Shown here one piece after another: positions 1 to 64,000 of a DNA stretch of 64,000 nucleotides (positions within the stretch are counted from its first letter, which is position 1; the number at the start of each line of letters is the position of its first letter). The stretch is from IMG/VR virus record IMGVR_UViG_3300032305_003086, positions 62,599-126,598 of that record. One strand, given 5' to 3'. Under the pieces are notes generated by a model. The model ran no database searches and had not been told where the DNA came from. It was given only the letters and a program-made list of their open reading frames with translations. The DNA comes from a virus. Its lineage: Duplodnaviria; Caudoviricetes. Made by a program: the position numbers and the translations under genes.

Positions 1-528
1 GAGGTACAAGTTCTTAAAGATTGGGCTAATCAAGCTGTAATTGATGGGCAATTTGTTGATGGAGTTACTGGAAACTGGGACACTAAAGAATTCAGCAGAA
101 CTAAGAAAAGACTCACTAATCGTATGAGTCAAAATATTAATTATCCTGAGCTAGTTAAGACTTTGCAAGACCGAATTCGTCAAAGTATTCCGCTAACAAC
201 AGAAGCTCCGGTTATTGAGAACCATGGCAAAGACGGAGTTGTTGTGAGCGTAACCTATAATGATGGAGACGTTTATAAGCACAAAGATCCAGGTGTGGGC
301 GAAGGCGTGGTCGGTCTAAGGTGTAATATTCTTGCTAGCAAAGCACAAAGCGGTGGTACGGTTCATGTTGAAGATAAAACCTATGATCTAAACGAAGGAG
401 ATATGATGTGTTATTTAGTAACAGAACTTTATCATAGTGTTGATGTTTGTCATGGAGATAATCCACGAACGCTATTTATGTTCGGGTTTGTTGTGGATGA
501 GAATAGTTGGAAAGATAGCCTTAAATAA
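1..528 (+). CDS. 2OG-Fe(II) oxygenase (5' partial)
   Basis: Frame is open from position 1; HxD (YKHKD), distal His (LYHSV) and Arg (PRTLF) triad. Confidence 0.7.
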   Translation, partial: EVQVLKDWANQAVIDGQFVDGVTGNWDTKEFSRTKKRLTNRMSQNINYPELVKTLQDRIRQSIPLTTEAPVIENHGKDGVVVSVTYNDGDVYKHKDPGVGEGVVGLRCNILASKAQSGGTVHVEDKTYDLNEGDMMCYLVTELYHSVDVCHGDNPRTLFMFGFVVDENSWKDSLK

Positions 529-573
529 TTATGAACTACTTATATGTCAATATATTTAAATAACAAAGACGCA

Positions 574-581
574 TATAAATA
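574..581 (+). promoter_or_regulatory. T4-type late promoter candidate TATAAATA
   Basis: Exact T4 late consensus in the intergenic gap upstream of the virion gene cluster; AT-rich context makes a chance match possible. Confidence 0.4.
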
Positions 582-643
582 TTTAAAACCCTTACTCATT
601 TCTAACAAATTATAAATTTAACCTTTTAATACTATTATATTAT

Positions 644-1000
644 ATGGCAAATCCAGATTTAAGCAAAATATCTAGCGTGTATGGAAAAACTAGTGGAGTT
701 TTGGCAAATGGAATTACCACGGTATTGAGCAATGATTCAAACAGTAACCAAATTTATAAGGTCAACGCATTGGTTGTTGCTGGTGATTCTGCGGATGCTT
801 TGGGTTGCACAATAGATGTGTTTGATGGTGCAAGTGCAAAAACTTACGCAAAAGATATAGTAGTGCCATCAAAAAGCATAGTAGACTTTATTGTAAATAA
901 GCCAATTTATATTGAAGAAGGAAAATCATTGAGGATAACGCCTCAAACAAACAATAAACTGAATGTGACAGTAAGTTACGAAATTATCATGTCAAATTAA
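644..1000 (+). CDS. virion structural protein (paralog of 1009..1359)
   Basis: Beta-rich; shares VDFIVNKPxYxEEGKSLR...TVSYE with the next ORF; heads the tail-fibre cluster. Confidence 0.6.
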   Translation: MANPDLSKISSVYGKTSGVLANGITTVLSNDSNSNQIYKVNALVVAGDSADALGCTIDVFDGASAKTYAKDIVVPSKSIVDFIVNKPIYIEEGKSLRITPQTNNKLNVTVSYEIIMSN

Positions 1001-1008
1001 AGGAAAAA

Positions 1009-1359
1009 ATGACAGCACCAAATTTAAGAAATATAAGCAATATTGTTGGTAAAACAGCACAGATAACAATTGGTTCAACGCCAACAGTTATTTTAAGTAA
1101 TTCAGCAGACAGCAACAAAGTTTTTAAAATAAATACTTTGTTGGTAAATGGTCATTCTGTCAATGCCGTTGACGTAACTGTTGATATTTATGACGGAGCA
1201 ACGTCGAGACCTTACGGAACTACCACTATACCTGCTATTGCTGTGGTAGATTTTATAGTGAATAAGCCACTTTATCTTGAAGAAGGAAAAAGTCTAAGAT
1301 TATTAGGAAGCGTAAACAATTTAACAACTGCAACAGTTAGTTACGAGGAAATCAGCTAA
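1009..1359 (+). CDS. virion structural protein (paralog of 644..1000)
   Basis: Clear paralog of the preceding ORF; AAGGA RBS. Confidence 0.6.
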   Translation: MTAPNLRNISNIVGKTAQITIGSTPTVILSNSADSNKVFKINTLLVNGHSVNAVDVTVDIYDGATSRPYGTTTIPAIAVVDFIVNKPLYLEEGKSLRLLGSVNNLTTATVSYEEIS

Positions 1360-2273
1360 TGCCAGCGGCTAGTGGTTCCAACAGTGAGGCTGGTGGGGTT
1401 TGGCGTCTAGATGATGCTGAAGCTCTGAATAGGGCAGGCAGGTGGCCAATTAATTCTTCTTTATTAAGAAATATAACATATTTGGTAGTCGGAGGAGGAG
1501 GCGGTGGTGGAGGAAGTGGTTCGAACGGCGGTGGTGGAGGTGGTGGTGGTGGTTTTATCACAGGAAGCTTTGAAAAGTCACCAGGAGTAATACTATCAAT
1601 CTCTATAGGAACAGGAGGTGGTGGGTCTGCTAGTAGTGGATATGGGGCCAACGGAATCAACTCTTCTTTAGATAATATCACAGCAATTGGTGGGGGTGGA
1701 GGGGGTACTTATCTAACAAGTGGTTTAAACGGTAGTAGTGGCGGTGGAGGAGGAAGAGACGGTTCCGGAGGAGGATCTGGTATCTCAGGTCAAGGCTTCT
1801 CAGGAGAAGGCACTGATGCTAGCGGTTGGCGTTCTGGTGGGGGCGGAGGCGGCGCTGGCGGGTCAGGTCTAAGAGGATCTTATGATCAAATAAACTACTC
1901 TGGCACAGGTTCCCAGGGTGGAATAGGTTCAATTTCTTCAATAACAGGATCTGATCAATATTATGGTGGTGGCGGCGCAGGTTCATGGTGGGTAGGTTCT
2001 ACAAAGCCTCAAGGTGGACTTGGCGGTGGTGGAGGCGGTGGCGGTGGTGGGGGAGGAAACAGCTCAGGAAGTCCTGGAACCCCGAATACTGGCGGTGGAG
2101 GTGGAGGTGGGGTAATAGGAGGAAGTGGCGGAAGTGGCATAATTATTTTAGCATATCAAGGCCTTGCACTATCTAGTATAGGCGCTGGACTAGTATACAC
2201 TTTGGATACAACATCAAGAAATGGTTTTAATGTTTACAGATTCACATCAGGTAGTGGGAGTATAACAATATAA
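1359..2273 (+). CDS. glycine-rich tail fibre/adhesin protein
   Basis: YLVVGGGGGGG...GGSGIIILAY glycine-rich domain typical of phage tail proteins; N-terminal GxWxL...WP motif. Confidence 0.75.
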   Translation: MPAASGSNSEAGGVWRLDDAEALNRAGRWPINSSLLRNITYLVVGGGGGGGGSGSNGGGGGGGGGFITGSFEKSPGVILSISIGTGGGGSASSGYGANGINSSLDNITAIGGGGGGTYLTSGLNGSSGGGGGRDGSGGGSGISGQGFSGEGTDASGWRSGGGGGGAGGSGLRGSYDQINYSGTGSQGGIGSISSITGSDQYYGGGGAGSWWVGSTKPQGGLGGGGGGGGGGGGNSSGSPGTPNTGGGGGGGVIGGSGGSGIIILAYQGLALSSIGAGLVYTLDTTSRNGFNVYRFTSGSGSITI

Positions 2274-3103
2274 TGTCAAATGGAATCTGGACAATCCGAG
2301 ATGCGGAAAGATTAATTAGAGATAACCTTTGGCCGAGTATTCCCAAAGCTCCTTCCAATGTTGTTTTAGCTTCTAAAGTTGGTAAAATTTCAATTTCTTG
2401 GGTTATAAACAATGGAGCGAGTCCTGTAACCAACCACATAATAGAGTATACTGCGGCTGGGGGTTCTGCTCAAACAATATTGACCAACAATTCAAGCAAC
2501 TCATATGATTTACAAGGATTGACCAACGGAACCACATACTCCATTAGAGTTGCTACTATAAATGAAATTGGCACCGGACCTTGGAGTTCGTATAACACAG
2601 AAAGTCCAAGAGTAGGAATTCAGGGACATTTATATGGCAAATTCAAAAGGGGTGAACGTCCAAGTGATGCTCAAATGTTATCTGGGGATGTTTTACCAAC
2701 ACCTCTTTCTTCTCCATCGCTTTACTCAAGCATAAATTACGGGGAAAATGATGATAATTACGGATTTATAGCGATTGGTTACTTTGTTCCTCCAACAACC
2801 GGAACGTACACTTTTTATACAAGTAGTGACGACGGAAGTGCAGTATGGATCGGGAGTATAGCAGAAGCCAGCACAGGAAGATCATCCAACAACATGGTTG
2901 TAAACAACAATGTTACGGGATATCAGGGAGATACAGAAAGAAGTGGCTCTATTAATTTGAATGCTGGGCAAGTCTATGCCATAAGGATAATTCATAGAGA
3001 AGGCGACGGGGGTGATAATTTGACGTTTAGTTGGGCCGGTCCTGGCATAGGTAAGACAATCAGTTTATCAACATATTTTTATGCGAATAATTTCAACTCT
3101 TGA
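2273..3103 (+). CDS. FN3 + PA14 domain virion protein
   Basis: FN3 (LTNGTTYSIRVATINEIGTGPWS) followed by PA14 (GYFVPPTTGTYTFYTSSDDGSAVWI). Confidence 0.8.
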   Translation: MSNGIWTIRDAERLIRDNLWPSIPKAPSNVVLASKVGKISISWVINNGASPVTNHIIEYTAAGGSAQTILTNNSSNSYDLQGLTNGTTYSIRVATINEIGTGPWSSYNTESPRVGIQGHLYGKFKRGERPSDAQMLSGDVLPTPLSSPSLYSSINYGENDDNYGFIAIGYFVPPTTGTYTFYTSSDDGSAVWIGSIAEASTGRSSNNMVVNNNVTGYQGDTERSGSINLNAGQVYAIRIIHREGDGGDNLTFSWAGPGIGKTISLSTYFYANNFNS

Positions 3104-3117
3104 TAAAAGGAAATAAA

Positions 3118-3387
3118 ATGGCAGCACCATCATCACCAAACAGCGAAGCAAAAGGAAGATGGACGCTCAGATTTGCTGAGCGACAAAGAAGATGTAACCG
3201 ATGGCCTGTCGGAATAAATAATAATATTAATATAGGATCAGCTTGGTTAAACTATACTAAAAATATACCATTAAGCACAATTTATCTTGGAGCTTCTTGG
3301 TTAGACTATATGATAGTTAATGACTTACCGATCAGAAGATTTGGAATAGGATCAATATATTTAAATTACACTGTAGAACAAATATGA
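3118..3387 (+). CDS. small virion-associated protein with GxWxL...WP motif
   Basis: AAAGGA RBS before ATG 3118; N-terminus paralogous to 1359..2273. Confidence 0.55.
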   Translation: MAAPSSPNSEAKGRWTLRFAERQRRCNRWPVGINNNINIGSAWLNYTKNIPLSTIYLGASWLDYMIVNDLPIRRFGIGSIYLNYTVEQI

Positions 3388-3393
3388 GGATTT

Positions 3394-4752
3394 ATGAGTT
3401 TACTTAGACTAGAAGGTTTTGAAAAATATAGTAGTTTAAATGATATTAAAAATTATTTAAATTATGAAACATACCAAGTTCCGACAATAATAAGTGCAAG
3501 CGATGGAATAGTAACTCCCAGAAACAGCTTGAGTTCTTTAAAGTTGTTAAGTACAATAGGTTCGGGGAGTTATGGATATCCTGTTTATTATCCTAAATTT
3601 GGAATTAAAAATTTAACAAACCATACAAATGGAATAGTTGGTTTTGCATATTACGCTTACGCTCCTAGCGGAGGGAGTTATTCACCAACAACACCTATAG
3701 CGGCAATATGTGACCCAACAGGTAAACCTCACTTTTTCATATGCATAAACGGAAGTATGCAAGTGGAAATAAGAAGATGGAATTCCGGTGCTAGTTTAGG
3801 GTCAAGCAACACTATTACAGGAGCGACTTACACATGGAATGCAGATTTGACAGGAACTTCTATTGCATACGATAATAATTATTGCCTACAAGCAACGGGA
3901 TACAATCATCATCTTTCGACACCGACAACAGTTGGACAAAGTTGTCTAACAAAAAACGTTAGCTACTGGTCTATGGGCATTAACACAACGGCTTTACCAG
4001 TAATTTTTACAGTATCCGGGGCGAATGTTCTTGAAATTAATGCTTGGAACTATATCGAAGTAGAATATAATGTAAGCTCTACTGCAACAGGTGGCTTTAA
4101 TATTAGAATTAACAGAAATTCTAATAGCAACGTTATAGATGGAACGGTTTCAAATTTACAAACCACCACTCAACCAACTAATAATGTTGGACAAGTAGCA
4201 TTCGGGGCTTTTTGGGCACACAATACGGCAGGCAATGCTTTTGGATCAACAACCAACACTGCTGGATGGCCTTCATATTTTGATGATATATACATACTTA
4301 ACAAAGATGCGATTGCTCCTAATGACTTCTTAGGTAGCATCAGTTGCAGAAAAGGTGATTTCGATACTCAAGTAAGCAATACAGCAGCCGAAGGAAATTT
4401 AGCAAGTATAAATGATGCCGTTTTCTCCGGGGTTGCCAACTTATCTAATAAAATAAAACTAAGTTTAGCAACTCAACAAATAACTGTAAAGGCTGCGGGA
4501 CTAGCGGTAACCGACACGGATGTAATTCGTCTGGTGCAGCCGGTTGTTTATGGATACAATACCATTGTAGGAGTCCCTTTAAATTTTAAATCAATACTTA
4601 GTGGAACTGAGTCAGTAAATAACGAGATGTTTTTAAGTAATGATAGTATAACAGGTGGTGGCACGTTTGGTCCTGTGCTAACCACAGACCCTAGTGGCAA
4701 CAATTGGACAGCAACAAACTTGAAGAACACAGATTTTAGATTTGGAGCATAA
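3394..4752 (+). CDS. virion protein, possible lectin/ConA-like domain
   Basis: Thr/Asn/Gly-rich; NAWNYIEV and YFDDIYI motifs of LamG-like folds. Confidence 0.5.
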   Translation: MSLLRLEGFEKYSSLNDIKNYLNYETYQVPTIISASDGIVTPRNSLSSLKLLSTIGSGSYGYPVYYPKFGIKNLTNHTNGIVGFAYYAYAPSGGSYSPTTPIAAICDPTGKPHFFICINGSMQVEIRRWNSGASLGSSNTITGATYTWNADLTGTSIAYDNNYCLQATGYNHHLSTPTTVGQSCLTKNVSYWSMGINTTALPVIFTVSGANVLEINAWNYIEVEYNVSSTATGGFNIRINRNSNSNVIDGTVSNLQTTTQPTNNVGQVAFGAFWAHNTAGNAFGSTTNTAGWPSYFDDIYILNKDAIAPNDFLGSISCRKGDFDTQVSNTAAEGNLASINDAVFSGVANLSNKIKLSLATQQITVKAAGLAVTDTDVIRLVQPVVYGYNTIVGVPLNFKSILSGTESVNNEMFLSNDSITGGGTFGPVLTTDPSGNNWTATNLKNTDFRFGA

Positions 4753-4753
4753 C

Positions 4754-5494
4754 ATGATATATTTTATTTTAGGTCTTGATGGTCCTCACATTAATGTCGT
4801 TTCTCACATTTTAAAAAAGTGTGGACTAAATTTTAATGATAATAATGAAGAAACAAATTTAAAAGATTATACAAAAAACACTGTTTTGGAACCCTATAGA
4901 AGACATTTAAACGAAAATCAAAGTGAGTTAGATCAAAATTATATAAATGAACTTTATGGATTTATAAGAAATGAATTAGAATTAAATCAAATGACTCTAG
5001 CGACCAAAGAGTTCAGAGATTATATTTGTATTCAATACTTACTGCAATCTCCTGCGTTTGGTAAAATAATATATGTTGATTATAAATACGAAGATATCAA
5101 TGAAGAATTTCTAAATTCTGTTGATGAGTCAAGATACAAGAAAAACTTGCCACAAGTAGAATCATTTTTAGAGCTTGCAAAACAATCGCACTGGGTTGCT
5201 TTGACGATTGATTATAAGTTATTTATCAATGACCCAGTCTATAGAAAAGAAATTTTACTTCAAATCGTAGAATCTGAGTCTGATATTGATAGTGTTTTAG
5301 AAACTCTTTATTCCATAAAGACAACACAAGATCCTGATGATATCGAAGATACTCAATTTAACTATCTTGTTTCTCAGTATAATGATGATTTTGCATCGAC
5401 CTTGCTTTCAAATATTATAGAGGAAATTCCTCCTCAAGACATATCAACACAAGAACTAAAAAGTTATGTTGAAAATCAAAATTCAAAAACTTGA
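4754..5494 (+). CDS. hypothetical, possible degenerate sulfotransferase-fold protein
   Basis: N-terminal FILG...VSHILKKCGL resembles sulfotransferase starts, but the RSGT loop is not conserved. Confidence 0.35.
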   Translation: MIYFILGLDGPHINVVSHILKKCGLNFNDNNEETNLKDYTKNTVLEPYRRHLNENQSELDQNYINELYGFIRNELELNQMTLATKEFRDYICIQYLLQSPAFGKIIYVDYKYEDINEEFLNSVDESRYKKNLPQVESFLELAKQSHWVALTIDYKLFINDPVYRKEILLQIVESESDIDSVLETLYSIKTTQDPDDIEDTQFNYLVSQYNDDFASTLLSNIIEEIPPQDISTQELKSYVENQNSKT

Positions 5495-6266
5495 GTATCA
5501 TCTTACTAACTCTTGCAATCTTTCTTGTAGCGGATGTAGTCATTATTCTAATTTAATAAAAGGCAACACCCAAAACACAGAAGACTTTTTTGAAAATTTA
5601 AATTCTTGGTCAAAGTATTTAGAGATCGATAGGTTTAACTTTCTTGGTGGAGAGCCGTTTATAAACAAAAAAATTCTTCAATTTTGTGACATAGCTAGAG
5701 AACTTCTTAAAGATTCTGAAATTTCAATTTTTACAAATGGACTACTTCTAGAAAAAATAAATGCAAAAGAATATGCAGAAAACTTCAGAAGAAATAAGAT
5801 ACAGATACAAATGACCTATCATAGTTTTGATAAAGAATATAAAGAAAAAATAAAATATAATATAGGCATATTAAAAGCATGGTCTGAAGAATATGGCATA
5901 AAAGTTACTTATAAGGATGGAGTAAACAACTGGACAAAGCGATATATTCAAAATCAAGATGGAACCATATCGCCTTTTAACGACAATAATCCTTCGAAAA
6001 GTTGGGACATATGCTCATGTAAATATGCAACAACCATGGTGGCTGATCGGATATACAAATGTGCTCCGATAGCTTATTTATCCTATGTCAAGGATGTGGG
6101 TAAACTATCGCCTGATTTTGATAAGTACCTAGATAGTTATGAACCGATATCACACAAAGACTCAGAAGAAAAAATAAAGGCTTTTTTTGATGAAAACTTC
6201 AAGCCTGAGTTTATTTGTGGAATGTGTCCTGCCAAATCAATAAAATTTAAAAACAAGACAATATGA
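5466..6266 (+). CDS. radical SAM protein
   Basis: CNLSCSGC (CxxxCxxC), GGEP, TNG, C-terminal Cys cluster. Confidence 0.9.
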   Translation: MLKIKIQKLEYHLTNSCNLSCSGCSHYSNLIKGNTQNTEDFFENLNSWSKYLEIDRFNFLGGEPFINKKILQFCDIARELLKDSEISIFTNGLLLEKINAKEYAENFRRNKIQIQMTYHSFDKEYKEKIKYNIGILKAWSEEYGIKVTYKDGVNNWTKRYIQNQDGTISPFNDNNPSKSWDICSCKYATTMVADRIYKCAPIAYLSYVKDVGKLSPDFDKYLDSYEPISHKDSEEKIKAFFDENFKPEFICGMCPAKSIKFKNKTI

Positions 6267-7075
6267 TTACTTTAGGGCTTGTTGCTAGGGATGAAGGAAA
6301 GTATCTCCAAGAGTGGATCGCCTATCACCATGTTATTGGCATCAATAAATTTATAGTTTATTTACACAATTGCAAAGACGAATCAGAGCAAAATCTAAGA
6401 AGGCTTAGTATTCCTGTTGATATAAGAAAAAAAGAAAGCGAAGAACTTGGTTGGGATGTTAAGAATGAAATGTATCTTGACATAATACGATCATCAGAAA
6501 CAGATTACGTTTGTTGCCTAGACATAGATGAATTTCTACACCTTCCAGGTGGAGGAGATATTAAAGAGTTTTTGTGTAAGTTTAATAATATAGGAGGAAT
6601 AGCTCTCTATCAAAATGTTTTTGGTGCAAGTGGACACATCAATTCTCCAGACGGTCTTGTGATAGAAAATTATGTAAAAAGAAACCCTGACGATGTAGAT
6701 TTTCCTAAAAAATTTCCTAAATTTGATAAACCTTTTGATATTTTTAAAAATGTAAAAGTAATTATAAATAGATCATCTTTAAAGAAGATAAACAGCAGCC
6801 ATGATTATGTTTGCAACAAACCTATAGTTAATGAAAACAGTAAGGTGTTTCAAAAATACAAGTGCGACAGAAAGCTTTCAAAGATAAGGCTTAATCATTA
6901 TTATACAAAAAGTTTGGAGGACTGGATCTTTAAAACAAGCAGGGAGAGGTTTAGTAAGTCTTTCAAGTATCCAAATTCATGGTTCAAATATTTTAATGAT
7001 TTTGACTATGTTGATGAAGAATTAAAAAATAGATACTCGGAAAAAACAAAGGAAGTTTTAAATGCAACTATTTAA
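6263..7075 (+). CDS. glycosyltransferase (GT-A, family 92/2-like)
   Basis: DEGKYLQEWIAYH, DIDEF, RLNHYYTKS. Confidence 0.85.
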   Translation: MITLGLVARDEGKYLQEWIAYHHVIGINKFIVYLHNCKDESEQNLRRLSIPVDIRKKESEELGWDVKNEMYLDIIRSSETDYVCCLDIDEFLHLPGGGDIKEFLCKFNNIGGIALYQNVFGASGHINSPDGLVIENYVKRNPDDVDFPKKFPKFDKPFDIFKNVKVIINRSSLKKINSSHDYVCNKPIVNENSKVFQKYKCDRKLSKIRLNHYYTKSLEDWIFKTSRERFSKSFKYPNSWFKYFNDFDYVDEELKNRYSEKTKEVLNATI

Positions 7076-7838
7076 AATACTAAACTTAGAAACTATTAAC
7101 ATATGCAATAGATCTTGCTTCTTTTGTAAGTTTGGAAATAGAAAGTTTTTGGAAGAAAAGTCTACAATGTCTATTGAAGTTATTGAAAAAATACTAAAAG
7201 AACTATTAAGCTTAAATTACGAAGGATCAATAAGATTACATCATGTTAATGAGCCTATGATGGATAAAAGAATATATGATATCATCATGTTAATTAAAAA
7301 ATATTCTAGTTCAATTATCACAGAAATGACCACCAATGGCGACTTGATCAACGAGGTCTCAATTAAAAGGCTTTATGAGTCTGGATTGGATAGGCTCAAT
7401 ATTAGTGCTTATGAAGATAAGTCTATGGAAAAGTTTATCTCCCTTCAAAAAAAATGGAATTTTAAAATAAACGATATGCGAGAAGGAGTTGATCTTTATG
7501 ATAAGCTGACTAATCAGGGCGGTTCGATTGATCTTGATGAGAAATTCACAAGCTTAAAGTTAAGAAAAGTTATCAATAATTCATGTCTATTGCCTTTTGA
7601 GCAAATGGTAATAGGAGCAAATGGCGAAGTGGCACTATGCTGCGAAGATATGTACAAAATGCAGAACATTGGAAATGTGAAAGATAAAAGCTTGCATGAA
7701 ATATGGTTTGGAGAAAAGTTTGAGCACTATAGAAAAAAGCTAAAAGAAAGAAAAAGAAAAGAACTCGATCTATGCTCTAGTTGTATCTTTAGTGGAAAAA
7801 GTAAAAAATATTATCCTGTAGTGCTTGGTCCAATATGA
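7062..7838 (+). CDS. radical SAM/SPASM protein
   Basis: CNRSCFFC, NEP, TNG, SPASM Cys motifs (CLLP...LCC...CSSC). Confidence 0.9.
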   Translation: MQLFKILNLETINICNRSCFFCKFGNRKFLEEKSTMSIEVIEKILKELLSLNYEGSIRLHHVNEPMMDKRIYDIIMLIKKYSSSIITEMTTNGDLINEVSIKRLYESGLDRLNISAYEDKSMEKFISLQKKWNFKINDMREGVDLYDKLTNQGGSIDLDEKFTSLKLRKVINNSCLLPFEQMVIGANGEVALCCEDMYKMQNIGNVKDKSLHEIWFGEKFEHYRKKLKERKRKELDLCSSCIFSGKSKKYYPVVLGPI

Positions 7839-8623
7839 CTGAACTTTTTGAAGTAATAAATATAGAAACTCATAATATCTGCAACAGGAAGTGTTCTTTT
7901 TGCAAATTCGGACAGCCAGAATATAAGATTAGTCCAAATTATCTTTCAATTAATGTAATTAAAAAAATATCAAATGAACTAGAAAGTTTTAACTTTGAAG
8001 GAAGAGTCCACTTCACCGGAATAAATGAGCCTTTAATTGATAAGAGAATATTCGAAATAGTGTCAATTTTTAGCAATATAAAAGCTCAAAAAAGCATTAC
8101 TACAAATGGAGACTATTTAAATAATGAATTTTTATTGAAGCTGAAGGAAGCAGGAGTTACGCACTTAAATATTAGCATTTACTCAGATGATCATCTTGAA
8201 AAGATAAATGAAACTTGTAAAGGGTGGAACTACGGAGTGGTCGATATGCGTCCACATCAACAAAGATTATACCAGATCATTAGTAATAGAGCGGGTTCTT
8301 TAGACTTAACTAAAATGTTTGATAAAGAGATTGTTCAAATAAGAGATAAGTTATCAAAAGACAGAGGGTGTTCTAGACCATTTCAATATATTACCGTCAT
8401 CCATACTGGTGAGGTGATACTGTGTCCTGAGGATATGAGTGCATCATGCATTATGGGAGATTTAAAAAATAACTCTATATTAGAAATATGGAATAATCAT
8501 AAATTTTCTCTTTATAGAGAGACCTTAAAAAAAGAAGGTAGAAAAAATTTGTTTCCTTGTCAAAGCTGTAACTTTAATGGAAAAAAAACTAAAGAAAAAG
8601 GCAAAGAACTGTTTCAATTATGA
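7835..8623 (+). CDS. radical SAM/SPASM protein (paralog of 7062..7838)
   Basis: CNRKCSFC, NEP, TNG, SPASM motif. Confidence 0.9.
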   Translation: MTELFEVINIETHNICNRKCSFCKFGQPEYKISPNYLSINVIKKISNELESFNFEGRVHFTGINEPLIDKRIFEIVSIFSNIKAQKSITTNGDYLNNEFLLKLKEAGVTHLNISIYSDDHLEKINETCKGWNYGVVDMRPHQQRLYQIISNRAGSLDLTKMFDKEIVQIRDKLSKDRGCSRPFQYITVIHTGEVILCPEDMSASCIMGDLKNNSILEIWNNHKFSLYRETLKKEGRKNLFPCQSCNFNGKKTKEKGKELFQL

Positions 8624-9714
8624 TAATATTTAATGACACTGCTTCTCAATGGAAAGAAATAAGAAAAGATTGTCTTCTAGAAATAGATGAACTTCTGTCC
8701 TCTGAATCTGAATTAATACTGGGTAGCTCTGTCGAGGAATTTGAAAAAAAGTTTGCAAGTTGGAATAAAAACAAATACGGCGTAGGCGTATCTAGCGGCA
8801 CAGACGCAATAAAAATAGCTTTAAAAGCTCTTAATTCAAACGGAGTGATAATTCAAGCAAATACTTGGATGTCAACCCTAACAGCAGTAATTGATGCTGG
8901 GCAAAGATTTAGCATAGTTGATTGCGATGAATATCATCAAATGAATATGGTTTTGTTAGAGAAAGAATTGTCAAAAGGACTATTTGACACTGTGGTAGTC
9001 GCTCACATGTTTGGACATTCGTGTGATATGAAGCAAATGATGATATTAAAAGAACGATATAAATTCAAGCTTTTAGAAGATTGCTCTCAATCTTGTGGTA
9101 CCCTTTGCTTTGAAGGAAAAAAAACAGGAACTTTTGGGGATGCGGCGGTTTTTTCATTACACCCCAGAAAAAACCTAGGAGCTTGTGGAGATGCAGGGGC
9201 AATACTTTCAAACAACCCTATAATCTACCAAAAATGTAAACTTTTGCGAAACTTAGGATCTTCTGGCAAAAATAAACACGCTATGTTTGGATGGAACAAC
9301 AGGCTAGACTCTATTCAAGCAATCATATTGCTTCATAAGATACCATATATTGAAAAATGGAATTCTAGAAAAATTGAAATATCAAAAACTTATTCAAAAG
9401 AAATAAAGAACGATAGAATAGAGACTCCAAAGACAGCAGGATATTGTGAACTTAATTCTCATTATGCTTATCCTCTAATTGTAAGGAAAAGAAATGAGTT
9501 TTTAAGGCACATGCAAAGCTGTGGAATATCAACAAGAGTGCAGTATTCTACTTCTATTGAAAAATTAAAATGCTTCGAGTATCTTAAAATCCCAGAAACA
9601 AGCACAATGACCAACTACATTTTTGAACATACCTGTAGCATACCATTACATGCTTTTTTAAAATCAGAAGAAATAAATCACATAATATCTTCAATAAACA
9701 AATTTAATAATTAA
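8620..9714 (+). CDS. DegT/DnrJ/EryC1/StrS sugar aminotransferase
   Basis: SSGTDA, HMFG, EDCSQS, SLHPRKNLGACGDAG (PLP Lys), NNRLDSIQA. Confidence 0.9.
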   Translation: MIIFNDTASQWKEIRKDCLLEIDELLSSESELILGSSVEEFEKKFASWNKNKYGVGVSSGTDAIKIALKALNSNGVIIQANTWMSTLTAVIDAGQRFSIVDCDEYHQMNMVLLEKELSKGLFDTVVVAHMFGHSCDMKQMMILKERYKFKLLEDCSQSCGTLCFEGKKTGTFGDAAVFSLHPRKNLGACGDAGAILSNNPIIYQKCKLLRNLGSSGKNKHAMFGWNNRLDSIQAIILLHKIPYIEKWNSRKIEISKTYSKEIKNDRIETPKTAGYCELNSHYAYPLIVRKRNEFLRHMQSCGISTRVQYSTSIEKLKCFEYLKIPETSTMTNYIFEHTCSIPLHAFLKSEEINHIISSINKFNN

Positions 9715-9715
9715 A

Positions 9716-10375
9716 ATGATCATAACTGCATACTGTGGGAAAAACTTTAGAAAATGCTTAGAGCTAACTTCAAATAGTTGGGGCTTTTGTCGCAATTTAA
9801 TATTCACAGACACAAATGATTTTGGGATTCAATTGTTTGATTGCGAAACAGCAGATTTCAAAGAAAGCTGTAAAAGAAGAATATTTTGTCTTCAAAAAAC
9901 TTTAAAAGAAAATATTGGAGAAGATATCCTTCTTTTAGATGTTGACATAATGATTATTTCAAGTCCTATAGAAGTATTCCAAAATCCATTTGATCTCGCT
10001 CTCACAAGAGTAATAAATAGAAAAAATAGTATATATGAGGATGCAAATATAGGTGTTGTTTTTTGTAAATCAAACAATAAAACAATTGAAATGTGCGAAA
10101 GATGGATTGATACGACTGATAAATACGCACAAAATGAAAACTTAGGCAACCCTGACCAAACCGCATTAACTGACTTGGCATTATTGGGATATGACGGATT
10201 GATAGATCTAAAAGTGACTAACTTTTCTGAAAATATCTATAACTTTGAAAGAAACGACATAAAGAGTTGGACAAACGGAATAATCAAATATAAGCCAAAA
10301 ATAATACACCTTAAAAATGGAATGTGGAAAAATGAATATTGTATAAATTGGATTAAAAATTATGTTGAAAAATAA
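9716..10375 (+). CDS. nucleotide-diphospho-sugar transferase (GT-A)
   Basis: LLDVD DxD, NIGVVF, DQTAL, IIHL motifs. Confidence 0.75.
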   Translation: MIITAYCGKNFRKCLELTSNSWGFCRNLIFTDTNDFGIQLFDCETADFKESCKRRIFCLQKTLKENIGEDILLLDVDIMIISSPIEVFQNPFDLALTRVINRKNSIYEDANIGVVFCKSNNKTIEMCERWIDTTDKYAQNENLGNPDQTALTDLALLGYDGLIDLKVTNFSENIYNFERNDIKSWTNGIIKYKPKIIHLKNGMWKNEYCINWIKNYVEK

Positions 10376-11747
10376 GAGTTTATTTTATATTGATCCAAAA
10401 TTAATATTAAATAAATTTTTCCCATTAATTGGGATTTTTTTTCTATTTAACGATCAAAAAATAAATCTATTTTTATCAATTATCAATCTATTTTTTATAT
10501 TGATCCCCATAACCCGAAGGCCCGATATTGAATCAAATAAAAAATTAATTGGGGAGAGACTAGAGGTTTTGAATTTGGCTATTTTAAATTTTATTTTGCC
10601 AATTTTCATCCCTTTGTGCTTAAAAAAAATATCAATATTTCCTCCTGAAGATTTCGCTGATTCTTATTCTTTCACCAATAAAAAATTTTTATTTAATCAC
10701 GGTAGGCTTTCTTTCAATATTCTTTTTTACTCATGTTTTTTTAGCATTTTTTCTTTGTTCGGACAACAAGTAATTTGTAGTTTAATACTAGCCCTAAGTC
10801 TTAACGAATACATTGTGCCGGGATTAAAAAAAATATCATTGGGTAAAAATTGGCACGATTGGTTGATTAATGAAAAAATAGGTTTTTTACATTATTGGTC
10901 AAGAAAATACGGATGGGCAAATTTCATATCAGAAAAAAAATCTAATCTTATATGTTTTTTATTAAACAACAATAATTTTATCTTAAATTTATCTTGTTTG
11001 ATTTTTGAATTAATGGGTCCAATTTTCATTTTGACAAATTTTTCAAAAAATTTTTGGTGTTACGGAACAGTTTTGTTCCACGCAATCGTGTTCCTGTCTG
11101 CGGGAATATTGTTTTGGCAGAATATAATTTTAGTTTATATGTTAACCTTATTGGACTCTTACAACATATTTTTAGTTTGGTTTTTATGTATTTTATTTAT
11201 AGACAAAACAAAAACAAGACCATTAGGATGGATATCTACAAGATTGTGTGAAAAAATAGAAATTATTGGAGTATTAGAGGATGATAGTGAAAAAATTTTA
11301 GCAAACAATATTTTTGGAACAAGAGAAAGAACAATCGGCATCAGATACGGAAGAACACTGTTAGATGGAAATTATAGAACATTTCACATAGGAGAAACTT
11401 CTTTAGAACAAGCAAATAAAATAGAAGAATCGACCATAGAAGAACTAAAAAATTATCACTACAAGTTTAAGCCGAATATGAAATGGTTAAGATACTTCAA
11501 AAAATTTATAGAATATTCAAAAAAGCCTGAAAGTTGGATATGGGAAAAAATCGTTCCTGAAGGTCAAATTTTTTACACTCAGAAAGACAAATATCATTTC
11601 GAAAAACCACTTAAAAGTATTAAATTTGTTCTTAAAATTTGGTATTTAGATAAAAATTACAAAGAGCATTTACTGGAAGAAAAAGTCTTAAAAACTATAA
11701 AATCAAATGAGACCAAACTTGTTGAAGAAGCAAGGAAAATAAATTAA
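10362..11747 (+). CDS. polytopic membrane protein (HTTM-like)
   Basis: Many hydrophobic segments; GLKKI and FH...GILFW resemble HTTM domains. Confidence 0.5.
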   Translation: MLKNKSLFYIDPKLILNKFFPLIGIFFLFNDQKINLFLSIINLFFILIPITRRPDIESNKKLIGERLEVLNLAILNFILPIFIPLCLKKISIFPPEDFADSYSFTNKKFLFNHGRLSFNILFYSCFFSIFSLFGQQVICSLILALSLNEYIVPGLKKISLGKNWHDWLINEKIGFLHYWSRKYGWANFISEKKSNLICFLLNNNNFILNLSCLIFELMGPIFILTNFSKNFWCYGTVLFHAIVFLSAGILFWQNIILVYMLTLLDSYNIFLVWFLCILFIDKTKTRPLGWISTRLCEKIEIIGVLEDDSEKILANNIFGTRERTIGIRYGRTLLDGNYRTFHIGETSLEQANKIEESTIEELKNYHYKFKPNMKWLRYFKKFIEYSKKPESWIWEKIVPEGQIFYTQKDKYHFEKPLKSIKFVLKIWYLDKNYKEHLLEEKVLKTIKSNETKLVEEARKIN

Positions 11748-11758
11748 ATAAATTTGTA

Positions 11759-11786
11759 TTGATTTTCACAATGAAATCAATACAAT
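11759..11786 (+). promoter_or_regulatory. sigma70-like promoter overlapped by a 12-bp inverted repeat
   Basis: TTGATT-16-TACAAT; inverted repeat 11754-11765/11774-11785; ATG 7 nt downstream. Confidence 0.6.
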
Positions 11787-11793
11787 ATGTGCT

Positions 11794-13200
11794 ATGTCTA
11801 CCACTTTAAAAATAGAAAATTGCTATAGTCAGTTGCTATCCGATAATATGGATATGCTATGTGTGTTATACAATAATATGAGATTTAGAGAAAGAAACTA
11901 CTTCCATAGCAGATTGTACAAACAAAAATTATGGGATGGATATACCGATTTTTTTAGCAAAAAAACAGGCAAGTTTCTAACGGGATTATTGCCCGAAGTC
12001 CAAGCTGCTTTGGATCACTTAAATGAAAAATACGAAGTGGTAGATAACAGACAACTAGTCAACTTCACAGTTGATCAAATAGATGAAAATTTTCTTGATG
12101 GATTTGAATTATACGACTATCAAGTAGATCTAGCCAATGCATTAATCAAACATAAAAGAGGAGTAATATGTGCTCCAACGGCTGCGGGAAAGACGGCTAT
12201 TATGTTGTCTATTCTAAAAGCTCTACCTAAAAACTGCCCTACTTTGATTCTTGCAAATAAAAAAAGCTTAGTAGAACAAAATTATGAAGAAATGGTAAAA
12301 GCTGGCTTTGATAGTGTTGGAAGATTATACGCAAATCATAACGAACCAAATGTACTAACATGTGCAACTGTTCAATCTTTGCACAAAATGGAACCTTTAT
12401 TAGATAAAATAAAAGCCGTTGTAGTGGATGAAATACATGAAAACATGAGCAAAGAACCCAAAAAATTTCTAAATAAAATGAAAAGTTGCTCTGTTCGTGT
12501 AGCAGTTAGTGCAACTCCATTTAAATTTGGGGGAAAAGATCTTTGTCAAAAGTGGCTAGTAAAAGGCTATTTCGGACCAATATTAAAATCAAAAAGTGCA
12601 GGTGGTGTTCTCAGTACAAAACATTTGCAGGAAAGAGGAATGCTAGCCAAGTCAAGATGTACTTTTTATCCAGTACGAGAACCAGAACTAAAATATGAAA
12701 TTTATTTAGACGCAGTAACCCGTGGAATAGCAGAGAATTGGGGATTTCATGATTTGGTGAAAAAATTATCAAATAAGCTTGAGGGAAGAACTCTTATTTT
12801 AGTTGATAGAATAGCTCATGGAGATGCTTTATTTTCTATGATGCCACATTCTTTATGGGTTCAAGGAAAAGATGATCTTGAAACAAGAAAAATGGTAATT
12901 GAGAAGCTTAAATACAGCAAAGAAAAAACCATAGCAATTGCGACTCAACAAATTTTTAACGCGGGCATTAATGTTAAGACTCATAATGTCATTAACGCAG
13001 CAGGTGGTCAGGCCGATCATCATATAATTCAAAGAGTTGGAAGAGGACTTAGAACAGCAGAGGATAAAGATATATTGAACTATTATGATTTTATTTTTCA
13101 TAATAATCAATATCTTTTAAATCACAGTAGAAAAAGAATAAAAATTTTACAGAAAGAAGGACATGAAATAATAATTAAGGAAAACACTAATGATATTTGA
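11794..13200 (+). CDS. uvsW: UvsW-like SF2 helicase
   Basis: APTAAGKT, DEIH, SATP, QRVGRGLR; architecture of T4 UvsW. Confidence 0.8.
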   Translation: MSTTLKIENCYSQLLSDNMDMLCVLYNNMRFRERNYFHSRLYKQKLWDGYTDFFSKKTGKFLTGLLPEVQAALDHLNEKYEVVDNRQLVNFTVDQIDENFLDGFELYDYQVDLANALIKHKRGVICAPTAAGKTAIMLSILKALPKNCPTLILANKKSLVEQNYEEMVKAGFDSVGRLYANHNEPNVLTCATVQSLHKMEPLLDKIKAVVVDEIHENMSKEPKKFLNKMKSCSVRVAVSATPFKFGGKDLCQKWLVKGYFGPILKSKSAGGVLSTKHLQERGMLAKSRCTFYPVREPELKYEIYLDAVTRGIAENWGFHDLVKKLSNKLEGRTLILVDRIAHGDALFSMMPHSLWVQGKDDLETRKMVIEKLKYSKEKTIAIATQQIFNAGINVKTHNVINAAGGQADHHIIQRVGRGLRTAEDKDILNYYDFIFHNNQYLLNHSRKRIKILQKEGHEIIIKENTNDI

Positions 13201-14722
13201 AGAAAATTTTGAAAATAAAAAAGCAACAAAAAAAATAAAAATCAAATGTGATTTCTGTGGTGATTTATTTGAAAGAACCAAATTTGAAATACTAAGAGGT
13301 AGAAAAATAATACAAAAAGATTCTTGTTCTAATAAAAAATGCGTGTCTGAGAAGCGACAACAATCTAATATAATAAAATACGGATTCCCAAATCCATCTC
13401 AAAATAAAAATATTAGAAAAAAACAAGAAGAAACCTTGTATAAGAAATATGGAGTAAAAACCCCAGCCAAAAGCGAAATTATAAAAAGCAAAATGGCTCA
13501 AACAAATTTAATAAAATACGGAAATAAATGCTCCCTACATTCAGAAGAAAATAAAATAAAAACAAAAAATACATGGAAAAAAAAATATGGTTTTGAACAT
13601 CCATTTGCTTCTCCTATAGTCCGAAAAAAAATATATCAGACAATGGATGAAAAGTATGGAAAACACTTTACTAAAACCGAAAATTTTATTGAAAAAACAA
13701 AAAAAACTTGCATAATAAAATATGGATTCGAACATCATTCTCAAAATGAATCAACAAAGAAAAAAAGAAAACAAACAAACAAAATAAAATATGGCTGTGA
13801 ATATCCTTCTCAAAATCAAGAAATATTAAAAAAAATATTTTTATTGGGAAATCAATTTAAAAATTATGGAAAAACACAAAAAGAAATAAAAAATTACCTA
13901 GAGGCTGTGAGCAATCTAAAATTCGAATCAATCAGAATTGAAAACAAAGAAATAGACATTTTCAATGAGAAAAAAAACATAGGAATAGAATATTGCGGAC
14001 TATTTTGGCACAACGAAGATTCGCCAGATCCAAGAGATAGAAATTATCATTTTAAAAAATATCAATTATGCAAATCCAAAGAAATCAGATTAATTACAAT
14101 ATTTGAGGATGAATGGATCAATAAAAAAGATCAATGCAAAAATTATATTAAATCAGTTTTTGGAATATTTGAAAATAAAATATTTGCTAGAAAATGCATA
14201 ATAAAATCATTAGATAAAAAAATATCTAATGATTTTTATAACAAACATCACATTCAAGGAAAGCCAAGCAATACTAAAATTTCTTTTGGCATCTACTACA
14301 AAGAAGAATTGCTTGGTGTGATGAGTTTGGGGAATCATCATAGAAAATGCAATAATATCGTTTTAAATAGATTGTGTTTTAAAGAAAACTATCAAATAAT
14401 AGGCGGAGCCAGCAAATTACTTAGTGAATGTATAAATTGGTGCAAAAAAAATAAGATAAATAAAATAACAACATGGAGTGACAACAGATGGTCGCAAGGA
14501 AAAGTATATGAAAAGATGAATTTTTATTTAGAAAAGGAATTAAAACCAGATTATAGCTATGTAAACTTAAATAAAAAATATTGCAGACTATCTAAACAAT
14601 CTCAAAAAAAATCATCCACAAAGTGTCCAGCTAATACAACAGAAAAAGAATTTGCAAATAAAAATAATTTGTCAAGAATATGGGATTGTGGAAAAAAAAG
14701 ATGGATCTATAATATTTTTTAA
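13190..14722 (+). CDS. free-standing homing-endonuclease-like protein
   Basis: KYG-repeat N-terminus, PD-(D/E)xK/Vsr-like core (EIDIF...GIEYCGLFWH...IFEDEW), C-terminal GGASKL...SDNRWS...IWDCG domain. Confidence 0.7.
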   Translation: MIFEENFENKKATKKIKIKCDFCGDLFERTKFEILRGRKIIQKDSCSNKKCVSEKRQQSNIIKYGFPNPSQNKNIRKKQEETLYKKYGVKTPAKSEIIKSKMAQTNLIKYGNKCSLHSEENKIKTKNTWKKKYGFEHPFASPIVRKKIYQTMDEKYGKHFTKTENFIEKTKKTCIIKYGFEHHSQNESTKKKRKQTNKIKYGCEYPSQNQEILKKIFLLGNQFKNYGKTQKEIKNYLEAVSNLKFESIRIENKEIDIFNEKKNIGIEYCGLFWHNEDSPDPRDRNYHFKKYQLCKSKEIRLITIFEDEWINKKDQCKNYIKSVFGIFENKIFARKCIIKSLDKKISNDFYNKHHIQGKPSNTKISFGIYYKEELLGVMSLGNHHRKCNNIVLNRLCFKENYQIIGGASKLLSECINWCKKNKINKITTWSDNRWSQGKVYEKMNFYLEKELKPDYSYVNLNKKYCRLSKQSQKKSSTKCPANTTEKEFANKNNLSRIWDCGKKRWIYNIF

Positions 14723-14777
14723 TAACTACGGCTTTACTTGACCGCCAGAAAATCTTCGCTAAATAAAAATAAGCATT

Positions 14778-15290
14778 TCATATAACCACTGATCTAGGCT
14801 TGCTTGAACTCAAAATATTTTGAATGGCGGTCATTTTGCTTTGTAAGGTATCATTTACCAATTTTTGTGCAAATCCTGAGCTTATAGATCCGTTATTAAT
14901 TGCTTGAATTATAGAATTTACAATAAGTTGACGCTCTTGATCATTCAATAACGCTTGTGATTCTTCACTGGCACTAACATAAGAATTTATGATTTTGTCA
15001 ATATTTCCAGGTCTATTTTGTGCTTTATTACTAATTCTTGACCTAATTATTTCCGTAGCTTTCATAATAGCCGCATCATCTTGTATTTTTTTAACAACAT
15101 TTCTTCTTTGACCCAAAGCAGCATCAAATATGTTTTTTGCCAAACCAAGTCCAGTAGCATCAATTACAGCACTTGTTGCTACTTTTTTTACACTGTTAAG
15201 TGTATCCCCGGCTATTTGCATATTCGTTATATCGCCCACAAGCCGTTTGTTGTCTTCTAAAAGTTCTAAAAATTCTTTAAATGTTTTCAC
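14778..15290 (-). CDS. putative internal head protein
   Basis: N-terminus MKTFKEFLELLE resembles the T4 capsid-targeting sequence. Confidence 0.5.
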   Translation of the reverse strand: MKTFKEFLELLEDNKRLVGDITNMQIAGDTLNSVKKVATSAVIDATGLGLAKNIFDAALGQRRNVVKKIQDDAAIMKATEIIRSRISNKAQNRPGNIDKIINSYVSASEESQALLNDQERQLIVNSIIQAINNGSISSGFAQKLVNDTLQSKMTAIQNILSSSKPRSVVI

Positions 15291-15595
15291 TGTATCCTCG
15301 CATTAGGAGCTAAATTTTCACCTTTTAATTTTTCTATTAGATCTTGAATTAATAATCCTCTTTTTACCATTGTTTTAATATAAATTAGCTTATTTGGATT
15401 TGATTCGAAAATATTTTTAATTAAACCTAAATTTAAAAAATCATCTATTATTTTATTGCTAAATTCATTAGTGCTTCTTCTAAGAATTTCTTTTTTGCCT
15501 TGGTCGGATAAAACCTCAGATCCGCCAAAAATGCCTATAACAGCATCAGAAATATAATCGTCCTTTTCTTCTAACCAAATGGAGAACTTTTTCAT
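15287..15595 (-). CDS. putative internal head protein
   Basis: N-terminus MKKFSIWLEE. Confidence 0.5.
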   Translation of the reverse strand: MKKFSIWLEEKDDYISDAVIGIFGGSEVLSDQGKKEILRRSTNEFSNKIIDDFLNLGLIKNIFESNPNKLIYIKTMVKRGLLIQDLIEKLKGENLAPNARIQ

Positions 15596-15617
15596 AGTAA
15601 TATATATATTACTATGA
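15592..15617. promoter_or_regulatory. 26-bp perfect palindrome holding two divergent start codons (bidirectional promoter candidate)
   Basis: TCATAGTAATATATATATTACTATGA equals its own reverse complement; CAT 15593-15595 and ATG 15614-15616. Confidence 0.7.
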
Positions 15618-16414
15618 GAATATCATTTAAAAACTGGCTAATGAGGGAAGCTAATGACATATTTGGCTTTCAAAAAACAGATAATAAAAAAGTAGAAGTC
15701 CAGAATGACAAGCCCGTAAAGCGAATAAATATAGAATTAATGATGAGCGAATTATTAAAAATGCCGCTAAATGGGATAATGCCATTTAGTAAATTTTTAA
15801 ATCAAATTCAATGGGGAGAAAATAACGGAGCAATTCAAATGGTAATAAGCCCATTAGGATCTTTCAAAAGCATTATAAGGGGAATGCAAGTAGATTTAGA
15901 AGGAAATCAAGCCTGGATATGTAAAGGTATTATTCCTTACCTAGACACAAACAATACTGAATTTCAAATTGATGAGGATATGGCTCATATGCTATTTGAA
16001 AAAATAGAACAAACCAATCAAAAACAATTAGAATCTGCAATCGGCAATTACTCTAACTTAGAAAATTTAGTAGTAAAGCTAGCAAATGAAACTCAAAGGA
16101 AAAAATTTCTGCCAGAAATATTCATTTTCAGAGGCGTAAAGGAAATCAAGCATAATGAGCATTATATTATACAGTTTGAATGCAGAGGACAAGGAGTAGA
16201 AGCTCCAGGAGGAGCCAGATTACAAATGTTCGCCATAGAAATGACATATAATACAAAAAATGGACTTATTAGATCTTTTGGACATGATATTCAATCTCCT
16301 AAAAAAGGACACGTTTGGAGTCTGCAGCCATCAGAATGGGATGAATACTTCTCACCGGCACAACCGCCATCGGAAATAGTAGATTGCATTTGCAGTGCTC
16401 TAAGCACTTATTAA
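15614..16414 (+). CDS. hypothetical protein with capsid-targeting-like N-terminus
   Basis: MRISFKNWLMRE; long ORF. Confidence 0.55.
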   Translation: MRISFKNWLMREANDIFGFQKTDNKKVEVQNDKPVKRINIELMMSELLKMPLNGIMPFSKFLNQIQWGENNGAIQMVISPLGSFKSIIRGMQVDLEGNQAWICKGIIPYLDTNNTEFQIDEDMAHMLFEKIEQTNQKQLESAIGNYSNLENLVVKLANETQRKKFLPEIFIFRGVKEIKHNEHYIIQFECRGQGVEAPGGARLQMFAIEMTYNTKNGLIRSFGHDIQSPKKGHVWSLQPSEWDEYFSPAQPPSEIVDCICSALSTY

Positions 16415-16419
16415 AAATT

Positions 16420-16878
16420 ATGAAATTTTCAGAATTTATAAAATTAAAAGAAATGATGGGTTCGGTAGGATCAATTGTATCCTGTAAAGACTTGAATAAT
16501 CCCAATTTTCAAGTTCAAGGGGCAGTTTCTAACCTAAGATGCAAAAAGAAAAAAGATAAAATATTGAAAATGAAATTCAATACAAATGAAAGCATTTCAA
16601 TAACACTATCAGAAAAAGCCGAAATTAAGACTAATTTTCCAGAAGCTGACTTTTGGATAATAAGAAAAGGAACTGAGGACAAGGTTGGAAGTCCCACAAA
16701 AGAGTTCAGCCCAGAGCACATAGGAATAAAAGTCATTTCTGATGATCTACTGCCAGATTATTTATATTACGCCATGCAATATATACATTCTACTGGTTAT
16801 TATCGTCCTTTAGCTCATGGAACACTGAAGCTAAAAAACATTAAGGTATCAGATGTTTCTAATATTAAATTAGGATAA
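16420..16878 (+). CDS. capsid-targeting-motif protein with HsdS-TRD-like C-terminus
   Basis: Start reassigned to ATG 16420 (MKFSEFIKLKE); ADFWIIRKG...LLPDYLYY...GT..KNI resembles type I RM specificity domains. Confidence 0.5.
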   Translation: MKFSEFIKLKEMMGSVGSIVSCKDLNNPNFQVQGAVSNLRCKKKKDKILKMKFNTNESISITLSEKAEIKTNFPEADFWIIRKGTEDKVGSPTKEFSPEHIGIKVISDDLLPDYLYYAMQYIHSTGYYRPLAHGTLKLKNIKVSDVSNIKLG

Positions 16879-16880
16879 TT

Positions 16881-17339
16881 ATGAATAAAAACGACACAAA
16901 TATTAAAAATGCAATTGTAGACATAGCTAAAAGTTTAGAAACAGTATTTAAAAAATATTCTAAAAGCACAAGAGAAAAAGCCTGGGACAAAATAACAAGC
17001 AAAGATGGCGAAAAAGAAATAAAAAAAATAATTGTTGACCCCAATAGACCAATAAATACATTTCAGAAATTAGCAACACAAAAAGATGAGTCTTGCAAAT
17101 TTTCAAAATGGCTAGAACTAAGAGAAGATTCAGAAGATTCGGAAGAATTAAAACACTACATGTTTTTTTCAAATCTCAAAGCAATAAAAGAAAAAGCAGA
17201 TAAATTATTGCAAATGGATCCTAAAAAATTAGACAAAATGATTGAAGATGGACACGATTGGGCATCAGATCATATATCGTCATCAAGAGATGATATAGAA
17301 GAAGTATACAACTGGATATCGGGGGAGGTTGAGCAATGA
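16881..17339 (+). CDS. putative head protein
   Basis: Internal KFSKWLELRE motif; HYMFFSNL...HDWA..HI domain seen in large phages. Confidence 0.5.
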   Translation: MNKNDTNIKNAIVDIAKSLETVFKKYSKSTREKAWDKITSKDGEKEIKKIIVDPNRPINTFQKLATQKDESCKFSKWLELREDSEDSEELKHYMFFSNLKAIKEKADKLLQMDPKKLDKMIEDGHDWASDHISSSRDDIEEVYNWISGEVEQ

Positions 17340-17743
17340 AATTTAGTGAATGGTTAGAAATAAGAGAAGAAAAAGATGCTTGTTATTATAAAGTAAAAGC
17401 TAGTGCATCTGTTTGGCCCTCTGCCTATGCTAGCGGAAGGCTTGTGCAATGCAGGAAAAAAGGAGCTAAGAATTATGGAAAAAAAAGAGAACAAGTAGAA
17501 ATAAATGAGTCTAAGTTCAAACTGGAAAAGGAAAGAGGCCTAAAAGGTTGGTTTGATAGAAACAATGGCAAGGGATGGATAGATTGCAAAGCAAGCAAAA
17601 AAGGAAATTTGGTACCTTGTGGAAGAAAAAAAACAGGCAAAGGAGCAGAAAGAGAATATCCAGCGTGCAGACCAACTTTATCAGCGTGCAATAAAAAAGG
17701 TAAAAAAAGAAAAAAGAGCAGCAAAAGAATAAGTTGGGAATAA
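17336..17743 (+). CDS. basic Cys-containing phage protein with capsid-targeting motif
   Basis: MKFSEWLEIRE; DACYYKVK...WPSAYASG..VQCRK and PCGR...YPACRP motifs common in T4-like aquatic phages. Confidence 0.6.
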   Translation: MKFSEWLEIREEKDACYYKVKASASVWPSAYASGRLVQCRKKGAKNYGKKREQVEINESKFKLEKERGLKGWFDRNNGKGWIDCKASKKGNLVPCGRKKTGKGAEREYPACRPTLSACNKKGKKRKKSSKRISWE

Positions 17744-18726
17744 TGAAAACTTTTTATCAATTTTTAGAAAATATAAATTCTAATTTAGTTAAAATTGAAT
17801 TGGAAAATTTAAAAAAATTATTAACAAAAAAACTTGAAGATTTTTTCACAGACCATGAAGACACAACAGAAGAATTGAAAAATTTCAAATTAGATTTGAA
17901 CTATGTGAAAAAAGAGCTAAAAAATTATCCTAAATTAAATGAACTTATAAATCATTTATCTATTAATAAAAATGATAATAGCTGGTACGATGGACTGCGT
18001 ATTTGGCAAAAGTCTCTACCTTCAGAAGAAGGATATAAGGTTTTCGATGTGATAAGATATCTAATGAAATATCAAGATTCACTAGAAGAAAGAAAAATTG
18101 ATAAAAATGAATATTATAAATATTTGAATGAAGTTTTAGAAAAAACCCAATCAAACATGATGGTAATTAAATCTGATATTGAAAGCTCAATTTATAAAGT
18201 GGATTGGAATGGATCCATTGTAACAATTTTCCCATTACACCATCAAACTGATGAGGATTTCTTATCTCCTTCAATAAGTGCAGAAATTAAAGTTGGGAAT
18301 AAACAAGGAGATTTTCAATATTGGAAAGAAGGAGGAAAATTCATAATAGAAGACATTCTAGAGTCAGATGAAGAAGAATCAAAATATTTTTTCACAAACG
18401 AACAAGAAAAACAAGATTATTTCAATCTGATTTCTCAACTTCAAAATCCAAATAAAAAAGATCAAATACTAACACTATACACAGCAAGACCAGCTAAAGA
18501 TAGAGATTTTTATAGCAAAACAGATTACTTGCCAGCTAATATATTTTTATCAAATAGTTTTAGTCATGTGGATGGACTTGCTGGAGATCTACAAGGAATG
18601 GAAGAAAGAAGAGATATTTACAAAGTAAAAATAAACAGCAAATATCTAATAAAGACACTAGACGGCCCAGTCAAATATTATCAAGTAATAAAAGACTCAC
18701 CAGTAGAATACATTGGATTATATTAA
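17743..18726 (+). CDS. capsid-targeting-motif protein, possible C-terminal ADP-ribosyltransferase-like fold
   Basis: MKTFYQFLE; C-terminal LTLY...IFLSNS...IYKVKI pattern. Confidence 0.45.
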   Translation: MKTFYQFLENINSNLVKIELENLKKLLTKKLEDFFTDHEDTTEELKNFKLDLNYVKKELKNYPKLNELINHLSINKNDNSWYDGLRIWQKSLPSEEGYKVFDVIRYLMKYQDSLEERKIDKNEYYKYLNEVLEKTQSNMMVIKSDIESSIYKVDWNGSIVTIFPLHHQTDEDFLSPSISAEIKVGNKQGDFQYWKEGGKFIIEDILESDEEESKYFFTNEQEKQDYFNLISQLQNPNKKDQILTLYTARPAKDRDFYSKTDYLPANIFLSNSFSHVDGLAGDLQGMEERRDIYKVKINSKYLIKTLDGPVKYYQVIKDSPVEYIGLY

Positions 18727-19622
18727 TCTGAGATTCTCGAACTGATGTAGTCGGCTCGACACAGTATTTTTGCTTCCATAGTTTGAGGAACTACGACAGC
18801 TCCCCATTCTATTTTTTCATGATGAGATAAAATACAATGAGAAACTTTATTTATAAAGTCTTCATCTAATTTGTTTCTAATTGCCGCTTCTCTAAAAATA
18901 AAATTAGAAATAGTAGCATGTCCAATCAAATTTTCTTTTTCTGAATTTATTTTAGGACAGTCTCCATCCATAAAATAAGTTTCTATTTTTCCTAAATCAT
19001 GAAGCCATGCACTTAAATATAAAACATCGGTATTTACATTCTCAGAATAAAAATTTTTATTACAAGATGCATTTGCAATTGCAAGGCAATTACTAAAAAC
19101 TTCACTAGTGTGAATAAAAAGACCACCCTTGTAATTATGATGATGAGCAATTGCTGCTGGTGCGGTGGTGAATTTATCTAGATTTGGTTTTAACAAATCA
19201 GTTAAAAACTTATGATTATTTTTATCCATCCAACAAGAAGAATCACTTAATAATTCGGCAGCAAAAGATAATTGTTTGCTTCTATCTTTGAATATTATTT
19301 TTAAAAAATCTTCGGGCACATCTTCTTGATTTATGTAAATGTGCTCACAATAAAAAGGTTTGTTTTTAGAAGTGGAGTCTAAAGACAAAGTTTTATACAT
19401 ATTCAGTTCATTTTCAGCCTCCGCTAAATCTAAAACTTTTATTTTTATAAAATCTCCAGCTTTTGGAAATTCTTTTTTATTTTTTAAATTCCAGAACTTA
19501 AAAGATAATTTTCCATTTTGAGTACTTGTGTTTATTACATGCGTTATGAAAGAGCCTTTTTCTTGATCTTCAGCACTTTCTACATAAGCATATAAAAATT
19601 GGGCTAATTCTACTTTTTTCAT
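18723..19622 (-). CDS. HD-domain nuclease, YhaM/Cbf1-like
   Basis: OB-like N-terminus; APAAIAHHHNYKGGLFIHT, LHDLGK, GH, ILSHH, ADYIS. Confidence 0.85.
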   Translation of the reverse strand: MKKVELAQFLYAYVESAEDQEKGSFITHVINTSTQNGKLSFKFWNLKNKKEFPKAGDFIKIKVLDLAEAENELNMYKTLSLDSTSKNKPFYCEHIYINQEDVPEDFLKIIFKDRSKQLSFAAELLSDSSCWMDKNNHKFLTDLLKPNLDKFTTAPAAIAHHHNYKGGLFIHTSEVFSNCLAIANASCNKNFYSENVNTDVLYLSAWLHDLGKIETYFMDGDCPKINSEKENLIGHATISNFIFREAAIRNKLDEDFINKVSHCILSHHEKIEWGAVVVPQTMEAKILCRADYISSRISD

Positions 19623-20128
19623 AATATTTGATAAATCTCTGATAAATTTCTGCCTAGACCATTATAGTCTAATCCATAACCAATTACAAATTTATTGGAA
19701 ATGTTAAACCCAACATAATCTAGTTCAATAGAATGAACATCAGGTTTCGAGAGAAGGGTAGCTATTTTTATTGATTTACATTTTATTTTTTTCAACAAAT
19801 AATTGATTGTTTTTCCTGTGTCCACAATATCCTCTACTATTATTATATTTTTTTTTCTTAGATCATCTGTGTTTATTCCGATTATATCTTTTATGCTTTT
19901 AGATTTAGTCCCTTCATATGACTTCACCTTTATAAATGATATTTCAGATTCTAGATTTATTTTTTTATAAAGTTCAGAAGCAAACATAAAAGATCCGTCT
20001 AGAACGCACAAAAATAAGACTTTCTGATTTTTGTAGTCTTTATTTATTTTTCTTGCGATTTGGGAAATTCTTGTTTGAATTTTATTTTTAGAGATAAACT
20101 TTTTGAATTTTTTACTATTGATAATCAT
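19619..20128 (-). CDS. hpt: hypoxanthine phosphoribosyltransferase
   Basis: VLDGSFMF, KSYEGT, IVEDIVDTGKT PRPP loop, FVIGYGLDY. Confidence 0.93.
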   Translation of the reverse strand: MIINSKKFKKFISKNKIQTRISQIARKINKDYKNQKVLFLCVLDGSFMFASELYKKINLESEISFIKVKSYEGTKSKSIKDIIGINTDDLRKKNIIIVEDIVDTGKTINYLLKKIKCKSIKIATLLSKPDVHSIELDYVGFNISNKFVIGYGLDYNGLGRNLSEIYQIL

Positions 20129-20175
20129 TTTAATACTTAATATAATCTCGTTATGGTTACTAACAAGATTATAAC

Positions 20176-20559
20176 ATGGGCAAAACTAGTAAAGAAATAT
20201 TAAATTACAGACATGAATGTGTAGATATCTATAAAATGTCCAAAGGTTGCGAAGAATGTGGATATAATACTCATCCTTACAACTTATGTTTTGACCACCT
20301 ACCCGGTGAAGAAAAGTCAGAACATGTAAAAAATGGATATTCAAAAAGATCAAGTGCAGGCGGAATGTATAGACTTTATGCAAAATCACACTCCATAGAA
20401 GATTTAGTTGGAGAAATGAAAAAGTGTCGAGTTTTATGCAATCATTGCCATATGAAGCATACTCATGGAATCAATAATAAAAGATGCATAAATAATATTT
20501 CTAAAAAAATATCTTCTATAGAAGATTTAGAAAAAATACTTAGAGAATATGAAAATTAA
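20176..20559 (+). CDS. HNH endonuclease
   Basis: CEECG...FDH...KCRVLCNHCH. Confidence 0.75.
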   Translation: MGKTSKEILNYRHECVDIYKMSKGCEECGYNTHPYNLCFDHLPGEEKSEHVKNGYSKRSSAGGMYRLYAKSHSIEDLVGEMKKCRVLCNHCHMKHTHGINNKRCINNISKKISSIEDLEKILREYEN

Positions 20560-20993
20560 TTTACGTCTAATTTTAGATATATGATTTTAGGCGGATTATC
20601 GTAATAAATATTTAGGTAATTGCAAGCCCAAATTTTTTGTCCCGCCTCTGTTTTTATATTTTCAGAAAAAGCATCATATATCCATCCATCAAAAAAATTA
20701 TTTTTAAGTTCAAGTCTAATGTCGCAATCTAAAAATTGTTCTTCTGAAAAGTAAAGATAAAGACCGTCTTTTGAATCTAAATTTTTAGACTTACAACCAA
20801 ATTGTATGGCCTTATCCGCTCCAGCAACTAAAGGAGATAAGGAAAATTCTGTTAGTGTAGCAGGTGCTAAAATATATTTTCCCTTGTCATTTTGAAAATA
20901 CCAATTTCCTTTTTGGTCTTTATTTATAAAAACTTTGTTGATATCGTTGTTTTCTTTTTTTTCTCCAAATATTGTGTGATTTTTATAACTCAT
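20556..20993 (-). CDS. hypothetical protein
   Basis: ORF coupled to the upstream gene; start reassigned to MSYKN. Confidence 0.55.
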   Translation of the reverse strand: MSYKNHTIFGEKKENNDINKVFINKDQKGNWYFQNDKGKYILAPATLTEFSLSPLVAGADKAIQFGCKSKNLDSKDGLYLYFSEEQFLDCDIRLELKNNFFDGWIYDAFSENIKTEAGQKIWACNYLNIYYDNPPKIIYLKLDVN

Positions 20994-21633
20994 CCTTAAA
21001 TTCCTTTTTATAAAATTCTTCAACATCAGGAGTTATTGATGGTCTATATAAATCAAAATTAAAATTTGAAATATTCTTTTTTGCAAAATCAGATAAAACT
21101 ACATAATAAGGAGATATTAATTTATTTGAAACCCATCTTTCAAAATCTTCTTTTTTTATAGAAGATTTATCTTTATTTTTCAAAAATTCTTGAGTCTTTT
21201 TTAATTCAATTTTAATTAATCTTGGACTAGTAACAAGGCCCAAATCAGAAGAGGTTTTTATTTCATTTAATTTTTTATCAAATTTTCTTTTCCATAATTT
21301 CCATCTTTTCCAAGCTTTATCACCAGTAAGTATTTGAGGTTCAATTAGAGCATGGACTTTTTCATGTTTCATTAATTTTAGCATTTGCAATTGAGCGACA
21401 ATATAAATATAATATTCTTTATCACTATCTAGTAAGCCTTTTGTTTCTCTGACTAATTTATAGCAATATTTAAAAAGAGTAGTTTTCCTAGGGTCTTTGC
21501 TTTTACTAATTTTAATATGTCTTTCATTTGGAAATTCTTTTTTACATAAATCTTGCCACATTAAACAGATTTTAAAAGCTTTTGCTTCTAAATCTGTCAT
21601 GTTATACTTCAAAATTAATTCTAGCTCATTCAT
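20983..21633 (-). CDS. hypothetical protein
   Basis: 216-aa ORF divergent from the replication block. Confidence 0.6.
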   Translation of the reverse strand: MNELELILKYNMTDLEAKAFKICLMWQDLCKKEFPNERHIKISKSKDPRKTTLFKYCYKLVRETKGLLDSDKEYYIYIVAQLQMLKLMKHEKVHALIEPQILTGDKAWKRWKLWKRKFDKKLNEIKTSSDLGLVTSPRLIKIELKKTQEFLKNKDKSSIKKEDFERWVSNKLISPYYVVLSDFAKKNISNFNFDLYRPSITPDVEEFYKKEFKDEL

Positions 21634-21638
21634 TGGTG

Positions 21639-21666
21639 TTGACTATTCTATTCGAAACGATAGAAT
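21639..21666 (+). promoter_or_regulatory. sigma70-like promoter for the putative ncRNA
   Basis: TTGACT-16-TAGAAT; inverted repeat ATTCTAT/ATAGAAT spans the spacer and -10. Confidence 0.6.
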
Positions 21667-21744
21667 TAAGCAAACGAAACAACTTTCAAGATACTATTAT
21701 ATTTTAACTTTCTAAAACTTTCTAAACGAGTAATTTTGATCTCC

Positions 21745-22175
21745 GTTGTGTTTTCCTGCACCTTGCACGGGCTAATTTATTAGCATAAAATCTCGAAAGA
21801 GAAAAAGGAACAGGATGCGTTTGGCAAACCATAGGGTTAAAAACTCCCCTAGTGTTTCTAAGCAGTAATTAATGAAAGTTAATTACATACCTTTGACGAG
21901 GTATATCAGGTGCTGTATTACTTTAAACCAAATGAATATTTTCCCGAAAGGGTTTTCCATGTAACCAGACAGTAGTTGATCTGTCATGGGGCGTAGGGTC
22001 ATGGTCAAAACGGAAATAACGTTGAAAAAATATTCAGTATTAAGTTAAAGTGAAGAAACTGAAAAGGTAGAAAAAGATCAAACAAATAGAATTGTCCCTA
22101 GAAGTTCTCTATAAGTGCGGTTCCAATATCTAACTTAAAAAGAATATTTCCTCAGGGATACGCCCCAAGTGCGCC
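21745..22175 (+). ncRNA. candidate large structured non-coding RNA (family not recognised)
   Basis: Largest ORF-free gap in the window; three GAAA-tetraloop hairpins on the + strand, several other hairpins and nested long-range helices (21987-21995/22159-22167, 22028-22035/22142-22149, 22040-22047/22131-22138). Confidence 0.65.
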
Positions 22176-22198
22176 AATAACGTTAATATTAATTAATC

Positions 22199-22480
22199 AT
22201 GAAAGAACATAGAAGAAACCTAAAAAGATTAGCTAAAAGATTTTCTATTTCGATTGATGAAGCAATTCAAAAATTTTATAATACACAAACAACAAATAAA
22301 AATATTATTTATTCTATAAAGAAAAAAAGAAATAAGGGAATTAATTCTGGTTTGGTCAAAAATAAATTAAATAAAGAAGAACTAGAAAAACTCAAAGAAA
22401 AGAAATTAAAATTTATTAGAGATTCGAAGAGAGAATCCAGATTGAAAAATATTGTAAAGCCGAAGACAAAAGTAGATTAA
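22199..22480 (+). CDS. small very basic protein
   Basis: 93 aa, Lys/Arg-rich, between the structured region and the PolA-like gene. Confidence 0.5.
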   Translation: MKEHRRNLKRLAKRFSISIDEAIQKFYNTQTTNKNIIYSIKKKRNKGINSGLVKNKLNKEELEKLKEKKLKFIRDSKRESRLKNIVKPKTKVD

Positions 22481-22501
22481 TGTGAGAGTTAAGATTATAA
22501 T
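22473..22501 (+). promoter_or_regulatory. sigma70-like promoter, likely leaderless transcript
   Basis: TAGATT-17-TATAAT, ATG 6 nt downstream. Confidence 0.55.
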
Positions 22502-22507
22502 GCCCGA

Positions 22508-23806
22508 ATGTCAGAAATTGCTGAAATATTAGATTCGATACAGAACTCTGACGTATTTTTTCATTTTGAATCTGATTTTGTAGATTGGACTGACGATTCT
22601 TCTGTAGATTTCGCTATTCAATCCAAAGGCCAGAAATCAATAATTTCATTATGTGAGCCAAAACATATTGAAAGTTTGGCAGCAAGTTTATATTTTTATA
22701 CAAAAAATTCCAATTTGCTTACTTGGAATCTAAAAAATATCTTATCTTTTTTTAGAAAAAAATCGCAGATCAATGTAAATTTTAGCAATAAAGTTTACGA
22801 CTTGAGTGTTCTTTGTTCTTACTTTTCTTTGCCCAAAAAGAAACCTACGACTTCCAAGGAAGCCTTTTTTCTTTTTAATCACATTCGTAAGACTGATAGT
22901 TGGAAGTCTTTTGAAAAGTTTTATGATAAAGTCTATTACCCACTAATATCAAATGTAATTCCTAGCATAGAAACTAATCCATTAGTTGATTTGGCCGAGA
23001 AGAAATTTGTTTATTCTTATTACGAGATTGAAGGACAATCTAATGGTAGAATGAAGAATTTAAAAGTATTAAAAGACTGTTATCTTCCTCATTCAATGGG
23101 AGAAAAGCAAAAGAATATTTTAAGACTGCCAAGTGATGATAGTGTTTTTATGTATTATGATTTCAAACACATGGAAGTTAGTGTTTTAGAATGGATAACT
23201 AAAGATGCAAATTTATCTAAAATACTTGATTCAAATGTAGATTTATATAGGTCTATCTGGCAATCACTAACAAAATCTGAGGCCACTAAAGAGCAAAGAA
23301 AAATTTGTAAAAACATATTTTTGCCTGTTATTTTCGGTCAAGGTTCAAATTCTTTATCTAAGAGGTTGGGTATAAATGAAAAATTTGCTGAGAAACTAAT
23401 ATATAAATTAGAACAAACCTTTCCTGTTGCTTTTGATTGGGTAAAATCCCAAACAGTCGATAGCAACAATTACGCGACGGACATATTCGGTAGAAGAAGA
23501 AAATTCCAAAAAGAAGAGTTGTATAAAATTAGAAATTTTTGTATACAATCTCCATCAAATATGATTTGTTTAAGAAAACTTGTAAAACTACATGAATCCA
23601 TAAACAATAAAGCAAAAATATTTTTTCATATACACGATGGCTATGCTATTGCTTGTAAAAGAAAAGATTTAAAATTGGTATTTGAACTTGGAAAAAAAGC
23701 TTTAGAAGAAGATGACGATCTGTTTCCAAATCTTAAGCTAAAGACTTCTTGTCATTTCGGTGAACATTTGAATAATTTAAAAAATATTAAAGAGGTTATA
23801 AAATGA
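22508..23806 (+). CDS. short family A DNA polymerase-like protein
   Basis: Motif A (YDFKHMEV), motif B (RKICKNIFLPVIFG), FGRRR, NFCIQS, motif C (IHDG). Confidence 0.8.
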   Translation: MSEIAEILDSIQNSDVFFHFESDFVDWTDDSSVDFAIQSKGQKSIISLCEPKHIESLAASLYFYTKNSNLLTWNLKNILSFFRKKSQINVNFSNKVYDLSVLCSYFSLPKKKPTTSKEAFFLFNHIRKTDSWKSFEKFYDKVYYPLISNVIPSIETNPLVDLAEKKFVYSYYEIEGQSNGRMKNLKVLKDCYLPHSMGEKQKNILRLPSDDSVFMYYDFKHMEVSVLEWITKDANLSKILDSNVDLYRSIWQSLTKSEATKEQRKICKNIFLPVIFGQGSNSLSKRLGINEKFAEKLIYKLEQTFPVAFDWVKSQTVDSNNYATDIFGRRRKFQKEELYKIRNFCIQSPSNMICLRKLVKLHESINNKAKIFFHIHDGYAIACKRKDLKLVFELGKKALEEDDDLFPNLKLKTSCHFGEHLNNLKNIKEVIK

Positions 23807-24369
23807 AAGCTATACAGAACTCGTTTCCAGTTACAGAAGAAGAGTATCTTATTTTAGATAGTAAATTTGGCGAATTGTGTGAGTATCAAGCCTGGCAATT
23901 ATTGAAAAAAAATACAAGGAATAATCATACTGATAGTCAAGAAGATATAGCTCAAGATATGAGAATGGCTTTGCTTAGAGCCGCATCTTATTATAAAAGA
24001 CAATGCTATATCGAAAATGCTTTAGAACTTTGTAGAAAATATGCTAAAGATGAATTTATAAAATCCGTAGTTAAACAGTTATCTAATTTATGGAAAAACA
24101 AAACTCGTCATGGAGCTAATCGTCAAAAATTTGGGCTGTATCAAGAAAAAATGCTGGACAAACTCATTAAATGTTTAGTTCCTATAAAAGAAAGACCTCA
24201 TAAAAAAGCTTCTTTGGTCATGGATACTAAATTTATAACTTATTGTAAAGCTATAACTTGGAATGCTCAAAAAAGCCTTGGCAAGAGAATAACAAGAGAA
24301 AAATCGATTAGAACAGGAATGGTCTCAATATCAGAATTTGATTATCTAGGCGGTCAAAAAGAACAATGA
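23803..24369 (+). CDS. sigma-factor region-2-like protein
   Basis: EDIAQDMRMALLRAA...KFITYCKAITWN resembles sigma70 regions 2.2-2.4 with an insertion; no region 4. Confidence 0.45.
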   Translation: MKAIQNSFPVTEEEYLILDSKFGELCEYQAWQLLKKNTRNNHTDSQEDIAQDMRMALLRAASYYKRQCYIENALELCRKYAKDEFIKSVVKQLSNLWKNKTRHGANRQKFGLYQEKMLDKLIKCLVPIKERPHKKASLVMDTKFITYCKAITWNAQKSLGKRITREKSIRTGMVSISEFDYLGGQKEQ

Positions 24370-24530
24370 AAATAGATCAAAATTGCTACTTGATTGCTTA
24401 TGAAAAAGACAATGATCTTACAATAGGTTCTGCCTACATTGGAGAAACAATAGTTTCTTTAGAGCTTTGTTATAATCAAAATGAAAAATATATAAAAATT
24501 ACAACACATCCAATTGATTATGATATTTAA
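24366..24530 (+). CDS. small hypothetical protein (54 aa)
   Basis: ATGA overlap with the preceding stop; fills the gap. Confidence 0.4.
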   Translation: MKIDQNCYLIAYEKDNDLTIGSAYIGETIVSLELCYNQNEKYIKITTHPIDYDI

Positions 24531-24805
24531 TCCCAAAATTCATTTCCTGTTTCATCAAAATAATGAAGAACCCATCCTTTGGTAGATGGATATTTTCTGT
24601 CAATTTTAATTTTTCCATCATGTATTTTTCTATGGCAACAAGAACAACATGTCACTGTATTGCTAGAGGTGTATTCTCCTCCTTCGCAACCTGGAATTAT
24701 TCTATGTACGTCTAACGTACAATATTCTTTATTATCACAAAAGAAACATTTTTTGTCTGTTTTTTTCTTATGGACTTTATTGATTAATTTCTTTTTTCTT
24801 CCCAT
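24527..24805 (-). CDS. HNH endonuclease
   Basis: CFFC...DVHRIIPG..GGEY..SNTVTCCSCCHRKIH. Confidence 0.8.
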   Translation of the reverse strand: MGRKKKLINKVHKKKTDKKCFFCDNKEYCTLDVHRIIPGCEGGEYTSSNTVTCCSCCHRKIHDGKIKIDRKYPSTKGWVLHYFDETGNEFWD

Positions 24806-24823
24806 GAGCTAGTTTTTCTAATA

Positions 24824-24851
24824 TTGACATTGCAATTGCATCTTATAAAAT
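24824..24851 (+). promoter_or_regulatory. sigma70-like promoter
   Basis: TTGACA-16-TAAAAT; palindrome TGCAATTGCA in the spacer. Confidence 0.6.
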
Positions 24852-24878
24852 ATAGCGTCAACAACTAGGAAATAAATT

Positions 24879-25916
24879 ATGAGAATAGAAAACGAAATCA
24901 AGCTAGACTTTTCAGATGTTTTAATTCGTCCGAAAAGATCAGAATCTCCTAGCCGTAAAAATGTTGATTTGAATAGAAAATTTAAATTTTTAAATTCTAA
25001 AGCAACTTGGGAGGGAGTTCCTATATTTGCTGCAAACATGAGCACTACTGGCACATTTGCGATGTTCAATGCTTTTGCAAAGCACAGCATGAACGTTTGC
25101 TTGCATAAATATTACACAGTAAATCAATTGGTTGATTTCTTTAGAAGTAATCAAGCTTTCTATACTCTAGGAATTAAAGAAGAAGAATTTGAAAAATTAA
25201 ATAGTTTTGTGAAAGCTTTTGGTTCTGCTCCAAAATATATTTGTCTCGATGTTGCGAATGGTTATACTAAATTTTTTGAAGAAAAATGTAAAATAATAAG
25301 AGAAAAATTTAAAGATTCCGTTTTAATGGCTGGTAATATTTGCACTCCTGAAATGGTTCAAGAATTATTATTAAATGGTGGAGTTGATATAGTCAAAGTT
25401 GGGATCGGAGGAGGCAGTGCATGTACAACCAGAATTGTAACTGGAGTTGGGTATCCTCAACTAAGTTGCATCGCAGAGTGTGCGGATGCGGCTCACGGCT
25501 TGCGTGGTCACATAGTTGCTGATGGAGGATGCACATCTTCTGGAGACATAGCCAAAGCATTTGGTGCTGGGGCTGATTTTGTCATGCTTGGTGGCCTCCT
25601 AAGCGGCCATGACGAATGCGAGGGTGATTGGCATTATGACGACGATGGCAACAAGCAATATTTGAATTTTTATGGAATGAGTAGCAAAGAGGCCATGGAT
25701 AAATTTAATGGCGGACAATGCAACTATAGAGCCTCAGAGGGCAGATCCGTAAAGGTGCCTTATAAAGGCAAGGTTGATGATACTATTATAGAAATACTAG
25801 GGGGAATTCGAAGTGCTTGCACATATGTTGGCACTGAGATGTTGAAAGATTTTAGCAAATGTTGTACATTTGTAAGAGTAAACAACACGCACAACAGAAT
25901 TTTTGAGAAAAATTAA
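24879..25916 (+). CDS. guaC: GMP reductase
   Basis: KLDFSDVLIRPKRS, LDVANGY, KVGIGGGSACTTR, YRASEG; lacks CBS domains. Confidence 0.93.
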   Translation: MRIENEIKLDFSDVLIRPKRSESPSRKNVDLNRKFKFLNSKATWEGVPIFAANMSTTGTFAMFNAFAKHSMNVCLHKYYTVNQLVDFFRSNQAFYTLGIKEEEFEKLNSFVKAFGSAPKYICLDVANGYTKFFEEKCKIIREKFKDSVLMAGNICTPEMVQELLLNGGVDIVKVGIGGGSACTTRIVTGVGYPQLSCIAECADAAHGLRGHIVADGGCTSSGDIAKAFGAGADFVMLGGLLSGHDECEGDWHYDDDGNKQYLNFYGMSSKEAMDKFNGGQCNYRASEGRSVKVPYKGKVDDTIIEILGGIRSACTYVGTEMLKDFSKCCTFVRVNNTHNRIFEKN

Positions 25917-27587
25917 ATGCCAGATCAAGATTTTGATTTTGATGACGGAGAATTGACCGAAGAAGAAACATTTAAATTAAGTAGAAATACAAATCCTGAC
26001 GATGATCAAACCATAAAATATAATTGGACAGAAGAATTTCAAAGAAATATAATAGCTTTATTACTTAATGATCGTTGGTTCACTGTTCAGTGTAGAGATT
26101 TGATAAATCCTAATTATTTTGTAGAGGAAGTTCATCAGCTACTCTGTAGAAATTTATTTTCCCATCTTGATAAGTGGAATATTTTACCACAGAAGTCTTT
26201 TGTTATAGAAGAAGTTCAGAGTTCAGTCGGCAACAAAGATGTAGAAATTAAGCAAAGATATATTTCTGAAACTGAAGCTCTTTACGCAAAATACGTTCCT
26301 AATTTAGAGTCTAGGGAATATCTTTTAGAGAAAATTCTTAATTTTGCTAAATTGATGAGTTTGAAAAATGCGTTTGATACCTCTCTTCAATTGATGAAAA
26401 AAGACCCGGAAGAAGAATCCACTTGGGTCAAAATTCAGTCAGCTTTAAAAGAAGCTTTGCTTGTTGATAGAAATTTCAACGAAGGATTGAACTATTTTGA
26501 AACATTTGAAGAGAGATTTCAAAGAATTACTAAAGATGAAGAGGCTCAAGAAAGATTCACAAGTGGATTTAAGAGTATTGATGACGCTTTATTGGGCGGC
26601 GGTCCTCATAGAGGTGAGATTTATTCTTGGATTGGTTTGAGTGGAACCGGAAAAAGCTTGGCTCTGGTTAGCGCTTCACTAAGAAATGTTCAACTGGGCA
26701 AAAAAGTTCTATATGTTTCTCTTGAAATGGACGAAGACAAAATTGCAGAACGATTTGACGCTCAAATAGCAAATATAAATATAAATGAAATTAAAGATAA
26801 GTCTGACGTGGTTATGAACGCTTTGTCTGAAAAAGTTCAAGATAAAGAAGATAAAAGACTTTTGGTCATTAAGCAGTTCCCGGCGGGCAGTATGACGGTC
26901 AATACTTTGCGAGCATACATGCAGCAACTCTATATGATAGGGTTCACGCCAGATTTAGTAATTATTGATTACATCGGAGAAATGAAAGATTTTCCTGGGA
27001 TGCCAACTTGGGAATCTAGATATAGAATTGTTAGAGATTTAAGAGGTTTGGCAACAGAAGAAGATATTTGCATATTTACGGCCATGCAGCCTAATAAAAG
27101 TGCAAGAGATGCCCAGAATAAAGAAGGCCTAGGACCCGGTGTTATTGACGACACCAATTTGGCAGATAGTTATGGTCAAATTAGACCTTTGGATGGTTGC
27201 TGGTCAATTAATCAAATGCATCAAGAAAAAGAAGCCGGAGTAGCCAGAATATTTGTAATTAAGCACAGGCATGGTAAAAGTAGGTTTACTTTTCATGTTG
27301 AATATGATGCTAAACTTAATGATAAAGATGATAAGCACGTAGGCACTTTGGCTATGAATGAAATCTCTGCCGCTGAATACGACAGGATTTGGAAGATACA
27401 CCAGATGAATACTGTGACCAAAGTTTCTGACGAAAATAGCCAAGAGAAAAAAGTTTGGAATAAAATGAAGGGCAAGGACAAGAATAAGAATAAGTTTTCA
27501 AACGATGCTGGTTATAATAATCAAGACTTAGATGAATCAGATAACTTAGATCAACCTGACAATTTACAAGGAGAAAATCATGAGTGA
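25917..27587 (+). CDS. replicative DnaB-like helicase
   Basis: GLSGTGKS Walker A, YVSLEM, IIDY, TAMQ, KHRHG. Confidence 0.88.
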   Translation: MPDQDFDFDDGELTEEETFKLSRNTNPDDDQTIKYNWTEEFQRNIIALLLNDRWFTVQCRDLINPNYFVEEVHQLLCRNLFSHLDKWNILPQKSFVIEEVQSSVGNKDVEIKQRYISETEALYAKYVPNLESREYLLEKILNFAKLMSLKNAFDTSLQLMKKDPEEESTWVKIQSALKEALLVDRNFNEGLNYFETFEERFQRITKDEEAQERFTSGFKSIDDALLGGGPHRGEIYSWIGLSGTGKSLALVSASLRNVQLGKKVLYVSLEMDEDKIAERFDAQIANININEIKDKSDVVMNALSEKVQDKEDKRLLVIKQFPAGSMTVNTLRAYMQQLYMIGFTPDLVIIDYIGEMKDFPGMPTWESRYRIVRDLRGLATEEDICIFTAMQPNKSARDAQNKEGLGPGVIDDTNLADSYGQIRPLDGCWSINQMHQEKEAGVARIFVIKHRHGKSRFTFHVEYDAKLNDKDDKHVGTLAMNEISAAEYDRIWKIHQMNTVTKVSDENSQEKKVWNKMKGKDKNKNKFSNDAGYNNQDLDESDNLDQPDNLQGENHE

Positions 27588-28086
27588 ATTAGATTATTTT
27601 AAAGAAGCTCCAATAGCGAAATCTACAATTAAAATTGGAGATCAAGAAATCGTATTGGACAATACAAGATTAGCATTTAATGAAATTACCTTAAATTCTT
27701 TTATGGAGAATTTAGGTCTTTGGTATGATTATTTTTCACAAAAGCTAGCAGAAGCAGAGGCTTTATTAGCCTACAAAGAATACGAACATGAGCTTGCTTT
27801 TTCCTCAGCTTACGAGAAATTTAAGGAAGAAGGATGCACAGATAAATTAGCTGAAGCAAACGCCAGAAAACAATCAGATGTTTCTGATTATAAAAAAGAT
27901 ACTATTTCGGCTAAACATAAGGTCATTTTATTAAAGCAGCACTTAAGATCTTGGGATAAGGCTCATGAAAACGCCCAAAGTAGAGGTCATATGATTAGAA
28001 AAGAAATGGATAAATTAAGTTCTGATATTGTGATGAAGAGAGAAATGACCGACGAAGTTGAAAGCATAGTTAGAAAAAGTAGGTGA
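27580..28086 (+). CDS. UvsY-like recombination mediator
   Basis: Helical coiled coil (TDKLAEA) next to the helicase, in a recombination module. Confidence 0.5.
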   Translation: MSELDYFKEAPIAKSTIKIGDQEIVLDNTRLAFNEITLNSFMENLGLWYDYFSQKLAEAEALLAYKEYEHELAFSSAYEKFKEEGCTDKLAEANARKQSDVSDYKKDTISAKHKVILLKQHLRSWDKAHENAQSRGHMIRKEMDKLSSDIVMKREMTDEVESIVRKSR

Positions 28087-28841
28087 TTATGTTTTGGAAA
28101 AAACATTTAATTTTTATATTTAAATTTGATTGTAATTATGATAATTGGATTACTTATGATAATCCCAATTATGATATTGTTCTTGTAGATGCCCAATCTA
28201 AAAATAGATGGGAAAACATAGCTTTATTATATGATAAATATAGATTTAAGACATATTTTTATAAAACAATATCTTTCATAGATTCTGATATTAAAATATC
28301 ACAACAAAAAATTAGTGATTATTTTAATATTTTTTTAAAATATAATTTGAATTTCGCTTCTCCTTCTTACAATGATCACGAATTTTTTTCGCATAAAAAA
28401 TGTTTTTTAAGATATGTGAACTGTTTGCCAAGAAAGTTTTTGACATTCAATAAGTCTTCTCTTAAGAAAGCTAGAAATTATTTTTTAATAAATAAATCTG
28501 GCTCTGGTATTGAATGGGTCTTGCCAAAAATATTTGATTATAAGGGCGTTTCAATAATTGACGAAATAAATGTTGATAATAAATACAAAGAAAAAAAACA
28601 GAAGGTAGTTATAAAAGATTTAGTTTCAATTTATAATAAGTTTAATTTAGAAAGCCTGTATAATATTGAGTTTTCTAGAATAGAACATGATGAAGAAAAA
28701 TGTTGGCATTGTTATCTTGATTTGTCTACAATTGAAAAAGCAAAATTTAGTCGTCCAAGTAGAAGATCCAACAATTGTTGCAAAGCAGGCTCTTCTTTGA
28801 GTAACAGGCTTATGAACTCCACTTCAGAGAACATGAGATGA
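28083..28841 (+). CDS. glycosyltransferase-like protein (DUF707-like)
   Basis: FIDSDI, FASPS, SGSGIEWV, IIDEI. Confidence 0.45.
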   Translation: MIMFWKKHLIFIFKFDCNYDNWITYDNPNYDIVLVDAQSKNRWENIALLYDKYRFKTYFYKTISFIDSDIKISQQKISDYFNIFLKYNLNFASPSYNDHEFFSHKKCFLRYVNCLPRKFLTFNKSSLKKARNYFLINKSGSGIEWVLPKIFDYKGVSIIDEINVDNKYKEKKQKVVIKDLVSIYNKFNLESLYNIEFSRIEHDEEKCWHCYLDLSTIEKAKFSRPSRRSNNCCKAGSSLSNRLMNSTSENMR

Positions 28842-29416
28842 TCGACCCAGTTAATATAACCAAATTCGATAATACAAAAGAGCAACTAGAAGAAGTTTTG
28901 CTTTTTTGGGTTTTGGCCGCTGGTAAAAATGCCATCACAGCAAGCAGATGCTTAGAGAATTTTTTAATTTTTATTCATAATAAATTTTCTATTAAACATT
29001 TTCAACCATTCGATTGTATTAAGAAAATACAAAAAGAAGATCTTCCTATTTTGATGAAAAATTATGGAATTGGTTGTTACAATAATAAAGCAAAAACATT
29101 TTGGCAATTAGCTAATTCTAATTTAGATTTAAGAAAATGTTTGGCTGATGATTTAGAAAAAATTCATGGAATTGGAATGAAAACTAGTAGGTGTTTTATA
29201 ATTCATAGTCGAAAAGATGCTAATTGCGCCGGTCTTGATGTTCATATATTGCATTTTCTAAGAGACAAAGGTTATAATGTTCCAAAACAAACGCCAATTA
29301 AGAAAAGTTATTTAGAAATAGAGAAATTATTTCTGAATATAGTGAAACAGTCAGGACTATCAGTTGCCGAATATGATCTGATGATTTGGAGAGAATACAG
29401 TGGAAGGTCAAAATGA
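28838..29416 (+). CDS. HhH-GPD DNA glycosylase (8-oxoG glycosylase-like)
   Basis: HhH IHGIGMKTS with catalytic Lys; LDVHI with catalytic Asp; YLEIE; DLMIW. Confidence 0.8.
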   Translation: MIDPVNITKFDNTKEQLEEVLLFWVLAAGKNAITASRCLENFLIFIHNKFSIKHFQPFDCIKKIQKEDLPILMKNYGIGCYNNKAKTFWQLANSNLDLRKCLADDLEKIHGIGMKTSRCFIIHSRKDANCAGLDVHILHFLRDKGYNVPKQTPIKKSYLEIEKLFLNIVKQSGLSVAEYDLMIWREYSGRSK

Positions 29417-29664
29417 GATATAATACAATAATAGAAATTGTAAAAAACCACAATTCTGAAGCTGTTATTATCGATGGATTCGACCAGGCGATTATAGGAT
29501 ACACTCAAAGCAATCCTTCTTTTTGTATTGTATATGATATCGAAAAATGCATATCAATATTAGTTGAATTTGGCATGTCTTTAGAAGATGCCGTTGAATA
29601 TTTCGACTCGAATTTTTTAGGGGCCTATATTGGTGAAAATAATCCAATATTTGTTTCTTTATGA
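29413..29664 (+). CDS. conserved phage hypothetical protein
   Basis: DGFDQAIIG...EDAVEYFDSN..GAYIGENNPIF. Confidence 0.6.
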   Translation: MRYNTIIEIVKNHNSEAVIIDGFDQAIIGYTQSNPSFCIVYDIEKCISILVEFGMSLEDAVEYFDSNFLGAYIGENNPIFVSL

Positions 29665-30275
29665 GTTTATCATTTGAAAATGAATTAAATAAAAAAATAA
29701 AAAGTCAGCTTATATCTCCTAAGGTTTTATTAGATAAACTAAGACTATTTGACGAAGAGTCTAGAAAGAGCAGTCAGTATCAAGACCCAACTTATTTGCC
29801 TTTTTATTTTTATTTAAGTAGATTTTTATTTCCTAAATCCATTCTACAAATTGGTCTTAATTTAGGTTTGGAGATTTGTTGTTTTTTGTATGGCAATAAA
29901 GATGTTGAAAGTTTTTTTGGATTTCAGAGTTCGAATGATAATTTTTACTCAGAGAGATTAGCATTCTCCAATATAAAAGATATAACAAAAAAAATAAAAA
30001 CAGATTATTATTATGGCAAAATATATGACAATCTGTTTTTACAAAAAGCTAAAAGTTTCGATCTTATTTTATTAACTGAGAAATCTAACTTTGATCAAAT
30101 AAAAGAATCCGTTGAGATTTGCTGGGAAAAACTAAATATGGACGGTTATTTAGTAATGGATTATTTAAATTATGATAAAAAAATAAATAAAATTTTTATG
30201 GATTTTTGCAAGTCCAAAAATAGAGAGGGATTTGTGTTTAAAACTAGGTATGGAACTGGAATTTTAAGAAAGTAA
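29661..30275 (+). CDS. class I SAM methyltransferase-like protein
   Basis: ILQIGLNLG motif I, FDLI, GYLVMD. Confidence 0.6.
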   Translation: MSLSFENELNKKIKSQLISPKVLLDKLRLFDEESRKSSQYQDPTYLPFYFYLSRFLFPKSILQIGLNLGLEICCFLYGNKDVESFFGFQSSNDNFYSERLAFSNIKDITKKIKTDYYYGKIYDNLFLQKAKSFDLILLTEKSNFDQIKESVEICWEKLNMDGYLVMDYLNYDKKINKIFMDFCKSKNREGFVFKTRYGTGILRK

Positions 30276-30287
30276 CTAATTTATTAT

Positions 30288-31031
30288 ATGGGATTTGAAA
30301 TTACATATTTTTATAAAGAGGCAGGAGATTCTCCTGGCACATACAATGAAGAAGTTTTGTCTAAAACTACAAAAATTGGAAAGTTTGAAGAAGAAATTTC
30401 TTTAGATTTTTTGGCAGGCAAGATTATATCTCAACTGGCAAGAAGAAACATACTTATAGTTGATATCGAAATATTTGAATTTACAAAGAAAAAAGTTGGC
30501 TACAAAGAAACTCCAACTGGAATATTTATAAAAAATAAAAAATTTAGTTTTGATAGCGGAGCTTTAGTTTCTTCTGAAGTGGTTGAAGATGAAGATCTAA
30601 ATGAAATATTACAAAATCAAGATTTATTAGAAAAATTAAAAAAAACTCTAAATATAGATTCTAATTCACAAAATTTTAAAAATATTTGTCCTCCTAGAAA
30701 CAACACCGATAATAAAAAATTTTTGAGACAAGAAGTTTATGATCCTGAAATAACAACAAAAGTAAAAGTTGAACAAAGAGGATATAAATTTACCGTTGGA
30801 AAAAGATACCCGATATACTCAGAAAAATCATCTGCCGGAATGCTAAAATATTTGACAAAAGATGACTCTGGACGAGAGGTTGAAGTTGGCTCTGAGTGTT
30901 TTGTCGTTCCTTCCGCTGGACTTTCGTTTGACGACGAAGGCCCCAAGTATCACGGAGCCGCAGTCGATGAAGTTGATTTATGGAAAAATGTTCCAATAGA
31001 TCAGAGTATCCCAGACATAAGGAGAAGATAA
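30288..31031 (+). CDS. hypothetical protein
   Basis: Long ORF in operon. Confidence 0.6.
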   Translation: MGFEITYFYKEAGDSPGTYNEEVLSKTTKIGKFEEEISLDFLAGKIISQLARRNILIVDIEIFEFTKKKVGYKETPTGIFIKNKKFSFDSGALVSSEVVEDEDLNEILQNQDLLEKLKKTLNIDSNSQNFKNICPPRNNTDNKKFLRQEVYDPEITTKVKVEQRGYKFTVGKRYPIYSEKSSAGMLKYLTKDDSGREVEVGSECFVVPSAGLSFDDEGPKYHGAAVDEVDLWKNVPIDQSIPDIRRR

Positions 31032-31459
31032 TGTCTAAAAAGCAGCAAGAAAGAAAAAAGAAAAAAAGAGAAGAAATAGCTAAAAAAAGAGTGCTGTCTA
31101 GAAGAGGTGCTCTTAGGAAGCAGTCTAGCGATAATTTAAAGTCTGCTAGATTAGATAGAAAATTTAGAGAAAAAATGGATCCTTTCGTTAAAGATGAAGA
31201 AAAAAGGAAAACAATGGAAAAATATAAGAATGAAATAATATTATCTAAGTTGGAAAAAAATGCAGAAATATTAAGAGCTTTAGAAGATGAATATTTGAGA
31301 GAAATCAATCAAAAGAAGCTAATTAATGACCAATTGGAGTCTGAGGGTCATGTGACCTTAAAAGATAAAATGGATGCATTAGAAAGCAAAATAAAAGAAC
31401 ATATGACAGAGGAACAGAAAGAAACAGGCATTATAGATTTTTCAGAAAAAAAAGACTAA
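31031..31459 (+). CDS. hypothetical charged coiled-coil protein
   Basis: GGAG RBS; TAATG coupling with the previous gene. Confidence 0.55.
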   Translation: MSKKQQERKKKKREEIAKKRVLSRRGALRKQSSDNLKSARLDRKFREKMDPFVKDEEKRKTMEKYKNEIILSKLEKNAEILRALEDEYLREINQKKLINDQLESEGHVTLKDKMDALESKIKEHMTEEQKETGIIDFSEKKD

Positions 31460-31465
31460 AGTCTA

Positions 31466-31494
31466 TTGACTTTGCCTTCGATATTACTTATAAC
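31466..31494 (+). promoter_or_regulatory. sigma70-like promoter of the SSB gene
   Basis: TTGACT-17-TATAAC. Confidence 0.6.
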
Positions 31495-31566
31495 TTAAAA
31501 AGATGAACGCGAAAAAGTTAGTAGCGTTTATTAACTTTCAGCAACTTTTATTAACTGGAGAAAACA

Positions 31567-32562
31567 ATGGGATTAAATATCAATGCTTTAAGTAGCGAAT
31601 ATAAAGACATAAAATCTAATGAAAACTCTGCATCTGTCGGATCATTCTTAGAAAATTTTGTAAGAATGCCGGATGGGAAAGGCAGCGTTGTTCTTAGAAT
31701 TCTTCCCCCCGCCCACGATGGAATGTTTGGTAGAGATGACAATCCATTTTTTCAGACAACAAGAATTCACAAGGTGAATGGAAAAAGTCTTCATGATCCT
31801 CGTGAAAAAGTAAATGGCAAATGGGTTGGAGAAAATCCGATAGGTGACTATTTGAGATGGCTCTGGAAAGAGTCGGAACAATCCTCTCCCGACGAGCGTG
31901 ACAGAATGCAGGCTCTATATAGAGAGCTAAAGCCAATTGATAGATATTATTATAATGTTATTGTCAGAGCCGAGACAGATGAAAATGGCAACGTAAAGAA
32001 AGATGTTGGCCCTAAGATTTTGTCTGTTGGAAAAACTGTTCACGAGGCCATCCTCAGAGGAATCCTTGGCGATAAAGAAATGAATCAGCCAAAGCTTGGA
32101 GATGTTACAGACTTCAAGACTGGTCGAGATTTCAAGTTAGTGAAAACTATTCGTAAGTCTGGAGAAAATACCTATCCAAATTATGAAAGTTCTCATTTCT
32201 TGGACGAATCTCCAGCTGGAGATCCTGAACAGTGCAAGCAATGGATGGAAAATTTACACGATCTAAAGTCTTTAAGAGTTCTAAAGCCTGCGGAAGAATT
32301 AGAGAATGAATTGATGGTCCATCTTGGATTGAAACAGGAAACAAGCTCTAGTTTTGATCCGTCCAAGTATCAGTCTAAGTCTTCTGTCGCTTCTTCTCCT
32401 GCCCCTGCCCCCAAAGTAAAGCAGGTTGTAGAAGATGATGGAGTTGAAGTCGCCTCAGTTGCCGCAACTGTTTCCAAAAAAGCAGTGAAAGAAGAATCGG
32501 ATGATGCCGATGACGAAGTGGCAGATAAAGATTTTCTAGAAGAGTTAAGAAAATTAACTTGA
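31567..32562 (+). CDS. gp32-like single-stranded DNA-binding protein
   Basis: VLRILPP, RYYYNVIVR, GRDFKLVK, YPNYESS, acidic C-terminal tail. Confidence 0.85.
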   Translation: MGLNINALSSEYKDIKSNENSASVGSFLENFVRMPDGKGSVVLRILPPAHDGMFGRDDNPFFQTTRIHKVNGKSLHDPREKVNGKWVGENPIGDYLRWLWKESEQSSPDERDRMQALYRELKPIDRYYYNVIVRAETDENGNVKKDVGPKILSVGKTVHEAILRGILGDKEMNQPKLGDVTDFKTGRDFKLVKTIRKSGENTYPNYESSHFLDESPAGDPEQCKQWMENLHDLKSLRVLKPAEELENELMVHLGLKQETSSSFDPSKYQSKSSVASSPAPAPKVKQVVEDDGVEVASVAATVSKKAVKEESDDADDEVADKDFLEELRKLT

Positions 32563-32584
32563 TCTTTTCTTAGGTGTGGTGTGT

Positions 32585-32630
32585 GCCTCCTGCCTAGCTT
32601 TTGGTGTAGGCTAGGCAGGAGGCTTTTTTT
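32585..32630 (+). terminator. Rho-independent terminator
   Basis: 14-bp GC-rich stem GCCTCCTGCCTAGC/GCTAGGCAGGAGGC followed by T7. Confidence 0.85.
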
Positions 32631-32652
32631 ACAAAATACAGGAGTTAATTAA

Positions 32653-33840
32653 ATGGCTAAATCTAAAAAAAATAATGATGCAGAAATTCTTGCTGGTATA
32701 TTAAATGAAACTGGCGGCGAAACTTTACGTGATGCCGGTCAAGTTCCTTACTATGTTGATACTGGCAATTTAGCTGTAAATTATGCATGTAGCGGCAAGT
32801 TTATAAATGGAGGTTTTCCGGGTGGTAGAATTATCGAGGCTTTCGGCCCTGAAGCCTCTGGAAAATCTTTTTTGGGTTACTGCTTTATGCATTCTGTTCA
32901 AAAAATGAATGGGATTGCAATTTTATTGGATTGTGAGAGATCCAGCGGAGCCGAATTCGCAGAAAGATGTGGTCACGTCGATCCGGATTCGTTAGTTGTG
33001 TATGATCCTGTTTCTCTTGAACAAGTTGAAAGAAAAATAACAACCGTTGTCAATAAAATAAGGGCAGCTTTCCCAGACAAGCCTATAGGAATTGTTTGGG
33101 ATTCAATAGGCGTTAATCCGACTGATAGAGAGTGGGGTTCCATAGACCTTCCAGAAAATCCAACGCAGCAACAAATTTCTGCCGCTGGCGGAAATGAGCG
33201 ACCCGGCGAACGTGCCAAAGCTGCAAATAAAGTTTTGAGAAGTTTGAATCCATTCCTAAATAATAATAACGCTACTCTTTATGTGATTAATCAAGTTAGG
33301 AAAAAAATTGGAGTTATTTATGGAAATGACGAAACAACTTCTGGTGGTGGCGAGGCTCTGAAATTTTATGCCTCTTTAAGACTTCGCTGTGGTGCTCCAA
33401 AGTCTTTTCAAGATAAAAATACAAAGTTGCCTCTGGGTGTAAATATGAGTGTCACAAATAAAAAGAACAGACACTTTACTCCAGGAGTTAAAATTGAAAA
33501 TATTCCTTTATTTTTTAATACTGGTATAAATCCACTTGGCGGTCTTATGGACGCTTTTCTTATGGCAGAGAGAATAGAGGCTACTACGAAGGGCAGATAC
33601 AGAATTTTGCCCCAATGGAGTAATGGAGATGATGATGCCACATTCCAACAAGCAAAAACCTCTCCTATGGATTTGGATTTATTGTGTAAATATCCTGCAC
33701 TAATAGATGCAAAAAACGAAGAAGAAGTAAGAGAATATCTAAAAGAATGGTCTGCGGCTATAGCTCTAACGAATAGCGAAGGCGTTGAGCAAGTTGATTC
33801 AAACGGTGATGTAAGTCATCTGCTTGGAGAAGATTCATGA
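32653..33840 (+). CDS. recA: RecA/UvsX recombinase
   Basis: GRIIEAFGPEASGKS, WDS, INQVR, SGGGEALKFYASLRL, KKNR. Confidence 0.9.
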   Translation: MAKSKKNNDAEILAGILNETGGETLRDAGQVPYYVDTGNLAVNYACSGKFINGGFPGGRIIEAFGPEASGKSFLGYCFMHSVQKMNGIAILLDCERSSGAEFAERCGHVDPDSLVVYDPVSLEQVERKITTVVNKIRAAFPDKPIGIVWDSIGVNPTDREWGSIDLPENPTQQQISAAGGNERPGERAKAANKVLRSLNPFLNNNNATLYVINQVRKKIGVIYGNDETTSGGGEALKFYASLRLRCGAPKSFQDKNTKLPLGVNMSVTNKKNRHFTPGVKIENIPLFFNTGINPLGGLMDAFLMAERIEATTKGRYRILPQWSNGDDDATFQQAKTSPMDLDLLCKYPALIDAKNEEEVREYLKEWSAAIALTNSEGVEQVDSNGDVSHLLGEDS

Positions 33841-33998
33841 AAATAAGCTATTTTCATGAAAAAATACATATTTTATATATTTACTATTTTTAAACAGGAT
33901 CTCGGGGAGCTACAGAGAGCTGCACATAAAACCGTAGAAAAGTTTATTGTTCTAAGTAGAAAATTTTGGCTCTGAAAAAGAAAAATATAAATTTATTA

Positions 33999-34253
33999 TT
34001 ATATTTTTCTTTTTATTTTTATTTTATCTTTTTTAATTTCTAAAATTTCAAAATTTAAATTTTTAATATTGTAATTCTTGTCACACAAAGCAGGCACTAG
34101 TTTATTTAGATCTAAAATCTTTTGATCGGAATCAGTATTCACAATGAAAACTTTTGCCTTAAAAGTTTTTATGTATTCTAAAAGGTGCTTGTAATTTTTC
34201 TGATGCGTGAACAGTTTTCTATTGTCTTTTGTTTGTATCATTAAGCATTTCAT
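33999..34253 (-). CDS. hypothetical protein
   Basis: ORF with purine-rich leader, divergent from the amidoligase. Confidence 0.5.
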   Translation of the reverse strand: MKCLMIQTKDNRKLFTHQKNYKHLLEYIKTFKAKVFIVNTDSDQKILDLNKLVPALCDKNYNIKNLNFEILEIKKDKIKIKRKI

Positions 34254-34323
34254 TTTTTATTTCCCATTGTTTTGAACTTAAAATTATTATATAATTTGAT
34301 CTAACTTAAATCAACTATAAAAA

Positions 34324-35283
34324 ATGAGAAAATTTGGCGTAGAAATTGAATTGAATTCTTTTGATCAAAGAGATTTTAAAAAATACCCTTTAGGTAAGAA
34401 TGAATATCCTTCTGGTATCGATTATGTTTGTTCATTGATTAAGAATCTAGGCTTTATGGTCAGGATAGATGGTTGGCATCAAACTCATAATAACTTTGAT
34501 TGGGTGTGTAAGTCAGATTCTAGTTGCGGAATGGAAATATGCTCTCCTGCTTCTGATAATTTAGAATCTGTATTGAAATTAATCGATGTATTATCAAAAG
34601 ATTCATATATAAAAATTGATAATAGATGTTCTTTTCATGTTCATTTTGACATAAGCGATTGCATTTCAAAAAAGGGCTACCAAGATGATTTTTATAATTC
34701 TACAAAACTTGCTTCTATTTTGTCTTGGTGGGTTAAGTGCGAACCTGTATTTTTTGATTCAATTCCAGACCACAGGAAATTTAATAAATATTGTCAATGC
34801 ATAGGAATATCCGAAATTTTTAAAGCAGACGAGAAGCCAGATTATTTTAATGTAATTCAAAAATTAGGTTCTAGTAAATATTTTAGCTGCAATGTTTATC
34901 ATTTGTGCAAAGGTTCTAGACCTACAATAGAATTTAGGTTGGCAGAAGAGTCAGCTTGTGTTGATCCTATTTTTGCAAAAAACTGGGTTGTTTTATTGTC
35001 TCGTTTTATCGAACAAGCTGTTTCTGCGGGCGTCCCAGATTCTTATTGTTGGCTCGATACCAAGCAAGTCTTTGAATTTTTGGGTTTTAATAAAAATCTG
35101 TCTTTTGAAGAAAAAGAATTAAGGTATTGGTTTTTAAATAGAATATTGAAAAATATTAAAAGTAATGTTACTCATTGGAACTATAAATTAAGAAGAATTG
35201 CTATATTAGAAAGTGAAGATATTTTAAGAGATTTACAATTGGATAAAGATATTTCTAGTTCTTCGGTTCCAATGGATAAATAA
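34324..35283 (+). CDS. putative COOH-NH2 ligase (amidoligase_2 family)
   Basis: FGVEIE, DSSCGMEICSP, CSFHVH, TIEFR. Confidence 0.8.
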   Translation: MRKFGVEIELNSFDQRDFKKYPLGKNEYPSGIDYVCSLIKNLGFMVRIDGWHQTHNNFDWVCKSDSSCGMEICSPASDNLESVLKLIDVLSKDSYIKIDNRCSFHVHFDISDCISKKGYQDDFYNSTKLASILSWWVKCEPVFFDSIPDHRKFNKYCQCIGISEIFKADEKPDYFNVIQKLGSSKYFSCNVYHLCKGSRPTIEFRLAEESACVDPIFAKNWVVLLSRFIEQAVSAGVPDSYCWLDTKQVFEFLGFNKNLSFEEKELRYWFLNRILKNIKSNVTHWNYKLRRIAILESEDILRDLQLDKDISSSSVPMDK

Positions 35284-35308
35284 TAGTATATGAAGAGGAA
35301 CCTTAGCC

Positions 35309-35758
35309 ATGAGCAATTTCGATCAAAAAATAGAGATGCTAAGAAACTTAAGCAAGCATCTAGTTGGCTATAATTTTCCATTAGGCCCAATGGACACAGA
35401 GTATGATATTGCCATTTTGAAAAAGACCGAGATTGAAGTTGATGGCTACACGGTTATTGTTCATTTCAATAGGGCTTATTATGAAAAGTATTTTTTAGAA
35501 ACATTTCAGATTTACAACAAACATTCTCCTTTTTTACCTTTTTATTTAGTGACAAAACTTGCTCAAAAAGTTTTAGGAAGTCACCATTTATCTTTAGTTG
35601 AATTTTATCAAAAAGATCACAAAATTTATTGTTGGAGTGTTTGCGTTGACGACAGAGGCAGGCCAATTAATTCTCCTCTGCACGAAAAAACAAAAGTCAA
35701 GAATTTCGAAGGATTTGAATACAATTATATGAAACCCGAACAATTAAATTTATATTAA
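35309..35758 (+). CDS. hypothetical protein
   Basis: GAGGA RBS; TAAATA motif upstream. Confidence 0.6.
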   Translation: MSNFDQKIEMLRNLSKHLVGYNFPLGPMDTEYDIAILKKTEIEVDGYTVIVHFNRAYYEKYFLETFQIYNKHSPFLPFYLVTKLAQKVLGSHHLSLVEFYQKDHKIYCWSVCVDDRGRPINSPLHEKTKVKNFEGFEYNYMKPEQLNLY

Positions 35759-35796
35759 TTGTTTTCCTTGGTAATGTACAAAAGGAGGATTGCACC

Positions 35797-36102
35797 ATGA
35801 AGAAGATTACAAAAAGTAGGGTTCAAGAAGTTTTTATTACTCATTTATTGAAAGAAGGAAGCGTAGAGTTAATTCTTCCTAATAATATGGTTTTAGAAGT
35901 TGGAATAACACAAGAAGATAAAAATGGGGATCTTGAAAAGATACCAAATTACTGTTGGGTTATAGCTTCTCAAAATGGCAGAGCAGTATCGATTGATGAG
36001 TATAATCTAGGTCTTAGATATGAAGATAATGATAAAATGATATTTGAACATCAATCTACATCTTCTCATGGAGAAAACATTAAAATATTAGATGTTATAT
36101 AG
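35797..36102 (+). CDS. hypothetical protein
   Basis: AGGAGG RBS. Confidence 0.6.
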   Translation: MKKITKSRVQEVFITHLLKEGSVELILPNNMVLEVGITQEDKNGDLEKIPNYCWVIASQNGRAVSIDEYNLGLRYEDNDKMIFEHQSTSSHGENIKILDVI

Positions 36103-36397
36103 TTTTGATTAGTTTAATCGATCCATTAGAATCTAATAAAACTTCATCTGTAACATTGACATTACTACTAGAATTTACTATATTATAATTAATCCAAAGA
36201 AAAATTCCTTCTGGTTTCATTTCGCAATTAGAAATCATTAAGGTTTGAATTTTAGGATCTTTAATGTGAAATTTAATTTCTACATTAATTTTTAAAAAAT
36301 TCAATAAATTTCTAGGGTTTATAAAATTGGTCCAATCCTTGATTAATAGTTTTTCAAGTTTTCTTGGATCAAAGATATCATCAGAGGAGTTGGTCAT
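36095..36397 (-). CDS. hypothetical protein
   Basis: Fills the gap; convergent overlap with 35797..36102. Confidence 0.5.
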   Translation of the reverse strand: MTNSSDDIFDPRKLEKLLIKDWTNFINPRNLLNFLKINVEIKFHIKDPKIQTLMISNCEMKPEGIFLWINYNIVNSSSNVNVTDEVLLDSNGSIKLIKTI

Positions 36398-36662
36398 GAA
36401 GCCTCAAAAGAATGTTTCTGTTGTAAAAGAGTATGTTCATCGTCTTTTTGATGATGAACTAAATTTGATCGTAGATAGATTGACGCAGCCCGTATGCGGG
36501 GATAGAGCCGATGTTTCTTTGTTGTTCGAAAAAGATAAAGAGCTAGACAGGTGGCTATGTCAAGCCAAAGGAGCATTTGAATGGTTTGATAAAATTGATA
36601 TTATAGAAGATTATGCGGTTTCGGAACAAAGTCGAAGACAAAAGTCAAATCAAAAAAAGTAA
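36396..36662 (+). CDS. hypothetical protein
   Basis: GAGGAG RBS before ATG 36396. Confidence 0.55.
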   Translation: MKPQKNVSVVKEYVHRLFDDELNLIVDRLTQPVCGDRADVSLLFEKDKELDRWLCQAKGAFEWFDKIDIIEDYAVSEQSRRQKSNQKK

Positions 36663-36684
36663 TTTTTTTTGAAGTGTTGTGTTG

Positions 36685-36722
36685 TTGAGGGGCAATGTGA
36701 TAAAATGCACATTGCCCCTCAA
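36685..36722 (+). terminator. 15-bp stem-loop (terminator-like) with a -10-like element in the loop
   Basis: TTGAGGGGCAATGTG/CACATTGCCCCTCAA followed by a T tract; TGATAAAAT at the loop. Confidence 0.65.
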
Positions 36723-36739
36723 TTTTTATATGGTGAAAA

Positions 36740-38764
36740 ATGAACATAATAGAACTAGAAGACCAAAATAATTTAGTTGAAACTTCAAAATATCCAAATT
36801 ATGCAAAATTTCCATTTGAAAAATTCAACCCAGTTCAAAGTAGAATATTTGAAATATTTAATGAGGATTGCAATGTAATTGTTGCTGCGAGAACCTCAGC
36901 GGGGAAAACAATATGTTCGGAAATTCTCATGTCTCAAGAGATAAGAGAGCGTGGCGGAAAAGCCATGTATCTTGCTCCTTTGAGAGCTTTAGCCAAAGAA
37001 AAAATTGACGATTGGACAGATGCTAATCACCATTTTTCTGATTTGAATCTGTCCATATGCACAGGCGACTACAGGTTGACAGATAAAAGAAAGCAAGAGT
37101 TGGAAAGTTCCAACATAATTATAATGACATCTGAAATGCTTAATTCTAGATGTAGAAACTATAAATCAGAATCTAATGAATGGATAAAGCAAATTGGGAC
37201 ATTGGTTATTGATGAGTTTCATTTGCTAACAGTTCCTGGAAGAGGCGATCATCTTGAGATTGGCCTTATGAAATTTGCTAAAATAAATCCTAATTGCAGA
37301 ATTGTTGGATTATCGGCAACCATGCCTAACGTCCGCCAGATAGCAGATTGGGTGGGAGATAATTTAAACAAAAAGAAAACATATTTTATAAATTCTAAAT
37401 ATAGACCTTGCCCTTTATCAATTCATTATGAAAATTATGAAGATGTTGGAACTTATGAAATGAAAGAAGAGTCGAAGATTGATAAGGCAGTTGATATATT
37501 AAGAGAATACAAAGAAGATAAGTTTTTAATATTTGTTCATACTAAAAATACTGGAGATAGAATTAGAAGGCATCTGAATCAAATTGGAATTGAGTGTGAA
37601 TTTCATAATGCAGATCTTGAGAAAGAAAAAAGACACGAAGTTGAGACAAAATTTAAGACTGGAAAATTAAGAGCCATAATAGCAACTAGCACTTTGGCAT
37701 GGGGCATTAATATGCCCGCCCGCAGAGTCATAATTGCGGGTGTACACAGGGGAATGACAGAAGTTGATACTTATGACATTATGCAAATGGCCGGAAGAGC
37801 AGGAAGAGTTGGTTATGACCCTAGGGGGGATGTTCACATTCTAGTCCCAGAGAGCAAGGCAGATGATCATATAGATCGGCTTTCTACTCCTCAAGAAATA
37901 ACTTCTCAACTATTGGTGCATATCGGAGATGAAGAAAATCCACATTATAAAACTTTGGCTTTTCACTTAGTTAGTGAAATTCATCATGGTGAAATCAAAA
38001 CAATTGAAGATATTCACAATTGGTATGAAAGATCTTTGGCTCGATTTCAATCTGTAGATCTTGATGATTCAATAGTAAATAAAACCTTAGAATTGCTAAT
38101 TCAAGTTGGGGCAATTAAAGAGGTCGATGGGAATTATGAGGCCACAACCATCGGCAAAGTCTCTAGCATGTTCTACTATAGCCCTTTCGATGTGGCTGAT
38201 TTAAGAAGAAATTTTAGAGTTTTGTTTATGAAAAATATTCAAGATAATGATTTTGCTTTGTCTATGGCTTTAGGCAATGTCGATTCAATCAGAATGGGAT
38301 TTGTTACTAAGAGCGAAAAAGAAGAGATGGAAGAGTATCAGAATATAGTGACAAAATCTTTTGGAGATGTTTATTTAGATTCTTCAATCAAAGGAGGATA
38401 CGCTTATTTTTGTTTGTTACAAGGTCTAGATCCTGGGCCTTTTTCATCTCTAGCTAGAGGTTTTCAAATGGATTTTGAAAGAACCAATTCTGTACTGAAC
38501 TCATTAGACTCAATGGCTGCAAAATGGAACAAAAAAAATTATTTTAATACGGTATCTCTTAGAATTGGTTACGGAGTCAGACCAGAACTTGTTAATTTTT
38601 GTAAAATACCAAATATTGGCAAAGTTAGAGCTGAAAAATTATATGCAGCTGGCTTTAGAAATCCTTCTGACTTATTAAAAAACTTTGATTTAGTTAGGAA
38701 AACTTTGAATATGAAAGAAGATAAAATAATTGAAATAATTGAATCTGTTAAGAATTTTTCCTGA
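36740..38764 (+). CDS. Ski2-like (Hel308/Hjm-type) SF2 helicase
   Basis: FNPVQ Q-motif, ARTSAGKT, DEFH, LSATMPN, TSTLAWGINMPA, QMAGRAGR, C-terminal HhH IPNIGKVRAEKLY. Confidence 0.88.
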   Translation: MNIIELEDQNNLVETSKYPNYAKFPFEKFNPVQSRIFEIFNEDCNVIVAARTSAGKTICSEILMSQEIRERGGKAMYLAPLRALAKEKIDDWTDANHHFSDLNLSICTGDYRLTDKRKQELESSNIIIMTSEMLNSRCRNYKSESNEWIKQIGTLVIDEFHLLTVPGRGDHLEIGLMKFAKINPNCRIVGLSATMPNVRQIADWVGDNLNKKKTYFINSKYRPCPLSIHYENYEDVGTYEMKEESKIDKAVDILREYKEDKFLIFVHTKNTGDRIRRHLNQIGIECEFHNADLEKEKRHEVETKFKTGKLRAIIATSTLAWGINMPARRVIIAGVHRGMTEVDTYDIMQMAGRAGRVGYDPRGDVHILVPESKADDHIDRLSTPQEITSQLLVHIGDEENPHYKTLAFHLVSEIHHGEIKTIEDIHNWYERSLARFQSVDLDDSIVNKTLELLIQVGAIKEVDGNYEATTIGKVSSMFYYSPFDVADLRRNFRVLFMKNIQDNDFALSMALGNVDSIRMGFVTKSEKEEMEEYQNIVTKSFGDVYLDSSIKGGYAYFCLLQGLDPGPFSSLARGFQMDFERTNSVLNSLDSMAAKWNKKNYFNTVSLRIGYGVRPELVNFCKIPNIGKVRAEKLYAAGFRNPSDLLKNFDLVRKTLNMKEDKIIEIIESVKNFS

Positions 38765-39509
38765 TGTTTCTTGCCTTCCTAGCAGCTACTCTAAAGCTTT
38801 TTATTTTGTTAATTCTTTTTGCAAATTCTTTCTTATTTAATGTTATTTTTAACTTATTGCCAATCACCTTATTCTTCCATAAGGGAGTGTTAGATCCGCA
38901 CCTTGTTCCACAGTGAAGTAGGGTGCAGCAAGAATTTCCAATCGTGACCTGCGGAAAGCCAATAGATTCTCCTTCTCTTACATCAATCTCTGTCCAGGTA
39001 ATAGAGGCCGAACAATCGCCGCCACCAGAGACAGAAGCATAGGCCTTTCCAGACCCATGAGAACAACAACATTTGGATCCTCCTACTTGTCCTGATAGTG
39101 AAATTCCACAACTATTACTTGTTGTTATGCTTACTGTAATATCTGCACAAGGAACGGAACATCCTTGAGCAAAAATAAAATCATTGCTATTTTTTATTAG
39201 ATCTTGCCCTAATTCAAAACTGGGAATTGGCGGAACTTCTATTCCCAGCTTCGAATTGCTCTCAAGGTCAGATTCTTTTATTTTGTCAATATTTATTGTT
39301 TTTTGTTTTGGTCTAATTAAAAAGTCAAATATCCTTTTTATAAAAGGTCTTCCGCATTCACAAGGATACCCTGGAGTATTAGATCCTGCTTTATAGCTCA
39401 GTTCTATAGAATCACAAAGTCCATCCGGAGGGCAGCTTACGCCGCAGCAGTTAGCATAACAACCACCAGAGCCTCTTCCACTGCAATCTGAAGTTAAATT
39501 ACAACCCAT
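38748..39509 (-). CDS. cysteine-rich protein
   Basis: About 20 Cys in Gly/Ser-rich blocks; basic C-terminus. Confidence 0.55.
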   Translation of the reverse strand: MGCNLTSDCSGRGSGGCYANCCGVSCPPDGLCDSIELSYKAGSNTPGYPCECGRPFIKRIFDFLIRPKQKTINIDKIKESDLESNSKLGIEVPPIPSFELGQDLIKNSNDFIFAQGCSVPCADITVSITTSNSCGISLSGQVGGSKCCCSHGSGKAYASVSGGGDCSASITWTEIDVREGESIGFPQVTIGNSCCTLLHCGTRCGSNTPLWKNKVIGNKLKITLNKKEFAKRINKIKSFRVAARKARNIRKNS

Positions 39510-39762
39510 TATTATTACCAAAAAAGTTTTCTGGATATTCTATTTTGACAATCCCATTTCCATTTGTCTGATTGCCGTTTTCATCTTCAACCCACCATCT
39601 AACTTGATTTATTTCTATTCCTAATTCTTCCATATGGCAATTATCTTTTGTATTAACTGGCATATGATATTGCTTTCCTTCAATTAATATTGCTACTTGG
39701 CATGTTTCTTTTTCTGCATTAAATAATTGACAATTTCCACAAATTTTTTCTTTTTTTTCCAT
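39499..39762 (-). CDS. hypothetical Zn-binding protein
   Basis: CGNC...C...CH. Confidence 0.55.
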   Translation of the reverse strand: MEKKEKICGNCQLFNAEKETCQVAILIEGKQYHMPVNTKDNCHMEELGIEINQVRWWVEDENGNQTNGNGIVKIEYPENFFGNNNGL

Positions 39763-39840
39763 TATAAGCTGATGTTGAATGTGATTTCTTTTATTGATAT
39801 AATGATCATGTGATTATATGAGTAAAGGATATAAATTAAT

Positions 39841-40410
39841 ATGAGCACAATAGGCGTTGCTGGACAATTTAGAAACGGCAAAGACGTAATATCCGATTAT
39901 CTTGCCGATAAATTAAAATTAAAAAGAGCAGCGTTTGCTTCTAATGTAAAAAAAATATTTTGTGAAACTTTTGATGTTGATATTGAATTTATTGAAAAAT
40001 GGAAAACTATTTCTGAGCCGCCCCCAGGATTTAGTATGCCTGTAAGGCAGGCTCTTCAGTTTATTGGTGACGGTTTTAGAAAAATTAAAAATGATATTTG
40101 GGTCGATCTAATTTTTAGGCATCAACCATCCGACGTGGTAGTTTCGGATGTTAGATACATTAATGAATTAAATAAAATTAAAGAAAATGAAGGAATTAAT
40201 ATATTAGTCCACAGGCCAGGCTTTTTAAATTTGGATCCAAACGAATCAGAAGCTCAAATTAGACCTTTTGTCGAATATTACTTATCAGAAGGCGTTGAAG
40301 GCAGAGTTTCCAATTCTGAAGATAAATTTAAATTAATAGATTATTTTATTATTAATGATGGGACATTAGATGATTTATATAAAAAAATTGATAAAACTTT
40401 CAATCTATAA
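39841..40410 (+). CDS. deoxynucleoside monophosphate kinase (T4 gp1-like)
   Basis: GQFRNGKD P-loop, FA..VK, RQALQFIG, SDVRYINE. Confidence 0.85.
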   Translation: MSTIGVAGQFRNGKDVISDYLADKLKLKRAAFASNVKKIFCETFDVDIEFIEKWKTISEPPPGFSMPVRQALQFIGDGFRKIKNDIWVDLIFRHQPSDVVVSDVRYINELNKIKENEGINILVHRPGFLNLDPNESEAQIRPFVEYYLSEGVEGRVSNSEDKFKLIDYFIINDGTLDDLYKKIDKTFNL

Positions 40411-41065
40411 TTTGTCTTTTTATTTGTTTTTCTAGTTGTTCTATTTTTTTTTCTGTAAAAATCTCAAACTGCCATCCTCTTATTTTACACGCTTCATTTG
40501 CTGCAAACCATTTGTTTTTATTTACTTCTAGGTGTGTTTGATTAGATGGCTTTATTTCCCACAATTCTTTGTGTCCATCTAAAAAAGTAATAAATATATC
40601 TGGGATGTATTTGTGAGCCTGTCCTTTGTGAATGTAATCAACTTCAAAAGGCTCGTAATCAAAAGACAAAACATCTTCATGTCTATCTAATAATTTGTAA
40701 ACTCTTTCCTCCATTCCCGATCTGTATGGTAAGATTTTACCTGTTTTTGTTGATTGGTATTTTCCTTGTTTGAAATTTGGTTTTTTTGTTTTCTTTTTTC
40801 CTTTACTTGTAAAATCACGCCAAATCATGGCTTTATATTGGCCTTTAATATTACTAAAGTTAAAGCTAGGGTGTTTTACCTTAAAGTGAGTTTTAAGATC
40901 ACGAACAGGAGCTTTGCAATGATCTAGGGGGCACAATATGTAATCCCTCCCTTCATCATGATCTTCTATAATGTGATTTTTAAAATCTTGGTATTCATTA
41001 AATTCTACACCGCAACAAAAACATTGGTATTTTCTTAAGTTGCTATTTTCAAATGGAAGTGTCAT
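40400..41065 (-). CDS. C2H2 zinc fingers fused to TnsA-like (T4 gp4-type) endonuclease
   Basis: CFCC..H..H, CPLDHC..H..H; YRSGME, YEPF, YIPDI, EIKP, KW.AA. Confidence 0.75.
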   Translation of the reverse strand: MTLPFENSNLRKYQCFCCGVEFNEYQDFKNHIIEDHDEGRDYILCPLDHCKAPVRDLKTHFKVKHPSFNFSNIKGQYKAMIWRDFTSKGKKKTKKPNFKQGKYQSTKTGKILPYRSGMEERVYKLLDRHEDVLSFDYEPFEVDYIHKGQAHKYIPDIFITFLDGHKELWEIKPSNQTHLEVNKNKWFAANEACKIRGWQFEIFTEKKIEQLEKQIKRQIID

Positions 41066-41100
41066 AATAATATTTATTCTCAAGAGTAAATATTATTATT

Positions 41101-41259
41101 ATGGTCAAAATTATTTGTATAAACAACGACTACTACCCAGTATCTCTTCAATTAAATAAAGAATACGAGGCGAAAGAAGATTATTTTTTTTATATAATAT
41201 TAGATGAAACTTTAGAAGAATATTATTATCCTAAAGAAATATTTAAAATATCTAATTGA
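41101..41259 (+). CDS. small hypothetical protein (52 aa)
   Basis: MVKIICINND...; preceded by a TAAATA motif. Confidence 0.45.
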   Translation: MVKIICINNDYYPVSLQLNKEYEAKEDYFFYIILDETLEEYYYPKEIFKISN

Positions 41260-41261
41260 AT

Positions 41262-41651
41262 TCACTTCTCATCTAATTCCGAATTTGAATCAGAAATAGC
41301 GGGCATTTTTTTGCCTTTTTTGTCTAATTCTTTTTCCACTTTTTCTTGGTCTACAACTTCTATGCTCTTTAGATCTTTTGATCCAAAAACAATTTCATTC
41401 GGTTTCTCTTGTTCTAAATTATAAGCAGAAAATGTAGCTTCTTTACTCCATTGTTTTTCTTCTTTTTCTGGATTTTTCATTCTTGCAAAAGTTAGTCTGC
41501 TATTCTCAGAAGCTCCATATAGCACTTTATCTTTCTTGAAGAAGAATACCAAGTCGTTATCTTCCATTAAGCATTTCTTATGAAAGCTATCTTTAATCTC
41601 GTCCCATTTATCAAGTAATTGTCTAAAATCAGAAAAATTTGGCGAATTCAT
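41262..41651 (-). CDS. hypothetical protein
   Basis: GGAGG RBS before MNSPNFSDFRQLL. Confidence 0.6.
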   Translation of the reverse strand: MNSPNFSDFRQLLDKWDEIKDSFHKKCLMEDNDLVFFFKKDKVLYGASENSRLTFARMKNPEKEEKQWSKEATFSAYNLEQEKPNEIVFGSKDLKSIEVVDQEKVEKELDKKGKKMPAISDSNSELDEK

Positions 41652-41680
41652 AAAACCTCCACTAATTGATATATATTTGT

Positions 41681-42076
41681 ATGAGTAAGCATTTATCATT
41701 TAGTAATTTCTTAAAAAATGAAGAAGAAACCTATTTTACAGGAATGAGTAAAATGGGCATAAATAAAGATGATTATAAATATTTTCCCCAATCTTCTTCT
41801 TTTTTTGATTTTGGTCAATTTCCCGTAAATATTGGATCTTTTACAATTTTAGATTTTAAGAAAAATGAAAATGGTGAAATTACACATGTAAAAGTTAAGC
41901 AAATAAAAGATCCTCAATTCAATAGCCTTAAATATGATAAGGAAAATAGAGAAACTAAAGATGACGAATATGGAAGTGAAGTGTTTTTAGTTCCTATCGG
42001 GGATGTTGAAAAATTATTGTTACAAGGCCAAAATCAACCACCAGCAGACCCTTCTGGTGGAGTTGGAGTTGTATGA
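41681..42076 (+). CDS. hypothetical protein with capsid-targeting-like N-terminus
   Basis: MSKHLSFSNFLKNE; TATATA 5 nt upstream. Confidence 0.55.
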   Translation: MSKHLSFSNFLKNEEETYFTGMSKMGINKDDYKYFPQSSSFFDFGQFPVNIGSFTILDFKKNENGEITHVKVKQIKDPQFNSLKYDKENRETKDDEYGSEVFLVPIGDVEKLLLQGQNQPPADPSGGVGVV

Positions 42077-42240
42077 AATCCTTCAAGGAATGGTTGAAGT
42101 TGCATGAAATCGGAACTATGACATCTTCTCCGACAGGAGGAGTAGGTGATATAGCACAATTCAAAATGCCAGTAATGGGAGTTATTAGAAGAACTTGGCC
42201 ATTTTTAGATGAAAAGAAAAAGAAAAAGAAATCATCTTGA
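42073..42240 (+). CDS. small putative internal head protein (55 aa)
   Basis: MKSFKEWLKLHE; GGAG RBS; ATGA overlap; missed by the ORF track. Confidence 0.6.
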   Translation: MKSFKEWLKLHEIGTMTSSPTGGVGDIAQFKMPVMGVIRRTWPFLDEKKKKKKSS

Positions 42241-42287
42241 TTTGTTGATCAAATTAATATAATCTTAAGCTTTTATAGAAAGAATTT

Positions 42288-43223
42288 ATGATTCAATTCA
42301 CTTCTGAAGAAATAAAGCTTATAGAAAATATAAGACAAATAAATGAAAATAAAGATTATGTACTAATGGAGTTTGATCAAAATCTTCTTAAGGTTATTGA
42401 GCATGGTTATTCTATGATGGATAGAACCGGCACTGGCACTAGATATTTGCCATCTATATCTACAAAGATAAATATAACAGAAAGAGTGCCTGTTCCAACT
42501 AGACGAAAAACTGCATGGAAGTCTATGTTGAAAGAATATCTATGGTTCTTAACAGGCTCAGATAAAATTGATGACCTTAATAAAATGGGATCGAAAGTTT
42601 GGGATTTTTGGAGAGATGAAAAATGGGCTATTTCTAATGGATTTGATCCTTCTAGTATTGGATATGGGTATGGTCCAAATTTAATACATTGCGGTGGAGA
42701 TATTAATAATTTAAAAAACAACCCAGGTTTTAATCAGATTGATTATGTGATAAATGAATTAAAAACAAATCCTAATTCTAGAAGAGCATTATTTTCTTTC
42801 TGGAGAGGAGACAAAGTAAATAAAAGCGATGTTGTTTTAAATTGCTGTCATTTAATATATCATTTTGTTGTAACTCCAAATGAATTTGGAGAAATGAAAG
42901 ATTTGAATTGCTGTGTGTATGCAAGGTCTACTGATGCTTTTGTTGGAGCCTTGTCAACCAATCTTCAGGGAGCCGCTTTTTACACATACATGATCGCTCA
43001 GCAAGTTGAAATGAAACCAAAAGAGATAAATTTTATTTCTGGAAATTTTCATATTTATAATAATCATATTCCTTTGGTCATGGAGTATTTATCAAGAATC
43101 ATAGTAAAGTCTCCTAAATTAAAATTAAATAAAAAAGAATCAATATATGATTATACACCGGAAGATTTTGTTTTAGAAGATTACGAGCCTTTGGATAAAA
43201 TGAATGTTCCCATATCTGTTTAG
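42288..43223 (+). CDS. thyA: thymidylate synthase
   Basis: DRTGTGT, EYLWFLTG, YG, NQI, PNSRR, CH nucleophile, RS.D..G...N, HIYNNH. Confidence 0.9.
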   Translation: MIQFTSEEIKLIENIRQINENKDYVLMEFDQNLLKVIEHGYSMMDRTGTGTRYLPSISTKINITERVPVPTRRKTAWKSMLKEYLWFLTGSDKIDDLNKMGSKVWDFWRDEKWAISNGFDPSSIGYGYGPNLIHCGGDINNLKNNPGFNQIDYVINELKTNPNSRRALFSFWRGDKVNKSDVVLNCCHLIYHFVVTPNEFGEMKDLNCCVYARSTDAFVGALSTNLQGAAFYTYMIAQQVEMKPKEINFISGNFHIYNNHIPLVMEYLSRIIVKSPKLKLNKKESIYDYTPEDFVLEDYEPLDKMNVPISV

Positions 43224-43229
43224 ATTAAT

Positions 43230-43258
43230 TTGACCTTTGAGATATTTTTTACTATATT
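43230..43258 (+). promoter_or_regulatory. sigma70-like promoter, likely leaderless folA transcript
   Basis: TTGACC-17-TATATT, ATG 6 nt downstream. Confidence 0.55.
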
Positions 43259-43264
43259 GGATCT

Positions 43265-43792
43265 ATGACAACAATAATTGTTGCTTTTGATGAAGAGTAT
43301 AATATTGGAAAAAATAACTCCATACCTTGGCACTTCCCAGAAGATTTGCTTAATTTTAAAAAATTGACTACCGACAATGTTTGCGTAATGGGCAGAAACA
43401 CTTGGGAGAGTCTACCTGATACGTTTAGACCTTTGCCGAATAGAATAAATATCGTAGTCTCTAATTCTTATTGGAATAACTTAGATAAATTTGTTGAAAG
43501 TTTTTCAAAAATTCCAAATGATCCTCTTGATGCTTTTGCTGTTTTTAATTTGGAAGATGCTCTAAATTATTGCAAAGAATACATTTTATCAAAAGAAGTT
43601 TTTATAATTGGAGGAGCAAGAGTTTACGAAGAGGCTATTATTAAAGGCTATGTAGACAAGATGATTGTCACTAGGGTTAGAGGGGTTTTTGATGGTGACG
43701 TTAAGTTTCCAATAATTGATTGGAACAATTGGAATTCTAAATTATTATTATCAACTAAAGATTTTGAAATACTAGAATATACAAAAATATAA
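43265..43792 (+). CDS. folA: dihydrofolate reductase
   Basis: IGKNNSIPW, DL..FK, MGRNTWESLP, RPLPNRINIVVS, IIGG, GDVKFP. Confidence 0.93.
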   Translation: MTTIIVAFDEEYNIGKNNSIPWHFPEDLLNFKKLTTDNVCVMGRNTWESLPDTFRPLPNRINIVVSNSYWNNLDKFVESFSKIPNDPLDAFAVFNLEDALNYCKEYILSKEVFIIGGARVYEEAIIKGYVDKMIVTRVRGVFDGDVKFPIIDWNNWNSKLLLSTKDFEILEYTKI

Positions 43793-43805
43793 GACCGCCA
43801 TAGTT

Positions 43806-45137
43806 ATGAAGAAAATAGCAGTTATTGGAGATGCAATAATAGATGAATATTATTATGTTAAGGCTGAAAAGATAAGCCCAGAGTTTCCAATTTCCGTTAT
43901 TCATTCTGAGTTGTTTTCTCCTGAGAAATCTCTGCCTGGTGGCGCAGCAAATGTTTGTTATCAACTTTCTAATTTTGATAAAATTATTAGTTATTTTGGA
44001 ATTGTTGATTTTGAAGCTTTATCAATACTAGAAGATTATTTCTCAACGGATAATTGCGTTTTATTAAATGGAAAAAATCCTAGAAAAAAAAGATTTTATC
44101 AAGATTTTTTTCCTCTCTGTCGAATAGATGTTGAAACTGAAAATTATAATTTATCTAAATCTAGTTTGAATCAATTACAAAAAAGAATTTGTGAAAATTT
44201 ATCTAATTCAAATTTTGATATAGTTATTTTTTCAGATTATGGCAAGGGAATGTTTAATGATTTTGATATTAAAAATTATTTCAATTCTACAGGCGAAGCC
44301 ATAAAAATTGTAGATCCCAAGAACGGCCCCGCTTCAAAGTGGGCTAATTGCGACATAATCAAGCCAAATTACAAAGAAGCAAAAGACATCAGCGGACTTA
44401 AAGATTGGAAAGATCAGGTTAAATTTTTTAGAGATCAAACCAATGCAAAATATGTTATTATTACACAAGCTGGAAATGGTGTTGTTGGATTGATTGATGA
44501 AGAGTATTTCCAATATGTTCCTGATAAAAAAACAATTCCAACTTCTGTGATTGGAGCTGGTGATTGTTTTGTTTCTTTGCTTGCTATTGGATTATCTAAT
44601 GGATTAGAAATAAAAGAATCTATAGAAAGTGCTTTTTATGGATCTTCTTTATATGTAAAAAATAAATTCAACAAGCCGCTCCACCCAGCAGATTTATATA
44701 AAAATAAAATTATTGATGATCCTTCAATATTATTAAAAAGAAACTTTTCTTTATGTTTTACGAATGGCTGTTTTGATTTCGGACTAACTGCTGCTCATGT
44801 AGATTTATTGCGGTATGCCAAACAAAAGAAAGAGAAATTGGTAGTTGGTTTGAATAGTGATTCGAGCATAAAGAAATTGAAAGGAGACAACAGGCCAATT
44901 TTTAGCTTTGAAGATAGAGCGAAGATACTTTCTGGCTTAGAATTTGTAGATTATATTGTTAAATTTGAAGAAGATACTCCTTTTGACTTAATAAATAAAA
45001 TAAAGCCTGAATTGATAGTAAAAGGCGGCGACTACAAGCCAGAAAATGTTGTAGGTTATGGTTATTATCCGGTAGATATTTTTAAATTTGTTGGTTCTTG
45101 TTCTACTACTGAAAAAATAATTAAACTAAATGAATAG
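43806..45137 (+). CDS. hldE: bifunctional heptose-7-phosphate kinase / heptose-1-phosphate adenylyltransferase
   Basis: ISPE, GGAANV, SDYGKG, VDPK, KPN, GAGD; FTNGCFD, VVGLNSD, KGDNRP, KGGDY. Confidence 0.9.
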   Translation: MKKIAVIGDAIIDEYYYVKAEKISPEFPISVIHSELFSPEKSLPGGAANVCYQLSNFDKIISYFGIVDFEALSILEDYFSTDNCVLLNGKNPRKKRFYQDFFPLCRIDVETENYNLSKSSLNQLQKRICENLSNSNFDIVIFSDYGKGMFNDFDIKNYFNSTGEAIKIVDPKNGPASKWANCDIIKPNYKEAKDISGLKDWKDQVKFFRDQTNAKYVIITQAGNGVVGLIDEEYFQYVPDKKTIPTSVIGAGDCFVSLLAIGLSNGLEIKESIESAFYGSSLYVKNKFNKPLHPADLYKNKIIDDPSILLKRNFSLCFTNGCFDFGLTAAHVDLLRYAKQKKEKLVVGLNSDSSIKKLKGDNRPIFSFEDRAKILSGLEFVDYIVKFEEDTPFDLINKIKPELIVKGGDYKPENVVGYGYYPVDIFKFVGSCSTTEKIIKLNE

Positions 45138-45145
45138 ATATTATT

Positions 45146-45433
45146 ATGAAAAAATCATTTATTGAATGGATTAAATTTAAAGAAGAGCTTCAAAATAAAG
45201 GTCCAAAAGATTTGGGCGACATGAAGACTGATTTGAATATTAAAAACGCTTTGGTGAACTCTATAAAGCAGGGTCAAGATGCTTCTAAAACCTTGGGAGA
45301 TACTGCTCAAAAAATAGCTATGGATCCAAATACCAAGCCTGAGAGTTTACTCAAAATAAAAGATGTTGTTGATAAAATAAAAGCAAAAAGTAATCCCAAA
45401 AAACAAATGCCAGGATCGGCAGGACAAAAATGA
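45146..45433 (+). CDS. putative internal head protein
   Basis: MKKSFIEWIKFKE; TAGATA 5 nt upstream. Confidence 0.55.
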   Translation: MKKSFIEWIKFKEELQNKGPKDLGDMKTDLNIKNALVNSIKQGQDASKTLGDTAQKIAMDPNTKPESLLKIKDVVDKIKAKSNPKKQMPGSAGQK

Positions 45434-45597
45434 AATTTTCAGAATGGTTGTTGCAAGTAGAAGGCGGAAAAGGATCTGGCCCACCAATTAGCATAACTGG
45501 TTTTGGCGGTGGTGGTCAAGCTAAATCTGGTGTTGGAATGTTTAAACCTGCCAAGCCTCATACTAAGTTAGTTCGCCATCCATTATCGAAAGTCTAA
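45430..45597 (+). CDS. small putative internal head protein (55 aa)
   Basis: MKFSEWLLQVE; AGGA RBS; missed by the ORF track. Confidence 0.55.
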   Translation: MKFSEWLLQVEGGKGSGPPISITGFGGGGQAKSGVGMFKPAKPHTKLVRHPLSKV

Positions 45598-45599
45598 AA

Positions 45600-46541
45600 A
45601 TGAAGTTTCATAGTCATCTGGTGATTGACCCTGTTCAATCTATGGGTTTGAATGAGTTAAAAGAAAAAACCACAGTCATAATGGCGACTAGTCAATCTGA
45701 TATGATGATATTGATGTGGTCTGTATTTTCTCTTTTTCTTCGCAGCTCAAGTTTTGAACACCTTATGGTTTCTATAAATGGGCCTAATAAAAAAACTGGT
45801 AATCCAAATCTTCAAAATATAAAACAAAAATTCTTTGAAAAATTAATTGAAGAATATGATTTGCCAATAAGTTTATTGAGGATAATTGGACGACAAGGTC
45901 ACGCTCACTCTATCGACAGTTGCATTCCTTGGGTTCATACTGAATATTATACATTAATGCATGATGATGTTCTTTTGTTAAGGGACTGGAACGAAGAGCT
46001 TTCATCCTCTGGATACTTAGCAGATCCAAGAAGATCAGTGATATTATGCCCGCCCAATTTGGTCTCACCCATGCAGGTTTCAAAATTTAAAGAACAAGCA
46101 AAATTGGGAATACCTCATCTAAATACTTTTTTTGTTCATGTTAAAAAATCAGTAACAGAAAGTTTTGGATCAAGATGGCATGGCTATCACTCTCCATTTG
46201 AATTTACTTTAGATGGAGATTGGGCCGATGAATTTTTAGATTTTCATAATGAGCACATAAGCAAATCAGTTAAGAAAGGCCAGAAATTTTATTTTCATAG
46301 CACAGATGTTGGAACTTATATTTGGTATGAACTTATTAAAAACAATCATCGGATTTATAATTTTTCAAAAGACTTTTGTATTCATATTAGGGAATCTAGC
46401 TGGTGCAACAATTTGAATCTTGCCGTTAGATTAGACAGGTATAAAAATCAAATAAATGAATTGAACAAACAAATTTTAGATTCTAGATTCTGTGATATTT
46501 ATAAAGAATTCTCTGTTCATACAAATATAAACTTTGAATAA
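45600..46541 (+). CDS. glycosyltransferase family 2-like
   Basis: GHAHSID...TEYYTLMHDDV, DVG. Confidence 0.65.
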   Translation: MKFHSHLVIDPVQSMGLNELKEKTTVIMATSQSDMMILMWSVFSLFLRSSSFEHLMVSINGPNKKTGNPNLQNIKQKFFEKLIEEYDLPISLLRIIGRQGHAHSIDSCIPWVHTEYYTLMHDDVLLLRDWNEELSSSGYLADPRRSVILCPPNLVSPMQVSKFKEQAKLGIPHLNTFFVHVKKSVTESFGSRWHGYHSPFEFTLDGDWADEFLDFHNEHISKSVKKGQKFYFHSTDVGTYIWYELIKNNHRIYNFSKDFCIHIRESSWCNNLNLAVRLDRYKNQINELNKQILDSRFCDIYKEFSVHTNINFE

Positions 46542-46543
46542 TT

Positions 46544-47416
46544 TTATATTTCTTTCATAAGTTTATTCATCATAATTCTAGAGTTAAGTTCTATGAACTC
46601 TATTTCTTCTTCATTCATATTAGATTTCCATTTTTCTAATGATTCTTCATCAATTTTTCTATTTATTCTTGTGTTGCCCATCGCCATGTTATTATTTAAG
46701 GTTTCATCGTGCTTTTTAATGTGATGTGATAAAAGATTATCGTCATATTTTATTTCAAGAAAATTCATAATTTTATGTAACTCTTCTTTCGGATTTTTAA
46801 CAACCATATCATAATTAATTGGCAGAACCTTTAGGCCCATTTTTTTCATTTTAAAATAAGCTGAGTTTTTATATTTCCAGTAACAAATCGCTTTTGTTAG
46901 CGCGTCCCACTCTGTTTTTTCATATTTTTTAATTTCTCTTCCAAAATTTTTATTAAAAGATCTTGATTTATCGTTCATCCAAATGTTGATGTTTGGAATT
47001 ACTTCGTAATTAATATAATTTTTATCTAGCATTAAATCATTAATTCCAAACCAACAATCTTTTCTGTAGCATCTTAGAGATTTCATAGAAGAAATTGTTT
47101 GTTTTGCATCTCTGAAGATAAATAAAATTTTATCTTCATCATTTATGTAATTTCTTATTGATTCGTATTCTGTAAATAATTCTGTCCATATTGGCAATTG
47201 AAAAGCATTGTATTTCTTATTGTGTTTTATCCTGAAATTTTTCTCAAAATACGAATATCCATTTATTTCTCCATAGCAATATATCTTAGGATGAGAGTCT
47301 AAGATCAGCCGGAGCATAGTGGTCCCAGATCTTTGGCACCCCAACACGAATATCTTAAATTTCTTACCAAACAAATTAAATAAATTTATCATACTATTTT
47401 TAATTACATGGAACAA
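46544..47416 (-). CDS. sulfotransferase family protein
   Basis: GCQRSGTTMLRLILDSHP PAPS-binding loop, RD....SS, YDMVVKNP; true start may be slightly downstream. Confidence 0.85.
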   Translation of the reverse strand: MFHVIKNSMINLFNLFGKKFKIFVLGCQRSGTTMLRLILDSHPKIYCYGEINGYSYFEKNFRIKHNKKYNAFQLPIWTELFTEYESIRNYINDEDKILFIFRDAKQTISSMKSLRCYRKDCWFGINDLMLDKNYINYEVIPNINIWMNDKSRSFNKNFGREIKKYEKTEWDALTKAICYWKYKNSAYFKMKKMGLKVLPINYDMVVKNPKEELHKIMNFLEIKYDDNLLSHHIKKHDETLNNNMAMGNTRINRKIDEESLEKWKSNMNEEEIEFIELNSRIMMNKLMKEI

Positions 47417-47896
47417 AAAGATTTAGCATTTGTATTAGAGTGTGAGCCAAATTTTTGTAATAACTGGATGAGTTTTGTTTCTTGGTATTCACTTAAAAAA
47501 AAGATTCCAGATGCTTTAGTTTTTTTGTCGGTTCCCAGTGTTAATGTTTTTTTTGGTTGGGCTAATCGTGTTGGTGTTAAGGTATTTAGAAATCAATTTA
47601 AGATCGATAGGCCAATTATTAAATTAATTAAGCCTTCTGTGATAGCTGTTCGTGAATTTGATGGCAATTTAGATATTGCGTCCTCTAAAAGCGAAGTTTA
47701 TGCTTGTTTAGTGGATTATAAGTACGGATGTGGAAGTTTTATATTAGATAAATGGTATAATTTGAAAAAAGCCCCCCTTGCTAGCGCTTTGAAAAAATTT
47801 TCAACTTTAGACCTTACAATTAATGAATATGCTGTATTAAATATGTGGGAGCAATCTTGCTCTGTTTACAAACAATTGGTAGGAGGTTCCGTTTGA
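47408..47896 (+). CDS. hypothetical protein
   Basis: ORF in operon. Confidence 0.55.
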   Translation: MEQKDLAFVLECEPNFCNNWMSFVSWYSLKKKIPDALVFLSVPSVNVFFGWANRVGVKVFRNQFKIDRPIIKLIKPSVIAVREFDGNLDIASSKSEVYACLVDYKYGCGSFILDKWYNLKKAPLASALKKFSTLDLTINEYAVLNMWEQSCSVYKQLVGGSV

Positions 47897-48147
47897 AAAG
47901 GTTTCATTTTAATGATGATGAAGAGAATGAAGAAGAAAATCACGATCAAGAGCATATTGGCCCTGAATTTTTTTCAATGGCTCAATTTCCTTTAGAGTCC
48001 GGCAATAGGATCCTAGAAGCAGCAATAAAAATTTGTGAAAATTCATTTTTTTGGAAATTTTATAAATTACAAACTAAATTAAATAAAATAAAAGAATCAT
48101 ATGATTTTTTAAGAAATTTAGAAGAATTAGAAGGGGATCAAATCTAA
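47893..48147 (+). CDS. hypothetical protein
   Basis: TTG start after AGGAGG. Confidence 0.5.
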   Translation: MKRFHFNDDEENEEENHDQEHIGPEFFSMAQFPLESGNRILEAAIKICENSFFWKFYKLQTKLNKIKESYDFLRNLEELEGDQI

Positions 48148-48497
48148 TGCCTCGTTATGAATTTGAATGCGAAAAATGTCAGGAAGTTTTTGACATTTGG
48201 TCTAGCATGTCTGAGAAGAATAAAGTAGTAAAAAAAAGCAAATGCCCAAAATGCAAATCTAAAAAAATAACTGAAGTTATGGGATGTCCTTCTGTTAAAT
48301 TCGCAAATCCAGTAGGAACCGATAGGTGGCATAGTGATTCAAAAGGTCACGACTATAGACATAAGTGGAATATGGACAGACCCGGTGGTGTTCGAGAACA
48401 AAGAAAAAATGCAGAAGAGAAATCGCATATGGGCAAAACCCCGTATAGAAAGATTGATGACATTTCTAGCGGCAATCATTTTGGCGAAGTAAAATGA
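48147..48497 (+). CDS. FmdB-family zinc-ribbon protein
   Basis: MPRYEFECEKC...CPKC. Confidence 0.8.
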   Translation: MPRYEFECEKCQEVFDIWSSMSEKNKVVKKSKCPKCKSKKITEVMGCPSVKFANPVGTDRWHSDSKGHDYRHKWNMDRPGGVREQRKNAEEKSHMGKTPYRKIDDISSGNHFGEVK

Positions 48498-48499
48498 TA

Positions 48500-48527
48500 T
48501 TGTTTTTGTTTTTGTTTTTTGTATAAT
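48500..48527 (+). promoter_or_regulatory. sigma70-like promoter of the prkA operon
   Basis: TTGTTT-16-TATAAT. Confidence 0.45.
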
Positions 48528-48568
48528 AACTATCGCTAATAATTCAAAATAACCGGAGACTTGAATTT

Positions 48569-50650
48569 ATGGAAAATCTACTTCTTAAAATTGCTGAAAA
48601 GTTTAATAAAGATCAATTTCAAAAATTAAATGAGGAGATGAGTTTCTCCGAGTATTTATCCTTAGTTTATAGCAAGCCAAAGCTAGCCAGAACAGCATAT
48701 CAATATCTTTATGATATGATTATGAGCAAAGGCACTAAAAAAATTGAAAGATATAGAAAAACATATATTCATTATAATTTTTTCGATAATTCTGAAATTC
48801 CTATTTTTGGCCTAGAAGAAACTCTTCATCAATTAGTTCAGTTTTTTAGAGGTGCTGCTGGTGGGTATGGCCCCGAACGTAGAGTTCTTCTTCTTCATGG
48901 TCCCGTTGGCTCTTCAAAATCCACCATACTCAGATGCATCAAGAGAGGTCTAGAAAAATACTCATTAAGTGACGATGGTGCTTGGTATACTTTCAAATGG
49001 GTAAATTTGCCAACTGGAAAAGAAGATGGCATTTATACCCAAGCAGAAGATGAATCTCCAATGCATGAAGATCCTCTTAAGCTTTTGCCACCTGAAATTA
49101 GAAAGCAATTTGTACTAGAATTAAACGAAATTTATTTGCAACAAACTCTAGAAAAAGAAAAAAATAGTGCTTATAAGCTTAGTGTTGAAGGTGAGCTAGA
49201 TCCAAGATCTAAAAAATTCATGAAAGAGCTTCTTCTCCGATATAAGGGAGATTGGCAAAAGATTGTTGAAGAGCATATTAGAGTTATTCGTAAAACCCAT
49301 TCCGAAACAGATAGAATGGGAATAGCTACATTTCAACCAAAAGATGAAAAAAATCAAGACTCGACAGAATTAACTGGCGATATAAATTGGGGCAAGTTAC
49401 CTCACTTCGGAACAGATTCAGATCCAAGAGCCTTTAATTTTGATGGCGAGTTCTGTGTTGGAAACAGAGGAATAGTTGAATTTATTGAAGTTCTAAAGTT
49501 AGCAAAAGAATTTTTATATGATTTGCTAGGAGCTTCTCAAGAGCGTCAAATTAAGCCTAAGAAATTCCCACAAGTATCAGTTGATACGGTGTTGGTAGGA
49601 CATACCAATAATCCTGAATACGAAAGACTCAAGAATGACCAGACAATGGAAGCTCTCAGAGATCGAACAGTTAAAATTGATGTTCCTTATCTTTTGAGAT
49701 GGAGCGAAGAGCTTAAGATTTTAGAATATTATTACGGCAATGGTAGAGTAAAGCAGCACATTGCTCCTCACACTTTGGAAATAGCTGCTCTTTGGACTGT
49801 TCTAACTAGATTGCAAGATGATAAAGATGGTAAAATTAATTTAGTTGAGAAGGCCAAATTATATGACGGCAAAGCTCTCCCAGGTTGGACCGAAGATTCT
49901 GTTAAGGAATTAAGGGATAAGTATCCCGATGAGGGAATGTTTGTCGGAGTGAGTTGCAGATACACACAAGACAAAATTTCTAATTGTCTTAGTTCTCACT
50001 ACGACTATATAAACTTTTTTATGGTGTTGAATGAATTAAAGTCTGGAATAGAGCATCAATCGCTATTCAATAACGAAGAAGAAAAGGCGAAATATATAGC
50101 TTGTATCGATATGGCCAGAAAAGAGTTAGATCAAATATTAAAGACCGAGGTTCAGAAGGCTTTGGTTGGAGACGAAAACGCAATCGAAAGACTATGCAGT
50201 AATTATATAGATAATTTGATGGCTTATATCGATGGAACAAAAATTAAGAATCCATTCACAGAACAAGATCAAGAGCCGGATGAAAGATTGATGCGGTCCA
50301 TCGAAGAAAAAATTGATATCCCAGAGGTGGGTGCTGACGACTTCAGAAGAGGCATAGCTGGTTTTATCGGGCATTTAGCTCATGCTGGAAAGCAATTCAA
50401 ATGGGATTCAAATCCTCAATTGAAAAAAGCTTTTGAAGCTAAACTTTTTGAAGATACTAAAGACCACATAAAGTTGTCTGCCCTAAATATTAAGGGTGCT
50501 ACTGTGGTTGACAAAGAGATTCAAGAAAAGATCGATGCAGTTAAGTGTCGTTTAATTGAGCAATATGGATATAATCAACAATCAGCAACAGATGTTCTTG
50601 ATTATGTTGGTAGTATTTTTGCCCGTGGCGATGTTGCTGATGAAGACTAA
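48569..50650 (+). CDS. prkA: PrkA/YeaG AAA+ serine protein kinase family
   Basis: LLLHGPVGSSKST, PMHEDPL, PKDEKNQDSTELTG, SDPRAFNFDGE, NRGIVEFIE, EALRDR. Confidence 0.93.
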   Translation: MENLLLKIAEKFNKDQFQKLNEEMSFSEYLSLVYSKPKLARTAYQYLYDMIMSKGTKKIERYRKTYIHYNFFDNSEIPIFGLEETLHQLVQFFRGAAGGYGPERRVLLLHGPVGSSKSTILRCIKRGLEKYSLSDDGAWYTFKWVNLPTGKEDGIYTQAEDESPMHEDPLKLLPPEIRKQFVLELNEIYLQQTLEKEKNSAYKLSVEGELDPRSKKFMKELLLRYKGDWQKIVEEHIRVIRKTHSETDRMGIATFQPKDEKNQDSTELTGDINWGKLPHFGTDSDPRAFNFDGEFCVGNRGIVEFIEVLKLAKEFLYDLLGASQERQIKPKKFPQVSVDTVLVGHTNNPEYERLKNDQTMEALRDRTVKIDVPYLLRWSEELKILEYYYGNGRVKQHIAPHTLEIAALWTVLTRLQDDKDGKINLVEKAKLYDGKALPGWTEDSVKELRDKYPDEGMFVGVSCRYTQDKISNCLSSHYDYINFFMVLNELKSGIEHQSLFNNEEEKAKYIACIDMARKELDQILKTEVQKALVGDENAIERLCSNYIDNLMAYIDGTKIKNPFTEQDQEPDERLMRSIEEKIDIPEVGADDFRRGIAGFIGHLAHAGKQFKWDSNPQLKKAFEAKLFEDTKDHIKLSALNIKGATVVDKEIQEKIDAVKCRLIEQYGYNQQSATDVLDYVGSIFARGDVADED

Positions 50651-50677
50651 TTCATAATTAGGGACATAGGTTAAATA

Positions 50678-51865
50678 ATGCCTCGTAGAATTAATGAAGA
50701 TCACAAAGACTTCCATGATGTATATGGCGGTAGGAAAAGAAAAGAACTTAAAAAATACATCAAGAATGGAAGTATATTTAAAAATCGTGGCAAAAATGGC
50801 AAGATAGTACTAACTATACCCAAGATAGACATTCCACATATTGTTTATGGCGATAATGGAACAGGAGGTATAGGTAGAGGAGAAGGCGAAGACGGCAAGG
50901 TAATTGGAAAAGAAAATGATCAAAATGCTAAAGGAAATAAGGCCGGACAAGATGAAGGCGAAGGAATCGACATTGCTGTAGATCTTGATGAAGTTTTAAA
51001 GTTTATGCAGGAAGAACTTCAACTTCCTGATATGAGGCCAAAGCCAAGTGACACCTATGAAGAAATAATTAAAAAATATAACAATATTTCTTTAGTAGGC
51101 CCAGAGTCGCTAAGACACAATGCCAGAACTCTTAGACAAGCACTAAAACGTCAATGTTCTGATGGATCTATCAATAAGCTACACAACATACCAGGGTTTG
51201 CAAATCCAGTTAAACTTATCACGCCTATAAATAGTGATAAAAGATATAGACAATTCAATGAGGTTAAGTTGCCATCTAGCAACGCTGTTGTTTTTTTTGC
51301 TAGAGATGGATCCGCTTCAATGGATCAATATAAGTGCGATATTGTAAGTGATATGAGTTGGTGGATAGATATTTGGATTAGAAGATTTTATAAAAAAGTA
51401 GAAAGGGTCTATGTTTGGCACGATACTGTAGCCAAAGAAGTAGACGAAAAGAAATTTTACAAGCATCGTTATGGTGGAGGGACCACATGCTCTTCTGCTC
51501 TAAAATTTATTCAAAAAATGTTTGAGAATAGATTTAATCCATCAAAATGGAATATTTATTTATTTTACTTTACTGATGGTGAAAATTGGGATGGTGACAA
51601 TCAACAATTTGTAAAGATACTAAAAGAAGATTTCAATTCTAAAATAGTCAATATGGTCGGAGTAACTCAAATTTTAGCTTGGAATTACGAGGGCAGTCTA
51701 AAGCAGACAATAGATAATTCTTCTTTTTCCAATTTAAAAACTACTCAGGTTTCATTTCCATCTCACCACTCCCCGAACATCACGCAACTATCGGAAGAAG
51801 ATAGAAACACTCAAATAAGAAGTTCGATTATAGATTTATTAGGCAAGGATAAAAAAACATCATGA
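50678..51865 (+). CDS. yeaH: YeaH/YhbH (DUF444) vWA-like protein
   Basis: DGSASM MIDAS, GGGTTCSS, WNIYLFYFTDGENW. Confidence 0.9.
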   Translation: MPRRINEDHKDFHDVYGGRKRKELKKYIKNGSIFKNRGKNGKIVLTIPKIDIPHIVYGDNGTGGIGRGEGEDGKVIGKENDQNAKGNKAGQDEGEGIDIAVDLDEVLKFMQEELQLPDMRPKPSDTYEEIIKKYNNISLVGPESLRHNARTLRQALKRQCSDGSINKLHNIPGFANPVKLITPINSDKRYRQFNEVKLPSSNAVVFFARDGSASMDQYKCDIVSDMSWWIDIWIRRFYKKVERVYVWHDTVAKEVDEKKFYKHRYGGGTTCSSALKFIQKMFENRFNPSKWNIYLFYFTDGENWDGDNQQFVKILKEDFNSKIVNMVGVTQILAWNYEGSLKQTIDNSSFSNLKTTQVSFPSHHSPNITQLSEEDRNTQIRSSIIDLLGKDKKTS

Positions 51866-53490
51866 GCAATAATAAATCAGATAAGTTTATGCATGGATCT
51901 CCTGTTCTAATGGGAGACAATACAATTCCGGGCGTTTCTATACCCTCTAATTTAAAAAAATTATTACCAGAAATCTATAAAAAAGTTAGTGAATTCGGAT
52001 GTGATTTTCACCCAACCGTTGTTGAAATGCTAACTTATGATGAGATAAGCGAGATAGCAGCCTACGGGGGTTTTCCTGTTAGATATCCCCATTGGAAGTG
52101 GGGAATGGAATACGAAGAGTTGCAACGTGGATATATGAATGGACTTCATAAAATATATGAAATGGTTGTTAATACGAACCCAGTATACCTTTATTGTCTT
52201 GATTCAAATACTCTTGTGGACAATGTTACTGTTGTTGCACATGCGTTAGGTCATGCCGACTTCTTTAAAAATAATATTTATTTTTCTCAAACTAGCCAAA
52301 ATATGATGAACCAATTGGCGAATCATGGAACTAGAATTAGAAAATATATGAGTCGTTGGGGCAAGGAAAGAGTCATTGAATTTATTGATCATGTTTTGCG
52401 CATAGAAACACTTATAGATTTTTCTAAAGCCTGGGAAAGAAAAAAAGTAAAAAATCCTATAATTAAAGATCATAGAAAATATAGACATCCGAACAGATTG
52501 AAAACAAAAGAAGATCATGATTACATGGAGGATTATCTAAATCCAGAAGAATGGATGTATGATCAAAAAGAAAGAATTGATAAAATTGAAGCTGCTGAAT
52601 ATTTAGATATTTTTACAAGTTCAACTAAAGATATAATGAGGTTTATTAGGGATTGTGCTCCTCTTAAGCCATGGGAAGCGGATATAGTCGCGATGCTTTA
52701 TGATGAAAGCATGTATTTCGCTCCCCAAAGACTAACTAAGACAATCAACGAAGGTTGGGCTAGTTATGTAGATTACAACATTATGTCTCGTCAAGGCTTT
52801 AGTGCTTTAGGCCAAGATCATGAAAGTTCCGGCATAGTCGAATATTCCGCCCACAAAATGGGAGTTCTTGGTGGAAGATATAGTATGAATCCTTATAAAT
52901 TAGGATTCTGTTTGTTCATGGATATTGAAGAAAGATGGAATAAAGGTCAATTCGGAACAGACTGGGAACAATGTGAAGATATAAAAGAAAAAGAAAATTG
53001 GGATAAAAAATTAAATTTAGGAAATGAAAAGGTTTTCGAAGTTAGAAAATTTTATAATGATTTGACTCTAATTTTAGAATATTTTACTCCTGAGTTTTGT
53101 GAAAAACATGAATTCTTCGAATGGAAAAAATATCCTAATGGCGAATACAAGATAGAAAGCAGAGATCACGCTAAGATTAAGAAAAAGCTAATTTCTAGAT
53201 ATACCAATGGCGGATTGCCTGAAATTCTACTATCAGATAGTAATCACAAGGGGAAGGGAATATTATTTTTAGAACATAAGTTTGACGGCAGACCCCTGTA
53301 TGATCCCTATATAAGGCCCGTATTGCAATCCCTAAGGTATTTGTGGAAAAATGACGTATGTTTGTCAACCAAGACCTCAGATGGCACAGAATTGATTTAT
53401 AAGTGTTTTGGAGAGGATACTATTGATGTTGTCGATAGAGAACAATATTTAGGCAAAAAAGACGACTTTGATTTTTATAGCGGTTATTAA
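51862..53490 (+). CDS. spoVR: SpoVR/YcgB family protein
   Basis: GFPVRYPHWKWG, YEMVVN, AHALGHADFFKNN, TKTINEGWASY, NPYKLG. Confidence 0.92.
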   Translation: MSNNKSDKFMHGSPVLMGDNTIPGVSIPSNLKKLLPEIYKKVSEFGCDFHPTVVEMLTYDEISEIAAYGGFPVRYPHWKWGMEYEELQRGYMNGLHKIYEMVVNTNPVYLYCLDSNTLVDNVTVVAHALGHADFFKNNIYFSQTSQNMMNQLANHGTRIRKYMSRWGKERVIEFIDHVLRIETLIDFSKAWERKKVKNPIIKDHRKYRHPNRLKTKEDHDYMEDYLNPEEWMYDQKERIDKIEAAEYLDIFTSSTKDIMRFIRDCAPLKPWEADIVAMLYDESMYFAPQRLTKTINEGWASYVDYNIMSRQGFSALGQDHESSGIVEYSAHKMGVLGGRYSMNPYKLGFCLFMDIEERWNKGQFGTDWEQCEDIKEKENWDKKLNLGNEKVFEVRKFYNDLTLILEYFTPEFCEKHEFFEWKKYPNGEYKIESRDHAKIKKKLISRYTNGGLPEILLSDSNHKGKGILFLEHKFDGRPLYDPYIRPVLQSLRYLWKNDVCLSTKTSDGTELIYKCFGEDTIDVVDREQYLGKKDDFDFYSGY

Positions 53491-53548
53491 ATTAATAATT
53501 AAATATTAATAAAAATCATTTTATTTATTTTGTTATATTATGGTTTGT

Positions 53549-53597
53549 AAAAGGTCTAAATACAGTTGAGTTTTAACCTGCATTTAGACCTTTTTTT
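53549..53597 (+). terminator. terminator-like hairpin abutting the clpP start, with TAAATA in the 5' arm
   Basis: AAAAGGTCTAAATACAG/CTGCATTTAGACCTTTT stem plus T run ending immediately before ATG 53598. Confidence 0.7.
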
Positions 53598-54302
53598 ATG
53601 AGCCAAAATCTAACGCCAAGAAAAGTAACCATAGAGCAATTGATTAGTGACATTCATGTTCACAATCTGAATCATCAGTCTAGAGAGATTTATTTGCATG
53701 GTTATTTAGATGTTTCCGAAGAAGATGAGCCGGGTGTTGATTATAGAATGGCTACGGCATTTATAAAAAATCTTCATATTCTAGAAGCCCAGAATCATCA
53801 AAACATATTGCTTCACATGCATACAATTGGTGGAAATTGGGCTGATGGAATGGCCATGTTTAACTCTATTAGATTGGCAAGATCGCCAGCTACGATATTA
53901 TCTTATGCTCAAGCATCTTCTATGAGTGGAATTATTTTACAATCAGCAGACAAAAGAGTTTTAATGCCCGATTGTGAAGTGATGATCCATCACGGATCTA
54001 TAGCTATAAGCGATAATACTATGGCGGCAAAGTCTGCGATTGATCAAAATGAAAGATATTGTAAAAGAATGTTACAAATTTTTGCTCAAAGAGCAATATT
54101 GGGAAAATATTTTAAAGATAGAAATTATGGTCTTAAAAAGACAATGAGTTTTATTGATTCAAAAATAAAACAGAGTTCGGATTGGTACCTAAACGCAGAA
54201 GAGGCAGTTTATTACGGTTTTGCTGATGGAATACTAGGAGAAAAGGGTTTTGAGTCTTTGGCTAAGATAAGATCAGGTAGAAAGAAAATTGATTTTAATT
54301 AA
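53598..54302 (+). CDS. clpP: ClpP-family serine protease
   Basis: TIGG, ASSM (Ser), MIHH (His), DWYLNAEEAVYYGFAD (Asp). Confidence 0.85.
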   Translation: MSQNLTPRKVTIEQLISDIHVHNLNHQSREIYLHGYLDVSEEDEPGVDYRMATAFIKNLHILEAQNHQNILLHMHTIGGNWADGMAMFNSIRLARSPATILSYAQASSMSGIILQSADKRVLMPDCEVMIHHGSIAISDNTMAAKSAIDQNERYCKRMLQIFAQRAILGKYFKDRNYGLKKTMSFIDSKIKQSSDWYLNAEEAVYYGFADGILGEKGFESLAKIRSGRKKIDFN

Positions 54303-55053
54303 AATTATTTGAACTAGTCATTGTTGGAGTTGGCGTGACTGTTTGTGTAGGTTCAGGTAAATTTTGATCAACGAATCCAAAACAAACTGTGCAGTAGAAT
54401 TCACTACGGGTATAGTTAAAAGAAACGCTACTTACTATTCCATCTATTCTAATTATATTGAACCCTTCTGTCCCTGTAAATTGGCTATATTGAGTGGCAT
54501 TTACCGGATTTTGATATGTGGTAGCCGTACTCCAAATCGGAGTAAAAGGTGCTGAAACTTGAACCGGAACAGAAAGACTTGGGTTTCCAACACTAGCAAA
54601 AGTAACTAAAGCATCCGTTACAGGTTGGCTAAAAGTTACAGTAAAAGTACCGGCTTGACTATTTAAAATTTGCGTTCCATTAAATGGAATTCCATATTCT
54701 GCTGGGAATACATTAGCGTTATACATGCCAGTATGATTGCTCATACCCCCACCAGTTTGAACAATTGAAATCGTAATGCCATTTTGTCCGACGCCAGATG
54801 CTGTACTTGAGTTGACAGAGTTAATTGTCATCCATTGATACCCAGAAGAGCCAAAAACCGGCACTGTTGTAGGGGTAGGAGTTGGTGTTCTTGTTTGTGT
54901 TCTTGTTGGTGTAGGAGTTGGTGCAGACTTATAAATAGAAGGAATATTTTCTGGTATCTTGTATAATCTCTTATTCCACAGTCTTATCGACAAAGAAGAA
55001 TTTTTTCTTTGGCCAGATTTGTTATTTAAATTATTATGCCCGTGAGATTTCAT
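54295..55053 (-). CDS. virion/surface protein with Pro-Thr linkers
   Basis: PTPTPT linkers flanking a beta-rich domain. Confidence 0.55.
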   Translation of the reverse strand: MKSHGHNNLNNKSGQRKNSSLSIRLWNKRLYKIPENIPSIYKSAPTPTPTRTQTRTPTPTPTTVPVFGSSGYQWMTINSVNSSTASGVGQNGITISIVQTGGGMSNHTGMYNANVFPAEYGIPFNGTQILNSQAGTFTVTFSQPVTDALVTFASVGNPSLSVPVQVSAPFTPIWSTATTYQNPVNATQYSQFTGTEGFNIIRIDGIVSSVSFNYTRSEFYCTVCFGFVDQNLPEPTQTVTPTPTMTSSNNFN

Positions 55054-55063
55054 TGGATTTCGT

Positions 55064-55888
55064 CTAAGCTGTAGGAGGATTAATCAAGTCTAAATCAGTC
55101 AATACATGCGGAATCTCTGTTACTTTTGAGGGATTTGAATTTGTTCCTGTAAATTCATAATTTATTTTTCTTGCAAAATCACCAACAACTGCTCCAGCGG
55201 GGTATTCAATAATTTGAATTATTCTGTCATTCCCATCCACAGTTATTTTTTGAAAGGTGAATAATCCTGCTCCTCGACCTTTTAGTAGCTGCCAATCAGC
55301 TTTCATATCGCCAGGAACATATCCCGCATTTTCTATGATTGCTTGATCAATAAGATTTGTTTCATCCAATTTAATTAATAGGCCAACTGAATCTTCAAAA
55401 TTATTTATATTTTCTACTGTGTGCCTTTCGAAGTAATTTGGCAGCTCTGCAACTCCTGCTTTTTTATTGAAACCTAAAACTTGTTCAGCCCCTGAGTTTC
55501 CAAAATAAAATTTAAAATTCTTTGCTGTTTTTTTTGAGATTAGAACTGAGTCTCCGGCTTCTATTTTTGAAACGCCAGCAGAAAACATAGCAGAAAACAT
55601 AGGATCTAAATTCAATGCATTTGCAACTTCTGCTGCTTTTGTTTCGTTCGCCGTAGTTCCTGCGACATTTATAGACACTTTTGTCCAACTCTTGAAATCA
55701 GGATCCCAAGCAAAATTAAATTCTAATAAATTATTTGATGACAAATCATAAGGAGCTGTATTCCAAGCTATTTGCTTTGATTGCAAATTTCTATTAGGAG
55801 CTACTTTAAATGTAGGAGCCATTTTTCTATCAGCTAAAACTAGGTAGCCTTGATATTCTTGGTCGAACAAGTTTTGAAAAAATCCCAT
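55064..55888 (-). CDS. putative virion structural protein
   Basis: GAGG RBS, TATATA upstream; tail-sheath-like A.EVANALN segment. Confidence 0.5.
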   Translation of the reverse strand: MGFFQNLFDQEYQGYLVLADRKMAPTFKVAPNRNLQSKQIAWNTAPYDLSSNNLLEFNFAWDPDFKSWTKVSINVAGTTANETKAAEVANALNLDPMFSAMFSAGVSKIEAGDSVLISKKTAKNFKFYFGNSGAEQVLGFNKKAGVAELPNYFERHTVENINNFEDSVGLLIKLDETNLIDQAIIENAGYVPGDMKADWQLLKGRGAGLFTFQKITVDGNDRIIQIIEYPAGAVVGDFARKINYEFTGTNSNPSKVTEIPHVLTDLDLINPPTA

Positions 55889-56028
55889 TTTTACCCTCTA
55901 TTTGAAGTGTCTTTCTTATATATTCAATAAATTGTCTTTTATTATTAAAAAACTATTTGTTGCAAATTTGCTTAGTTATCACTAATATAAGCAAGAGAAC
56001 AATTTATTTTAGTACGAGGTTTAATTTT

Positions 56029-56238
56029 ATGAATGAAGTAGAATTATTATTAACTGAAGAATTTGCTGTTTTCAGTAAAGCTGTAGCTGTTATACATGAA
56101 GAAAAAAAATCACTAGAAGAAGAATTTAAGAAGTATTTTGAAGATTACAAAACTAAAAAGACAACTTTAGAAAATAAAGTTTCTGCTGCTAGTGCAAAAT
56201 GGGAAGATTGGAAAAAGAAGCAATTAAGTAAAACCTAG
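56029..56238 (+). CDS. small coiled-coil protein
   Basis: GAGGT RBS before ATG 56029. Confidence 0.55.
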   Translation: MNEVELLLTEEFAVFSKAVAVIHEEKKSLEEEFKKYFEDYKTKKTTLENKVSAASAKWEDWKKKQLSKT

Positions 56239-57476
56239 CCGTTTATGGCAAACCAGCCTGAAAAGCTTAAAGATTCAGCCTGAATTAGGTCTCCTAATTC
56301 GCTTATCATGAAGTTTCTTATTTCATGAAGCCAACTTCTTAAATTGGCTTCTGTCGCTTGTATCCCGTGGTCTTGACTTAGTTTCAATCCCAAAGCAGGC
56401 AGATCAATTTTATCAGAAAGATCTCCGCTTTTTAGTTGCTTAAACATTGGTCCAATTTCTAGATTTTGTGGAATTTCTATTACTCCATTTCTATAGCAAT
56501 CAAGACCTAAACTTGTGCAAAAAGCTGCAACTTTTTTAGGATCTTTTGTTTTTAATTTTTCTAAGCTATTTCTTATTCTTAGTACAAGCTCTTGATTTGC
56601 CAACTCACGAGAAGGCTCACCAGATAAAGTTCCTGCATGTTTTATTGTGTCTTTATATGAATCTTCATCGCTTGAATTATGTCTAGTTCCATAAGATATT
56701 TCTTTTCTTTTTCTTCTATAGTTGTCGGTTTTAGCATTTACTATTGAGGCTGTAATAAATTTAATCACAGCGGATCCCGCACTATCTACCAAAGGAGCGG
56801 GATTTGACCAATCGCTGACTTTATTGCTTTTTGTCACTACTCTTTTTGTTAGACTGTTGGCTATTTTTTCTAAAGAATCACTGAGGTCTTCAAAGCTATA
56901 TCTTTCTGGATTTGATTTTGCATAAAAAGCAAATGTTTTGTATATATTTTCTAATAATTCTTTTCTGAATTCTTTTAATTTTTTAGATCTTAAAAATTGT
57001 ATTCTCGTTGCTGGCACATCATTTCCCTTTTCTTCTTTTGCTATTTTGTATGCCTCCATGACATCAGCGGTATTATATCCTAATTTATTCATTATTCGAG
57101 TGGCTTCACTCACGAAATCCGGACTGCTTGGATTTAGTCTGTTGAGTTTATTTACCAATGTTCTTCTACTAAGCATTGCTTTGTATCTTAGATTGAACAT
57201 CGATTCTCTTGTGCTTCTTATTAGATTTTTTTTATTTCTTTTTTCTGTTTCTTCTTCATTTTCGCCATCATAAACCCTAGTGGGTTCTATATTTTCGTCT
57301 CCATCTGCAAAAGGATCAGGAATTTCAACTGGGCCTTCGTCTTCAACTGGGTCTTCATCTTCACTATCAAAATTTTCTAAAATATTTATTGAATTTTTTA
57401 TATCTAAAAGAATTTTTTCTAAAAGATTTATGCTTTCGTTATTTTTGTTTGATTTGACCCAATTTGAAAACTTCAT
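56235..57476 (-). CDS. capsid-targeting-motif protein with ECF sigma-like C-terminal half
   Basis: MKFSNWV N-terminus; KFITASIVNAKTDNYRRK (region 2-like) and LRIRNSLEKL...TEANLRSWLHEIRNFM (region 4-like). Confidence 0.45.
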   Translation of the reverse strand: MKFSNWVKSNKNNESINLLEKILLDIKNSINILENFDSEDEDPVEDEGPVEIPDPFADGDENIEPTRVYDGENEEETEKRNKKNLIRSTRESMFNLRYKAMLSRRTLVNKLNRLNPSSPDFVSEATRIMNKLGYNTADVMEAYKIAKEEKGNDVPATRIQFLRSKKLKEFRKELLENIYKTFAFYAKSNPERYSFEDLSDSLEKIANSLTKRVVTKSNKVSDWSNPAPLVDSAGSAVIKFITASIVNAKTDNYRRKRKEISYGTRHNSSDEDSYKDTIKHAGTLSGEPSRELANQELVLRIRNSLEKLKTKDPKKVAAFCTSLGLDCYRNGVIEIPQNLEIGPMFKQLKSGDLSDKIDLPALGLKLSQDHGIQATEANLRSWLHEIRNFMISELGDLIQAESLSFSGWFAING

Positions 57477-57546
57477 AAATTTACCTATTTTGATTGATTA
57501 ATAATTATATATTACACGAAAAAATATTTTCATACTTTAATAAAGT

Positions 57547-57816
57547 ATGAATTTTCTTAGACTTATTTTTTCAAATATTGAAAAAATGAAATCATCTATT
57601 AATAATAACTACTGTTTATTTTGTAGAACAGAGATAATTGATAAAAACCACTTTTGCAAGGAATTAGAAGAAGTAGGCGATAAAATAGTTGATTTTTATT
57701 TTAAATTAGAAGATCCCGAAAAAAAGGAAGTTATTGAGGGTTTAAATAATAATATTATTAAAAATCAAGAATTTTCTGAAAATATTAGAAACAAAATATT
57801 AGCTTATAGTTTATGA
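57547..57816 (+). CDS. hypothetical protein
   Basis: CLFC...HFC. Confidence 0.45.
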   Translation: MNFLRLIFSNIEKMKSSINNNYCLFCRTEIIDKNHFCKELEEVGDKIVDFYFKLEDPEKKEVIEGLNNNIIKNQEFSENIRNKILAYSL

Positions 57817-57948
57817 CATGCAAATTATTTTTGCACACACTTTACATTCTCCTTTTCCAGCCTATAATAATTTCGAAGCATCAAGAATGCAACCGAGCCT
57901 AAAAGGCCACGGTGCTTGCTGACCAGCAATGGTTGGGATGTGCGTGGG

Positions 57949-58224
57949 ATGGACCCACGAAAATCGCGGATTTTCCGCCTTATTGGTGCATTCCCATTCT
58001 GGAGAGTGCAAATGTCCCCTAGATTTCAACTGTCTGAAGAAGACCATCTTCTTGACAAAATTTATAAGTATATTGATTCTGCTGCAAAAACTTCCATAAA
58101 TCATCCAAATTCAGTGGATGAAATTGTTTTGTGGTGTTGTAGAGATGTTATTAGAGAGGTAATTAATCACAACACAATACGCTCTAGACCGATTATTTTT
58201 TGTGATGAATTTTCTAACAACTAA
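57949..58224 (+). CDS. hypothetical protein
   Basis: ATG 57949, downstream of TATAAT near 57863. Confidence 0.5.
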   Translation: MDPRKSRIFRLIGAFPFWRVQMSPRFQLSEEDHLLDKIYKYIDSAAKTSINHPNSVDEIVLWCCRDVIREVINHNTIRSRPIIFCDEFSNN

Positions 58225-58238
58225 AAGGAGAAATTATC

Positions 58239-58670
58239 ATGAGCAAATCAATTTGGTTTGGCCGAGAAACCTTTTATCCTGATTTCAAGCCGATTTATGA
58301 AATTGTTAGATTTGAACAAGATGAAATTTTTATTATCCCTCACGTTTGGGATAAGGAGAGGAGTGTTGATGTTCTAATAGAAACTTATGTTTTCCACATC
58401 TGCACAGGCTTAAATAAATCAATTTCACATGTGAGGCAAGGAGGTTATAAACTTATTTTTGGATTTAGAAATGAAACGGGCCATGAATGGAAATTAGCTG
58501 AGTATGAATTCTCTCATGTTGGCAAGGGGGGAGGATGTATCTGTCCCTCAATATACAAATATCGTTTCCAAGAATACCAAGGAGAATTTCCTGAAGAGTC
58601 TGATGTTACCGGATTTCCATCGTCATCTTTATTAGATGATAAGGCTTTTCTTGAAAAATATACGTACTGA
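58239..58670 (+). CDS. paralog family member A (YEIVR...GFPSSSL)
   Basis: AAGGAG RBS; shares conserved termini with the three downstream ORFs. Confidence 0.7.
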   Translation: MSKSIWFGRETFYPDFKPIYEIVRFEQDEIFIIPHVWDKERSVDVLIETYVFHICTGLNKSISHVRQGGYKLIFGFRNETGHEWKLAEYEFSHVGKGGGCICPSIYKYRFQEYQGEFPEESDVTGFPSSSLLDDKAFLEKYTY

Positions 58671-58692
58671 ACAATTAACAAAGGAGACAAAA

Positions 58693-58818
58693 ATGAAAAA
58701 GAGTTGGAGAGTTATCGATTCTAGAAAAAAAAGAATCGAAAGGATCGCTAGAAAAATAAAACGGCTTGAAAACAAGTTGGTTAGTTTGCGTCAAAATAAT
58801 TTTAAACTCGTTTGGTAA
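58693..58818 (+). CDS. small basic protein (41 aa)
   Basis: AAGGAG RBS before ATG 58693. Confidence 0.5.
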   Translation: MKKSWRVIDSRKKRIERIARKIKRLENKLVSLRQNNFKLVW

Positions 58819-58830
58819 AGGAAAACAATC

Positions 58831-59142
58831 ATGAAGATGGTCTATGAAATAGTTCGCATCGAAAAAGATAAAATTTTTATTGTTCCTAATCTTTCGGAAA
58901 AAACAATAATTGAGTCAAGTGCAACTTTGAATAGTTTTTACAAGCATGTTAGTAAAAACTGGGGTCGTAACTTACATGTTATTTTCGGTTTCAGAGAAGG
59001 ATTAAAATACGAATGGAAAGTAGTAAGATCTAAAAAAGCTGGTGCTTTTTGGGGAATTGAGTATTTCAAAGAATACGAAGGAGAAGTTCCTCAACAATTT
59101 GAAATTACTGGTTTCCCATCTTCGTCTTTATTTGATCTTTAA
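58831..59142 (+). CDS. paralog family member B
   Basis: YEIVRIEKDKIFIVP...EITGFPSSSLFDL. Confidence 0.75.
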   Translation: MKMVYEIVRIEKDKIFIVPNLSEKTIIESSATLNSFYKHVSKNWGRNLHVIFGFREGLKYEWKVVRSKKAGAFWGIEYFKEYEGEVPQQFEITGFPSSSLFDL

Positions 59143-59153
59143 GGAAAAAAATC

Positions 59154-59465
59154 ATGAAAACAACTTATGAAATAGTTCGCATCGAAGAAGATAAAATTTT
59201 TATTGTTCCTAATCTTTCGGAAAAAACAATCGAGACAAGAACAGCTGTGGGTCGTTTTTACAAGCATGTTAGTAAAAACTTGGGTTATAACTTATCAATT
59301 ATTTTTGGCTTCAGAAAATTTTCATTTTCTGAAGGATTAGAATACGAATGGAAAGTAATAGGATCTAAGAAATGGGGATTTATTAATTTCGCAAAATACG
59401 AAGGAGAAGTTCCTCAAAAATCTGAAATTACTGGTTTCCCATCTTCATCTTTATTTGATCTTTAA
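59154..59465 (+). CDS. paralog family member C
   Basis: YEIVRIEEDKIFIVP...EITGFPSSSLFDL. Confidence 0.75.
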   Translation: MKTTYEIVRIEEDKIFIVPNLSEKTIETRTAVGRFYKHVSKNLGYNLSIIFGFRKFSFSEGLEYEWKVIGSKKWGFINFAKYEGEVPQKSEITGFPSSSLFDL

Positions 59466-59490
59466 ACTCGTTTGGTAAAGGAAAACAATC

Positions 59491-59973
59491 ATGAAGATGG
59501 TCTATGAAATAGTTCGCATCGAAGAAGATAAAATTTTTATTGTTCCTTGTCCTGTTAATGACTTAGAAAACTTACTTTGGGATGAAATAAGTTTCAAAAA
59601 ATATTTCTGCGGTGGTTTCTATCGATACGGATACTCAATCTACGATAGAGTGAGTTTTCCAAGTTTGGAAAAAATTATTTCACAATTACAAAAAAAACTA
59701 GGAGCGGATGTATCTGAATTTAGTAAAATTCCATCTTGCAAAAATAAAAAAGGAAATAAAAGAGTTATTTTTGGATATAAAGATAGAGACAGATTAGTCT
59801 GGCAGGAGGTTGTTCTTCTTTTTCATTATAGAAACAAACATCCTGGAATTAGTGGCGGCGGTGGTCTTATTCCTTATTGCGAATGCTGCGATTACTTTTT
59901 GGCACCATACAACGAACATATTCCTGAACAAGAAATTACTGGTTTCCCATCTTCATCTTTATTTGATCTTTAA
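59491..59973 (+). CDS. paralog family member D
   Basis: Same termini, longer and highly divergent core. Confidence 0.75.
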   Translation: MKMVYEIVRIEEDKIFIVPCPVNDLENLLWDEISFKKYFCGGFYRYGYSIYDRVSFPSLEKIISQLQKKLGADVSEFSKIPSCKNKKGNKRVIFGYKDRDRLVWQEVVLLFHYRNKHPGISGGGGLIPYCECCDYFLAPYNEHIPEQEITGFPSSSLFDL

Positions 59974-59988
59974 AAAAGGAGAATTATC

Positions 59989-60612
59989 ATGGGTGGCGGA
60001 AGAAGGGTTGTTACTCAAAAAGAGCAAAATGCAGAATATTTAAATGACTATGCTGATTTTATTAAATATATAAAACATTTTGATTTAGACAAACAAGAAA
60101 TTGAATTGAAAGAGGAGTCTGTCGAGGCGGCATATCAGGTCCTAAGTCAAGAAATTATCAGAAATTTAGATTATGACAACTTAATAAAACTTAAGTTACT
60201 TAAGATAATTTTTGAATCTGATGATGTTGATAAAATGCTAAAATTTAATTTGAAAAGAATTAGATGGATGATTGGCAATGATTATGAAATTGGATTTACT
60301 TTAGATAAACTAGAAAATCTTATAAAAAGATCTGCGTCGAATTCGCTAGAATATGCGAAAAATATTGGAGACAGATTTGAAAAAGGAGAAAAGGTCCTAG
60401 CAAAATCTGATGAAATTAGGTTTGCACCTAAAGGCCATAGCTTTTCTATACTTTGTCTGCCTGCTCTTGAGTATGCTAAAATTATTGGTAAAAGATTTGA
60501 ATTAGGAGAAGAAAAAATAGCAAAAAAGACAGAATACATACACGAATATTCGAAAGTTGTAGGAATGCTCCCCGAAGAATTGCACAATATACTGATTGCA
60601 AGTTGCTTGTAG
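59989..60612 (+). CDS. hypothetical protein with LEYAK.IG.RFE.GE repeats
   Basis: AAGGAG RBS; two internal repeats. Confidence 0.6.
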   Translation: MGGGRRVVTQKEQNAEYLNDYADFIKYIKHFDLDKQEIELKEESVEAAYQVLSQEIIRNLDYDNLIKLKLLKIIFESDDVDKMLKFNLKRIRWMIGNDYEIGFTLDKLENLIKRSASNSLEYAKNIGDRFEKGEKVLAKSDEIRFAPKGHSFSILCLPALEYAKIIGKRFELGEEKIAKKTEYIHEYSKVVGMLPEELHNILIASCL

Positions 60613-60628
60613 ATTGCATAAATAAATT

Positions 60629-61630
60629 ATGAAATTTAATATAAAAGAAGTTAAAAAATATTTTAAGGAACAGGGATGTAAATTATTAGAAGAAAAATAT
60701 ATCAATGCTCATATAAAAATGAAATATATTTGTTCTTGTGGAAATGAATCTAGTATTAATTGGAATAATTTCAAAAGTGGAAAAAGGTGTGGTTGTAAAA
60801 GAAAAGATATACAAAAACTAACTAAAGAAGAAATAAAAAAAGAATTAGAAGAAAAAGGATGTGAATTTATATCTTCTGAATACAATGGATTGTGTCACTT
60901 TATTGAATGTAAGTGTAAATGCGGAAATTTAAGAAAATGCAAGTTGAGTAATTTTAGAAAAAGTTCAAGGTGTAGGAAGTGTCTTCATAAAGATTTGGCT
61001 CTTAATCTAGACTTAGTTAAGAATTATTTTTATGAAAATGGTTGCGAACTACTTGAAAAAGAATATAAAAATGCAAGAAATAAATTAAAATACAAGTGTT
61101 GTTGCGGACAAATTTCTAAGATATGTTTTTATAGTTTTAAAAATGGCAATAGATGTGATAAATGCGGAAATAGAAAAGTTTCTGCGTGGATGAGCAAAAA
61201 TAGACGGGGAGAAAAAAATCCTAGATGGATTAAAGATAGAGAAGTCAAGAGACATAATGACGCTTTTTGTGAAAAGTGCAGGTGCATGGTTAGAAGAACA
61301 TTAAAATTATTTAATAAAAATAAAACAAAGAAAACAGAATGTATTCTTGGTTACAAATTTATAGATTTAAAGAGACACATAGAAGGTCATAAAAATTGGA
61401 ATAAAATAAAAAATGAAAAATGGCATATAGATCACATTTTTCCATTGAAAGCTTTTGTTGAATATGATATACTTGACCCCACGTTGGCAAATTGTTTAGA
61501 AAATCTCCAACCAATGATTGGTAAAGAAAACATATCCAAGAGTTGCAAATATGATAAGTTTTCTTTTGAATATTGGCTTGAATCCAAGGGCATTAGCATA
61601 GAAAGGAGAAAAATACACCGTGAAATCTAA
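60629..61630 (+). CDS. free-standing HNH homing endonuclease with zinc-ribbon repeats
   Basis: Three CxCG...CxxC-type repeats; WHIDHIFPL...ANCLENLQPM...ENISKS HNH domain; overlaps the dnaE start. Confidence 0.8.
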   Translation: MKFNIKEVKKYFKEQGCKLLEEKYINAHIKMKYICSCGNESSINWNNFKSGKRCGCKRKDIQKLTKEEIKKELEEKGCEFISSEYNGLCHFIECKCKCGNLRKCKLSNFRKSSRCRKCLHKDLALNLDLVKNYFYENGCELLEKEYKNARNKLKYKCCCGQISKICFYSFKNGNRCDKCGNRKVSAWMSKNRRGEKNPRWIKDREVKRHNDAFCEKCRCMVRRTLKLFNKNKTKKTECILGYKFIDLKRHIEGHKNWNKIKNEKWHIDHIFPLKAFVEYDILDPTLANCLENLQPMIGKENISKSCKYDKFSFEYWLESKGISIERRKIHREI

Positions 61631-63035
61631 AATTGTTGGTTTTGAACATCTCCACCTCCATTCCGATTTCTCGGTGCTTTAACTTGACGGTTATGGCACC
61701 GCACATGAGTATGCCAAACGAGCCAAAGAAATTAATCAGCAATTTCTTTGTATAAGTGATCACGGCTCTTTAGGAGCCGTACCAAGACAGATTCAGGCTT
61801 GTGAAAAATATGGTGTTAGTCCAATATTTGCCTGTGAACTTTATATTAATCCTCTTCAGCCCACTCTAAACATAGGGCAAAAAGCCACAGATTTTACGGA
61901 GGATATGAGTCCAGAGGAGAGAAAAGATTTTAAAAAATCTTATCATTTATTGGCTATTGCTTATAACCAAAAAGGATATAGTAATTTAGTTAATTTATCT
62001 TCAGCCGCTTGGACCAGAGGTTTTTATTACAGGCCCAGAATAAATTATGACTTATTGCAGAACCACAAAGAAGGCTTAATTTTTACTAGTTGCTGTTATA
62101 ACTCTGAGATTGGCCAGGCCTTTGATCGCGGCGGTGATGAAGAAGGCTTTAAGATGGTGGAAAAATATATTGAATTTTTTGGCAAAGAAAATTTTTATCT
62201 AGAATTTATGCTTTTAGATTTCAATAAGCAAAAGCCTTATAATAAATTTATAATTAGAGCACATGATAAATATGGCTTGCCAATAATATTAAGTAACGAT
62301 TGTCACTACTGCCTTCAAGAAGACAGTAAAATGCAGCGGCTCATGCTAATGGTTCAGACTAAAAAAACTTTGAAAGAAATTGAAGAAAGAAAAGCTGAAA
62401 ATGAAACTGCTGATTTGTTTGAACTTCAAGACACAAACCTTTGGATGAAAAGTGAAGAAGAGCTTAATGCCAAGTGGCTTAGTCACTATTCTGATGATAT
62501 TCCCTGTGAATTATTTGAACAAGCTAAAATAAACACTACCAAGATTGCTCAAAAAGCAAAGGGAGTGGAATTAGATAGATCAATCAAGCTTCCTTACATA
62601 GAAGAAGCTGAAGAAAAATTATTAGAGGCAATAAAAATAGGATTTGATTATAGAAGATTGCCTAAAAATAAAAAATATTTGGGAAGAATTAAAGAAGAGT
62701 ACCAACTAATATGTCAAAAAGGTTTTGCTTCTTATTTTCTAATTCAAAAAATGATGACAGATGAAGCAAGAAGAATATGTCCTGAAATTTTGGGTTACGG
62801 AGATGGCTCAGAAGCTGTGGGGTGCGGTCGTGGCTCTGCTGTCGGATCCTTAATTTGTTATTGTTTAAGAATCACAGACGTAAATCCCATTCAGCATGAC
62901 TTGCTTTTTTCTAGATTTTTGAGTCCTTCTCGGGGCGGCAAGCAAATGAGATTGAGATTTTCTATAGACCCTGTTATAATTACTGAAGATCTAGCTGACG
63001 ATTGTCCTTTTGATGTTCCTCAAGAATACTATTGA
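61620..63035 (+). CDS. dnaE: DNA polymerase III alpha, N-terminal half (PHP domain + start of palm); in-frame TAA at 61680-61682
   Basis: AAAGGAG RBS + GTG 61620; HLHLHSDFSVL*LDG, SDHG, FACELY in frame with the tracked ORF 61905..63035 (HLLAIA, SNDCHY, GRGSAVGSL, FSRFL); ends before the PDID motif. Confidence 0.85.
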
Positions 63036-63060
63036 ACTTAGTCTTTGCGTTTGTTATAAT
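63032..63060 (+). promoter_or_regulatory. sigma70-like promoter with extended -10
   Basis: TTGAAC-17-TATAAT with TG at the extended -10 position. Confidence 0.6.
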
Positions 63061-63080
63061 ATTTAAACTGGAGAAAAAAA

Positions 63081-63359
63081 ATGATACAAATTTTGAAGTT
63101 GGTTAGTGGAGAAGATGTTATAGCTGAGGTTTCATCAATAGATGGATCTCTCAAATTAAAAGATGCTCATAGAATAGTCATGACTCAAGAAGGATTGGGG
63201 CTTATGCCTTTTATGCTTTTTTCTAAAGATAAAGAATTTACAATTTCTGAATCTCATGTTTTAGCAAAAGGAGAGCCAGAAGCAGAAATTAGAAATGCCT
63301 ATAGTTCTCAAACGGGTGGTGTTGTTATTGCAAAGAGCAACATGTTGATTACGGAATGA
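63081..63359 (+). CDS. Sm-like fold protein of T4-like phages
   Basis: ILKLVSGEDVIAEV...GLMPFM...Y. Confidence 0.65.
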   Translation: MIQILKLVSGEDVIAEVSSIDGSLKLKDAHRIVMTQEGLGLMPFMLFSKDKEFTISESHVLAKGEPEAEIRNAYSSQTGGVVIAKSNMLITE

Positions 63360-63362
63360 TTT

Positions 63363-63563
63363 ATGAGTGATGACAATTTTTATAAAGATCAAAATACTTT
63401 ATTTGAAGAATGGCTTAGGCAACCTTTTGGTGACTTGAGTTGTTTATCTGAGTTTATAGACGATTATAGTATTTTTTACATTAAGAAAGCTTTTTTGGAT
63501 GGTTATGAAGCTGGATTTAAATATAAGATGAATTTGAATTGGCAAGAACAAAATCAAAAATGA
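63363..63563 (+). CDS. hypothetical protein
   Basis: ORF in operon. Confidence 0.5.
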   Translation: MSDDNFYKDQNTLFEEWLRQPFGDLSCLSEFIDDYSIFYIKKAFLDGYEAGFKYKMNLNWQEQNQK

Positions 63564-63733
63564 ATTGCTTTAATCTTGAAAAAGTTGATGACTTATACTA
63601 CAAATTTAAATATGGATATTTTATTTTTCAAAAGGAACAGCAGAAATGGGTTTTTATTCCTTTTGAAAAATTTTTTGATGAGGATATGCTAAAAATATCC
63701 TTAGAAAATTTAGTTTTATTAAATAAAAAGTAA
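63560..63733 (+). CDS. hypothetical protein
   Basis: ATGA coupling with the previous gene. Confidence 0.45.
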   Translation: MNCFNLEKVDDLYYKFKYGYFIFQKEQQKWVFIPFEKFFDEDMLKISLENLVLLNKK

Positions 63734-63767
63734 AAAAATCGCCGTTATTGCGGACGGCGAAATTTTT
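63732..63767. terminator. bidirectional terminator candidate between convergent genes
   Basis: A-tract, TCGCCGT/ACGGCGA stem, T-tract. Confidence 0.65.
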
Positions 63768-63781
63768 ACTTTCGAGTTGTA

Positions 63782-64000
63782 TTAGATTCCTCTCATTGCT
63801 CTCATGAGATTTTGATGTGCTGAGTTCATGTGTTTTCTTTCATGATCATGATTATGAGCTTCTTCATCTTCGTAGTCTTCTTCATCTTCTAGGCCTTCTT
63901 CATCTTCGTAGTCTTCTTCATCTTCTAGGCCTTCTTCATCTTCGTAGTCTTCTTCATCTTCGTAGTCTTCTTCATCTTCTAGGCCTTCTTCATCTTCTAG
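63782..64000 (-). CDS. C-terminal part of an acidic repeat protein (partial)
   Basis: Reverse frame reads LEDEEGLEDEEDYEDEED...AHNHDHERKHMNSAHQNLMRAMRGI*. Confidence 0.7.
   Translation of the reverse strand, partial: LEDEEGLEDEEDYEDEEDYEDEEGLEDEEDYEDEEGLEDEEDYEDEEAHNHDHERKHMNSAHQNLMRAMRGI
63859..64000 (-). repeat. 18-nt coding tandem repeat, two alternating variants
   Basis: CTTCTTCATCTTCGTAGT and CTTCTTCATCTTCTAGGC, about 8 units, truncated by the window end. Confidence 0.9.

Follow-up and report, generated by a model that had tools for sequence, protein, structure and literature searches.

The window analysed here, a 64,000-nt stretch of DNA, makes up the latter half of a 126.6-kb virus record whose completeness is estimated at 25%; its relatives belong to the huge phages, are uncultured and reach 595 kb. 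Between positions 21634 and 22198 it contains an ORF-free gap of 565 nt, the longest internal one both in the window and in the 126.6-kb record. The initial annotation had called this the longest ORF-free stretch, which is true for internal gaps, as only the open end at 63360-64000 is longer. The gene to the left of the gap is conserved, lies on the minus strand and encodes 216 aa, while the replication module on the other side contains a 93-aa basic ORF and genes for a PolA-family enzyme (432 aa), a DnaB-like helicase and a gp32-like SSB. The position of the gap is called the slot in the following, and the features of the locus are:

20983-21633, minus strand: conserved 216-aa helical protein, the usual divergent neighbour of the slot in relatives
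21639-21666, plus strand: putative sigma70-type promoter for the RNA by consensus match only (-35 at 21639-44, 16 nt, -10 at 21661-66)
21673-22176, plus strand: predicted transcript, a structured and pseudoknotted RNA (probable ends) that coincides with the putative bidirectional replication origin
21673-21745, plus strand: 5' leader poor in G, in which 10 nt are repeated in tandem (21706-15, 21716-25)
21755-21814, plus strand: 5' domain restricted to one lineage (window, L069 and L072 only), containing two hairpins, 21771-84 and 21791-802 (GAAA loop)
21832-21851, plus strand: conserved hairpin with an A-rich loop (helix 1), from the alignment of relatives
21861-21914, plus strand: helix 21861-64/21911-14 with compensatory changes (helix 2), around the variable hairpins 21865-86 and 21887-904
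21957-22004, plus strand: most conserved core with helix 21957-61/22000-04, helix 21964-66/21997-99 and hairpin 21968-85, from RNAalifold and the alignment
21987-22167, plus strand: long-range pseudoknot helix 21987-95/22159-67
22012-22151, plus strand: helix 22012-18/22145-51, which encloses a long AT-rich rod as well as a purine-rich stretch
22199-22480, plus strand: small basic ORF of 93 aa, found in the close clade only, with no Pfam or PHROG match
22508-23806, plus strand: family A polymerase (PolA) of 432 aa, catalytic Asp residues kept, thumb reduced to about one helix
25917-27587, plus strand: DnaB-like helicase of the replication module

The TTGACT-16-TAGAAT promoter named in the initial annotation is present, and a promoter-like site lies 170-300 nt 5' of the core in 17/17 close-clade sequences scanned. 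Judged from this promoter, the RNA is probably ~500 nt long with its 5' end near 21673, upstream of position 21745 where the initial annotation had let it begin. No terminator was found 3' of the RNA, and the element is single-copy in the 126.6-kb record. Relatives carry short repeats resembling the tandem repeat of the leader, and these repeats are possible protein-binding sites. Iteron-like repeats directly after the promoter were also seen in the 5' part of the L048 gap (8 nt, five copies) and in the L151 gap (10 nt, two copies).

Regarding the neighbouring genes, the small basic helical ORF at 22199-22480 could encode an origin-binding or Rop-like helper. A conserved 188-aa gene without a Pfam match (23803-24369) directly follows PolA in most relatives, and positions 13190-14722 encode a 510-aa protein in which DUF7487 repeats are fused to a Mom-like acetyltransferase domain.

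RNA structure

Protein-anchored and motif searches yielded more than 200 loci, and 19 distinct close relatives were aligned. The covariation among homologs that the initial annotation had suggested looking for was found, with compensatory changes in the core domain as well as in the long-range pseudoknot across the 19 relatives; by this alignment the structure is real and conserved. In the 5' half of the RNA, 88.8% of cells pair with two-sided changes at 12 pairs, a level reached by 0/500 shuffles, and slid controls drop to 30-50% paired, both types of control being inflated by the relatedness of the aligned sequences. Within the core, 98% and 100% of cells are paired in the alignment of relatives, and RNAalifold independently recovers the core helices together with hairpin 21968-85, with two-sided changes at 5 pairs. 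The pseudoknot helix pairs in 124/133 cells with at most 5 pair types per position and a shuffle maximum of 113, and helix 22012-18/22145-51 in 94/95 cells, where the shuffle figures are optimistic as the registers of the former (partly) and the latter were chosen by fit. The purine fraction of the purine-rich stretch enclosed by the latter helix is 0.53-0.76. The region also folds better than its shuffled versions, whichever strand is taken (z -3.06 for plus, -3.34 for minus).

All seven hairpins, both long-range pairs given with coordinates and the nested-domain strings of the initial annotation occur in the sequence as described. Nevertheless, two of its long-range helices find no counterpart in the aligned relatives, namely 21818-24/21928-34 and the supposedly pseudoknotted 21758-63/21908-13, where 21911-14 pairs instead with 21861-64. 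Its helix 21987-95/22159-67 is real, but since the 5' strand sits inside the core helix 21957-66/21997-22004, which had been missed, it is a pseudoknot.

More distant phages carry a different sequence in the same gap, covariance model R1 matches the close clade only, and the primary sequence of the RNA diverges fast between clades. Distant-clade RNAs, compared by alignment alone, include one group of 14 with a similar plan, in which a loop within the enclosed domain pairs with the 3' end and A-U to G-C exchanges occur. Upon folding of the gaps, 24/24 gave negative z-scores, but so did 3/6 coding controls.

Searches of the window with Rfam 15, which includes GOLLD, ROOL, RNase P, tmRNA and group I/II introns, returned 0 matches at gathering score (best E 5.5 in the region), ribozyme families of Rfam did not match in the region, and ARAGORN found neither tmRNA nor tRNA. 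Blastn against GenBank phages and PLSDB plasmids gave chance matches only, and a search for RNA II homology among 72,556 plasmids nothing beyond a 39-nt AT-rich piece. Covariation in relatives and the lack of an Rfam match thus bear out the novel structured ncRNA proposed in the initial annotation, whereas its options of a ribozyme or a large ornate RNA of the GOLLD/ROOL kind found no support. We found no published description of the RNA; an anonymous fragment may be contained in the supplement of an IMG/VR candidate-RNA survey, whose candidates reach up to 151 nt (PMC10690425).

GTDB gave matches to two MAG contigs only, one of which (546 kb) is probably the phage itself. In L367 (CALFYV010000090.1, 546 kb), a huge phage of the group with a structured gap before PolA is apparently binned in a Bacteriovoracaceae MAG, possibly a host hint or a mis-bin.

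Two further explanations of the gap were considered. A degraded gene or recoded ORF was rejected, as no reading frame is conserved across relatives. Against a group I intron, the helix topologically matching P7 varies at most positions where a G-binding P7 is expected to be constant, only one small hairpin occupies the P4-P6 position, and there is no interrupted gene.

Occupancy of the slot

A structured gap of ~450-1000 nt precedes the PolA gene in ~57 distinct loci, and 11 loci carry a primase-type gene of 350-440 aa (AEP, Prim-Pol or TV-Pol-like) in its place. These primase-type occupants fall in several separate parts of a quick PolA tree. We regard the slot proteins of the relatives as predicted primases of the AEP, Prim-Pol and PolA-palm kinds. 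The AEP slot gene of L059 matches PF22548 (AEP-TOTE) with 34.3 bits (cut-off 27, E 2e-8), the Atlas neighbours of the AEP slot proteins being AEP-TOTE and RepB primase, and the Prim-Pol slot gene of L227 matches PF09250 with 60.7 bits (E 3e-16). For TV-Pol, the diagnostic features are a beta-hairpin Arg, two palm Asp, a fingers Lys and no nuclease domain; the slot protein in question has invariant R184, D211, K284 and H356-D357 and scores 0.97 to the PolA-palm cluster in the Atlas, the name of which is automatic. Profile searches with this protein, including those against PDB and against the small PolA, did not reach significance, and we call it TV-Pol-like on the basis of its motifs and the automatic Atlas name.

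Four complete genomes were examined. In G001 and G006 the gap is present and both primase families are missing; G008 and G011 have a TV-Pol-like gene and, within the region read, no such gap. A TV-Pol-like gene also occupies the slot in GenBank LR756511.1. As the covariance model reaches the close clade only, primase-type genomes may possibly carry a diverged RNA elsewhere. In G016 (L243:7950-10039; genome 35% complete), PolA abuts the 216-aa gene with neither RNA gap nor primase gene, and its initiator must lie elsewhere.

Unrelated genes are inserted on either side of the RNA in relatives, often between RNA and PolA (L159, L033, L111), and therefore the RNA does not serve one fixed gene as its leader. 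RNase HI adjoins the slot in L106, L168 and L192 and is absent from most genomes tested.

Some primase-type genes contain conserved DNA motifs of their own. In TV-Pol-like genes (L010:1796-2971, L085, L107, L115, L188, L195, L082, L369:2784-3947), the sequence just past motif A contains a pyrimidine-rich stretch together with a short DNA motif that is conserved; this DNA motif reads Ile-Arg-Cys-Thr/Ala, uses ATA and CGN codons in 6/6 and is missing in L127. Its resemblance to the 3' end of the RNAs is loose, and it may be an origin inside the gene. The AEP genes L059:659-1951, L145:1154-2419 and L224:1132-2448 share a 15-nt DNA motif in their otherwise variable C-terminal part, a candidate origin site. 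An apparently frameshifted DNA adenine methylase gene lies between the TV-Pol-like gene and PolA in L242:3195-4014 (G008).

Nucleotide skew

Raw GC skew was rejected as uninformative here, as it tracks gene orientation. We used T-A skew at fourfold-degenerate sites corrected for gene orientation instead, according to which the plus strand is T-poor to the left of the gap and T-rich to its right. In this genome, the cumulative skew is lowest between the genes on either side of the gap (134 genes, permutation p 0.0005 in a test that ignores autocorrelation). Among 12 other genomes, the minimum lies exactly at the slot in six, at the RNA gap in G006, G022 and G019 (weak in G019), at the TV-Pol-like gene in G008 and G011 and at the AEP gene in G015; skew maxima are located 205-245 kb from the minimum in G006, G008 and G011. 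The six remaining genomes have their minimum 8-30 kb off the slot, and in three of these the amplitude is not significant. We consider this single-gene coincidence in 7/13 genomes a stronger argument than the permutation p, and judged by skew, bidirectional replication of the phage very probably starts at this locus. Skew indicating bidirectional replication is known from ~30% of huge phage genomes (PMC7162821), and our literature search found no paper naming their origins or initiators.

Polymerase, replicase and neighbouring proteins

The PolA gene starts 330 nt downstream of the RNA, and a small PolA is encoded in 25/25 genomes tested, RNA present or not. It aligns over its full length to Klenow-type enzymes, which are ~110 residues longer; in the predicted structure, the first thumb helix runs straight into a beta-hairpin, and the aspartates of motif A and motif C are invariant. 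Shortening of the thumb reduces the processivity of Pol I (PMC10061031), and by analogy the thumbless PolA is likely a low-processivity enzyme that would suit a short first extension. Genes for DnaE were found in 14/17 genomes and DnaG-like genes in 8/17, both in RNA-type and primase-type genomes, and thus lagging-strand priming is not the task of the slot protein, nor is the small PolA the replicase. DnaE is apparently split into two pieces 3-21 kb apart in G002, G003, G004, G006, G007, G008, G009, G011, G015 and G016, and the small PolA gene at G018:C1:92461-93572 has internal stops and frame changes, pointing to a broken gene or an assembly error.

The 216-aa protein is helical, two-domained and of the size of gp59. 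Its fold matches T4 gp59 weakly (Z 4.0, rmsd 3.9, 86 residues colinear with the gp59 N-domain; Foldseek E 0.5-2), a search for a PF08993 profile match was negative, and on the structural model it is possibly a gp59-like helicase loader.

Discussion

The RNA lies outside every Rfam family and by sequence is not homologous to RNA II of ColE1, and most likely it would work like RNA II. The reading that we favour, and consider reasonably probable, is that of a ColE1 RNA II-like primer RNA which the small PolA of the phage itself extends, with helicase and DnaE taking over afterwards. It builds directly on the structure and its conservation, the position at the skew minimum, the exchange with primase-type genes, the universal small PolA and the separate replicase in relatives, from which we infer transcription, R-loop, RNase H step, priming and the order of events. 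We read the RNA as a primer precursor because a slot holding either an RNA or a primase beside a Pol I family enzyme mirrors the ColE1/ColE2 pair and because T4 primes from R-loops. ColE1 uses the RNA II primer with RNase H and Pol I (PMC5043065), ColE2 the AEP primase Rep with Pol I (PMC4538821), and T4 is a phage that primes from R-loops at its origins oriF and oriG (PMC3016281). That replacement in place is a sign of equivalent function has been argued before (PMC2579912). Of the options offered in the initial annotation, the origin-associated primer RNA is consequently the best supported, by the skew minimum at the gap and the primase-type genes that replace the RNA, its priming role being a proposal.

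In the proposed mechanism, RNA polymerase would start near 21673 and the transcript would fold during synthesis, the helices 22012/22151 and 21987/22167 closing only after the 3' end has been transcribed. These 3' helices could stabilise an RNA fold competent for priming, or they could pair with the displaced non-template DNA strand and so keep the origin open as an R-loop, two kinds of pairing that covariation cannot tell apart. As no terminator follows the RNA, its 3' end probably arises through cleavage by RNase H, for which a host enzyme must be assumed given that RNase HI is absent from most genomes. The thumbless PolA would then extend the RNA into a short D-loop, the DnaB-like helicase would be loaded, and phage DnaE and DnaG would complete both forks.

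It is unlikely, though the most probable of the rival readings, that the RNA acts at the origin without being a primer, with transcription or an R-loop opening the DNA or the RNA scaffolding initiation proteins while DnaG primes both strands. Skew minimum, promoter and purine-rich stretch fit this equally well and DnaG-like genes exist in these phages, but it leaves unexplained why primase-type genes specifically replace the RNA and why a small PolA is kept next to it in all genomes.

We regard it as improbable that the structure forms in single-stranded DNA as a recognition site for a primase or initiator, like the ssi signals of phage G4 or RSF1010, with no RNA involved. Covariation cannot separate RNA from ssDNA and the long AT-rich rods could extrude as DNA hairpins; since both strands fold better than shuffles, with similar z-scores, energy alone cannot give the strand. 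The plus-strand RNA proposed in the initial annotation is however supported by GNRA-capped hairpins, of which the 19 sequences contain 19 on the plus and 0 on the minus strand and whose loops vary among relatives within the GNRA rule, by non-canonical pairs that are nearly all plus-strand G-U wobbles, and by the sigma70 promoter kept upstream.

There is also little likelihood that the RNA forms a stable part of the thumbless PolA, serving as a thumb replacement, built-in template or guide in a telomerase-like or DRT-like ribonucleoprotein. Its usual place adjacent to this unusual polymerase, the pseudoknot and the short 5' repeats would suit such a role, whereas primase-type relatives retain the same thumbless PolA without the gap, and unrelated genes often separate RNA and PolA, as noted above. 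A cis-regulatory leader or a group I-like or self-cleaving ribozyme controlling downstream genes, its position at the origin being incidental, is very improbable: the missing terminator, the small ORF 32 nt further on and a helix order like the P3-P7-P8 pseudoknot of group I introns are outweighed by a downstream gene that is not constant, an RNA that interrupts no gene, a pseudoknot helix free to vary in sequence, unlike a G-binding P7, and no Rfam match to E 10.

Returning to the primer RNA, the predicted transcript shares with ColE1 RNA II a length of ~500-550 nt, a structured non-coding nature, a sigma70 promoter, an end at the origin (here placed by skew) and the lack of a terminator; a Pol I family enzyme is available, and its use and the later helicase loading would be further parallels. 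It differs in belonging to a huge phage, in showing no sequence similarity, and in its long-range pseudoknot and phage-encoded thumbless PolA, and the RNA-DNA hybrid is a proposal here. ColE1 replication is one-directional, and the two-directional skew observed here counts against the ColE1-like reading. No antisense RNA I equivalent was identified, the only minus-strand promoter-like site, at 21724-21696, suiting the divergent gene.

The AEP, Prim-Pol or PolA-palm proteins predicted in relatives resemble ColE2 Rep and the TV-Pol and CcPol primases (PMC4538821, PMC2579912, PMC10061031) in that they sit in the slot, at the skew minimum, beside a Pol I family enzyme; in this phage, unlike those systems, the slot holds an RNA and no protein gene. 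With T4 oriF and oriG the locus has in common the promoter, an AT-rich downstream region, a gp32-like SSB and helicase in the module and, as proposed, RNA priming. The minimal T4 origins measure ~100 bp and their R-loop formation is not sequence-specific (PMC3016281), in contrast to the 500-nt conserved fold, the dedicated small PolA and, in relatives, DnaE as replicase found here. Like GOLLD, ROOL and other large ornate phage RNAs, the RNA is large, multi-helical, pseudoknotted and GNRA-capped and stems from environmental phages; unlike these, it has no Rfam match, is tied to a replication origin and diverges quickly in primary sequence between clades.

What is new here is that an RNA is exchanged for genes of three primase-type families, and that the skew minimum maps to the slot whichever of the two occupies it. 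More tentatively, at somewhat less than even chances, huge phages may share one chromosome-like bidirectional origin with a swappable initiator, a fast-evolving pseudoknotted primer RNA in most lineages and in others an origin-specific protein primase from one of three unrelated families, either of them passing a primer to a dedicated thumbless PolA; the RNA may pair with the displaced strand or bind PolA in the thumb's place.

The locus pins the probable origin down precisely and supplies a candidate RNA initiator, together with a minimal set of enzymes suitable for reconstitution in vitro. For ColE1, the trigger of persistent hybrid formation is still termed speculative (PMC5043065), and a second, independent system with covarying 3' helices would make this question testable. 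If the primer reading is true, the RNA-primer strategy of ColE1 would extend to phage chromosomes of 500 kb with a different RNA fold, and RNA and protein primases would have been exchanged repeatedly at one locus.

Follow-up and report, generated by a model that had tools for sequence, protein, structure and literature searches.

How does a phage make its DnaE when a TAA stop codon stands in frame inside the first PHP motif of the gene? The question is raised by an uncultured huge phage, of which a stretch of 64,000 nucleotides (the window; positions 62,599 to 126,598 of IMG/VR record IMGVR_UViG_3300032305_003086) was analysed. A preliminary description of this DNA had proposed that the ribosome hops from one Leu codon to an identical one on the other side of the stop. 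To our knowledge, programmed bypassing is certain only in T4 gene 60 and its homologues and in one yeast mitochondrial lineage. In this study, we confirmed the gap in dnaE and weighed the ways in which a full-length product could be obtained from it.

A six-nucleotide gap interrupts the PHP motif of dnaE-N

The features of the locus are listed in Table 1. The short frame that opens at GTG 61620 translates as (M)KSKIVGFEHLHLHSDFSVL and encodes the first PHP strand with its H-x-H metal ligands. It is followed by the gap, which consists of the TAA stop at 61680-61682 and the proposed landing codon CTT at 61683-61685. Since CTT is repeated, the exact position of the inserted 6 nt is ambiguous, with 61677-61682 and 61680-61685 as the outermost placements. 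After the gap, the frame resumes at GAC 61686, the Asp of LDG, in the same frame as 61620. It reads DGYGTAHEYAK...SDHG...FACELY and ends with a TGA at 63033-63035. The ribosome-binding site AAAGGAG, the GTG start and a CTT-TAA-CTT in frame with DnaE, as first described, were all read back from the sequence. The ORF of 376 aa that had been named as DnaE was retained only as the call from ATG to stop; the conserved frame after the gap is longer (61686-63035) and corresponds to a 450-aa N-terminal half of DnaE. Gene callers shorten such dnaE genes, and the catalytic H-x-H strand is thereby lost.

Table 1. Features of the dnaE-N locus and its surroundings, in window coordinates.
Feature	Position	Strand	Basis or remark
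Block of 3.8 kb missing from the closest uninterrupted relatives	57817..61619	+	blastn
Free-standing HNH (His-Me finger) homing-endonuclease gene, 333 aa	60629..61630	+	PHROG
Mosaic cassette segment (HNH 3' end, RBS, short frame, gap)	61556..61691	+	common to the otherwise diverged L006
Shine-Dalgarno AAAGGAG	61602..61608	+	11 nt 5' of GTG 61620; serves the dnaE-N short frame; read from sequence
Possible long-range RNA stem, 61616-61627 pairing with 61665-61676, 11 bp	61616..61676	+	RNAalifold on window, L002 and L006
dnaE-N 5' short frame, 20 codons, GTG to take-off codon	61620..61679	+	PHP profile aligns through
Possible take-off hairpin	61672..61701	+	take-off codon and TAA in 5' arm
Proposed take-off codon CTT (Leu)	61677..61679	+	read from sequence; CTT in L002, CTC in L006
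6-nt coding gap	61680..61685	+	missing in about 20 distinct uninterrupted relatives
Rest of dnaE-N	61686..63035	+	PF02811 and PF07733, profile positions 16-98

In this clade, dnaE is split into N and C halves, and the gene in the window is the N-terminal half only (dnaE-N). The part behind the gap comprises the PHP domain, extends through the first third of the palm of Pol III alpha and stops just before the catalytic PDxD. Pfam matched PHP (1.6e-33, without the first strand) and DNA_pol3_alpha (5.4e-24) in this part. When the genome was searched with the PHP profile, positions 1-161 aligned straight across the TAA (135 bits, one TAA inside). The PHP motifs HLHLH, LDG, SDHG, ACELY and NDCHY are all kept in dnaE-N of the window.

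An alternative genetic code was considered and rejected. TAA is the commonest genuine stop in the window genome and ends 64 of 115 long ORFs, and reading TGA as Trp at the end of dnaE-N gains just three codons.

The gap is an insertion in a gene under selection

An assembly error had been named as one way in which the gap might be spurious. The gap was also found in two other IMG/VR contigs from different samples, as CTT TAA CTA in L002 and CTC TAA CTT in L006. Its occurrence with sequence variation in two further contigs indicates that it is not an assembly error. The flanking Leu codons belong to the CTN family in all three carriers (CTT/CTT in the window), and the dnaE-N proteins of the three are 75-92% identical. 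Carriers of a gap at this site (site 2) were sampled within IMG/VR only.

In some 20 distinct uninterrupted relatives, the motif is always H-L-H-x-H-(S/T)-D-x-S-x-L-D-G or, with the residues filled in, HLHLH(S/T)DFS(V/L)LDG, and its length is invariant. When the 6 nt are removed from the window, exactly the junction of the gap-free L003 and L012 is obtained; these are the closest uninterrupted relatives, and across the junction they equal the predicted hop product. The fixed motif length of the gap-free relatives also bears out the earlier view that the 6 nt are an insertion and not a nonsense substitution.

The suggestion that the gene is still under selection applied to both sides of the stop, as the short frame and the downstream frame are both under purifying selection. 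Among the window, L002 and L006, the short frame has nine synonymous changes and two conservative amino-acid changes; for all cassette groups together, the numbers are 21 and 4. The downstream frame was compared across 61 related dnaE-N loci (55-91% identity), which share the same end point. AAAGGAG is kept in L002 and L006, and an equivalent ribosome-binding site and start precede every interrupted relative. Judging from the purifying selection, the constant ribosome-binding site and start, and the retained PHP ligands, the upstream short frame appears to be translated and needed.

A dead gene or a wrong sequence is hard to maintain in the light of these data. The record is a single metagenome contig whose raw reads were not seen, and a pseudogene or an assembly error might be suspected for that reason. 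Against this stand the three independent contigs with the gap, the 450-aa downstream frame that is intact across the 61 loci, the mostly synonymous changes in the short frame, and the finding that each gap-bearing record has one PHP/dnaE-N only. We regard this explanation as close to refuted.

Another explanation is that no recoding occurs. The N-terminal peptide of 20 aa would then be dispensable or a separate product, and re-initiation would make the rest of DnaE-N. The split of dnaE into two halves in this clade makes a further division conceivable, and the MobA and MobE insertions leave proteins that are split yet functional (bioRxiv 10.1101/2022.08.31.505936). Against re-initiation, the first in-frame ATG, GTG or TTG after the TAA is at 61905, 74 conserved codons on; a TTG at 61684, the only one nearby, lies in another frame. 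The 5-8-nt gaps of relatives are likewise not followed shortly by an in-frame start codon. As no in-frame start occurs for 74 conserved codons, downstream translation must come from upstream. The short frame, in addition, keeps the H-x-H ligands under purifying selection. We consider it quite improbable that the gene works without recoding.

The gap is associated with an HNH endonuclease gene

The stop of the HNH gene overlaps the start region of dnaE. The gene matched phrog_559 'HNH endonuclease' (6e-17) and phrog_1035 'endonuclease VII', and its protein has three Cys-rich repeat modules followed by the C-terminal motif WHIDHIFP...N..NLQP...EN..K. In an alignment of seven HNH homologues, H266, D268, H269, N288, N292 and N301 were invariant. 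Neither the protein nor its homologues had a Pfam match, and a search against PDB sequences returned only noise. HNH genes of Bacillus, Lactococcus and Vibrio phages were among the best tblastn matches of the protein, and no T4 Mob protein was among these. A second HNH paralogue was not found in the record.

We then compared junctions with and without an interruption. HNH genes or their remnants lie upstream of dnaE-N at 13 of about 31 interrupted junctions versus 0 of 20 uninterrupted ones (Fisher p 4e-4). Remnants were seen in L002, L006, L011 and L054; in L002 the HNH gene is lost save for the last ~220 nt, and the gap is kept. The block that is missing from the closest uninterrupted relatives (Table 1) contains, besides the HNH gene, an ORF of 207 aa and four small ORFs that are paralogues of one another, and blastn placed window positions 57565-57816 directly upstream of dnaE in L003, L004 and L012.

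The identity profiles were mosaic. Identity between the window and L006 is 0.87 over 61601-61691 and about 0.65 downstream. Between the window and both L012 and L003, it is 0.5-0.65 in the cassette segment and 0.8-0.95 downstream. Cassettes at a neighbouring site (site 1, see below) have mosaic profiles too. The marks of a mobile homing-endonuclease cassette, namely sporadic distribution, degeneration and co-transfer of the flank, are met by these sequences, which suggests that the HNH gene and the gap form such a cassette; cleavage and immunity are inferred.

Gaps of several lengths occur at the same motif in sister phages

Site 1 lies after HLHLH. There, 19 distinct gaps of 5, 6, 7 or 8 nt were counted in sister phages, and every reading frame is represented; in the closely related L009, L010 and L011, the gap measures 6, 5 and 8 nt, respectively. 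All 19 begin with TAG or TGA, and those at the window's site with TAA. NAY ends 15 of the 19, and in 18 of the 19 the last triplet agrees with the take-off codon for His in at least two positions (binomial p ~2e-10). In L069 and L075, which have intact HNH genes, the gaps end in a perfect CAC and a perfect CAT. The gap of L008 ends in GTC, and a perfect CAC lies one base out of register. On the tree, at least two changes are needed for site 2 and at least nine for site 1. No published account of such dnaE gaps was found. The occurrence of 5-8-nt gaps in all frames suggests that decoding at this motif is independent of frame.

Longer interruptions add to this hotspot. L083 has a 46-nt out-of-frame gap that starts with CTC TAA at the window's own codon, and an 18-bp hairpin (z -7.35) holds its take-off codon and stop in the 5' arm. 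Some relatives carry hairpin gaps of 40-46 nt, and those of L033, L036 and L040 are not stop-led. Group I introns lie 1-4 nt from the window's site in L018 and L048, the latter with an intact HNH gene upstream. Rfam found no intron in L005, L050 or L051 and nothing at the gap loci.

Frameshifting by +1 or -1 was rejected as a candidate. It cannot rescue the in-frame gap of the window; at the sister gaps it would require tRNA-His to re-pair on AUU or GCA, and the NAY endings would be left unexplained.

Because group I introns sit at almost the same site in L018 and L048, solutions at the RNA level do exist at the PHP motif. The 6 nt could accordingly be removed or absent at the level of nucleic acid, through RNA processing or editing, or a gap-free subpopulation could supply DnaE in trans. 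We know of no mechanism that splices 5-8 nt in bacteria or phages, and the gap loci were blank in Rfam. Helper genomes are at odds with gap lineages that have diverged widely with the gene kept intact. The chance that the gap is solved in this way appears slim.

Stop-codon readthrough is the main rival to the hop. A near-cognate or suppressor tRNA would read the TAA, and the first PHP motif would receive two extra residues, SVL-X-L-DG. The window gap is in frame, so readthrough would give a full-length protein too, and for this gap alone it is not excluded. All three carriers have the gap in frame, and in each of them the base 3' of the stop is C, a context in which termination is weak. In bacterial genes, conserved stops that lie in frame have been interpreted as readthrough sites (PMC7918605). 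Those prokaryotic stops resemble the present one in that they lie in frame in genes under purifying selection, but they are substitutions of sense codons (PMC7918605), whereas here two codons are inserted. The codons of the window, unlike those stops, travel with a nuclease cassette, and their sister gaps are out of frame. ARAGORN found no tRNA gene, either in the window or elsewhere in the 126.6-kb record, which speaks against readthrough; a phage suppressor tRNA cannot be excluded, because only about 25% of the genome is on record and about 75% is missing. The 6 nt are an insertion instead of a nonsense substitution, and no relative has any in-frame sense insertion in the PHP motif. TAA, the least leaky stop codon, is also the commonest real stop of this genome. 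Finally, readthrough could rescue neither the neighbouring-site gaps, which occur in all three frames, nor the out-of-frame gap of L083. We judge readthrough to be unlikely, although it deserves more weight than the explanations above.

RNA structure around the take-off codon is not significant in the window

A possible long-range stem brackets the short frame, and its 3' arm reaches up to the take-off codon (Table 1). All of its pairs are retained among the three carriers; one of them has gone from G-C to G-U, and compensatory changes are lacking. The 24 stem columns contain a single change, compared with about 10 in the 37 columns that separate the arms. Folding of the entire region gave no significant signal (z -0.74). 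The possible take-off hairpin has an outer stem CGGUGCU/GGCACCG and an inner stem 61680-61684/61689-61693. Its energy of -15.4 kcal/mol was not significant (z -1.35), and the outer stem is present in L002 and lost in L006. A strong form of such a hairpin was seen solely in the long gap of L083. That no take-off hairpin of the window reached significance or was conserved in all three carriers counts against a hop.

Discussion

We propose a stop-hop over a gap that was brought in by a homing-endonuclease cassette. The HNH nuclease would cut the uninterrupted PHP-motif dnaE of competing phages, and repair would copy in the cassette with the HNH gene, the ribosome-binding site, the first 20 codons and the gap, as inferred from the mosaic pattern. 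The gap would break the nuclease's own target. Ribosomes would start at GTG 61620 and arrive at CTT 61677 with TAA in the A site. The peptidyl-tRNA-Leu would unpair, the mRNA would slide by 6 nt, and the tRNA would re-pair with CTT 61683. Decoding would resume at GAC 61686 to give the product ...HLHLHSDFSVLDGYG..., the sequence of the gap-free relatives. The junction peptide predicted by the hop is SDFSVLDGYGTAHEYAK, with no extra residues.

The geometry on which the first proposal rested, matched CTN codons around a stop and a product with the canonical PHP spacing of L003 and L012, stood up to this analysis. The matched Leu codons count as one observation, because the three carriers descend from one cassette. 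Hopping itself remains an inference in the absence of read, RNA or protein data, and its efficiency, the target of the nuclease and immunity are inferred as well. As far as can be judged from the sequences, the frame-independent stop-led sister gaps, the out-of-frame gap of L083 and the linkage to HNH genes favour hopping over readthrough. On balance, we lean towards a cassette whose target-disrupting gap is bypassed by peptidyl-tRNA-Leu.

Several further points count against the hop. A nascent-peptide signal like that of gene 60 is impossible only 20 codons into the frame. L083 would need two successive bypasses. The GTC ending of L008 and the hairpin gaps that are not stop-led do not conform to the pattern. 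Both release factors recognise TAA, and strong competition from termination is therefore expected. Synthetic stop-hops in E. coli are reportedly only about 1% efficient.

The T4 gene 60 bypass lies within the MobA HNH homing-endonuclease element (Manning & Atkins, bioRxiv 10.1101/2022.08.31.505936; reviewed in PMC5009743). In both systems, an HNH gene is directly upstream of the gap-bearing gene, which encodes an essential replication enzyme; the gap lies close to the 5' end of that gene and interrupts a conserved metal-binding motif. A stop follows the take-off codon, the landing codon matches, transfer is mosaic, and the host gene is split. Some relatives of the T4 element have no endonuclease but retain the gap (bioRxiv 10.1101/2022.08.31.505936), as L002 does here, and in L083, as in gene 60, the 5' arm of a hairpin contains both the take-off codon and the stop. 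The systems differ in that the window gene is interrupted in the dnaE PHP motif and the T4 gene in a topoisomerase Toprim domain, and that the window gap has 6 nt and is in frame whereas the T4 gap has 50 nt. Unlike gene 60, the window has no significant take-off stem-loop and, 20 codons in, no room for a long nascent-peptide signal. The gaps of the dnaE relatives are plural (5-8 nt, 40-46-nt hairpins, introns), and bypass has not been demonstrated here.

Synthetic stop-hops with matched codons around a stop are established (work of 1987, as cited in PMC5009743). Their sequence logic is exactly that of the window: a stop stands between two Leu codons, and the product should contain a single Leu for the pair. 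They are engineered, whereas the arrangement in the window is natural, conserved and in an essential gene. According to the 2016 review, no natural in-frame stop-hop is known (PMC5009743). The byps of Magnusiomyces capitatus mitochondria are bypassed inserts of 27-55 nt (PMC5009743). Like the present gaps in the proposed reading, they are mobile, lie in essential genes and are rendered harmless by bypassing; in many of them, take-off and landing codon agree in only two of the three positions, as is seen at the His site of the dnaE relatives, and some form GC-rich hairpins, as in L033, L036, L040 and L083 (PMC5009743). In contrast to the gaps described here, byps are mitochondrial and longer and have no linked homing endonuclease, and their A-site codon is an unassigned sense codon instead of a stop (PMC5009743).

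The joint claim goes further than the mechanism at one locus. It states that a natural and selected in-frame stop-hop, in which 9 nt give one Leu, belongs to a large unpublished family of micro gaps. These gaps, 5-8 nt long, in any frame and always stop-led, would be planted by homing-endonuclease cassettes in the PHP motif of huge-phage dnaE, and bypass would be efficient without the elaborate signals of gene 60. We hold this claim to be evenly poised between true and false.

The gene 60 cassette was called unique by a survey in 2022 (bioRxiv 10.1101/2022.08.31.505936). If the hop is real, the present locus would be an independent cassette of endonuclease and gap in a different essential gene, with gaps down to 5-8 nt. 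The dozens of natural gap variants are a ready mutational series for the minimal requirements of take-off and landing. If the stop-hop family is real, either synthetic constructs greatly understate the ease of short-range bypassing in vivo, or a factor of the phage or its host promotes it. An untranslatable insert that is skipped by the ribosome would then be a recurrent route to self-immunity for homing elements.

Nature of the six-base gap in dnaE-N

The dnaE-N gene of the window encodes the N-half of a split dnaE and carries CTT-TAA-CTT in its PHP motif, a position referred to here as site 2. The preliminary description had claimed an AAAGGAG, a GTG start, CTT-TAA-CTT and a same-frame DnaE continuation, and the sequence contained this layout as described. 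Downstream of the TAA, Pfam matched PHP (1.6e-33) as well as the Pol III alpha palm domain over its first third. In a profile search of the whole record, PHP profile positions 1-161 aligned across the TAA without a break.

Features of the window dnaE-N locus
Feature	Coordinates	Strand	Basis
HNH gene; stop overlaps dnaE start region	60629-61630	+	PHROG HNH-endonuclease and endonuclease VII families
Shine-Dalgarno AAAGGAG	61602-61608	+	read from sequence
dnaE-N short frame, 20 codons, (M)KSKIVGFEHLHLHSDFSVL	starts GTG 61620	+	read from sequence
Leu codon CTT, proposed take-off	61677-61679	+	read from sequence
Stop TAA	61680-61682	+	read from sequence
Leu codon CTT, proposed landing	61683-61685	+	read from sequence
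dnaE-N remainder, DGYGTAHEYAK...SDHG...FACELY, same frame as short frame	up to 63035	+	read from sequence

We recovered 61 related viral loci (L handles). The same gap was found, with variation, in two loci from other samples, L002 (CTT TAA CTA) and L006 (CTC TAA CTT), and only these and the window matched a degenerate site-2 pattern in an IMG/VR scan, making the gap a rare variant of three records. Since three independent assemblies carry it with point differences, assembly error was ruled out as its source. The alignment with related phages that had been proposed showed that about 20 distinct relatives lack the six bases, all reading HLHLH(S/T)D(F/Y)S(V/L)LDG with zero length variation, and that L002 and L006 keep the Leu/TAA/Leu gap. 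The six bases are thus an insertion, which ruled out a nonsense mutation and agrees with the earlier argument that such a mutation could not explain the extra length. Removal of the six bases was also confirmed to give the canonical PHP spacing, as the predicted hop product is identical to the junction of the closest uninterrupted relatives, L003 and L012 (87% identity). The CTT repeat leaves the exact position of the insertion ambiguous, between 61677-61682 and 61680-61685.

Selection on the interrupted gene and the proposed hop

The downstream frame was intact in all loci (55-91% identical), and an RBS and start codon preceded the short frame in every interrupted locus. In the 20 upstream codons of the window, L002 and L006, at least 9 synonymous changes were found versus 2 conservative ones (V/M and S/T), which fall at positions variable in intact genes too. 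The true short frames of all cassette groups together (cassette: HNH 3' end, RBS, short frame and gap) had 21 synonymous versus 4 amino-acid changes. The intact downstream frame and mainly synonymous short-frame changes support the earlier suggestion of continuing selection, and, as far as sequence can tell, the interrupted gene is alive. Each gap-bearing record holds only one PHP/dnaE-N; all such records are partial genomes. No in-frame ATG, GTG or TTG was found within 74 conserved codons after the TAA; therefore, ribosomes on that stretch must come from upstream. What likelihood remains after a hop and readthrough is shared by re-initiation (or a two-piece protein), removal of the gap at the RNA level and a dead gene.

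In the proposed hop, peptidyl-tRNA-Leu would depart from CTT 61677 with TAA in the A site and re-pair on CTT 61683, and decoding would restart at GAC. We regard this as the best-supported reading of the window gap, with moderate confidence, the mechanism being inferred. Several points weigh against it. With a common ancestor, the three carriers supply a single observation of matched Leu codons. The local hairpin of the window was not significant and is lost in L006. A long-range stem of 11 bp, pairing 61616-61627 with 61665-61676, is present in all three carriers and unusually invariant, without compensatory change. Synthetic hops are inefficient. Stop-hops have been established in synthetic constructs only, with no natural case known as of a 2016 review (PMC5009743).

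Other inserts at the same motif

Over half of the relatives have an interrupted PHP motif. At site 1, after HLHLH, we found 19 distinct gap types of 5, 6, 7 or 8 nt in about 30 contigs. All open with an in-frame stop, TAG (17) or TGA (2); 15 of the 19 end in NAY and one ends in CAA. The His take-off codon CAY was matched at two or more positions in 18 of the 19 (binomial p ~2e-10 versus an expectation of 0.25), the types being not all independent. In L069 and L075, both with intact HNH genes, the gaps end in perfect matches (CAC and CAT); the L008 gap breaks the landing rule, a point against the hop. The close sisters L009, L010 and L011 carry gaps of 6, 5 and 8 nt, so decoding of these genes appears indifferent to frame. 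Frame indifference, inferred here from gap lengths alone, is what re-pairing at a non-overlapping codon would produce and what readthrough or single-base frameshifting would not. Readthrough of the window TAA would also yield a full-length protein, since that gap is in frame; we consider it improbable. TAA ends 64 of 115 long ORFs in the record and is its commonest true stop.

Inserts of other kinds were also observed. In L033, L036 and L040, inserts of 40-41 nt, not stop-led and not multiples of three, follow (S/T)D codons at about 2945-2990 of each locus and are built on GC hairpins of 10-13 bp (z from about -3.1 to -3.4); L036 and L040 share a GCCCCCGG...CGGGGGCGCAAAAAAC framework despite different dnaE-tree branches. 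An out-of-frame insert of 46 nt (CTC TAA ... ATT GAC) interrupts L083 at the window's codon; its 18-bp hairpin (z -7.35) has the take-off codon and stop within the 5' arm, which is the gene 60 architecture. This TAA-led insert stands ten codons from an 8-nt TAG-led gap after HLHLH (L083:3030-3125), and L083 would require two consecutive bypass events, another point against the hop. Group I introns (Rfam, 91-102 bits) sit in the V/L codon of L018-L020 and L048, at 1-4 nt from where the window has its gap. L051, with an intact HNH gene upstream, has a one-T deletion (2985-3005; GAT TTT CTT versus GAT TTT TCT), which may reflect a -1 slip site on U UUU C or, alternatively, a sequencing error in the homopolymer. 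In-frame inserts of at least 1.1 kb that keep a single long ORF (831 and 840 aa) were found twice: one interrupts the PHP ACELY motif of L005/L085 (L005 about 1900-3009), and the other lies near the dnaE-N C-terminus of L050, after residue ~395. They look like inteins; Rfam found no introns in them.

A putative homing endonuclease and a mosaic cassette

Seven HNH homologues have in common an invariant W-H-x-D-H-I-x-P ... N ... N-L-x-P ... N-x-x-K. The protein had no match in Pfam or in a PDB sequence search. By tblastn and an HMM built for this analysis, full-length copies map immediately 5' of dnaE-N in the L041 group, L048, L050, L051, L069 and L075, with a diverged copy in L083 and remnants in L002, L006, L011 and L054. 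A gene or remnant was present at 13 of ~31 interrupted junctions and at none of 20 distinct uninterrupted junctions (Fisher p 4e-4). In L059 (3671-4114), an ORF related to this family directly follows dnaE-N, where the gene is split.

Compared with L003, L004 and L012, the window carries an inserted block at 57817-61619; in L002 this block is deleted save the last ~220 nt of the HNH gene, and the gap is kept. In sliding windows, identity to L006 was 87% across 61601-61691 and about 65% downstream, and identity to L012 and L003 was 50-65% and 80-95%, respectively. The cassette region is mosaic, and site-1 cassettes follow the same pattern. On the dnaE-N tree, the gap states require a minimum of 2 changes at site 2 and of 9 at site 1. 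The window cassette and its relatives behave as described for MobA/gene 60, in which the nuclease gene lies upstream, a gap guards against self-cleavage, the element is horizontally transferred, and the gap persists as the nuclease decays (bioRxiv 10.1101/2022.08.31.505936); for the window gap, such protection is inferred by analogy. Within the 3.8-kb block missing from the closest relatives, four tandem paralogous small ORFs (103-160 aa, 58239-59973) have ...YEIVRxExDxIFI(I/V)P in common at the N-terminus and an ITGFPSSSL(F/L)D tail at the C-terminus, without a Pfam match.

Split dnaE and genomic context

dnaE is split across the whole clade (window 61686-63035; L093-L102). dnaE-N (PHP plus palm positions to about 98) stops immediately ahead of the catalytic PDxD motif in 58 of 58 loci examined. 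The C half (ORFs of 457-932 aa, covering profile positions 100-260) follows 5-7 kb further downstream, with no change of strand, in four related records, G002-G005. The window's C half would fall beyond the contig end, which lies inside a tandem acidic repeat ORF, EDEE(G/D)(L/Y) (63782-64000, minus strand), that is the probable cause of the assembly break; just ahead of it is a terminator-like GC-rich hairpin followed by a T run (63737-63765). Two related huge phages have tmRNA genes (Rfam RF00023, 100-112 bits; L018:6703-7061 and L033:4878-5221) 0.6-2.4 kb downstream of the dnaE-N end.

The window makes up the final 64 kb of an IMG/VR record of 126.6 kb (estimated completeness 25%), in which no tRNA genes were found. 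In GenBank, the closest relative (54% identity) is an uncultured phage of 595 kb that lacks annotation, and one related record is complete at 527 kb; therefore, the window belongs to a huge-phage lineage without a cultured member.

Literature searches found no published description of such stop-led dnaE gaps, and a 2022 survey stated that the gene 60 cassette "remains unique" (bioRxiv 10.1101/2022.08.31.505936). With the hop itself inferred, no natural sequence matches the classical synthetic stop-hop more cleanly than the site-2 form of the window.

Follow-up and report, generated by a model that had tools for sequence, protein, structure and literature searches.

A candidate homing-endonuclease cassette with a putative six-nucleotide stop-hop at the 5' end of a huge-phage dnaE gene

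Within a 64,000-nt stretch of Caudoviricetes DNA (the window, by which the whole stretch analysed is meant), a dnaE gene whose PHP motif is interrupted by six nucleotides follows directly upon an intact, free-standing gene for an HNH-type nuclease. On balance, we take this arrangement to be a homing-endonuclease cassette, in which the gap would spoil the target of the nuclease and would be skipped by a stop-hop of the leucine tRNA, in a manner resembling the MobA/gene 60 element of phage T4.

The interrupted dnaE and its upstream nuclease gene

The first coding segment of dnaE (61620-61679, plus strand) extends, according to its translation, over 20 codons from the GTG start to the take-off leucine codon CTT (61677-79) and carries the H-x-H part of the PHP motif; the encoded residues are V K S K I V G F E H L H L H S D F S V L, followed by TAA and then by L, D G Y G. 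The gap itself (61680-61685, plus strand), which has been defined from the sequence and from relatives, comprises the stop TAA (61680-82) and the landing leucine codon CTT (61683-85), can equally be written as CTTTAA at 61677-82, and interrupts the motif as ...SDFSVL-CTT TAA CTT-DG. It begins 50 nt past the nuclease stop codon, and without its six nucleotides the motif matches that of uninterrupted relatives exactly, HLHLH(S/T)DFSVLDG. The earlier note had placed a 6-nt gap about 50 nt beyond the nuclease gene in a highly conserved motif, which the sequence and the uninterrupted relatives bear out. Behind the gap, the frame is open to 63035, and the N-terminal body (61683-63035, plus strand) is intact over 450 codons and has been assigned by Pfam (PHP, 1.6e-33; DNA_pol3_alpha, 5e-24, profile positions 16-98 of 260) and PHROG (phrog_405 and phrog_7513) to the PHP domain and the start of the palm. 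The ORF ends just short of the catalytic PDxD motif; a second DNA_pol3_alpha match has not been found in the 126.6-kb contig, and the 165-kb copy in the ENA stops at the identical position. The carrier of this dnaE is a huge phage. No cultured relatives have been found, and the nearest phage DnaE in GenBank, from an uncultured 595-kb phage, is 54% identical and has a different, uninterrupted motif.

The upstream gene (60629-61630, plus strand, 333 aa), taken from the ORF list as a candidate homing endonuclease, encodes three CapR-like zinc-ribbon repeats in its N-terminal part and a DH...N...N nuclease motif in its C-terminal part. Four lines of evidence suggest that its product is, as judged from sequence and structural model, a probable HNH-type nuclease. 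The window protein matches the PHROG families 'HNH endonuclease' (6e-17) and 'endonuclease VII' (9e-5); the residues D268-H269, N288, N292, N301 and K304 are invariant in an alignment of 33 family members and are surrounded by strand-helix secondary structure; Pfam matches among the relatives, all of them weak, are to GmrSD_C (in six) and HNH (in one), with CapR also matched in family members; and residues 200-325 of the model give weak VIA-align matches to the HNH domains of CAD, PacI and Cas9/IscB (Z 3-4.4). Pfam has no match to the window protein itself up to an E-value of 10; among PDB sequences, a profile search has returned chance-level zinc-ribbon matches only, and Foldseek has found no match of the whole model in the PDB (TM about 0.09). 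The gene is single-copy, with no second nuclease copy in the 126.6-kb contig. Its family has roughly 375 members.

The nuclease gene ends with TAA at 61628-61630 and overlaps dnaE by 11 nt from the GTG at 61620 onwards, while the Shine-Dalgarno sequence of dnaE, AAAGGAG (61602-61608, plus strand), read from the sequence and conserved in the alignment of relatives with a 6-nt gap (class A), lies within the nuclease coding sequence. The layout from which the earlier note had started, namely a nuclease gene ending at 61630, its overlap with the dnaE GTG and a ribosome-binding site inside it, is thus present in every part. A stop/start overlap of the two genes is recurrent among relatives, being ATGA in L041, L048, L050 and L051.

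An RNA hairpin between start and take-off codon

The minimum-free-energy (MFE) fold predicts a hairpin whose 5' arm (CACCGUGAAAUC, 61616-61627, plus strand) lies over the dnaE GTG and adjoins the nuclease stop codon, and whose 3' arm (GAUUUCUCGGUG, 61665-61676, plus strand) starts 12 nt 5' of the codon for take-off and ends one base before it. With -16.8 kcal/mol it is more stable than expected (z = -3.64), none of 200 shuffled sequences being as stable. Fold energies range from -16.8 to -18.7 kcal/mol in class A and from -18 to -25 kcal/mol in class B, against -5.5 to -14.2 kcal/mol in uninterrupted alleles for the class A comparison and -3 to -14 kcal/mol in uninterrupted alleles with the same encoded residues for the comparison of both classes. 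A strong hairpin from start to take-off has been found in gap alleles alone, and the synonymous choices TTC TCG GTG, which create the pairing, occur in the alignment in gap alleles only. Changes on both sides have been observed in 7 of 14 pairs, a value that none of 500 shuffles matches, and covariation has been seen in the sister class; furthermore, 84% of the alignment cells are paired, versus 37-50% when the partner is slid, with G-U pairs present.

Association of the nuclease with interrupted alleles

The comparison set comprises about 70 wild relatives, of which 45 distinct DnaE rows have been used for the association count. The co-occurrence across relatives that the earlier note had proposed to examine has turned out in its favour: of the 25 interrupted alleles, 10 have the nuclease or a recognisable remnant of it upstream, versus none of the 20 uninterrupted ones (Fisher p = 0.001, a value that ignores relatedness). 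Tests on independent pairs point in the same direction in every informative pair, with a borderline median sign-test p of 0.06, and a more sensitive search for remnants has added L018 and a weak match in L008, with still none at uninterrupted alleles. Starting from the nuclease, eight of the nine distinct lineages looked up adjoin an interrupted dnaE motif. The ninth, L069/L070, lies beside an uninterrupted, strongly substituted motif, HLHVHSEYSVLDG, and the gap is consequently not the sole state that accompanies the nuclease. A nuclease beside an uninterrupted but otherwise identical motif, which the earlier note had named as the case that would speak against it, has not been encountered, the motif of L069/L070 being heavily substituted.

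Comparison of the loci shows this HNH family to live specifically at the 5' end of huge-phage dnaE together with interrupted HLH...LDG alleles. Alleles with 75-92% identity in DnaE differ in whether the nuclease is there, has decayed or is missing, a patchy distribution with at least eight changes of state on the DnaE tree; on the same tree, gap classes alternate with uninterrupted alleles, which requires at least 12 state changes. Between start and gap, the window is 86-88% identical to L006 and L065 and just downstream 55-64%, while with the non-A alleles of its own clade the respective values are 63-74% and 75-92%; the high identity of this segment could reflect constraint by hairpin and coding instead of movement. 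The nuclease and DnaE trees partly disagree and agree for class A, whose nucleases form one clade on the HNH tree, and the divergence of the window nuclease from its class A relatives is about equal to that of DnaE. Given this equal divergence and the agreeing class A trees, nothing points to a recent transfer into the window genome. The mosaic identity profile and the partial disagreement of the trees would be indirect signs of site-specific cleavage at nuclease-less alleles with subsequent gene conversion. By synteny, only the downstream genes of 92 and 66 aa are common to related loci; the genes upstream of the nuclease are not common to any of them and have provided no 5' boundary of the cassette.

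With this nuclease family, the interruptions occur as the 6-nt gap, as stop gaps of 5-8 nt after HLH, as hairpin gaps of 40-44 nt, as single-base indels (on a U-run in L051 and L066) and as a group I intron. L018 and L048 carry group I introns (RF00028, 91-102 bits) at most 4 nt from the gap site of the window, and L048 combines a free-standing HNH gene upstream of dnaE with an ORF-less group I intron of 227 nt. Apart from group I introns and tmRNA, no RNA families have been detected in the related loci or in the 2.8-kb locus L001 (window 61158-64000).

The same distribution bears on an explanation that we consider unlikely, in which the gap is maintained in its own right as a recoding device, e.g., to throttle or time DnaE synthesis, and gives no protection, the HNH gene being a selfish neighbour unconnected with it that favours the conserved 5' end of dnaE. 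No recognisable nuclease has been detected at 15 of the 25 interrupted alleles, the hairpin tracks the gap and not the nuclease, L069 has the nuclease without a gap, and the authors of the MobA study, too, suspect functions beyond immunity, all of which such a device would accommodate. However, the nuclease and its remnants never stand beside an uninterrupted typical motif, uninterrupted sister alleles do well without any gap, and the clustering, within the same 18 nt of dnaE beside this nuclease family, of at least five types of interruption, among them an intron and single-base indels, fits the disruption of a target better than a control of dosage.

Decoding of the six-nucleotide gap

The 6-nt gap has been seen in five independent metagenomes. 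CTN-stop-CTN is found in all five class A alleles with TAA, TGA or TAG as the stop: in the window, CTT TAA CTT, the stop lies directly 3' of a take-off codon that matches the landing codon, and the relatives have CTT TAA CTA (L002), CTC TAA CTT (L006), CTT TGA CTT (L064) and CTT TAG CTC (L065). The pattern by itself is not rare, with 11 occurrences on the plus strand, and the site is noteworthy because of its placement in the motif and its conservation across these metagenomes. In L002 and L006, the gap is kept beside a decayed 3' remnant of the nuclease gene.

As six nucleotides preserve the frame, the stop might instead be read through by a suppressor or near-cognate tRNA without any hop, which would yield DnaE with two extra residues, SVL-x-LDG. 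We hold this to be highly improbable. No tRNA genes have been found in the window; the available sequence covers only about 25% of the genome, and the remainder could encode a suppressor tRNA. In relatives, the site carries each of the three stop codons, each of them terminates ordinary genes in the window (30 TAA, 22 TGA and 5 TAG), and the codons on either side are always a pair of CTN leucine codons. In PHP domains, two added residues would shift the LDG aspartate away from H-x-H. Moreover, a shift of frame results from the gaps of 5, 7 and 8 nt in sister alleles, so that readthrough is unable to serve these alleles. A reassigned genetic code has been ruled out by the three stops at the site and at the ends of window genes.

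Across the 20 codons upstream of the gap, the five class A alleles vary at 3, 0 and 11 sites in first, second and third codon position, respectively, and 9 of the 12 variable codons differ synonymously; by this substitution pattern, the codons are under purifying selection. It is scarcely credible that we are dealing with a damaged gene, be it a pseudogene or an artefact of assembly, or that the 20 codons form a leader peptide with DnaE starting downstream without H-x-H, since against the choice of ATG 61905 by the gene callers and the conceivable dispensability of the PHP domain stand the recurrence of the gap in independent metagenomes, the intact body, the third-position bias upstream and the lack of any in-frame ATG, GTG or TTG between the stop and 61905, i.e., over 74 conserved codons. 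Assembly error has been ruled out because five independent samples carry the gap, and a micro-intron has been rejected for a length of 6 nt.

Proposed mechanism

In the cassette reading that we favour, the selfish unit would unite the HNH gene with the initial 66 bases of dnaE, i.e., Shine-Dalgarno sequence, start, 20 codons, stop and landing codon. The nuclease would recognise or cut the uninterrupted dnaE stretch of rival phages during co-infection, repair would then copy the cassette in, and the 6-nt insertion would spoil the site in the carrier. Among relatives, the same 18 nt may be spoiled alternatively by a group I intron, by gaps of 5-8 or 40-44 nt, by single-base indels or by heavy substitution. 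In the reading as a cassette family, the marks would be stop-hops of 5-8 nt, hairpin bypasses of 40-44 nt, slips by +1 or -1 on a U-run, or a group I intron.

On the carrier's own message, the ribosome would pause with peptidyl-tRNA-Leu on CUU and the stop codon in the A site; the peptidyl-tRNA would release, re-pair with the CUN codon 6 nt further on, and decoding would restart at GAC. DnaE would be made whole because the ribosome hops from CUU over the stop to CUN, the exact PHP motif being restored with a junction peptide that would read ...DFSVLDGYGTAHEYAK. The hairpin may aid this hop by zipping up as the RNA leaves the ribosome and thereby pulling the mRNA forward; its 3' arm would lie inside the ribosome at take-off, so that the role as driver is a model only.

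We are evenly divided on the wider proposal, according to which the locus represents an undescribed family of homing-endonuclease cassettes at the dnaE 5' end of huge aquatic phages, with interchangeable marks, hairpin-driven where they are translational, and with CUU-UAA-CUU as a natural, utilised stop-hop.

Significance

Translational bypassing has been called an isolated phenomenon with a puzzling function by the authors who surveyed the T4 bypass (bioRxiv 10.1101/2022.08.31.505936), and its link to homing endonucleases has so far rested on one system, T4 gene 60/MobA with its topoisomerase homologues. The dnaE locus would add an apparently independent nuclease family and another essential gene that follow the same logic in a minimal form, with six bases, a pair of matching codons and a single hairpin. 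The natural variants, which run to dozens and comprise gaps of 5, 6, 7, 8 and 40-44 nt as well as single-base indels and, close to the same position, an intron, provide a direct comparative argument that the gaps exist because of protection against the nuclease, and the recoding signals, about 90 nt in all, form a small testable set for take-off and landing of the ribosome. If the cassette reading is true, CUU-UAA-CUU is a natural utilised stop-hop, of which a 2016 review states that none is known (PMC5009743); the literature searched has yielded nothing relevant on bypassing in dnaE or on natural stop-hops. For annotation, the locus carries a warning, as gene callers cut these polymerase genes back to the next ATG, as in the window.

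Comparison with known systems

The closest decoding precedent is the synthetic stop-hop in E. coli, in which matched codons around a stop let 9 nt specify one amino acid (Weiss et al., 1987, after PMC5009743). The Leu-stop-Leu geometry is identical, with a peptidyl-tRNA that re-pairs 6 nt downstream; the synthetic sites are artificial constructs whose hops have been described as low-level without stimulatory signals, whereas the window has a naturally occurring, conserved site together with a hairpin. The 'byp' elements of Magnusiomyces mitochondria are likewise short insertions in conserved coding sequence that are neutralised by translational bypassing, and their GC-rich hairpin inserts resemble the 40-44-nt class of the relatives, but they belong to a different genetic system, and in the account consulted (PMC5009743) no endonuclease linkage has been found for them.

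A precedent for the genetic arrangement has been described in cyanophage S-PM2, where the free-standing endonuclease F-CphI targets the insertion site of the psbA group I intron in 'collaborative homing' (PMC6083498, PMC2790892). There, as here, a free-standing nuclease adjoins its target gene, and an ORF-less insertion at the target protects the carrier or, here, would do so. L048 has this very layout at dnaE, with a nuclease of the window's HNH family and its 227-nt intron, while the protecting insertion of the window would be six bases to be handled by the ribosome and not by RNA splicing.

The T4 element itself consists of an HNH homing endonuclease and a translational bypass of 50 nt (Bonocora et al., 2011, as cited in Manning and Atkins, bioRxiv 10.1101/2022.08.31.505936), and its bypass insert protects from nicking by MobA and outlasts the loss of the nuclease (same preprint). 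The analogy to mobA and gene 60 drawn in the earlier note holds for the layout, the matched codons, the stop and the 5' stem-loop, and fails for gap length, nuclease homology and host gene. Both systems insert into a conserved motif of an essential replication gene, which here is dnaE and in T4 the large-subunit gene of topoisomerase II. The T4-type bypass, which spans about 50 nt or, in one clade, 20 nt as opposed to the 6 nt here, employs a take-off stem-loop, a mini-Shine-Dalgarno before landing and a nascent-peptide signal; the window gap has no internal structure and no long nascent-peptide signal, because the nascent chain has only 20 residues. No similarity between the window nuclease and T4-type Mob proteins has been detected: a tblastn search of 50,697 phage records has matched HNH genes of Bacillus, Vibrio and Klebsiella phages, and no T4-like phage is among the 61 phage matches. 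Many alternative marks at the same site are a further peculiarity of the dnaE relatives. [quoted passage not shown] By analogy, the window cassette would work like that of T4 without being a member of the T4 family.

Interrupted alleles at the dnaE 5' end

The window, with a GC content of ~30%, forms the final 64 kb of a 126.6-kb IMG/VR viral contig that has been assigned to a huge phage, since it has been judged to be only ~25% complete. No cultured relative has been found, and the closest DnaE among GenBank phages is that of an uncultured 595-kb phage (54% identity). On the + strand, a 333-aa HNH ORF (60629-61630, TAA end) contains the GTG start of dnaE (61620), resulting in an 11-nt overlap, and AAAGGAG can be read ahead of this GTG at 61602-61608. 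The first dnaE segment translates to VKSKIVGFEHLHLHSDFSVL and is followed by an in-frame TAA (61680-61682), flanked by CTT codons at 61677-61679 and 61683-61685, beyond which the frame begins with LDGYGTAHEYAK, stays open to 63035 and encodes PHP and the first third of the Pol III alpha palm. Taking out six bases gives back the motif seen in uninterrupted relatives. Re-reading of these features in the sequence has confirmed the coordinates and the description of the overlap and the gap in the earlier note. At window positions 62800-63035, the dnaE ORF closes after ~445 residues, just short of the catalytic PDxD motif, and its C-terminal part is absent from the 126.6-kb contig; as the same small 92-aa gene comes next after the dnaE piece in 13 related loci, the split is conserved in the clade. 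The post-gap open frame of L050, a related locus, extends to 706 residues, with the tblastn match ending at query residue 391. Four tandem paralogous small ORFs with conserved ends (YEIVRxE...ITGFPSSSL) and variable cores lie just upstream of the putative cassette (58239-59973), and no related locus has a homologue of them.

A scan of viral contigs has yielded 61 related dnaE loci (L-numbers), and reading of their 5' ends has revealed a short stretch that is a hot spot for interruptions. Class A (window, L002, L006) carries 6 nt with a CTN-flanked stop after SVL; class B (~14 distinct alleles) 5-8 nt that start with TAG or TGA and immediately follow HLH; class C (L033, L036, L040) 40-41 nt that follow (S/T)D and hold a GC-rich hairpin; class I (L018-20, L048) a 223-227-nt group I intron (RF00028, 91-102 bits), spliced within the codon preceding L of LDG, ≤4 nt from the class A site; and class F (L051) one base fewer in the T-run of GAT TTT TC. 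The remaining ~20 distinct alleles are uninterrupted. Single-base T-run changes occur in two alleles with an intact upstream HNH gene, L051:3945-4010 (-1 T) and L066:3994-4060 (+1 T); to make DnaE, tRNA-Phe would have to slip by -1 or +1 on the U-run. These changes may serve as additional immunity marks, or they may be homopolymer errors. Gaps of 40-44 nt at dnaE codons 15-16, after (S/T)D, have been found in L033, L036, L040, L067/68 and L071; each contains a 10-14-bp GC-rich hairpin, is preceded by a start-to-HLH hairpin of the same kind as in class B, and in two lineages stands beside an intact upstream HNH gene. Inteins occur farther downstream in the same dnaE piece of L005, L058 and L059, that of L005 terminating ...VHN|C ahead of ELYINPLQ and sharing its gene with an 8-nt class B gap. 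Three related huge-phage loci encode a tmRNA (RF00023, 100-130 bits) 0.6-2.4 kb downstream of dnaE (L018:7703-8061, L033:5878-6221, L040:6489-6841).

Association of the nuclease with interrupted alleles

Pfam has given no match for the window HNH protein, and its PHROG assignments are HNH endonuclease and endonuclease VII. At least 375 relatives have been found among 5.8 billion proteins searched; Pfam matches of relatives are to CapR (10), GmrSD_C (6) and HNH (1). The alignment of 33 relatives shows an invariant block, WH-x-DH-x-x-P...N-x-L-x-N-L-x-P...N-x-x-K, and three Cys-rich repeats. An AlphaFold model (pLDDT 88) has structural matches that are weak throughout, those over residues 200-325 being to HNH-fold nucleases (CAD, PacI, Cas9/IscB HNH domains). 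The gene is accepted as an intact HNH-type nuclease with predicted zinc-ribbon DNA-binding repeats, the fold evidence being modest.

Matches of the window nuclease in tblastn are confined to loci with interrupted alleles. The full-length ones are those in class B L041/42/44/55-57/60 and L050, in intron-bearing L048 and in L051 with its indel; the class A loci L002 and L006 and the class B loci L011 and L054 have C-terminal remnants. A query of the C-terminal 75 residues has added remnants in L018 and, weakly, L008, and none in 21 uninterrupted upstream regions. In L045:3860-3912 (class B, without HNH ORF), ~20 degenerate nuclease C-terminal codons precede the dnaE start; since they escaped tblastn, remnants are under-counted. 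Across 45 distinct DnaE rows, the HNH gene or a remnant is present in 10 and absent from 15 interrupted alleles and present in none of 20 uninterrupted ones (Fisher p = 0.001, computed on rows irrespective of kinship); phylogenetically independent pairs number on average 4.7 in favour and none opposed (median sign-test p 0.06). In blastn, L002, L006 and the window have in common the 3'-terminal 185-215 bases of the nuclease gene, not the remainder, and for L003, L012, L007 (uninterrupted) and L004 (class B) the window match begins at the dnaE start or ~20 nt earlier.

Contigs have been located for nine nuclease lineages, 40-100% identical to the window nuclease, all of which lie directly upstream of a huge-phage dnaE. 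The motif is interrupted in eight of them, including CTT TGA CTT in L064 (HNH identity 74%), CTT TAG CTC in L065 (66%), a T-run one base longer in L066 (55%), hairpin gaps of 42 nt in L067/68 (56%) and 44 nt in L071 (49%), and TAGTTAAC following HLH in L072/73 (40%). In the ninth (L069/70, 54%), it is continuous and substituted, reading HLHVHSEYSVLDG with many base changes; as this allele stands uninterrupted beside an HNH gene, interruption is not obligatory. An HNH gene beside an uninterrupted, otherwise identical motif, which the earlier note had named as evidence against its proposal, has not been found among the nine lineages, and the co-occurrence it had proposed to test holds from both sides (10/25 interrupted against 0/20 uninterrupted alleles; 8/9 HNH lineages on interrupted dnaE). 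We are highly confident of a specific link between this nuclease family and interrupted dnaE 5' ends. Comparative evidence from the dnaE and the nuclease side supports the interpretation of HNH gene and gap as a putative cassette, in which the gap is about as likely as not to serve as protection from the nuclease.

In the DnaE tree, the window clusters with L002 (A), L004 (B) and the uninterrupted L003 and L012 (support 100/99), and L006 (A) lies in the sister clade, together with uninterrupted and class B alleles; the tree requires at least 12 switches from interrupted to uninterrupted or back, and 17 class changes. The window and L006/L065 are 86-88% identical from start to gap and 58-64% over the following 175 bases, and relative to the non-A alleles of the window's own clade the values are 63-74% and, downstream, 75-92%. 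This mosaic fits a cassette ending at the gap, and could alternatively come from hairpin and coding constraint. The nuclease tree matches the DnaE tree for class A and conflicts with it at L041 and L071. Together, trees and identities argue for turnover and some exchange; identity profile and tree comparison have given no evidence for recent arrival of the cassette in the window genome.

Probable decoding across the gap

Among five class A alleles from five different samples, the 20 codons ahead of the stop show 3/0/11 variable sites by codon position, and 9 of 12 variable codons are synonymous, which argues that this segment is translated in the dnaE frame. No in-frame ATG, GTG or TTG follows the stop before 61905, and the intervening 74 codons are conserved. 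The class A stop is TAA in three alleles and otherwise TGA or TAG, with CTT or CTC as take-off and CTT, CTA or CTC as landing codon; ordinary window ORFs end in all three stops (30/22/5 TAA/TGA/TAG), and the window contains no tRNA gene. Readthrough cannot serve classes B and C, as their gaps of 5, 7, 8, 40, 41 and 44 nt change the frame. The simplest mechanism common to the gap classes is peptidyl-tRNA re-pairing, the class A version being a 'stop-hop', which has been demonstrated with synthetic constructs and of which, according to a 2016 review, no natural case is known (PMC5009743). In class B, the triplet ahead of the resume codon is mostly NAY, which would give tRNA-His, on leaving CAY, two or three base pairs. 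Overall, the gap is probably hopped by the ribosome.

A hairpin also goes with the gap. In class B, the start-codon region and the HLHLH codons form a 12-14-bp stem whose end lies at the take-off codon; its MFE ranges from -18 to -25 kcal/mol, compared with -3 to -10 kcal/mol in uninterrupted alleles that encode identical residues by other synonymous codons. Across 19 alleles of classes B and C, pairing holds in 84% of cells against 37-50% with partners slid, and both-sided changes occur in 7/14 pairs, equalled by 0/500 shuffles; G-U pairs in this stem point to RNA rather than DNA structure. The class A stem (61616-61627 with 61665-61676, +; -16.8 kcal/mol, z = -3.64, against -5.5 to -14.2 kcal/mol in uninterrupted alleles) differs in pairing and is alike in architecture, and it rests on the synonymous choices TTC TCG GTG, present in gap alleles only. 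In our model, a stem zipping behind the paused ribosome would help to draw the message forward, an idea already put forward for the 5' stem-loop of gene 60 (bioRxiv 10.1101/2024.12.09.627546).

Comparison with known systems

The literature search has found no paper on bypass gaps in dnaE. The layout of L048 (HNH gene and intron) matches the 'collaborative homing' of F-CphI/psbA (PMC6083498). The T4 MobA element, to which the earlier note had likened the locus, follows the same logic: its HNH gene likewise overlaps the beginning of the downstream piece, and the cassette carries the target codons in a copy of its own, followed by the bypass. In the T4 system, bypass outlasts nuclease loss, and MobA nicking is reported to be blocked by the bypass insert, not by substitutions (bioRxiv 10.1101/2022.08.31.505936). 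The window differs in its host gene (dnaE), in a nuclease without detectable similarity to Mob proteins, in a gap of 6 nt instead of 50 nt, and in having neither an internal take-off stem-loop nor a long nascent-peptide signal; the 40-44-nt gaps of relatives are nearer to gene 60 in size. By analogy, the window cassette is best described as one that would work like the T4 MobA element without being a member of that system.
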